Assembly: GCF_000315625.1 (NCBI RefSeq)
Contig: NW_005434476.1
Location: 16,108-48,853, forward strand
DNA: 32,746 bases
Reading direction: 5' to 3'
DNA from: Guillardia theta CCMP2712
Taxonomy: Eukaryota; Protista; Cryptophyta
Positions 1 through 32,746 of the stretch are shown here, in pieces (positions within the stretch are counted from its first letter, which is position 1; the number at the start of each line of letters is the position of its first letter). The notes under the pieces were generated by a model that did no database searches, was not told the origin of the DNA, and worked only from the letters and a program-made list of their open reading frames with translations. Made by a program: the position numbers and the translations under genes.

Positions 1-57
1 TGCCCCTGCCCCTGCCCCTGCCCCTGCCCCTGCTCCTGCTCCTGCTCCTGCTCCTGC
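1..57. repeat. (TGCCCC)n/(TGCTCC)n hexamer microsatellite, probably intronic
   Basis: Direct tandem hexamers; the same units fill introns elsewhere in the window (about 3920-4058, 8326-8380). Confidence 0.9.
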
Positions 58-600
58 TACCACCATTTTACTCTCCTTGTCGCCACCTCGCCGTCAGCTG
101 GAGTCTGTCCGGCCGGCTGAGTACTGCCCGGCATCAGTTGTGCGCAAAGTGATGGGGATGAGTGGGGATGGGGGCCATAGATATACATAAAAGGAATTTC
201 ATGGCAGGGGTGCAGGATCGGGGAGTGGGAGAGGAGGAGGACGAGGAGGAAAAGGACGAGGACGAGGAGAGAGTAGAGAGGAGGACGAGGACGAGGACGA
301 GGACGAGGAAGAGGAAGAGGAAGAGGAAGAGGAGGACGACGAGGACGAGGACGAGGACGACGAGGAGGAGGAGGAGGCGCGGAGGGGGTCAGGAGGAGGT
401 GGTGGTGGTGGTGCGATGAGGATGGGAAATCCTGTACGGTCAAATTAGGAAGAGGATGGAGCAGGGATGGAAGGAGAGACTGATAGGGAATGGGAAGTGA
501 ACAAGCGAAAGCAGCAGGGCAGAGCTGATCGGATTGAAGAAGAGGAGGAGCCGCTGGATGCTGAATTTGTATTAACAGAAAGAAGAGCGGGAGGGCTGTC

Positions 601-2118
601 ATGGGGAAGTACCTCGTTCATCTCCTCTCTATCCTCCTCGTTTTCCCTTCCGCCTTCGGTTTCAGCTCTTTCCCTCCGTCGCTGGCCTCACGCCCTGGGA
701 TCGACCTAGCGTCTCATCGCGCAACCACCAGCTTCTCTTCCTCTTCCTCTTCCTCTTCCTCTTCCTCCCTCCATGTTCTTCGCCAAACCCCCTCGTCCTC
801 GGTCTTCGAGTCCTCCCTTGAGCCCGGGCAGCAGAGCAAGCCGAGGCCTTGGAAACTCCTGCACATTGTGGAGCTCGCGAACAAGACGAGCGCCATGGGC
901 TGGGCGTCAGCCCGGGAGGACAGCGTGGGAGCGAGGGACAGGGACGGGACGTGGGTGCTGAAGAACGAGGAAGCGATGGAAGAGCTGAAGGCGGCGATGA
1001 AGGCGGCGATCCCCTACGCTCCCTCCTGGTCTTGGATCAACCAGTCGCCAACGGCACTAGAGGTGACGGTGGAGGAGACGGAGGGGGCGGAGGTAAAGCT
1101 GCTGTTCCTTCCTCCCGGTCAGTCTCTCCCTCCCTTTGAGTACCCGACCGGCACCGTCGTCCTGCTCAAGACGCTCTTCGGTCGCTGCGACGTGCGGCAG
1201 ATGCTCGGAAACCCTCGAGGACGCGCGCCGATGCGGGAGGCGGTGAGGACGGCGGTATCGGAAGAGGAAGTGTCCTTATACCTCGGAGGACCCTGCCGGA
1301 TTTACGGGGAAGCAACTCTGGAGAAGTCATGCTGCGTGCTAGAGGTAGCGCTGATCCCAGCGCTCAAGATCACAGGCATGCACGGGTTCGTGGAGGAGGA
1401 GAGCTACGGGCCTCTACCCTCCTCCCTCCTCCTCGACCGGCGGCACATGGAGAGTCTCCTGACTGCTCCAGGGTTCCCCGGGTATGAGGAGATGAGAGGA
1501 GGGAGAGGAGAGGTTGGAGCAGAGGAGGAGGAGGAGGAGGGAGAGTCGTCGAGAGACATCTCATCGGTGGACCTGGAGGGGCTAAGGACGAGGATCGGAG
1601 GGCTGGAGGAGGAGCTTGAGGCGATCGTGAGGAGGGCGTTTGCGACGAGGAGGCTACCGAGGGAGGCGATGAGAAGGTTGGGGGTCAGCCACGTGAAGGG
1701 GATGCTGCTCTACGGCCCTCCAGGGTGCGGGAAGACGCTGATAGCGCGGGAGATCGGGAAGCTGCTGAAAGCTCGCCCGCCTAAGATCGTCAACGGGCCC
1801 GAGGTGCTAGACAAGTGGGTGGGGGAGGCAGAGAGGAACATCCGGTCGCTCTTCTATGAGGTGAGGGGAGGAGCATGGAGGGTGGGGAGGGAGAAGGGAG
1901 ATAGGGAGGAGGAGCAGGAGCAAGAGGAGGCAGGAGGAAGGAGGCAGGAGGCAGGAGGCAGGAGGCAGGAGGCAGGAGGCAGGAGGCAGGAGGCAGGGAC
2001 GGCTGACATGTTGGGTCAGGCAGAGAACGAGTGGCAGGAGTTGGGCGACAAGTCGGCCCTGCATCTCATCATCTTCGATGAGTTTGATGCCATTGCGAAA
2101 CCTCGTGGGATGTTGCGG
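601..2118 (+). CDS. NSF/Sec18-like AAA+ ATPase with signal peptide, Ser-rich transit peptide and N-terminal degenerate ADO/PCO-like cupin; 3' end lost in gap
   Basis: Exons 601-1860 and 2020-2118 (intron 1861-2019 GT..ctgac..AG; next donor 2119). Walker [27 protein letters not shown]-typical [25 protein letters not shown], Walker [14 protein letters not shown]-terminus [24 protein letters not shown]. Confidence 0.85.
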
Positions 2119-2219
2119 GTGAGGAGGAGGAGGAGGGGAGGGGGGGGGGGGGGGGAGGGAGGGAGGGAGGGAGGAGGACCCGGGGGGAGGGGGGGAGGGA
2201 GGAGGGCCGGGAGGGGGGA

Positions 2220-3075
2220 NNNNNNNNNNNNNNNNNNNNNNNNNNNNNNNNNNNNNNNNNNNNNNNNNNNNNNNNNNNNNNNNNNNNNNNNNNNNNNNNN
2301 NNNNNNNNNNNNNNNNNNNNNNNNNNNNNNNNNNNNNNNNNNNNNNNNNNNNNNNNNNNNNNNNNNNNNNNNNNNNNNNNNNNNNNNNNNNNNNNNNNNN
2401 NNNNNNNNNNNNNNNNNNNNNNNNNNNNNNNNNNNNNNNNNNNNNNNNNNNNNNNNNNNNNNNNNNNNNNNNNNNNNNNNNNNNNNNNNNNNNNNNNNNN
2501 NNNNNNNNNNNNNNNNNNNNNNNNNNNNNNNNNNNNNNNNNNNNNNNNNNNNNNNNNNNNNNNNNNNNNNNNNNNNNNNNNNNNNNNNNNNNNNNNNNNN
2601 NNNNNNNNNNNNNNNNNNNNNNNNNNNNNNNNNNNNNNNNNNNNNNNNNNNNNNNNNNNNNNNNNNNNNNNNNNNNNNNNNNNNNNNNNNNNNNNNNNNN
2701 NNNNNNNNNNNNNNNNNNNNNNNNNNNNNNNNNNNNNNNNNNNNNNNNNNNNNNNNNNNNNNNNNNNNNNNNNNNNNNNNNNNNNNNNNNNNNNNNNNNN
2801 NNNNNNNNNNNNNNNNNNNNNNNNNNNNNNNNNNNNNNNNNNNNNNNNNNNNNNNNNNNNNNNNNNNNNNNNNNNNNNNNNNNNNNNNNNNNNNNNNNNN
2901 NNNNNNNNNNNNNNNNNNNNNNNNNNNNNNNNNNNNNNNNNNNNNNNNNNNNNNNNNNNNNNNNNNNNNNNNNNNNNNNNNNNNNNNNNNNNNNNNNNNN
3001 NNNNNNNNNNNNNNNNNNNNNNNNNNNNNNNNNNNNNNNNNNNNNNNNNNNNNNNNNNNNNNNNNNNNNNNNNNN
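2220..3075. other. Assembly gap (N run)
   Basis: 856 N. Confidence 1.
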
Positions 3076-4571
<1,496 letters not shown>

Positions 4572-5712
4572 TCTGCTCCTCACTTGTCAGAGCTTTAACA
4601 CTTTTCAACGATCACTACTCGGTACAGGAAACGAAAGTCGTCGAGCACAAGATCTGTGTTCCTGTCCCTTCGTTTCCCTATCAGCGAATAATTTCTTTCA
4701 TTATGAAGATACGAAACTAAATCACTGCATTGTAACTATTTCATAACTCCTGATCTCGACCAAACATTCAAATTGAGTATTCCGAGCTTTTGCGGTCCTT
4801 TGAGTTTTCTTCCGATTGGCTCTATCTATATCACTTCATTTCTCGTCTTCTCGTCTCTTGACTTGATTCTCTGTCCTCCTCTCTCTCTACCATCTTCTTC
4901 TTCGTTTCTTCCATCGCCTCCTCCTCCCTCCTCTTCCTCCTTCCCTTCGCAACATTTTCCTCATTCCCCCCCCACCAAACACTACCTCCCCCACCTCTTC
5001 CCCCAACACTACCCCCACCCCAGAAATATTCTGAGTACCCCTGACCCTACCCTCATTTGTCACTATATTGACCCCTACCTGGTCACTACCCCCTTCAAAT
5101 TCACCCACCCCTACCCCCTAATATTCTGCTCTCCCCAACATCAAATTCCCCAAAAACCCCAAACAAGTGGAACCAAGGAGCCGGTAGACCAGAGATGGGG
5201 TAGGGTGGTGCTACTTGGATGAGGGTCATTGGGGTGGGGGTACAGGAAGTAGGGTATTTTTTCAGGTCGAGGTAGGGGGTGTACAAGGACAGGCGTAACC
5301 AAGGAGTAAAAAGGACCCGGTGGGTGGAATCTAGGGGGGGTAGGACATGGTGGGGTGGTTCTCAGAAAGAGCGAATGCGCGGGCTTTGAGGTGAGAAGGA
5401 GGGAGAGGGGGAGGGAGGAGGAGGAGGAGGAGGAGGAGGAGGTGGTGGTGGTGGTGGTGGTGGAGGAGGAGGAGGAGGAGGAGGGAACAGCAGCAGATAG
5501 CATGCTGATTGTAAGCATCAATAGGAGATATCAGTGAAAACAAAGCAAGCTACTGCTGCTGTCTGCAGCAAGCAAAATGTAAGCATGGCATGCAGCCGCA
5601 GCCGCTGATGCAAACTTAGAGTAAAATTCAATGGACATCCCTGTAGAAGCTCTCCTGTTCTCGACAACTAATCCTCTCTTACCTAGATGTGCAAGTAGGG
5701 ACAGCGTCAAGA

Positions 5713-7342
5713 ATGTCACAGGCGTTGCAGAGCGTGAGCTCTGTGGCGAAGCAAATTGACGAGAATGTGAAATCATTTCTTGTGTTGATTCAAAGTCTTG
5801 AAACTGAGGGGAAAGCAAAGGAAGAGAACGTGAAGAAGTACCAACAGCAGGTCATCCAGCTGCAGAAGAGTGAATCTAAATATCTGGCACGGATAAAGAA
5901 CCTTGTGGATGAGAACACGAGCCTGCGGATGCAGGTAGGAGAGAAGGACGACTTGATTCGTAAGTATCAGGATGACATGGAGAACATGAATGCAAAGTGG
6001 AAGTCCATCCTGAATCAGTACCACTCGATCAAAGAACAGATGAAGGCGGTGAAGAGCTCCATCTCCAAGAGCAAGACAAGACTCCTGAGCAGGGGAGAGG
6101 TAGCGGACATCGAGAAGAACTGCGATGAATTACAGAAAGCTGCCAATGACGCTTCGAAACAAGTGGAAACAAGTGCATTCCAGAAGCCTCAGCCAAGCAC
6201 CATGGAAAGGAGGGGGGAAACGGCTAGTGCAGACGTTCAGCATGGAGGGACTCTTTTCACTTCACCTACACGAAGTCCAGCTGCGGACAAGTCCTCTGCG
6301 TCGTCAAACAATTCAGCCAAAAAGAAGAAATCCTTGCGACTCAGGAGAAGTCTGGACTTTGAAGGCAAGCAACCCTCTAGGCCTGCGGGGGCAGCAGCAA
6401 CAACAACAGCAGTAGCAGCAGCAGCAGCAGCAGCTCATTCACAAGAGAATATTGGCTCGTCGGTCGATCAGCATGAAGAGTTGCTCCGCTCCTCACAGGC
6501 TGCAGAGGCTGATGCAGACAGAGCAGCAGAGGCTCAAAGTAATGCTGAGATAGTTGTTGCCGAAACTCCCCCAGAAGTCGACTACAACCCTTCACAGAAC
6601 TCTCCTATACTCATCAGGCGGAATGAGAAGTCAAAATGTGCAGAGGTGACCAACGATGTAGAGGAAGATGTTGGTCAAGAAAGCTGTGTGTCCTTCACGC
6701 ATGGCGGAATGGAGCCGAGTGCCTCTCCTCGCATCCGAGATGAAGATCATGATTCCTTCATGGATGAGGCAGACTCGGACAATCGCCAGGTACAAATCTC
6801 TCAAGGACAAGCGCATCAGGAGTCAGCTAAAGCACAAGAAGCTGCCAGTGCTCCCCATCATGACAAGAAGAGAAAGACTTGGGACCTGCAAGACCAGCCT
6901 GATGGTAAAGTCAGCCCAGCAAAGAGTGGAGGTGTGGTGTACAAGTGCAGAACCGTTGATCGGGAGGGCAGTAAGAACTCTCGGTATCAGCAACATCCTG
7001 AGCTGGAGGAGAAGACAAGGAGTGAAGGCAGCAGCAGAGGCAAGCCAGCTGTTCTAGTCAACTGTGTCACTCGGAAGAAGGCGGAACGAGCTGACCTCAG
7101 AGGTTTCACATGCGACTGCTGCGACAAGTTCTTTGGAAAGGTTCGAGGATCCTTTTTGTTGCTCGTTTTCTTCACCCTTACCGGAATGTCTTTCTGTCCA
7201 GGTGTCTGAAGGATCATATGACATGCCCAAGCAACATCTCTGCCAGCAGTTTTCCCGTCATCGGTATCAGTTTTCTCCCCCTAAGACGCCGCCAAGCTTC
7301 TGGAGGATCGGCTTCACTCAGTCACAGCCTATAGATGATTGA
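5713..7342 (+). CDS. COM1: CtIP/Sae2/COM1 DNA end-resection protein
   Basis: N-terminal coiled coil, long low-complexity linker, C-terminal TRKKAERADLRGFTCDCCDKFF (CxxC) and FSRHRYQFSPPKTPPSFWRIGF (RHR motif). Exons 5713-7140 and 7202-7342 (61-nt intron). Start codon uncertain; an upstream exon is possible (acceptor-like ctaat..cctag near 5686). Confidence 0.9.
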
Positions 7343-7545
7343 CGCTGATCGTAGCAATGATGTCTAGTATGTAAATCGTTTACCCTCCCTACCAGTCAAA
7401 TGACCGTCACAAGCACCAGCATCTGGGAATCACAGCGGCCAGTAAACTTTCACGGCCGCCCGGGAGGCTCCGGGGATCCGCCGGTCCGGATTGGTGACCG
7501 TCGGGATTGGACCGAGCCGGAGGGGGCAAGGAATAAGAAGCAACG

Positions 7546-9399
7546 ATGGCTGGGGGGTCTGGAGCAGACCTGGAGGTCAAACACTGAAAACTTGTGTGGA
7601 AGAGCCGATGAGCTCTCGTGACTGATAGGCAGACTGATAGCTGGACTGATAGGTGACCCCTGCTGGTGCTGGTGCTCAGCTGGAGCAGGTGCTGGAAGGG
7701 GATGAGAAACTTCTGCTAGGGGATGAGGGCTACGTTTCGGGATCTGATGATGAAGCGCGTGGATATGGANNNNNNNNNNNNNNNNNNNNNNNNNNNNNNN
7801 NNNNNNNNNNNNNNNNNNNNNNNNNNNNNNNNNNNNNNNNNNNNNNNNNNNNNNNNNNNNNNNNNNNNNNNNNNNNNNNNNNNNNNNNNNNNNNNNNNNN
7901 NNNNNNNNNNNNNNNNNNNNNNNNNNNNNNNNNNNNNNNNNNNNNNNNNNNNNNNNNNNNNNNNNNNNNNNNNNNNNNNNNNNNNNNNNNNNNNNNNNNN
8001 NNNNNNNNNNNNNNNNNNNNNNNNNNNNNNNNNNNNNNNNNNNNNNNNNNNNNNNNNNNNNNNNNNNNNNNNNNNNNNNNNNNNNNNNNNNNNNNNNNNN
8101 NNNNNNNNNNNNNNNNNNNNNNNNNNNNNNNNNNNNNNNNNNNNNNNNNNNNNNNNNNNNNNNNNNNNNNNNNNNNNNNNNNNNNGTCCGCCGGCGTGCT
8201 CGTACTTTCCTTCCTTCGTCGGTCGGTCCGAAGGCCGTGGGCAGTGGAGGCGGTAGTCGGTTGGTGGCAGTGGAGTAGTAATTAACGCGACCCGGGGGAG
8301 GAAGGGAAGGGAGTGGGGGGAGGGGAGCAGGGGCAGGGGCAGGGGCAGGGGCAGGGGCAGGGGCAGGGGCAGGGGCAGGAGGAAGAGGAACAAGAGGAGG
8401 GTGATGCCCATCGCAGGTTCCGATTCTGCTCAACATGAAGGCGATGAGGCTGCTGACGGTGGAGACCATGATGATGTTTCGCTCCATCGCCACCGTCGCC
8501 GTCGCTCTCGGCGACAGCCTCATCCTCGGCTCCCAGCTCAGCCGCCGCCAGATGGTCGCGTGCGCCGTCATCTCCCTGGGCGGCAGCATCTACGCCTCCT
8601 CCGACCTTCGTTTCAACGCGCGGGGATACGCGTGGGGTCTGGCGTACGCGCTGTCGATGGTGGTGAACACGATCTACGTCAAGTTCTCCTTCGAGAAGAA
8701 CAAGGGGATGAACTCTTGGGAGAAGACCTACCTCAACAACCTCCTCGCCTCCCCCGTCATCCTCCTCCTCTCTTTCCTCACTGAGGACATGTCGTCTCTT
8801 CACCGCAAGGTCGTGGAGATCGAGCTCCTCCCGCTCGTCTGGGTTCTTCTTTCCTGCGTGATCGGCCTAGGTAGCCTCGGGATCCAGGAGGATGAAACTT
8901 GACGGAGCATGCAGGCATCAGCTTCAGTGGGACGATGTGCCGTGACGTCCTCTCCGCCACCTCCTTCGACGTCCTCGGCAACTGCAACAAGTACCTCACC
9001 CTCGCCTTCAACTCCATCGTCCTCGGTGAACTCAAGTCTCTTCATCCTCCCCGCCCTTTCCCCCCTCCTTCAAGTCTCCTCCTCCTCCCGTCTCCTCGTC
9101 ACCTTCTCCTCCATTCCCTCTTCCCCTCCTCTCCCTTGTCCTTCGTTCCTCGTGCTCTTCTGCTGCATCCTCCAGTCTCTGCCGTCGATCCCTCGTATTT
9201 CTTCAGCGCTGCTCTCTCTGACCAGTGTCAACAGGCTCGTCAACCACTCCCCTCTCTCTCTTCGGCGTCCTCCTCGCCCTTACAGGCACCACCTCCTCCT
9301 CCCTCCTCCTCCTTGCTTACGCTCCTCGCAGGTGGCGCACTCTACTCCCCAGCTGGGGGCCTCCTGGTCTCTCGGCTGACAGCCAAGAAGAAAGACTGA
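7546..9399 (+). CDS. Nucleotide-sugar transporter (GDP-sugar transporter, GONST/Vrg4-like, DMT/TPT superfamily)
   Basis: Exons 7546-7575, 7653-gap, 8417-8870, 8915-9025, 9235-9285, 9332-9399. Multiple TM helices; motifs NMKAMRLLTVETMMMFRS, YLNNLLASP, LSCVIGLGISFSG, SATSFDVLGNCNKYLT; ends AKKKD. Confidence 0.85.
7770..8185. other. Assembly gap (N run)
   Basis: 416 N inside the transporter gene. Confidence 1.
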
Positions 9400-9452
9400 G
9401 CTCTTCCCTAGTTTATCTACACGCTCATCGCGTTAACCTCTCCCTCCGTCAT

Positions 9453-12400
9453 TCACACGCTCGCCACTCTCTCCAGCTCCCTCCCTCCCTCCTCTGTCGC
9501 CGCGTCTCTCTCTTGCAGCCATGCCGCCTGCTGCTGTCGGCTGATCATCCGCAGCTGGTTCATCACTGCCAACCCTGTCAGCTCCTCCCCCTCACCTCGC
9601 ATGCTCACGGTTTGATCGTCGCGTGTCCGCCTCGCTCAGCGTCTTCTCCAGCGACTGCGACGCCTTCCAGGAGCGCTCCTGCTGCTGCTTCAGCCGCTTC
9701 GCCTGCTTGCCGACGGCCTTTTCCCTCGCCTTCTTGACCTGCGCCTCCATCTGAGACAGCTTCTCTGCTATTCTGCTCTTCGTCGCCTCGTATCGCTGCC
9801 GTTGACTCTCGTCCGTGTACCAGTCAAGGAAGGTTATCATGATCTTGGAGCCCTCTTCCGTCCTGTCCACCTCGTCGTTGGCGTCGTCCTCCATCTCCGA
9901 GGCCTTGTGGTTGTACTCAGGGATGAAGCACGAGCTGATCTCCCCGTCCTCCAGCATCCGCAGCAGCGCCTTCCTATTCTCTTGGATCACGCAGATCACC
10001 TGTGCCCTTCCGTTAGCTCCTAGCAGCATCGCAGCCCCCTCTCCCGTTCGCCCTCATCCTCCCTCTCTGCCTCAGCGCTCCTCTCTCGCTCCTCCTCGCG
10101 CTCCCCCCCTCTGCCTCACATTTCTGATGACACATCCGATGCCGATCTGCAGGTCTCGCTCCTCGGGGAACTCGTGGAACATGTGGAGGAGGTGGAGGAT
10201 GCCCCCGGCGTCTCGGAACACTTGCTTCTCCGCGATCCACTCGAAGCTGAGCCCCTGCATGATGGAGAAAGCTCCAGCCTTGGTCAGAGGCAGCCGGAGG
10301 CAGTGCAGGATGAGGCTGTCTCGCAGGTCGAGCAGCGCTGCTTCCTTCATCGCGTTCCTGATGAGATCTGTGTTCTGATTCGCAATCCTGAACAAAGAAT
10401 GAGCTGCTCCAAACAGACAACATCGTGCAAACAACAGCACACAGACAACATGACTTCACCTGTTGATGATCCGCACGACGTTCAAGTAGAAGGAAGGGTC
10501 GGTGATGGGAAAGGTCTCAAGGAGAGGCTCGAAGAGCGACGCGAGGCAGCGGCAGACGTTGGAGGCCTGGAAGGAAGGGATCTCGGGGTCCTTGTCGAAG
10601 TGGTCGACCACCTCTCGGATGGCGAGGAAGTGGAGCGACTCGTTGTCCGTCAGCTCCTTGAGCCGCAGGTGCTTCACCTGGTCCCGGAAGATGCCGCACA
10701 TGAGCAGCCTCCCAATCACCTTCTGCATCGGCGACTGCTTCAGCCCCACCACCGCCTTCACCCTCGGGTCCTCCGACACCACGTCCGAGATCGACGTCAC
10801 CCTCAGCTGGTGCAGAAACCTCCTGCACCAGTCGATGCCTCCATGGGCCAGGATGGTGCTGACGCTGTAGGGGTTCTCGAGGACGGTCAGCACCATCTTC
10901 AAGGCGCACAGAATAACGTCAGTCTTGTCACAGTGGCTGAGCACCTCCAAGACGATCTGCATGGCTTGCGGGAACAAGATCAAGGTGGACTGCTCGGTGA
11001 GAGACAGCTCGATCAGAGCCGAGCACGTCAGGATCGTCACCTCGTGCTGCTGCAGGATCTTGCACAGGATCTCGAACCCGTTGGCTCGTTCGAACCATCG
11101 GCTCGTCTTCCCATCCCTCATGAGGAGCGTCAGCAGCTTCAGGGCTCCATGGCGGCAGGCCTCCTCCTGCGAGTCGAGCACGCAGAACACGTAGTCCACG
11201 CCTGTGCTGCCTCGGATGGCGTCGGGAGAGAGGTCCCCCTGCTTCAGCAGCTGGATCACGAGCTCCACCACCTGTGCCCTCACGTTCACTCCCGTGCTGT
11301 CGCCGTCCACCAGGAAGGCGACTGTCTGCTTGAACTCTTGGGGGCCCCAGAGAGGAGCCGTGTGCCGGACCAGGTTGAGAAGCACGGGGACAACGGAGGC
11401 GTCGGAGGATGAGAGAAAGTGATAGATGACCTGAAGTCCCAGCTGGGGCTGCCGCATCCAAGTCTCGCAGGTGACAGAGGAGCCAGTCATGAACTTGTCG
11501 TCTATGAGCAGCAACACGCTCCTCTTGAGGTAGTCGGAGTTGAACGACAGCAGGTACACCACAATCGCCACGCACTCCCCGACGTTGAGCCCTGACGTCC
11601 CGCCCAAGGAGGCCATCTTGATTAGGGTGTGGAAGACCGGGAGAGAGACGTCGACGCTCGATTTGAAGATGTACAGGAGGATGTTGTACCCGTTCAAGAT
11701 CGCAAACTCCGCCCTAGAAGACTCCCAGGTCCTCATGAGCTGCGCTAGGATCTCGAGGACCGTCTGCTTGTGATGAGACTTGACGGAGTGGAGGAGTCTG
11801 ATCACGAGCCTGATCCCTCCTGTCTCCGTCAGGCACTGCTGGAAGCTCTCTGTGCTGTGTGTTTGCAGGAACCCTCCGTACTCTGAAGGCGCCTCCTCCT
11901 GATAGCCTTTCTTCGGCCAAGCTGAGAACGAGTGGATCTTGTCCGAAGACTTACGGGCAGTTGAAGTTGCGTCGGCGTTGAGCGACTGAGTGAAGCGGTC
12001 AATAAGGTTCTCAGCTATGTTGCTCCAGGACGGCGACCCCAAGGCCTCGATGTCCATCATGGTCGAGGACAAGAGGCTTGACTTGGACTCCACGCAGTTC
12101 TTCGGGTGGATGATGGACATGAACTTCATGTCGGTGTTCATCGACTTGAGCCGCACGCTATCGACTTGGAGGGTACCCAACGAGTGAACGCTAGAGACCA
12201 TCTTGCTGTCCCACACTCCCTCAGTGATGTAGATCGTGCTCACAGCCCCCCTGAACGTCCCCTGGCTCGCGTCTTTGCTGTCTCCGAAGAACCAGCCGGT
12301 CAGAGGCTTCTCCTTTGAGAAGCTCCCGGACTGCGAGTGCGGGTAGGTCAGGAAGCTACAGCTCTGGATGAAGGACCCGTCCACGTAGAGGCTCAGGGTG

Positions 12401-15400
12401 CGGTTGCAGTGAGTGAAGACGACATGGTGCCATTTGTGGTCAGCGGCGAAGGAGTATGCGTTGAAGGCGTTGAAGGCGAACGGGATGTTGTTCTCGGCCG
12501 ACTTGTCTTGCGCCTGAGTCCTCACGCTCAGACATCGAGCCGAGTCATCTTCTGCTCCGATCCGCTGGAAGTACAACTCACACAGCTGGGTAGCACCTGG
12601 AGGCAAGGTGAGGGGAGAGCGAGGATGGGGCAGCGGGAGGTACCTTGGGTCCACCTCATGAGAGTCGATTCTTCGCCGTGGAAGGAGGAGATCTGAATCC
12701 AGCAGCTCAGCGTGTAGCCAACCTTGGGGGGAGGGAACTTGTCGATGCAAGAGGTTCGGATCCACGCAGGCCGCCCATCGCAGTGGAAGAAGTGCAAGGG
12801 GAGGCATCGCTCGCAGATGGAACAGATCAGCTTGAGGACCAGTGAGTCCTTCCCTTGCTCGCTCGCCATGCTCTCACTTCCCGATGAAGCGAGCGTGAGG
12901 AGGAACTCTACCTCGCTGGTGCTCATGCTGTAAGAGCCCACCAGCGCGAGGATGTCCATGTACATCTCTTCCATCCCCGGGGAGTTGGGGATGATGTTTG
13001 TGAAGACGAGGCTGATACACTGAGTCATCGCCGCCAGCCTCAGGTTCTCCGGGTTCAGCTGCAGCAGCGTGTGGATGGTGGCGAGCACGGTCCTCTGGAT
13101 AGAGGGCTCGGACCTCGGCAGGGTCTCCAGGAGCATGCAAGCGGCGGCGCTGCTGCGGAATCGGAAGAGGCTGAGCTTCTGCCCTCTCGAGCTGTCAGGG
13201 TCCGGGCACAAGTCGGACGACAACGTCTCGAGCATGCGATCTCGCGAGTCCAGCTGGGAGGAATCTGAGGAGCAGACCATGGTGCGGGCCTCGGACTGAG
13301 AGGAGTTGGAGGGAGTCCACTTGAGCCTCGAGGAGGCCTCGCTCTTCCTCGACGCAGTCTCGCTCTTGGCACCCACGTCATTCGGCACGTGCGACGAGTC
13401 CCTGGCGCAGGTCAGCCGCCCGACGAATCGCGGAGTTGGTTTGCGAATGTTCATGATCACGTTGCTGTTGATGTCGACGGCTGCAAGTCTAGGAACCGAT
13501 TGAAAGTTGGAGCACAGGATGTTCTCGAGGGGGTAAGAGCTTGACATCTGCAGCATGTACTCCATGACAGACAGGTCGAGCTTGATGTTGGACTCCTTCA
13601 GGATGTCCGTCAGCCTTTGGAAGGTGACCTTCGACTCCAGATGCTGCTTCAGCTTCTCGTTCTTTCCGACGATGCAACCCAAAGTCTTGAAGGCTTCACG
13701 AGCCACTGTCGGCCCTCCGATCTGAATGGTTTTGAGGAGTACCTGGAACATGGCCGAGTCGCGGAAGCGAACTCTGATGCTGAACTCCTTGTCGCCCACG
13801 TCCATCTCGTTCAGCCAGGAGCGGATCATGATAAGCACTAGAATCCTCTTCTTGATCGGCAGGTCGTCGCGGTCCAGCAGCCGCTCGAGGCTGTTGACGC
13901 ACTCGGCCTCGTTGGGGGAGAGCCAGGTGACCTCCAGGAGGATCCAGACGCTCAACGCGCAGACTGTGAGAGGAAAGGAAGACAAGACCAGCGACTCCAT
14001 GACCTCGTGGCCCTGCATGCCGACGAAGTTGCCGATCTGACTAGGGTCTCTAGACACGAAGTGGCAGAGCATCTCGAGCAGCATGATGACGACGTTCTCC
14101 TTGGGGCTACGGTGACCCGTAGAGTTGTGGAGGAAGGTCAACAAGCCCAAGTTGTTCTCATCTGAGTTGCTCTCGAAGCGAACCTGCGAGATCATGGACA
14201 GTTGGTTGAGAATCCCGACGAACATGGACTTGGAGGAGAAGGACAGGTTCCTTGAAGCGCGGTCGCGGAAGAGATCTCGTGTGGACAGGATCATCTCCAA
14301 GCGGACCAACGGATGCATGTTGACGTCAGAGAAGGAGACGTGGAACAATCGTTCAAGCGTCTCATGATCGTGTCTGGATAGAAGGACTGCGCAATAGCTG
14401 CAAGGCATCGTCAGGCGAGAGGGTTGAGATCAACGAGGGCATGGCAGACCTGACGCAATCCAACATAGCCTCCATCAGCTGGCTGTAGGGGGAGGAGATG
14501 TAGCCCCTCACAAGGTCCTGAAGGAGCTCGTGAGTCACAAGACAAGAGGCGAATCGACCGACAGACCTCGTTCAAGAGCATGGTCTGCAGCTCTTGTATC
14601 AGGATATCGATGCCCTGCTTCATCTTCACGCACACAACATTCAAGTCGTTCAAGATCAGGAGCTCCTGTGTAGAGCCGTCAGACTGACCCGTCGATGACC
14701 CTTGCCATTAGCTCGTTACCTTCACGACGCTTACTGCACGGATTTTGACTTCAAGGTGACAATCAGACGAGATGAGTTTGAGGATCAAGACCAAAGCATC
14801 CACGTTTCCAATGCTCTGAACGCTTACAGGTCAGCACGCTATGTGAACAGGGCAATCAAAACAAGTTTTACATGGTCATGATTGCCATCTGTGATGATGT
14901 TCTTCATCAACCCAAAGAAGTCCTGTCCGAAAGAAGATGAGCACGAATTCCAAACAAGATGTCTGCGACGTTTACCTTGAGAAAAAGTTGCCCTGCAGGG
15001 GACTTGTAATCGTTGATCCCATTCAATATCTTGGTCATGAACGTGTACCCGTTGATGTCCCGGAATTCTTTTTGATTCCGCCGGTTGTTTCGCAATATCT
15101 TGGAGATGGTGGCGATGACGTCAAGCTGCACATCACTCGCAGCCTCCGCCAGCTTGGAGACGAGAGTGGAAAGCGCTCCTTGGATCCCCATGATCTGCTG
15201 CATTAGGTCGTCATCGGTCCGCTCAGAGTGCATGTGCTCCGAGATTAGGAAGTCGGTGTAAGCTCTCGGGGAGAGGTCCTGCCCCTCCACCAGGCTGACC
15301 GAGTCCTCGAACTCCTTGAGCTCCAACTCCAGCTCTTCGATTCGAGCTGCGATCTCTTTCCGAGAGGGAGGAAACTCAAGCTCCCTGTTCTCTACTTTAC

Positions 15401-16822
15401 AGCCGCCGGAAGACTCCTCGGACACGTCATCATCAACATCCTCTGCCGGGCGGCCGGACCTAGAGATCAGCTTCTGGGCCTCGCTGACAGCTGCCTTGGT
15501 TGTCTTCCACACCACTGAAGGGCTGATGGACAGGCGGAACCCGATCTTGTTTGAGGTCTTCTCCACGATCTCGATCGCTTGCTTCAGCTGCGGAGGAGCC
15601 TCTGATTCCGAGTCCATCTCCTCATCGTGCGCTTGCAGGAAGTGGGTCAGAGTCTTGAGGGCCTCCCGGCTGATCCCGTCCTCTGAGTCCATCAGCACTT
15701 GCAGCACCTGAAGCAGCTCCCTGCCTCAGCTCCTGATGCCAGCAACTCCTCTCCTCACCTTCCTGTACCCATCCATGCGGAAGATCTCGAGCTTGCTTTC
15801 CCTGCAGCGTCCAGGAGCTCAGAGTTTGAAAGACAAGAACATCATGACATACAGCGATTGGGACATAGAGCCAATCATTCTCAGCACAGCTTTCTTGGCT
15901 TCTGTTGACTTGACATTTTCCAACAAGGACACCACCTTCTGGATGATCTTGGGTGCATCGACGGTAGCTATTCCACGATACTTCTCTTCTCTCAGGATCA
16001 ACTCTGCCACCTTTGCAAGGCACATCACAATGGCGTCAGCCTGAAGCTTTCAGACCTGCAAGGCCTTGTTGATGGTCTGTGCGATTTGGAAGGAAACTTC
16101 AGGGTCTCGGGCTTCAATGATCCACGAAGGCACTTGACTCGTGTCCTTCTGCTCCCCCTCCCTTGCCTCCCCCTCTTCCTTGGCGTTGGAGGGCCTCTCC
16201 CCGACGGACCCCTCGTGTTGGCTCTGACCGGCTTCATGGCAGTTGGACAGGTGTCTGCGAGTAACGCGTGAGCGAACAAATCATGGAGCTTGTGCTTGAC
16301 TTGACCTGTCTACCAGGTCCAACAGAGAGACTAGCACTTCCGTACAGTCCCCTGGCATTTGAAACTCAGTGTGACCATACAAACCCATGCGGTCCACATG
16401 GAAGATAAGTACGCACCATAGAAGGCCTTCAGGGTCTTCCCGTTGCTTGATGCTTTGAACTCTGTGTACGCATTCTGAAAGCTGCATGCAGGTTGTGAGT
16501 TCCCAACTCAGCGTGAGGGATCCAGATGGTTTACCTGTCAAGAAAGGTGGAGAGCTTCTGACTGACAAGCACAAGCTTTCCATCTGGGCTCTCAAGCTCC
16601 GATTGCGCTACTTCCTTGTACTCTGCCCAAAGCTTCTGAACACGCTGCAAGGCAGAGTAAGAAGCGATGACGGGAGGATCAGATCCAAGGTGCCGCTTTC
16701 CTCCTCTTCTCATTCCCTTCGCTCTCCTCCTCTCCTCCTTCCCTTCGCTCTCCTTCTCTCCATCTCGCCCTCTGCCCTCGCCTGCTCACCTTGAAAGTTC
16801 GGTACTTGTGCCACGCCTTCAT
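9453..16822 (-). CDS. Large ARM-repeat + LamG/concanavalin-A protein resembling the N-terminal and middle part of WDFY3/LvsA-type BEACH proteins; no PH-BEACH-WD40 visible
   Basis: Multi-exon. First exon MKAWHKYRTFK 16822-16790; long helical ORFs 14907-15707, 12528-14408, 10456-12807 with ARM-like motifs (NQKEFRDINGYTFM, FERANGFEILCKIL); LamG FPPPKVGYTLSCWIQ..KWHHVVFTH..LSLYVDG; C-terminal coiled coil ending ELERVASV-stop at 9455-9453 after a 43-nt intron. Confidence 0.75.
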
Positions 16823-16951
16823 GGCGTCGCCATGGTGAAGGTCAATCGAAAGGGTTTGAGCAACACCCGGGGGTAGGGGTCAGGGGCAAATTTAATTAGC
16901 TTTCCAGGGGGTGGGGACATCGAAGGGGTAGGGGTTTCAAGGGTAGTCAAG

Positions 16952-16990
16952 AGTACCCTTGGCATTATCCAGGATAATGCCAAGGGTACT
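16952..16990. repeat. Perfect 19-bp inverted repeat with 1-nt spacer
   Basis: AGTACCCTTGGCATTATCC-A-GGATAATGCCAAGGGTACT. Confidence 0.95.
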
Positions 16991-18575
16991 TTATGGGAGA
17001 TGGAGGGGTACAAGTCCGTATGCCACCCCCGGAGAATAGGGCCGGCAGGCTGGAGATGGCAGACTTAGGGAATTCGACGGTGGTGGGGGTGGAGAAGAGG
17101 GGTGGTAGAGTCGACGATCCCGGCGGTATCCGCACTGGTGGGTGGGGGGATCTGAGGGTGGGGTACCTGGAGGTTCAAACCCTCATAGACATATTGGGGG
17201 TATCCCCGCCTCCCCGGATACGCCGCTACCCCGGTAGGGTAGGCTCAGGGGCCGTTGTGATGGGGTAGGGTACAGTAACCCGGGCCGGGGCTACTAGTCA
17301 CCCGGTAGGCTCAGCTCCGGGGTCAGGTCACTTGATAAGTTGGGCCTTCACTGCCGCGACGGTGACGTTTCCGACTCGTCAGTCGCGGCCCCCCAGGGCC
17401 AGCCGCCCCGGGAGCCTGAGGCTCACTGATCCGGCGACCATATTGTCACTGAAGCCTACTAGTATGATACGACTCGATGATCCGAGGCCTGCGGCCGCGT
17501 CCCCTCACTTGACTCGGCGGCGGCCGAAGTTACAAGTTCAACGGTGCCGGGCGGCGACTCAGGGCCGAGAGGCGCGGCGCCTCAGCCCGCCGAGCGGCGC
17601 GGCGCCTTCAATGATTCCGCCAGAGTCGTTACGGGACCGCACTTTCAAGTAAGTTTTCAGTACTATAAACCGGGCGGGCCCAGCCTGGTGAGTGGCACGG
17701 TACTATACTGGCACGCCGTGCCAGCCCCCGGCTACCGTACTGCGGCACACGTGACGCCGTGACCGTCCGGGACGCCTACGGTCGCCGGCGGGCTGAGTGC
17801 GGGCCAGCACCCGCCTGCAGTGCCGGGCACCGGGCCGCTAGCCTGTACCGTAGTACGCCGGCCCAGCGGGCCGAGCCGCCGCCGGCGCCGGGACTCCCGG
17901 AGTCCGCCCTCGGACTGTGCCGTACGGAGCCTGGGAGCCCGGCAGCCTGTGAGGCCAGTCATCGCTCAACAATCGCCGGACCCTCATCCCCGCTAAACAT
18001 CAAGAAAAAACCACCCTACCCTGGAGTAAGAATGGACCCCACCCTTCGCTTTCGTGATCGATGTCCACCCGTCATATTCCCAACCCACCCACCCAAAATA
18101 TACACTCTACCGCTGGATCGCTACCACCACCGGTCCATACACCTACCCCTACCCAGAGCAGTCCCTCTGTAATCAAGATCAAGGTGATCCGAACCTACCA
18201 GTGCACATAAGAGGACTACCCCCGCATGCCAGACCCATTGGTACTCTCTACCACCCCTGGTAATGAACCCCACCCTACCCACATTTCGATACACTAACCA
18301 CCCGTGCACGATCATGTGAACACCCACCCTGTGTAATTGACGCGCCCCCTCCTACCCTACCCCTTTATTATCGCTTTTACTACCCCCTACATTCCTGTCG
18401 TACCACCCCTCCTTCACACCACGACAGCCGCCGCGACAGCTTCGCAAGCACGCGAAGAATGCGAGAGAGAGGGAGAGGAGAGGCAATGGGGATCGAGGGG
18501 AGCATAGAGGGAGAGGGGAAGGGAGGGAGGGATGGTTAGATCAGGATAGAACAGGGAAGAGAAGGAGGGGAAGGA

Positions 18576-18640
18576 CAGCACAGCACAGCACAGCACAGCA
18601 CAGCACAGCACAGCACAGCACGGCACAGCACAGCACAGCA
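18576..18640. repeat. (CAGCA)n pentamer microsatellite
   Basis: About 13 tandem copies, one variant (CGGCA). Confidence 0.95.
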
Positions 18641-19620
18641 TAGAAGGAGGAAGTAGGATGAAGGGACCTCTAGAGAGGAGAGGGATAGAGAGGGATAGGG
18701 ATAGGGATAGGGGAATAAGATGAAATAAGCGGGGAAGTGAGCGGGGAAGTGAGCGGGAGAAGGGAGAGGAGGAGGAGGAGGAGGAGGCGAAGGCACAGAA
18801 AGGAGGAAGCACGACATGGAGAGAGGCATTGAGGAAACGGAGGGACTCGGGGAGGCCAACAGAAGGAGAGACCTTTGGAGCGGTAGGGAGGCAGGCAGGA
18901 AGGCGTGGAGGGAGGGATGGAACAATAAAGTCAGGGTGTGACAGAGCAGGACAGCGTGTTTATGAGTGAGTGGAGGGCTAGACACGAGAACTTAGAACTG
19001 AAGAAGCGCTCGCAGGGCAAGAATGCAGAGTGTAAAGACGCATTGAAGGAAATTGCTATGTGATACGTCACAAAATCAACCTGTCGGTTTTGTCATGTTA
19101 TTTTTGTTTCGATTCAGCCGTAATTTCCAATCCATCTGTATTCTTCTGAAAGCTGATGAAAAGAGTACAAATAGACGTAGATTGCGACCCAAGTGCATTG
19201 TCGTTGACATGTCAGAGTCCTATGCTAGGATATATATTCGTTGCTATGGGATGAAGCATGCAAGCCTGTTAGTTTTCTGAAAGAAGAAGAAATATAGGCA
19301 ATGCATGAGATGAATCTCGAGGATGATTTTGTCATCCGTCATGATTCTTACCTTCTACAAAGTGAAACATTGCGCTCTTGCGAGAGTGTTCCAAGCCGTA
19401 GAAGGGTTATCTCTGACATTTTACCTTTGAAGATGTTGGAATAATCCGACGTCGATGATGCGATGATCTCCCCGGCTCCTTCATGTGATCAACGAAGGAT
19501 GAAGCTACGGAGCCCCTGATTGTGGATTTTGAGGTCTATTAGTATGAGAACGAATGGGCTTCGACGATACTCACGTGTTGGTTTGACAGTTTCCATTCGT
19601 CAGTCTGACCTGATTCAACC

Positions 19621-22600
19621 ATGAGTGAGCATGAGAATGACAAGAAGCGAAAAGCCAACGAGGTATTCCAGGTGTCAAATTGGTCACTGCAATCTGACAC
19701 ATGAACAGATGGACGCGATTGCTGTGGCGCCCAAGAAGAAGTTTCTTGCGGCGCAAGCAGAAGCATGCAATGAAGTCAAAGCTGCTACAGGGTCGTCCAC
19801 CGTGAAGAAGGAAGACAAACTATCGCCTCACATCAAGTCAGAAGTTAAAGACGAGAAGGATTCAGACTCCGCCCAAGTCAAAGTGACTGATAGAAGCGAG
19901 ACTTCTTATTCAATTCGAGACAATGCACCTGCCGGGGCTAATGCAGCAGATAGCGAAGAAGTTCTGAGATTCAAGAACGAGCAGCTTTTTGCTGCCCTAG
20001 AGGTGAAGTTGACTCTTGCGTGCAAGTGAAAATTCATTTACGTGACCACAGGCAAAGAAGCACGAGATCAAGCGATTAGAGGCCAGGGTAAATGTGTTAG
20101 AATCAGCAGATGAGGATCGCAAGAAAATCATTGGTTGCGTAAATCGTCACTGGTGCGCATTGACAGAAGAGCTGAAAAGTACGTTTCAACGTCTGGAGCA
20201 TTCGACATCGGATTTCAAGAAGGAACACTCAAGCGTTTTTGAATCGATTATCAGCTTGAAGGTATGACTTATTTTCCTTCGTTCCAATGCTTTACTGACC
20301 TATAACGTGAGCAGGAATTGGTTGCAGAGGATGTTGAAAGTTCAATATCGTCGAGCTGTCAGATTGCGCAAGAGTTGATGCAGGAAGTGGTGCAATCCAT
20401 GATGGATGACAGCGCTGCATACAAGAGGATTTTGAAGAACATCGAAGAGAAATCAAGTGACGAGACGCTCAAGGATGAAGTTTCTAAGCTGTCAAAACGC
20501 ATGGAGGAAACCGAGAAGGACTTGGAGAAACTTCAGGACAGGCACCGCGAGTACGTAGTGGAGGAAGGGAAGAAGTTGGATGAAGCTATGAGGAAGGCCA
20601 GCGTGGTCGAGGACTTGAAATCAACGATCACAAACCTTACCATGCAGCTTGAGCGAGCAGAAAGAAGGCTCGTAAGGAGCGAACAAAACTTCTTGCAAGT
20701 GAAAGAATCTGGTGGGGGTCAGGTTTTGGTAAAGTCGCTGTCAACGACGTCCGAGGTACCTGAATCAAATAATGACGACATAATGTTCAAAGTGAACGAA
20801 TTCAAGCACATGGCTGAATCTAGGTTGGAAGAGATCAAGAGCCTTAGGAAAGAATTGGCGGACCTCTCGGTGGAAAAATCTACTTCACAAACTTCGGAGG
20901 AACTCAGCGACACGGCGATTGTGCAATCTACTCCATACCTCTCATTGCTCGATCAGTTCAGACAAATGAAACGAGAGTGTGATAGCAACCACATGCCGAA
21001 GCTGCAGCAACTGAATGCTGAGTTGATCCAAGAAAGAGAAAAGGCAGCCAGTGAGAGAAAGAAGCTTGAGTCCGAAAACAGTGAACAGCTCAAGGCCCTG
21101 ACTTTGAAGGTCTCGGAATATTCAGCTCAGCTACTAGAAGCCAAACAAGAGCTCAAGTCTGCTCAATTCAAGCTGGAACAGAAAAGCGCTTCGGACGTTT
21201 CAGCTCAGCGAGAGAAGGAGCTGAGCGAATCGTTGCAGAAGCTTCAGGCTGAATACTCTCGCTTGAGAGGAGAACGTGAACGACTGAAAGCACGTCCTGA
21301 CGGGGATGAGCTGAGACGAGAGTTGAGGGAGAAAGAGGAGAAGCTTTGCAAGGAGCGAGACATCAAGGCGAACGAAGCGAGTGATTTGTCTGACCAGGTC
21401 AAAGTTTTGCAGGAGAGAATCAACTCGCTGATACAGGAGAAGAAGGTTGGAGATGCTCCCAATGGTCACAACGCATTGGAGTCCACATTACAAGGGGAAG
21501 TTGATTCACTCAAGAAGGAGATAGAAGGATTGAGGACAGAGAAGAAAGATCTGCTAAGAAGGTTTCAGAAGGCGGATAGGGGTTATCATGAGTGCAATCG
21601 ACTGTACCAGCAGAACAAGAGGGAACGAGACACCATCATGAAAGATTTGGAGTCTCTGGGCTTGTCTTTCGAAGAGCTGCAAGAGCGGAATTCGAAGCTG
21701 CTGGAGAGCATCAAACAGAAGGATGACGAATACTCGGAAGCTCTGAGGCAGCGGAGAAAGGAGAGGCAGGAGCGCGAGCTGATGCTGGAGGAGAAATCGG
21801 CGCTGAAGACAAAGCTGGACAAGGCTGAGGAACTTTTGAAGGCCAAGGAAGATCTGATAGACAAGTGCAAGATAGAGCTGGAGGCTGTGAAGCAGGAGGC
21901 TGCGAAGAGGCTGAAGGAGGAGGAATGTAGTGTCGCTATGATCGCAGAGCATAGGAAGCTAGTGCAGGCAAAGGATGTGGCCTTGAAGGAAGCGAAGCGC
22001 GAGGTGGAGAAGGTGAAGCAGGCACTAGCGGATGGAAGCAAGGAGCGGAAAGAAGGGGCACAGGCGTTGCAGGATCTTCAATATGAGAAGAAGAGGATCC
22101 AAGAAGAGCTTGAGAGCGCCAACCGACGACTGGTGCACCTGGTGAGAGTGTGGCGATTGATTGCTCTTGTCTCGTTTGCCTCTTCCTCTCTACCCCCCCC
22201 CCCCCCCCCCCCCTTGTTCTCCCTTGGTGTACCCACTCGCCCCCACATTCAGAAAAATTTTCCCCCAACGTTCAAAGAGGCCACTGATATCATATTTCAA
22301 ATTAAACATCACATTTTCATCGGGAATGATGATTGCTTCTATTGTACTCAAAAAAAAAAAGAATCTGACATGCGTTTCATCCCGGTGCCTGTAACAAGGA
22401 AACAGATCATGACCTATCTCTCCTTAAGTCGCCAGGGAATGACATCCTTCGGCAATGCACCTGCACATGGAAATGTCAAGTGGACCGATCTGTTTGAGAA
22501 CCTTCGATTCTTCGAGTTGGAATGACTCTGTTTCTTGGGAAATACGCAGAACATAGCCTGAAATGTTCACAGATCATCACTGGNNNNNNNNNNNNNNNNN

Positions 22601-23084
22601 NNNNNNNNNNNNNNNNNNNNNNNNNNNNNNNNNNNNNNNNNNNNNNNNNNNNNNNNNNNNNNNNNNNNNNNNNNNNNNNNNNNTTCGTTCTCTTCGTTCG
22701 TCCTTCCTCTCTCCCCTCCCCTCCCCCCTCCCCCCTCCCTCTCTCCCTCAAGTTGACTCACTGGCCCTCCCTGCAGGAGAAACGCACCCCCACGGGTGAG
22801 TCAGGGTCAGGCGATAGTGCGAAAGATGAGCTGCTCAAGCACTACCGCAACTGTGTCAAGTGCTTCTGCAACGAGGAAGACAAAGATCGCGTGCTTCCTT
22901 GCGGGCATGCGACGTGCAAGAAGGTAAACCTTATGCCTCCTTGCCTCCTGTCGCTAAGATCTCTTGACAGTGCGTGGAAAATCTCATCAAAGACAGAAGT
23001 AGAAGATGCCCGTCCTGTGGCAAGAAGTTCGACCACTCGGATGTCAAGCCTCTCTACCTCCAGGGCAGTTTGGGCGACACTTGA
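19621..23084 (+). CDS. BRE1: BRE1/HUB1-type RING E3 ligase (histone H2B monoubiquitination)
   Basis: Exons 19621-19662, 19709-20002, 20052-20261, 20315-22141, 22777-22923, 22971-23084. Bipartite NLS KKRK..PKKK; N-terminal VLRFKNEQLFAALE..VNRHW motif; long coiled coil with FEELQERNSKLL; C-terminal RING CVKCFC..CGHATCKKC..CPSCGKKF; AATAAA at 23097. Confidence 0.9.
22584..22683. other. Assembly gap (100 N) within a BRE1 intron
   Basis: N run. Confidence 1.
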
Positions 23085-23127
23085 TTTTGAAGTTGTAATA
23101 AAGCGATCTCACTGTATCAGGCGATCG

Positions 23128-24347
23128 TCAAGGCTGCTCGTTTGCTTGCGGTGCGAAGGTTCTGGCAGGAGAAGGATCAGGACGAGGGGATTAGATGCCA
23201 TCAGCGTCGCCTCACTTGCGCTGCCTCAAGTTGTTCACGTCCTGCGGCTCTTCCTCCTCCACGAGCTTGAACCTGTAAGCCTGCGCGTCTGTCAGGACAT
23301 TGTCCAGCAGAACGTTGGCGACGAGCTGGAGGTCTGCGACCGTCCAGAATGGAGCGAGTCGCTGGTGAGCTGCCACTGCAGGAGAGTGAGGAGAAGAGAC
23401 AAGAGGAGACAAGAGGAGACAAGAGGAGACAAGAGGAGACAAGAGGAGACAAGAAGAGACAAGAGAGGAGAGGCGAGCAGGAAGACTCTCACGGCAGTAG
23501 AGGAGCGACCCGAGAGGCTGCTCGACTTCATTGCAGATGACAAGCGAGAAAGCAGCGGCATAGACGGCATTTGCCAGCAGATCGAAGGGAACGTTGGCCA
23601 GCACGCCGAGCCCTTCGTTGCCGCTGAAGAAGATGTACAGGACGTCCAACACTCGGCAGCTCAATACTGCGAGCGAGTCGTCGTCCTCCTCGTCCTCCTC
23701 GTCCGCAAGGCTCATGGCCTCATCATACAGCAGCACCTGACCGACTGCCGTGAGCGTGTCGATGGCAAGGCAGAGCTCGAGGAACCACGAGAGGTCGGGA
23801 GACATCATGGTCAAGTAGCGTCAAGACCTGCAGCTCTAAGCTCGCTATCTGAAGAGAGGAATGAATGTCCCCTCCATATCGGCGCATACTCACATGGTTC
23901 GCCCCGACATCTGTAAAGTAAGGATGCAGATTGAGCAACTTTGAGTTCACTGGTCTTGCGTCAAAGATCTTTGACGAGATGAGGATGCAGACAAGAGCGA
24001 GCTGCTTGAGGCTCACCTCCTGCCTCCCGCCTGCCACCAACGTCTTTGAGAGTACACCATCGACTTGCAAAGCACCTGAGGAGTTGAAGAAAATGAGAGA
24101 ATCTTGGAAGCTGAACTCATCGAGATGACTGAAGTTTGACTTTCGAACTACTTGAAGCATCATTGAACACGCCTGGAGCTTCACACGAGGATCTTTTCGA
24201 CGGAACCTCGTCGAGAGGTTGGGCATCGTAACTTGCATGTCATGTACCTGAACAGTTTCATGCACGTGGAGAACATTCACATACAATTTATACCATCCCC
24301 CACAGACGTCGATCGTCAATCGATCCCGAGGGCCTTGACGTTTCCAT
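23128..24347 (-). CDS. Divergent cyclin-fold protein (cyclin J18/CNTD1-like)
   Basis: Spliced product contains cyclin-box-like LKQLALVCILISSKIFDARPV..IASLELQVLTLLDHDVSRP, then CRVLDVLY..PFDLLANAVYAAAF. Start could lie further upstream (about 24446-24450); last exon tentative (alternative stop at 23212). Confidence 0.65.
23396..23470. repeat. 10-bp tandem repeat (GAGACAAGAG)x~7 in cyclin intron
   Basis: Direct tandem copies. Confidence 0.9.
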
Positions 24348-24591
24348 CGGTTCGAAAGCTGCTGTTTCAAGACTTGAAATGTTCTCAGATCCTGCTCTCT
24401 CTCCCCTATTCAAGAAATATTCCATGCCTGCTCGTTCTGTTTCCATCCATTTCTGCTTAGTCCTCTCGAATCTCTACTCCCTCCCTCCCTTCCCTCCCCC
24501 ACCTCCGCCTCCCCCTCTCGCTCCCCTGCTCTCCCATTTCTTCGCTTTCCCGCCTAAAAGTTTGTGGCTCAAAAAAATTGGCGAGGAGGCA

Positions 24592-24740
24592 GCAAGGGGA
24601 GGCTGAAGGAAGAGGAGGAGTAGAGGAGCAAGGGGAGGCTGAAGGAAGAGGAGGAGTAGAGGAGCAAGGGGAGGCTGAAGGAAGAGGAGGAGTAGAGGAG
24701 CAAGGGGAGGCTGAAGGAAGAGGAGGAGTAGAGGAGCAAG
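24592..24740. repeat. 36-bp minisatellite, about 4 perfect copies
   Basis: Unit GCAAGGGGAGGCTGAAGGAAGAGGAGGAGTAGAGGA, between divergent cyclin and PhyH starts. Confidence 0.95.
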
Positions 24741-24758
24741 GAGATGCTGGAGGAGGCG

Positions 24759-25858
24759 ATGAGAGCATGGCTTCTCTTCTTGTCTGCGTTCCTTCTCCTC
24801 TGCTGCTCATCTCAAGTCGCAGCCTTCAGCCGCCTGCCTCCATGCCCTCGCAGGCTGCATGCGACCAACTGCCGTGTGAGTATGGGGATTCACATCAGCA
24901 AGGAGGCGAGGACGAGCTTCAGGAGGGAGGGTTTTGTGCAGCTGGGGGAGGTCTTGAGCAAGGAGGAGGTGGAGGCCTGCAGGAGCCGCATGGATCGTCT
25001 CTTCGCCGGCGACTTCGACACCGGCATCTACCCAGACGAGTGGCACTGGAGGAAGGGCATCAGCCTGCCCGGCGCCGTCCGTGAGATCTGCAACGGGTGG
25101 AAGAGCGACAAGACCATCGCGAGCATCGTGCTGGGAGAGAGGTTCGGCCGAGCCGCGTGCGAGCTCATGGGCTGGCCATCAGCACGCATAGCGCAAGACT
25201 CCATCATCTGGAAGCCTGCGGGGGCAGGAAGCGTCTCGTGGCATCAGGACTCGCCCTACATCAGCAAGCAGTTCATCCCGGTACCAGCAGCTCCTCCCTG
25301 ACATCCCCTGACCTCTTTGCCCAGGAGGAGAACAACAGCATCACGTTCTGGTGCGCGCTGGACGACGCGGACGAGGAGACTGGCGTCATCGAGTACGCGT
25401 CTGGTTCCCATGAGTGGGAGGCCGACAGAGAGTTGGCGCCTGAGTTTCATGCCGCGCGAGACTACCAGCAGGGTCTGCGACGAGCAGCAGCATCCGCAGG
25501 GAAGGAAATGTCGCAGGTGAACATCGCCCGCCTCCTGGTGCCCGCAGGGTCCGCAGTCGCCCACCACCAGAACACTTGGTGAGATCAGTCACGACCTGAC
25601 TGCAGCTGACGAGCGCCCAGGCATGGCAGCGGCGAGAACAAGTCGAAGATGCGAGACAGAAGAGCGTTAGCGGTGCATGTTCTGAGAGGAGACGTGAAGT
25701 TCGTCGAGAAGCCTGGGTACATCTACGGAAGGTCAATCGAGAGAAAGGGAAGGCGATGCCTTACACTTGACAGGTACAAGCTGGGGGAGGACGACAGCCT
25801 GCACGATTCTTTCTTTCCTTACTTGTACAGATCGCAAGGGAAAGACGGTCAGGTGTAG
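24759..25858 (+). CDS. Phytanoyl-CoA dioxygenase (PhyH) family 2OG-Fe(II) dioxygenase, probably plastid-targeted
   Basis: Exons 24759-25280, 25325-25578, 25621-25731, 25774-25858. Intact WHQD, ITFWCALDD..G..EY..GSH, HHQNTWHGSG.N.S..RRA motifs; N-terminus MRAWLLFLSAFLLLCCSSQVAA-FSRL. Confidence 0.9.
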
Positions 25859-26049
25859 ATGTGGGAGGACCGAGCGGCATCGGAGGAGTGAAAGAGGTTC
25901 TGTTGCGACGAAGGCAAGAGGAGCCGCGTGAAGGAGGAGAGTGAAAATGTGAAGAGTGTTGTCTTCTCAACATCAGCTTCTCTTCAAATACAGTCAGATT
26001 CTTTCTAAGTAAGACTGAACGGCTGGCTGAGAGAACAGCCCCAAATGTC

Positions 26050-28550
26050 TCACGATTTCGCATTCCATAATTTCTGATGAGCTTGCAAAACCTGCTTCTG
26101 CTCCTCTTCAAGCATGAGATATTGAAAGATTTTCAATCTCCCACGAGCATCACCCGATATCGTCAGGAAATGCTCCGAGAATCGAGCCTGACTCCATGAA
26201 TGAGGGGCCCACAAGGGGGTAGCGGTGTCGTCGACGAGACGAGAGGATTTTCCTGGTTTCCTGCAGAACTTGAAGCTGCCTCGCTGCTGATCGGGCAGGC
26301 TGTGATGCTCGATCCACTGCTTGCCTCGAATGGGAAAACCATGAGAGTTCCATGCTTGGATCTCCCACACTTGAAAACCATTCTCCTTCCTCCATTCATC
26401 CTCGACGTGCACACAGAAATACAAGTTGTGAAGAGACTCATGGGATCTAACCACCTGCGAAGACATCTTCTTGTGCGTCCTCGCTTTCTTGTTGGTTTGC
26501 TTGTTATGCACAACGAACGTATTGCTGATGTTGATGCAAGCTCGAGCACTGGTTTGATCTACTTTCTCTTTCTGGCTACTGAAGTCAGACAGAGCTTCGA
26601 CTTCCTTCAGAGAAGAGACTGAGATCAAGTCCACCACGACACTGAGGTCAAAGAAAAGATCGTTCTTTGACAGAACCTCTGCCGCAGCTCTCATCCGATG
26701 CTGCCCATCGATGATTGCTGTACCCTTCAAAGCCATCATCGCCTCGGAAACAAACTTGACTGTACCTGCTCAGAGTGTCCATGGTCGGCTGCTTCATCCA
26801 TAGTGAAAATGCAAATGCAGCCCGGGACGGTACTCCGAAAGAGGTTGGAATTGACCATTCTATTCACTTTCTTTTCATCAATTGCCCTGATGTGATTGAT
26901 GAGCAATCACAACGTATCGCTGGATCCTCATAGGAAATGCCTTATTATCTCACTTGTGGAACTTACCTACAATTCTCCCAAACTGGAATAAGCTGCAAAA
27001 TCCTGCGGGCAGAGGCCAGATAAATTCTTCTTCGGGGTTCTTTCATGCAGTCATTTGTTTTTAGTGGTGATCAGAATTTCAGATGTGAATAGCACCTGTA
27101 TAGATAATTTTTCCAAAGATAGCATCGTTTCCTTGTTCTTGGTCTCTTTCGGCGAGCTAAGCATTCGAAAGCATGATCATCAAATATTCAAGGACATTCG
27201 AGAACATACCTTCCATGCTATGTTATGCCCATGGTGCAGGAGGAAATGACGAGGTGGAAGAAATCAACAGATGTGAATGGAAGCAACTCGGAGGATGGCA
27301 AGTGAACCTGATAGGTCTGACATTTCTTGTTCTTGTCCATTTGGTAGTAAAGCAGAGGGATTGGAGCTTTTGTTTGAAATCAAAGAATCAAGTGGTGAGT
27401 CCCATGTGCAATTATCACAAATTGAGTCTTCATCCGTATCTCTCAGATCGAGGTCAAGAGGGCGGGTTAAGTCATTACAATCCAATGACCCTTCACTGCT
27501 ATTCTTGTCCGTTGAACCTTTGAAACTTGTTTCTCCCGCTGTGCGCTGACGTACAGGTGTGGTGGTCGCAAAGCTATCCAACTGCTCGAGTCTACTAATT
27601 AGATTCTGTGTGGTTCCTTCCAAAGACGGTTTCAATGTGATTGGATGATAATGTAAAAATGCTACCAGGAGTCAAGGGATGCCGAATCATGTTAGTTCGT
27701 GGCAGATCATCAGTATTTGAAAGCATGGGAGATGAAAACGATGATCGAATGTTCCGGTCCTCTTCGTCAAGAACCTCATCCAGTTTCTCGAATCTTTCAA
27801 TCAGCCTGGTGGTTGTGCCTGCACGTTTTGGAACAATTTCAGTGATCCTGCGCGAAACGCTCATCGACACCTGGCGTCAGAGCATCGAAACTTCGCAAGC
27901 GAGTTGTAAAGTCAGGAGATGGTGAGGATACTATGCACTGGTCTCGTCACTGTGATCGAAGATTCAGCTTATAGACCTTTGAGCGCGGAAGTAAATGTTG
28001 GTGAGGATGATATCAGCACGCTCCCGTCATCTGACTTTGAGTTCAATCTCAAGGGAGAATAGAACTTACCATACCAGAGTGAAAGTTCTGAGAATTTTGA
28101 ACGTATTCAAAGTCTTCGTCTATTGATGGTAGTGTATGCTGGACTAGAACGTGATGAAATCAATATAGGAGCTTTGAAAGAATAAATTGACTTCATTTCT
28201 GACATTTTCGTTTGCCAAGTCTTCCAGGCAATGGTGATCGATGATATTTGGCCTGCAACAAAATTTTAAAGGTTGTACAACAGGAAACAAAACTAGAGTA
28301 CAAGTGGTGAACCTATACCACCAGAGAACTTTGGCATTTGTAGCTGCTGTGCTGAAATCCTTTGCGATGTATTCGAAACTTCATTACCATGTGATACAGA
28401 CAATTTTGAAGGGTGTTTGTTTGGTGCCCCTTGCTGGTCTTTCCCTTTCTCTGACGCATAATTCTGCTCTTTGCGATTTGAATTGTCTTTGTGATTTTTT
28501 CGTGCTCTCCGCTCTTTCTTCATATTGGATTGTAGACAATTTGTTGTCAT
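26050..28550 (-). CDS. Multi-exon protein with a DGQHR (ParB/sulfiredoxin-fold, DndB-like) domain
   Basis: Spliced core IPVWENCRAIDEKKVNRM..PGCICIF..GTAIIDGQHRMRAAAEVL..VVVDLISVSSLKEVEAL built with canonical GT-AG introns; low-complexity N-terminal exons; both termini uncertain. Confidence 0.7.
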
Positions 28551-28988
28551 CTCAGAGAATCAATGTTCATCACCTGTCGGAGTCAACTTCATCACCGACA
28601 CAGTCCTCTCCCCTCCTCCTACCTGTGCCTGACGCGCCTCTCCTCCATGACGCGGCGGCGGCAGCCTATCGCCGCGGACCTGCAGCCGGGCCTACTGACC
28701 CGGGGGTATCACTCACTAGTCACTGCCCGGCCACCGCCGGCCACCGGGCCGCCCTCAGAGGGAATCGAGCTTAACTAAACTTTGAGTTGAAGAGGATCGT
28801 CTACGCAGGCTCGCCTCAATAATCTCATAGTAAGCAACTGAAGGCATTAAGTTCATGAGGTAGATCTTCTGAAGTTGCCTACAATCCGACCGGTCGCCCC
28901 TGCCACTGCCCTGCCATGGCAGACTCTCCAGCTTCTACAGCTGAGGAGGCAGCCGAGAGGTCAGCTGGATCTTGTTCTGGACAGAGCC

Positions 28989-31618
28989 ATGGAGCTTTCC
29001 TTGAAGTCCCTGTGGCTGACCATCAACCTTGTCTCCATCGCGGGCATGTCGCTCATGCCAAGGCCCTCGCCTGCTCGATTCATCTTTCCCCCTGCCAAAC
29101 GAAGGCTTGTTTACCTTCGCATAGACCTGACGCTCGTGTTTGTCCCTGTGCTTCTCCTTCTCATCTCACTCTTTCTCTCTCATGTCGCTGCCGTTGGCAT
29201 CGATCTCGCCATACCTGTGGTTCTACTCGAGGCTGGTGGTCTGCGTCGGTCTGGATGGTCGTCACCCTCATCAGCCTCTGTGGGGTGTGTGGGAGGCGAG
29301 CGGGAGGAGGGAAGGGCCCGGAGCTGCGGAGCTCAGTCGAACAAACGATCAGCATGCTGGAGAAGAGGGTGCAAGACGTCCCGGAAGACGGAGAATCATG
29401 GTGATGATGATGGTGGTGGTGGTGGTGGTGGTGATGGTGATGATGATGATGATGATGATGATGATGCTGATGCTGATGCTGATGCTGATGCTGATGCTGA
29501 TGCTGATGGTGATGGAGATGATGATGATGATGACTACGATGATGATGACGATGACGATGACGATGACGATGGAGATCATGATCATGATCATGATCATGAT
29601 GTGAACTGTTGGACGGGTTCTTCTCCTTCATTGATGACGACTTGTCAGGTGGAAACTTGGTGTTCAAATGCAAGTAGCAGCAGGAGGATCAGCGAGCGAG
29701 GAGGCATCTGCTGTGGCCATGCTCGAGCATGCGCTCGTGCTATCGCCCAGCCTGCATGCCTCCTTTGACAACATGATGCGAATCGGCGACGTGCACAGAG
29801 GGTTAGGGAACAGCATGCGGGCTCGGCGCTTCTACCTCCTCGCGGTCTCTCTGAACCCGAGGATATCGACCGTCTTCGTCTACGCTGGCTTGACGTACGA
29901 GCAGCAGGTGAGAGCTGCTGGACTCACTGCTGGTCATGAGGTGGGCAGGAATACTTTGACTCGGCTGCGAGATGCTTCCTGCTAGCTAGCCGCCTGCAGG
30001 AGGAGATGCATCAAGACATGTGCAAGCAGCTGCCGCGAGCTCTCGCCCTCGCCTCCTCCTCCTGCAGTCCAAAAGCAAGGTTGTCTTCCCCCTGCTTGTC
30101 TCCCTCCTGGCCTAGCCCGTCCATCCGTCTCGCCCGTCCACCCGGCTCGTCCCTCATGGTTTTCAGCAGGTCTTCGGCGTACTCGTCCTACCTGACCTCT
30201 GCTCTCATGCGAGCGGGTCGCGGCGAGCATGCGATGATCGAGCACGGGCGTTTGCTGGGACAGCAGGGAGGGAGGAGGATGGATGTGTCTACTCGCCTCT
30301 ACGTCCTTGCTGACCCGGTGAGCAGCCGCACGAGCACACGTAAAGGTCACGAGCATGGCAGCGGCGAGGAGACGCGATCCCATGGCCTGCCAGCCCCCGC
30401 GAGGAGGAGGAGGTGGCGAGATGCCCTGCCAGTCAGGCTGAGGGACGTGAGGATGGGAGGGAAGGGAAGGAAGAGATGAAGGAGGCGGAAGAGCGTGTCC
30501 AGCAGGAGCTCGACATGCTTCAACGGCCCACCGACTGCAGGACGGCAAGGAAACTTCTCTACCTCCCGTCTCAGGCTTTCGGCTTTGGAGCTCATGCTCA
30601 CATGCTAAGCCTCGCAATGACCCTCGCGTTCTACACCAACAGGTCCTGCATCCACCACCTCCATCATCTCCTCCCCCTGCCCCTCCCCCTGCTCCCCCTG
30701 CCCCTCCCCTGCCCCTCCCCCTGCTGCCCCTGCCCCTCCCCCTGCCCCTGCTCTCCATCTCAAGGGTCGTCAGGGTTCTAGTCCCAGTGATGGAAGATGG
30801 CTTCTGGCTGGTGGATCGAAGAGACTGCGGGCGGGGTGGCTTCTCCTGCTTCTTCGAGGAGATCTCAAGCTGCTCGGTAGACGACAAGGAGGCTAAAGCT
30901 GCTCCCTCCCTCCTCGCTCTCGGGGTATGTCACACCCTCAGCGCTTCTCCTCTTGACGACAAGCAGGACGTCGCCCTCCATCGCTCAGGGGGGCCTCGAC
31001 ACCTCCTGTTTGATTGGGACTCGCAAACAGCAGCGATCAAGGTTCTGCTCAGCTCCTCCTCATCATCATCCTCGTTCTCCTCCTCCTCGTTCTCCTCCTC
31101 TTCCATTTCTGTATCTGCATCTCCCTTTGTGTTCCTCTTCCTCTTCGTTACGCCTCCTCATTCTTGACTCTCTCTGCTTCAGGCGGGTCTTCTTCGCAAC
31201 TACCTCCCCGAGGGCCTGCAGGGGCTGGGGGTGGCGTGGTGGCGGGGCCAGCTCCTCCGCTTCCTCCTCCGTCCCCGAGCATGGCTCAAAGCCGAGCTGC
31301 TCGACGCGAAGTGGGAGGAAAGGGGAGAGGAAGGAATCGATAGGCTCACGAAGCTGCAGGAGGAGGATGAAATGGGAGCCGCCCGTCGTTGGCCTGCACA
31401 TTCGGCATGGCGACAAGTTGAAGGAGGCGTGAGTGAAACGAAGCGATGAGAGGAGAGAAGGAGCGGGAGGAGAGGGAGGAGAGGGAGGAGCGGGAGGAGC
31501 TTTTTTTGACATTCATTTTGTGCGAAGGAATCGCATCCCCCCTGAGAGCTACGTACGGGTGCTGCTCGAGGAGATTGCGAGAGGGCAAAATGTGAGGTAT
31601 GCAGGCATGATGGAGAGG

Positions 31619-31657
<39 letters not shown>

Positions 31658-32124
31658 TGGAGGAGGAGGAGGAAGAGGAGGAGGAGAAGGGTTGAGAGGA
31701 AGCGAGGAGGAAGAGGAGGTGGTGGAGGAGGAGGAGGAGGAGGTGGTGGTGGCGGTGGTGGTGGAGAAGGGTTGAGAGGAAGCGAGGAGGAGGTGGAGGA
31801 GGAGGAGGAGGAGGAGGAGGAGGAGGAGGTGGTGGTGGTGGTGGTGGAAGAGGAGGAGGCGGTGGTGGTGGAGGCTAACGGAGTCGATCAGGTCCGTCTT
31901 CGTGTCGACAGACAGTTTGAATGTCATCGAGACGGTGAAGAGATTGCTTCCTCCCAACATCACGGTGAGCGCAAGAGATGCGACATGAATAAGAGGGGCG
32001 AGGGAAAGACAAGGGAAGAAGCTGAAATTGGATAGGGTAAGGGAGAGAAGAGGAGAGAAGGAGCAGGAGCAGGAGGGGGAGGGACAGGTGGGGGAGCAGC
32101 AGCAGCAGCAGCAGAAGCAGCAGG

Positions 32125-32161
<37 letters not shown>

Positions 32162-32201
32162 CAAGCAGCAGCAGAACAAGCAGCAGCAGGGGCAGGGGCA
32201 A

Positions 32202-32235
<34 letters not shown>

Positions 32236-32746
32236 AGCATGAAGAGCAGCAGCAGGAGTTGGAGGAGGAGGAGGATGATGAGGAGGAGCAGCAGCAGCAG
32301 CAGCAGTAGCAGCGGGAGGAGTGTGATGAAGAGGAAGAGAAGGAGGATGATGAGGAGGAGCAGTAGCAGCAGCAGGAGGAGCGGGAGGAGGAGCTGGATG
32401 AGGAGCGGGAGGAGGAGGAGGATGAGGAGGAGGAGCTTTCTGGGTTCGGGTAAGGAGGGCATTCAGGTCTGCTACGAGGAGGATGAAGTTTCGAGGGCAC
32501 GGACCTTCACGAATGCGAATCTACAGAATCATATTCGAAATCAACGTGACCCGGGTGACTCTTCTTGTCTCCTCTCTCTTTTCCAGCTGTCCGGGCTGAC
32601 GGCTGCTCCTCTCTCTACCCCTCTTCTGCTCGCCTTTTCTTTCTTCCCTCACTCTTTTCCGCAGCTTCATCCTTCGGAGGTCTGTTCGAAAGTTCTCTTC
32701 TTCCTCATGGACGTCGACCTGCTTTCTTCGCCACCTTCTTCTCCAA
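28989..32746 (+). CDS. Type II membrane TPR + alpha-1,6-fucosyltransferase (GT23, FUT8-like); runs off the window end
   Basis: KRR + TM LTLVFVPVLLLLISLFLS; TPR-like AMLEHALVLSP..RFYLLAVSLNP; FUT8-like LQRPTDCRTARKLL..GFGAHAHML, WWRGQLLRFLLRP, VVGLHIRHGDKLKEA, VFVSTDS, LMDVDLLS. Start codon uncertain (28916, 28989 or 29046). Confidence 0.8.
29399..29601. repeat. Compound (GAT/GGT/GATGCT/GATCAT)n microsatellite in intron 29369-29648
   Basis: Direct repeats. Confidence 0.9.
31620..32436. repeat. Purine-rich (GCA/GGA/GGT)n low-complexity tracts filling two introns of the GT23 gene
   Basis: Direct repeats around a short exon at about 31892-31964. Confidence 0.85.

Follow-up and report, generated by a model that had tools for sequence, protein, structure and literature searches.

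A putative iron-less cupin of the ADO/PCO type fused to an NSF-D1-like AAA domain in Guillardia theta and other algae with complex plastids

Cysteine dioxygenases (CDO) and the bacterial thiol dioxygenases are 3-His iron enzymes. Among the oxygen-sensing ADO/PCO enzymes, AtPCO4 holds its iron by a conserved histidine triad, for which His98, His100 and His164 are named, and the carboxylate of its Asp176 has been proposed as the holder of the amine or of the thiol of the N-terminal cysteine; the replacement of single histidine ligands by aspartate has been tested, and the H164D variant has fully lost its activity (PMC13485640). The localisation of the PCOs is nuclear and cytosolic (PMC10092093). 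On the side of the ATPases, the N domain of NSF binds SNAP-SNARE complexes (PMC3646813), and the D2 domain mediates the hexamerisation of NSF (PMC5070193). As for the complex plastids, a conserved aromatic residue that stands at +1 of the transit peptide has a crucial part in the import of proteins into the plastids of cryptophytes and diatoms (PMC3017844), and in the chlorarachniophytes, which have a plastid derived from a green alga, the mechanism that passes the preproteins to the plastid translocons has been described as unknown (PMC3542566).

The protein described here combines, on one polypeptide, a predicted cupin of the ADO/PCO type and an NSF-D1-like AAA domain. It represents a new and conserved domain architecture, in which the theme of the AAA unfoldase is joined to an apparent pseudoenzyme branch of the ADO/PCO fold. 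Its gene lies in the window that we analysed, a stretch of 32,746 nucleotides of the cryptophyte Guillardia theta CCMP2712 (contig NW_005434476.1, positions 16,108 to 48,853 of the forward strand), and all the coordinates given below are positions of this window.

Gene structure and the assembly gap

The open reading frame that starts at position 601 matches the public G. theta protein 'N-ethylmaleimide-sensitive factor A' (489 aa) with 100% identity, and positions 601-2118 of the window are the 5' part of a G. theta nuclear gene. The DNA of the window is GC-rich, with many low-complexity repeats and with introns. On the forward strand, translation gives exon 1 at 601-1860, a stop-free frame that spans the signal peptide, the cupin, Walker A and the part of the AAA domain that carries the pore loop. 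The comparison of the public protein with the genome places intron 1, with a tandem repeat inside it, at 1861-2019 and exon 2, which continues the AAA domain and contains Walker B, at 2020-2118 of the same strand. The 3' end of exon 2 at 2118 is a GT donor, after which the gene enters an assembly gap of 856 N (2220-3075) that hides the second half of the AAA domain, the lid and the C-terminal tail. When the complete relatives were compared with the window by tblastn, their matches stopped at 2100, and their C-terminal half had no match in the window downstream of the gap. The 39 residues at the C-terminal end of the public G. theta model have no counterpart in the relatives either; they probably result from an artefactual splicing across the gap.

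This disturbance of the public model by the gap, with its 39 unmatched residues, speaks for the idea that the fusion itself could be artificial, two neighbouring genes having been merged by the gene prediction or by the assembly. On the other hand, the presequence, the cupin, Walker A and the pore loop are encoded by the single uninterrupted frame at 601-1860, and the same domain order recurs in dozens of sequences that come independently from metagenomes, Logan and MMETSP/EukProt and that represent at least three algal groups. With one frame over both domains and a conserved architecture, we reject the merging of neighbouring genes, the probability of which we consider negligible. The initial annotation had placed the cupin on the same polypeptide as the ATPase, and this is what the exon and the relatives indicate, since the cupin is followed by the AAA domain on one chain in more than 40 of the latter, from independent assemblies and transcriptomes.

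The stretch is contained in 15 sequencing runs from six studies. The runs that are probably RNA contigs contain fractions of 0.53-0.84 of its words (0.23 in one of them), a spliced transcript being expected to contain about 0.85; as a support for transcription, this word content is suggestive only.

The N-terminal domain and its pocket

The initial annotation had quoted three peptides encoded at 1090-1365 of the forward strand and had recognized in them, by comparison with an approximate PCO/ADO sequence, a cupin resembling these enzymes. Translation of the window gives the three peptides exactly, as residues 164-255 of the exon 1 frame, and the sequence used for this comparison is close to those of PCO4 and PCO5 in our alignments. 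According to the translation and the HMM alignment, these residues form the core of the barrel with both cupin motifs. They belong to a larger domain of the thiol-dioxygenase fold (aa 79-300; 835-1500, forward strand), which is delimited by the AlphaFold2 model, Foldseek and VIA-align, and which would comprise N-terminal helices followed by a double-stranded beta-helix barrel.

The assignment of this domain combines several searches, of which those by sequence give a weak though concordant signal. In Pfam, PCO_ADO (PF07847) is the sole family outside the AAA families that matches, with scores of 11.9-16.8 bits that stay under the gathering cutoff of 27, the best E-value among the members being 7e-4. 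In a protein-language-model search, the PCO_ADO and cysteine-dioxygenase clusters rank first, and the best ESM Atlas cluster is that of 2-aminoethanethiol dioxygenase, 100% of the members of which contain PCO_ADO. A profile of six close relatives, compared with the PDB, has PCO5 and PCO4 entries in its first four places; with a profile of the 37-sequence family, the five best matches are all PCOs (PCO4, PCO5 and PCO2), at a best E-value of 5e-4 for PCO4. The alignment of the profile to PCO4 covers both cupin motifs, and their spacing is that of ADO and PCO, as had been noticed from the sequence at the outset. The AlphaFold2 model of residues ~79-300, computed from the 37-sequence alignment, reaches a pLDDT of 93.1 and a pTM of 0.91. 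Submitted to Foldseek, it brings PCO4, PCO5, ADO and PCO2 to the top (E-values of 3e-10 to 4e-8), followed by the cysteine dioxygenases. In VIA-align, the Z scores are 16.0 for ADO and 15.4 for PCO4, over ~178-180 aligned residues, and lower for the other structures: 12-13 for CDO and the bacterial thiol dioxygenases and ~9 for generic cupins.

Because the predicted fold, Foldseek, VIA-align and the profile matches agree, we assign residues ~79-300 (835-1500) to the thiol-dioxygenase cupins, with ADO and PCO as the closest predicted relatives. The check proposed together with the initial annotation was precisely such a modelling, and it yields an ADO/PCO cupin. A chance resemblance of motifs is ruled out by the profile searches, with PCOs as the best matches, and by the structure searches, with ADO and PCO as the best ones. 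A diverged NSF-N or Cdc48-N domain is ruled out as well, the fold being that of a cupin and the Pfam search giving zero matches to PF02359 and PF02933.

The active site was mapped by counting along the HMM alignment to PCO4, the numbers of the PCO4 ligands being those of PMC13485640. In G. theta, the three iron ligands are all replaced, in agreement with the initial reading: F179 and Y181 stand at the positions of His98 and His100, within the sequence F179-E180-Y181 (1135-1143, forward strand), and R233 (1297-1299, forward strand) stands at that of the third ligand, His164. Over the 37 aligned relatives, histidine is absent from the His98 column, where arginine is found in 16/37; it is kept by 22/37 in the His100 column and by 7/37 in the His164 column, where 27/37 have an arginine. 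None of the 37 possesses more than one of the three ligands, a complete triad thus being present in none, and the histidine kept as a relic differs from one subfamily to another. The column of Asp176 (HsADO Asp206) contains a glutamate in 30/37 and a glutamine in 7/37, the G. theta residue being E248 (1342-1344, forward strand), and this position is the best-kept polar residue in the barrel. PCO4 Tyr182/183, which contributes to the affinity for the substrate, is not conserved in the family, as judged by eye from the alignment. The pattern is typical of a pseudoenzyme with a 3-His thiol dioxygenase as its ancestor, the pocket being retained for a use other than iron chemistry. It would constitute an inactive and apparently undescribed branch of the oxygen-sensing ADO/PCO enzymes.

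Two other interpretations of the pocket have to be weighed here. The main rival of the reading that we favour below is a sensor, in which an anionic metabolite, or another small molecule or ion, would bind to the cupin and gate the AAA motor allosterically. Cupins are often ligand-binding modules, and the pocket is basic in most relatives, with arginine at the first histidine position in 16/37, histidine at the second in 22/37 and arginine at the third in 27/37. However, the Phe, Glu and Tyr found at motif 1 make the G. theta pocket less basic, and the conserved glutamate at the Asp176 position suits the binding of an amine better than that of an anion. We consider such a sensor possible, at a rather low probability.

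According to the second interpretation, the domain would have remained enzymatic: tethered to the ATPase, it would act as a thiol dioxygenase, or as an oxygenase of another kind, by means of a non-canonical metal site. The second histidine kept in 22/37 relatives and the third in 7/37, the proximity of Glu180, Tyr181 and Glu248 in G. theta, and the two invariant cysteine residues of the cryptophyte-like clade could be taken in this sense. Against it, no relative combines more than one of the three ligands, the relic varies by subfamily, the search of the family alignment for an alternative set of polar residues conserved family-wide in the cupin found none, and the single H164D change in AtPCO4 is sufficient to abolish the activity completely (PMC13485640). 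An active enzyme is, in our opinion, very improbable. Besides the structural-looking Gly, Pro, Trp and Leu residues, the family-wide conservation is limited to the Glu/Gln column and to the His/Arg relics, and the case for a binding site shared by the whole family is therefore a thin one.

The AAA module, occurrence of the fusion and targeting signals

An acidic low-complexity linker (aa 301-331; 1501-1593, forward strand), delimited by translation, leads from the cupin to the AAA module. The alignment to NSF begins within it, at aa ~316, from where exon 1 encodes the equivalent of the NSF N-D1 linker and then a D1-type AAA domain; on the basis of Pfam and of the NSF alignment, the segment resembling the N-D1 linker and the first half of the AAA domain occupy 1594-1860 of the same strand. 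Motif reading locates Walker A at 1714-1737, the aromatic motif of pore loop 1, KWVGE, at 1813-1827 and Walker B, with its Asp-Glu, at 2068-2088, all on the forward strand; the three are intact in G. theta and kept in most of the family. Pfam AAA (PF00004) is matched at an E-value of 2e-11 by the truncated G. theta exon and of 1e-34 by the relatives. As far as can be judged from sequence, the protein belongs to the classical AAA ATPases. The G. theta module is 59% identical to the D1 of a red-algal NSF over 133 residues, the AAA module together with the preceding segment is 54-62% identical to canonical NSF D1, and a complete relative compared with the PDB finds NSF D1 as its best match, in one stretch (E-value of 3e-88, 283 bits).

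The full-length relatives have 590-690 residues (about 650) and contain a single AAA domain and a single lid, followed by a short tail that is basic and rich in Trp and Leu in the complete sequences. The Pfam search finds no NSF-N, CDC48_N or CDC48_2 (PF02359/PF02933) in G. theta or in the full-length relatives, and no D2 domain in the latter. The G. theta protein, whose own C-terminus falls within the gap at 2220-3075, would by analogy with its relatives be devoid of D2 as well. In a tree of the AAA modules, 16 canonical NSF D1 domains form one clade with an SH-aLRT of 100, and all 28 family members fall outside of it. The tree was rooted on a D2 outgroup with a far too long branch, and its rooting is unreliable; the paraphyly of the family around canonical D1 that appears in it is distrusted for this reason.

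The resemblance to D1, together with the database name of vesicle-fusing ATPase, could suggest a functional NSF paralogue that would dismantle SNARE-like complexes, and thus serve a vesicle traffic, in the plastid or in the periplastidial compartment. The cupin, however, replaces the NSF-N domain by which NSF binds its SNAP-SNARE complexes (PMC3646813), and no CDC48_N or CDC48_2 match is present in its stead. Moreover, the D2 domain on which the hexamerisation of NSF depends (PMC5070193) is missing from the full-length relatives, and the canonical D1 clade leaves out every family member. We regard an NSF paralogue of this kind as quite improbable. Since the family has no NSF-N, no D2 in its full-length members and a place outside the canonical D1 clade, the protein is NSF-D1-like, and not an NSF. 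The NSF-like ATPase announced by the initial annotation is thus retained in part: a D1-like AAA domain with its lid is found, and a full NSF is not.

The occurrence of the fusion was searched with the profile HMM of the N-terminal domain among 1.84 billion representatives, which gave 74 proteins at E ≤1e-3. Many of these contain a Walker A motif ~140-300 residues past the start of the cupin match. One match, P0067, is a TPR/NB-ARC protein, which was excluded from the family as a false positive. A search with the AAA part of a relative, followed by a new scan with the cupin profile, added 16 further fusion proteins. The fusion is present in the cryptophyte Guillardia theta, in the chlorarachniophytes Bigelowiella natans, Gymnochlora sp. 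CCMP2014 and Chlorarachniophyceae sp. BC52, and in the ochrophytes Tribonema minus and Mallomonas annulata, the remaining members coming from metagenomes and run assemblies. On this evidence, it is conserved in cryptophytes, chlorarachniophytes and ochrophytes, and the proposal that other algae be searched for it has thus been answered by several groups. Its occurrence spans complex plastids of red origin (cryptophytes and ochrophytes) and of green origin (chlorarachniophytes).

In the public records, the members bear the names NSF, vesicle-fusing ATPase or hypothetical protein. Their N-terminal domain is unannotated there, and the NSF name is misleading. The precomputed Pfam annotation gives the AAA domain and the lid only, and this restriction to AAA families explains why the cupin has been overlooked until now. 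We know of no further case in which a cupin forms the N domain of an AAA protein, and our literature searches also found none. The initial annotation knew of no description of this fusion, and the searchable literature likewise yielded no report of the fusion, of a plastid NSF-like protein of such a kind or of a cupin-AAA protein.

Nearly all the complete members begin with a hydrophobic signal peptide, as seen by comparing their N-termini by eye. In G. theta, the predicted signal peptide occupies aa 1-20 (601-660, forward strand), its cleavage being placed by eye after small residues at -3 and -1, so that Phe21 is at +1. It is followed by an extension of ~57 residues that resembles a transit peptide (aa 21-78; 661-834, forward strand), with a high content of Ser, Thr and Arg and a poly-Ser run; this extension is defined by the translation and by the N-termini of the relatives. 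A hexamer array is observed at 735-767, within this extension. The residue read by eye at +1 is Phe, Tyr or Trp in 8/8 N-termini of cryptophyte-like relatives, and Phe in Tribonema and several further members. Because of the Phe at its predicted +1 position and of the published rule for cryptophytes and diatoms, the G. theta protein is most likely located in the plastid stroma. In several subfamilies, on the other hand, the domain starts almost directly after the signal peptide, and these proteins with a short extension could reside instead in the ER lumen or in the periplastidial compartment. Algae with complex plastids would possess a single-ring, NSF-derived AAA ATPase equipped with targeting signals, which this family now defines.

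Proposed function and comparison with known systems

The explanation that we find best, and reasonably probable, is that of a substrate-threading AAA ring of the plastid with an iron-less cupin as its recognition module, protein N-termini being the leading guess for what is recognized. Inside the complex plastid, the protein would form a ring and thread its substrates by means of the pore loops. The cupin would take the place of the substrate- or adaptor-binding N domain of NSF and Cdc48, and would pick the client or the ligand. The basic amphipathic tail may stand in for D2 in the assembly of the ring, or may hold the protein on a membrane. The recognition of N-termini is favoured because the pocket of the parent enzymes grips a free peptide N-terminus and because the carboxylate that contacts the amine survives in the family. 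A cupin acting as a substrate reader for the motor, possibly a reader of protein N-termini, is therefore plausible in our analysis. The scant conservation of the pocket across the family and the loss of PCO4 Tyr182/183 weigh against this reading. It seems that an ATP-driven machine has adopted, as its recognition domain, the fold that grips the N-terminal cysteine of proteins, and the protein becomes a candidate for a part in the protein homeostasis of the plastid or in protein import. With regard to the initial interpretation, the observation and the structural half hold, and the functional half, an N-degron reader joined to a motor in the plastid, can be taken as a reasonable hypothesis.

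Could complex plastids contain an unfoldase with its own dedicated reader of N-termini? The iron-less pocket would capture the new N-termini of proteins after their import or processing, and the ring derived from NSF D1 would pull on these; the whole would constitute an N-degron or quality-control machine of the plastid, or else an import motor. We regard this more precise version as doubtful. If it were true, a role in import would have the most weight in the chlorarachniophytes.

Among the known systems, ADO and PCO (PF07847; PDB 7lvz, 7chj, 6s7e and 6sbp) share with the G. theta domain the predicted thiol-dioxygenase cupin fold, N-terminal helices included (Z scores of 14-16 over ~175-180 residues), the spacing of the motifs and the acidic residue at the PCO4 Asp176 position. 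Unlike them, the G. theta domain has no 3-His iron triad and scores under the Pfam gathering cutoff; it is fused to an AAA domain and preceded by a signal peptide, whereas ADO and PCO stand alone. CDO and the bacterial thiol dioxygenases (CDO_I, PF05995) have the cupin superfamily fold in common with it (Z scores of 12-13), and CDO clusters are among its language-model neighbours, but the structural match is weaker than that of ADO and PCO, and their substrates are small molecules.

With NSF/Sec18 (PDB 3j94 and 9cru), the family shares the D1-type AAA domain and the linker that precedes it, with Walker A, Walker B and the aromatic pore loop intact. It differs from them by the absence of NSF-N and of D2, the basic C-terminal tail standing in the place of the latter, by its position outside the canonical D1 clade, and by its signal peptide or bipartite presequence.

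Finally, the sCdc48 of SELMA is also a nucleus-encoded classical AAA ATPase that enters a complex plastid with an N-terminal signal sequence (PMC5070193). The likeness is limited to this, an AAA ATPase of complex plastids that bears a signal peptide. Indeed, sCdc48 has the N-D1-D2 organisation of Cdc48 and is periplastidial, whereas the cupin fusion has one AAA domain behind a cupin N domain, and the G. theta presequence fits a stromal better than a periplastidial targeting. SELMA, moreover, belongs to the red complex plastids (PMC5070193), whereas the cupin fusion is found in the chlorarachniophytes as well.

Relics of the iron triad and grouping of the family

In the cupin-AAA fusion proteins, the single relic of the iron triad is not the same from one subfamily to another, as seen in the cupin-domain alignment (alignment A2, columns 170-172 and 241). 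One group has a His at the second triad position and an Arg at the third; in another, the second position is aromatic (Tyr, Phe or Trp) or Leu, and the third is His. The retention of different single relics suggests that the triad decayed independently in the subfamilies from a 3-His ancestor.

In the tree built on the AAA module, the metagenomic sequence P0047 clusters with the three chlorarachniophyte sequences (SH-aLRT 99), and the cryptophyte-like clade clusters with other marine sequences. The family occurs in complex-plastid lineages of both red and green origin.

The G. theta gene model and its surroundings

The public G. theta gene model spans the assembly gap at 2220-3075, and the 39 terminal residues of its product P0001 (residues 451-489, encoded at about 3327-3443 of the window) have no match in any relative. 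This model is probably mis-spliced and truncated; the real 3' half of the gene falls within the gap. Perfect or near-perfect hexamer microsatellite arrays both flank the gene (1-57 and 231-377) and occur inside it, at 735-767, where the array codes for the poly-Ser run of the presequence; a further repeat, which includes 1924-2001, lies within intron 1. A plus-strand ORF of 506 aa (5689-7209) has a coiled-coil N-terminal part, and all its Pfam matches are below threshold (HAUS1 scores 22.7 bits, the cutoff being 40).

Architecture of the relatives beyond the AAA lid

P0078, a metagenomic relative of 610 aa, carries a second cupin-like stretch (residues 384-506) after the C-terminal half of an AAA domain and its lid. 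Tandem gene copies that the gene caller joined could account for this layout, as could an architecture that is itself repeated.

Among the full-length members P0003, P0005, P0038, P0110-P0114, P0060 and P0047, many, belonging to several subfamilies, end after the AAA lid in a short tail that is strongly basic and contains many Trp and Leu residues. The tail looks amphipathic and could act as a membrane anchor or as an assembly element. It stands at the place occupied in NSF by the D2 domain.

What the first reader, a model, noticed from the sequence alone, without database searches (positions are those of the whole stretch)
601..2118. Plastid-targeted NSF-like AAA ATPase
Seen: hydrophobic signal peptide ending SAFG, then Phe and a Ser-rich stretch, ahead of an AAA module carrying NSF D1-specific motifs. 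Known: NSF/Sec18 is cytosolic and disassembles SNAREs; in cryptophytes and diatoms Phe at +1 marks stromal import. Inference: an NSF paralog redirected into the complex plastid, where SNAREs are not known, so it should have a different substrate. The NSF N-domain is not recognisable. The 856-N gap must also hold the end of the convergent gene, so a D2 domain probably does not fit (if the gap size is real).
Basis: partly seen in the sequence, partly recalled or inferred. Interest (0 to 1): 0.75.

Follow-up and report, generated by a model that had tools for sequence, protein, structure and literature searches.

The report
Plastid-targeted NSF-derived AAA ATPase, cupin-headed
This Guillardia theta gene encodes an ATP-driven protein-remodelling motor that descends from the vesicle-fusion factor NSF, but it carries a plastid import leader, has a dead thiol-dioxygenase-like domain in place of the SNARE-adaptor domain and has lost the second ring, and the same design is conserved across algae with four-membrane plastids.

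Summary
The window is Guillardia theta CCMP2712. A stored cDNA-derived protein (P0121, 614 aa) matches exon 1 (578-1860) and exon 2 (2020-2118) at 100% identity. It starts at the leader ATG (601). Its last 499 nt lie in the N gap, and the protein ends after one AAA module, with no D2. The last exon of the GenBank model 'NSF A' (P0001) is wrong.

The architecture is:
- a signal peptide (SAFG|F);
- a Ser-rich transit-peptide-like stretch;
- a PCO/ADO thiol-dioxygenase-like cupin whose His triad is not conserved;
- an NSF-D1-type AAA module with every catalytic motif intact;
- a basic C-terminal helix.

The AAA module scores about 300 bits against NSF/Sec18 D1 and about 160 against VAT D1. It forms a 100/100 clade with NSF D1. 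Pelagophyte-type relatives keep a degenerate NSF D2.

The family occurs in cryptophytes, haptophytes, ochrophytes and chlorarachniophytes. Most members carry a signal peptide with F/Y/W/L at +1. A published table predicts the likely Phaeodactylum counterpart to be 'plastid, high confidence'.

Localisation, oligomeric state and substrate are untested. I found no paper that describes the family.

The parts
578..600 (+). 5' UTR as far as the transcript contig reaches
   Evidence: L017 bases 1-23 match window 578-600 at 100% and hold no upstream ATG
601..660 (+). Signal peptide, residues 1-20, ending SAFG
   Evidence: Best 9-residue Kyte-Doolittle mean 2.7. A single (-3,-1) site, SAFG|F. Helix 3-14 in the model.
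661..846 (+). Transit-peptide-like region, residues 21-82, starting with Phe21
   Evidence: In residues 21-80: 23 Ser, 3 Thr, 3 Arg and 1 Lys against 1 Asp and 2 Glu. pLDDT below 50. The F/Y/W/L at +1 rule is taken from PMC12136025.
847..1470 (+). PCO/ADO thiol-dioxygenase-like cupin domain, residues 83-290, without a conserved His triad
   Evidence: AF2 pLDDT 88.6. Foldseek PCO4 E 2e-10. VIA Z 14.9 for PCO4 and 14.8 for ADO. Family profile against PDB PCO4, E 1.1e-9. Motif columns.
1471..1560 (+). Acidic, disordered linker, residues 291-320
   Evidence: pLDDT below 50 for residues 303-319. Glu-rich sequence.
1561..1860 (+). First part of the NSF-D1-type AAA module (end of exon 1). Walker A GPPGCGKT at 1714-1737, pore loop KWVGE at 1813-1827.
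   Evidence: PF00004. NSF D1 alignment. Motif conservation in 23 of 23 relatives.
1861..2019 (+). Intron 1 (GT..AG), containing a 10-bp repeat
   Evidence: Absent from the transcript contig.
2020..2118 (+). Exon 2, residues 421-453: NSF-type insert and Walker B (IIFDE at 2068-2082)
   Evidence: 100% match to L017 bases 1282-1383. D440 and E441 invariant in the family.
2119..2219 (+). Start of intron 2 (GT followed by G-rich low complexity)
   Evidence: The cDNA leaves the genome sequence after 2118. Sequence.
2220..3075 (.). Assembly gap of 856 N. It must hold the rest of the gene: cDNA bases 1384-1882, which encode residues 454-614, the stop codon and the start of the 3' UTR.
   Evidence: These 499 nt match nothing else in the window. 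The C-terminal half is not found elsewhere in the 87-Mb assembly.

Best explanation
This is a nuclear gene of Guillardia theta for a single-ring AAA+ protein-remodelling ATPase that descends from NSF.

The precursor carries a bipartite plastid leader: a signal peptide, then a transit-peptide-like stretch that begins with Phe. It is therefore most likely carried through the ER route and across the periplastid and envelope membranes to the stromal side of the complex plastid.

The mature protein keeps an intact NSF-D1-type motor. Walker A and B, both arginine fingers, sensor residues and an aromatic-Val-Gly pore loop are all present. It should therefore form a ring, hydrolyse ATP and pull polypeptide through its pore.

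The NSF N-domain, which binds SNAP-SNARE complexes, has been replaced by a PCO/ADO-type cupin. That cupin has lost the three iron-binding histidines, so it most likely acts as a non-catalytic recognition module for a peptide (possibly a protein N-terminus) or an adaptor. D2 has been lost in G. theta. A short basic C-terminal helix is present in many, not all, members.

Shown here: gene structure, transcript, domain homologies, motif conservation and distribution of the family. Inferred: location, ring assembly, threading, and a client that is not a SNARE.
For: Organism and gene: (XP_005819959, 'NSF A').

Transcript and true C-terminus.

NSF D1 ancestry:
- Single-domain scores of 299-305 bits for NSF and Sec18. 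VAT's 306 bits is the sum of 160 and 149 from two domains.
- The careful tree puts family plus NSF D1 at 100/100 and canonical NSF at 100/99.
- Family monophyly is not rejected (p-AU 0.178).
- A degenerate D2 survives in pelagophyte-type members (hhalign 99.6%, E 9e-25, Walker A reads GAGAT).

Active motor: K378, D440, E441, R498, R501, G408 and R561 are invariant in 23 diverse members, and the pore-loop aromatic is W, F or Y.

Cupin domain. The His triad is not conserved: PCO4's H-N-H aligns to variable residues and the third His aligns mostly to Arg.

The cupin is tied to this architecture. Only 315 of 1.84 billion representatives match its profile. Of 58 hits with room for more sequence, 51 show the AAA module. 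Of the other 7, six run into the start of the AAA module before the model breaks off or goes out of frame; one (P0233) is unclear.

Targeting: leader heuristic against controls, the disordered leader, and the published rule that F/Y/W/L at +1 separates plastid from periplastid proteins (PMC12136025). That paper's Appendix S6 lists Phatr2a_36682 (KEGG K06027) with a signal peptide, IHA|FSG, 'Plastid, high confidence'.

Distribution: Guillardia, Mallomonas, Aureococcus, Chrysophaeum, Tribonema, Ectocarpus, Laminaria, Seminavis, Fistulifera, Cylindrotheca, Thalassiosira, Epithemia, Prymnesium, Scyphosphaera, Bigelowiella, Norrisiella and Gymnochlora.
Against: - There is no experimental localisation. 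The signal peptide was judged with a home-made heuristic, not SignalP or ASAFind.
- The +1 aromatic rule is statistical, and it does not apply to chlorarachniophytes, which also have the family.
- Without D2, NSF's oligomerisation domain, ring formation is unproven.
- I could not confirm from sequence that Phatr2a_36682 belongs to this family. I infer it only from its KEGG label and leader.
- Read-level RNA evidence failed. Transcript support rests on one stored contig and on word shares in runs whose RNA status is only a guess.
- When rooted on Cdc48, the tree makes the family a grade around NSF rather than a clean sister group. The time and donor of the duplication are therefore unresolved.
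Confidence: 0.72

Rival explanations
1. The protein stays in the periplastid compartment, between membranes 2 and 3. There it acts like NSF on an unrecognised membrane-fusion machinery, for example the vesicular network seen in that compartment.
For: It descends from NSF. The family is confined, among named hits, to algae that have a periplastid compartment, including chlorarachniophytes. Another Cdc48-family ATPase (SELMA sCdc48) already works there (PMC5070193).
Against: Phe at +1 in G. theta, and F/Y/W/L at +1 in most relatives, is the published mark of proteins that go on into the plastid. Periplastid proteins lack it. The SNAP-binding N-domain is gone.
Confidence: 0.12
2. The leader is only a signal peptide. 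The protein then works in the ER lumen or secretory pathway as a luminal AAA ATPase, as torsins do.
For: The hydrophobic N-terminus and cleavage site are clear. The transit-peptide character of residues 21-82 is judged from composition and disorder only.
Against: A roughly 60-residue Ser-rich, net-basic, disordered spacer follows the signal peptide and begins with an aromatic residue. This recurs across the family. The likely diatom counterpart scores 'Plastid, high confidence' in ASAFind 2.
Confidence: 0.08
3. The cupin is still an enzyme (a thiol dioxygenase or another metal-dependent activity), and the protein couples oxidation of a client to its unfolding.
For: The fold match to PCO and ADO is specific: Z about 15 against 9 or less for generic cupins. 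The profile match to PCO4 has E 1.1e-9. Some members keep His at the position of the third ligand.
Against: The positions of PCO4's H-x-H motif are variable and mostly not His across 25 family members. In G. theta the three ligand positions align to Glu, Pro and Arg in the profile alignment; shifting the register by one residue gives Phe and Tyr at the H-x-H positions, so neither register has a His.
Confidence: 0.05

Closest known systems
NSF / Sec18 (vesicle-fusing ATPase, Cdc48 family)
   Same: The AAA module is collinear with NSF D1 at 54-60% identity, including the NSF-type insert before Walker B. The two form a 100/100 clade. Some family members keep a recognisable though degenerate D2.
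   Different: There is no NSF N-domain; a PCO/ADO-like cupin stands in its place. D2 is absent in G. theta. The protein has a plastid leader. The pore-loop aromatic is Trp rather than Tyr. The family lies outside the canonical NSF clade, which includes G. theta's own NSF on scaffold C5.
SELMA sCdc48 of complex red plastids
   Same: It is also a Cdc48-family AAA ATPase, nucleus-encoded with a signal-peptide leader and redeployed into the complex plastid (PMC5070193).
   Different: sCdc48 keeps the N-D1-D2 architecture, works in the periplastid compartment and comes from the red-algal ERAD system. This family is NSF-derived, single-ring in most members, carries the +1 aromatic residue and also occurs in chlorarachniophytes.
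Plant cysteine oxidases (PCO) and human ADO, N-terminal cysteine dioxygenases
   Same: The N-domain shares their fold (Z 14.9 and 14.8; Foldseek E 2e-10). It is detectably homologous in sequence (E 1.1e-9).
   Different: The three iron-binding histidines are not conserved. The domain is fused to an AAA motor. Where enough sequence is present it is almost always found in this fusion.
Stromal AAA+ unfoldases with N-terminal recognition modules (ClpC with ClpS; the Ycf2-FtsHi import motor of green plastids)
   Same: By analogy only, from my own knowledge: ring ATPases in the stroma that grip polypeptides through pore loops and use separate domains or adaptors to choose clients.
   Different: They are not specifically related in sequence. 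They belong to other AAA+ clades and have no cupin domain. No functional link was tested here.

Membership tests
NSF / Sec18 | D1 AAA domain of NSF type with intact ATPase motifs | tested here: met
   299-305 bits to NSF and Sec18 D1 as a single domain. Clade 100/100. Motifs invariant.
NSF / Sec18 | N-terminal SNAP/SNARE-binding domain (PF02359 and PF02933 fold) | tested here: not met
   No such Pfam hit. The domain folds as a PCO/ADO-type cupin.
NSF / Sec18 | D2 oligomerisation ring | tested here: not met
   The cDNA-derived protein ends at residue 614, after one AAA module and its lid. D2 survives only as a degenerate domain in pelagophyte-type relatives.
NSF / Sec18 | SNAP-dependent disassembly of SNARE complexes in the cytosol | not testable with these tools
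   Needs biochemistry. The leader argues against a cytosolic location.
PCO/ADO thiol dioxygenases (PF07847) | Cupin fold of the PCO/ADO type | tested here: met
   Z 14.9 (PCO4) and 14.8 (ADO). Profile E 1.1e-9. As a single sequence, Pfam PF07847 stays below its cut-off (E 0.15 and 0.0047).
PCO/ADO thiol dioxygenases (PF07847) | Three-histidine iron site | tested here: not met
   The H-x-H positions are variable and mostly not His. The third His aligns mostly to Arg.
Proteins with a bipartite plastid leader in algae with complex plastids | Signal peptide with a (-3,-1) cleavage site | tested here: inconclusive
   My own heuristic is positive: h-region KD 2.7, site SAFG|F. 147 of 186 family members have such an h-region against 16 of 80 controls. 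SignalP and ASAFind were not available.
Proteins with a bipartite plastid leader in algae with complex plastids | F, Y, W or L at +1 of the transit peptide | tested here: met
   Phe21 in G. theta. 128 of 147 relatives with an h-region show it, against 3 of 16 controls. The rule is taken from PMC12136025.
Proteins with a bipartite plastid leader in algae with complex plastids | Localisation inside the plastid shown by experiment | not testable with these tools
   Only a published prediction exists, for the probable Phaeodactylum counterpart.
Classical-clade AAA+ unfoldases | Walker A and B, arginine fingers, and an aromatic-hydrophobic-Gly pore loop | tested here: met
   All are invariant or conservatively substituted in 23 diverse members.

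The most novel reading that the evidence does not exclude
The family is a so far unrecognised component of complex-plastid biogenesis. It would be an NSF-derived motor, shared by red-derived and green-derived four-membrane plastids, whose pseudo-dioxygenase head recognises the N-terminal ends of incoming or misassembled proteins and pulls on them. In that role it would act in protein import or quality control at the inner membranes. The motor behind those steps in these algae is unclear to my knowledge; I did not check this here.
Probability: 0.12. Interest if true: 0.9.

Novelty: new variant of a known kind. Interest (0 to 1): 0.66.

Why it matters
NSF is usually described as a near-universal singleton that works on SNAREs (PMC5070193). 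Here an NSF offshoot has swapped its adaptor-binding head for a dead thiol-dioxygenase fold, has mostly shed its second ring and has gained a plastid leader.

It has then been kept with intact motor motifs in cryptophytes, haptophytes, ochrophytes (diatoms included) and chlorarachniophytes. That conservation points to a real, unassigned job inside ecologically dominant algae.

The protein is a concrete, tractable candidate for unexplained steps of complex-plastid protein handling, because a probable Phaeodactylum counterpart exists. It also shows that databases mislabel the whole family as 'vesicle-fusing ATPase', and that the G. theta reference model is wrong at its 3' end.

Tried and rejected
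Tried without result:
There is therefore no read-level evidence on the transcript start or the splices.
- Seven literature searches and the papers I read turned up no description of the family, of XP_005819959 or of Phatr 36682.
- phmmer with the C-terminal extension of P0045 against PDB found nothing. Only profile-profile comparison revealed the D2 remnant.
- Pfam scans of minus-strand frames beyond the gap gave nothing usable.
- A word search with a cryptophyte cupin domain alone found only cryptophyte-like sequences.

Rejected:
- A canonical N-D1-D2 NSF.
- The GenBank 3' exon at 3330-3436, which is absent from the cDNA.
- A second copy of the missing 3' half elsewhere in the assembly.
- A stand-alone PCO enzyme family behind the short cupin hits. 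Those I read are fragments or frame-shifted models, several ending at the VGGL motif that opens the AAA module.

Exons were searched separately by reference. The spliced protein I used is the stored database entry P0121.

Full report
**Identity of the locus**

The window is scaffold C198 (16108-48853) of the 87-Mb Guillardia theta CCMP2712 assembly. The ORF at 601 is the GenBank protein XP_005819959 / EKX32979, named 'N-ethylmaleimide-sensitive factor A' (P0001, 489 aa). The canonical NSF of G. theta lies elsewhere, on scaffold C5. It groups with canonical NSFs in the tree.

**Gene structure and transcript**

Exon 1 runs from the ATG at 601 to 1860. Intron 1 is 1861-2019 (GT..AG). Exon 2 is 2020-2118. 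It is followed by GT, about 100 nt of G-rich sequence and 856 N.

The 90%-identity cluster of P0001 holds a second member, P0121 (614 aa). It is encoded on an intronless 1882-nt JGI contig (L017).
- Bases 1-1284 of that contig equal window 578-1861 at 100% identity.
- Bases 1282-1383 equal window 2018-2119 at 100% identity.
- Bases 1384-1882 match nothing in the window.
- The C-terminal half of the protein has no other locus in the assembly.

So the leader is transcribed, and the splice sites are those predicted. The last 161 residues are encoded inside the gap. The GenBank model's terminal exon (3330-3436) is an artefact.

The sequencing-run index shows a best word share of 0.84. This is close to the exonic share of the queried stretch (0.85), but those runs are only guessed to be RNA.

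**The leader**

Residues 1-20 have a strongly hydrophobic core and one (-3,-1) site, SAFG|F. Residues 21-80 are Ser-rich, net basic and predicted disordered.

The published rule is that plastid proteins of algae with complex red plastids carry F, Y, W or L at +1 of the transit peptide, and periplastid proteins do not (PMC12136025).

I applied a simple heuristic to 186 N-terminally complete family members.
- 147 have a hydrophobic h-region.
- Of those, 100 have a small(-3,-1) site followed by F, Y or W. The count is 128 if L is allowed.
- Among 80 NSF and Cdc48 controls, 16 have such an h-region, of which 1 and 3 have the site.

The rows are not independent, and this is not SignalP. Appendix S6 of the same paper lists Phatr2a_36682 (KEGG K06027, vesicle-fusing ATPase) with a signal peptide, IHA|FSG, 'Plastid, high confidence'. 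The canonical diatom NSF is a different gene, 20641. I infer, but could not verify, that 36682 is the Phaeodactylum member.

**The N-domain**

The NSF N-domain families are not detected. Residues 83-290, modelled with 25 homologues, fold confidently (pLDDT 88.6) as a cupin.
- Foldseek's best matches are plant cysteine oxidases and human ADO (E 2e-10).
- VIA-align gives Z 14.9 (PCO4) and 14.8 (ADO), 11-12 for other thiol dioxygenases, and 8.9 or less for generic cupins.
- The ESM Atlas fold search and feature search agree.
- A profile of the family's N-domains finds PCO4 in the PDB by sequence alone (E 1.1e-9).

In that alignment PCO4's H-N-H motif falls on variable, mostly non-His positions, and the third ligand aligns mostly to Arg. 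The domain is therefore a pseudo-enzyme in all likelihood.

Against 1.84 billion representative proteins the profile finds only 315 hits. Of 58 with at least 120 residues after the domain, 51 show the AAA module. Of the other 7, six run into the start of the AAA module before the model breaks off or goes out of frame, and one (P0233) is unclear. The cupin is thus essentially specific to this fusion.

**The motor**

P0121 residues 310-614 score 299-305 bits against NSF and Sec18 D1 as a single domain. VAT's similar total is the sum of two domains of 160 and 149 bits.

A careful maximum-likelihood tree (78 rows, LG+C20 PMSF) unites the family with NSF D1 at 100/100 and recovers canonical NSF at 100/99. 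The ultrafast bootstrap had not fully settled when the search ended, so those values are rough. Rooted on Cdc48 and other AAA domains, the family appears as a grade around NSF. That shape is biologically unlikely and probably a long-branch effect. A tree with the family held monophyletic is not rejected (p-AU 0.178).

Independent support for descent from a full NSF comes from pelagophyte-type members of 785-850 aa. Their C-terminal 260-310 residues align with NSF D2 at 99.6% probability (E 9e-25), with a degenerate Walker A.

In 23 diverse members the Walker A lysine, the Walker B Asp-Glu pair, both arginine fingers, the pore-loop glycine and a lid arginine are invariant. The pore-loop aromatic is W, F or Y. 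The full-length model shows a confident AAA module plus lid, and two short C-terminal helices, the last one basic.

**Distribution**

Named members come from the following groups.
- Cryptophyte: Guillardia.
- Haptophytes: Prymnesium, Scyphosphaera.
- Diatoms: Seminavis, Fistulifera, Cylindrotheca, Thalassiosira, Epithemia.
- Other ochrophytes: Aureococcus, Chrysophaeum (two paralogues), Mallomonas, Tribonema, Ectocarpus, Laminaria, Phaeothamnion, Chrysoparadoxa.
- Chlorarachniophytes: Bigelowiella, Norrisiella, Gymnochlora.

No named hit came from primary-plastid algae, plants, alveolates or plastid-lacking organisms. Most hits are unnamed, so absence is not shown.

**Interpretation**

The best-supported reading is a plastid-imported, single-ring, NSF-derived unfoldase or disassemblase. 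Its client is chosen by a pseudo-thiol-dioxygenase head rather than by SNAP and SNAREs. The stromal location follows from the +1 Phe rule and remains a prediction.

Because PCO and ADO bind protein N-termini (my own knowledge), recognition of N-terminal peptides is an attractive but untested mechanism.

**Novelty**

I found no paper in the held library that describes this architecture or family. Existing annotations call it NSF, vesicle-fusing ATPase or a generic AAA protein.

An earlier first-stage note in this scan (s1-433768) had already proposed a metal-less PCO/ADO-like cupin fused to the NSF-like ATPase. My tests support it.

Noticed in passing
window 3330-3436 (+): The terminal exon of the GenBank model XP_005819959 (P0001) has no counterpart in the cDNA-derived protein P0121. 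The reference annotation of this gene is wrong at its 3' end.
   Followed up: yes
window 3077-4200 (-): Convergent coding-looking stretches on the minus strand run into the gap, in frames at about 3077-3226, 3300-3440, 3680-3830 and 4070-4200. They are separated by long Ser/Pro/Leu low-complexity runs. Pfam finds nothing.
   Followed up: partly
window 1-60, 240-400, 3230-3290, 3900-4060: Long hexanucleotide-type microsatellites flank the gene: (CCCCTG)n, (GAGGAC)n, (GAG)n and (GCAGGA)n. Similar sequence borders the assembly gap and may have caused it.
   Followed up: no
P0304 (861 aa) and P0305 (790 aa): Two family members carry two tandem copies of the PCO-like cupin domain ahead of the AAA module.
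   Followed up: no
P0306, P0307, P0308 (Norrisiella, Gymnochlora, Bigelowiella): Chlorarachniophytes, whose plastid is of green origin, also have the cupin-NSF-D1 fusion with an N-terminal extension. In the tree, two unnamed sequences that closely resemble the Norrisiella protein (P0012, P0150) sit next to canonical NSF with moderate support (91/92).
   Followed up: partly
C-termini of P0121, P0003, P0005, P0011, P0019, P0150 and others: Many, not all, members end in a short Arg/Lys-rich helix. It could be a membrane-binding or ring-stabilising element.
   Followed up: no
window 26590-27160: Another first-stage note (s1-433841) reports an intron-containing DGQHR (ParB/Srx, DndB-like) domain gene here. 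I did not examine it.
   Followed up: no
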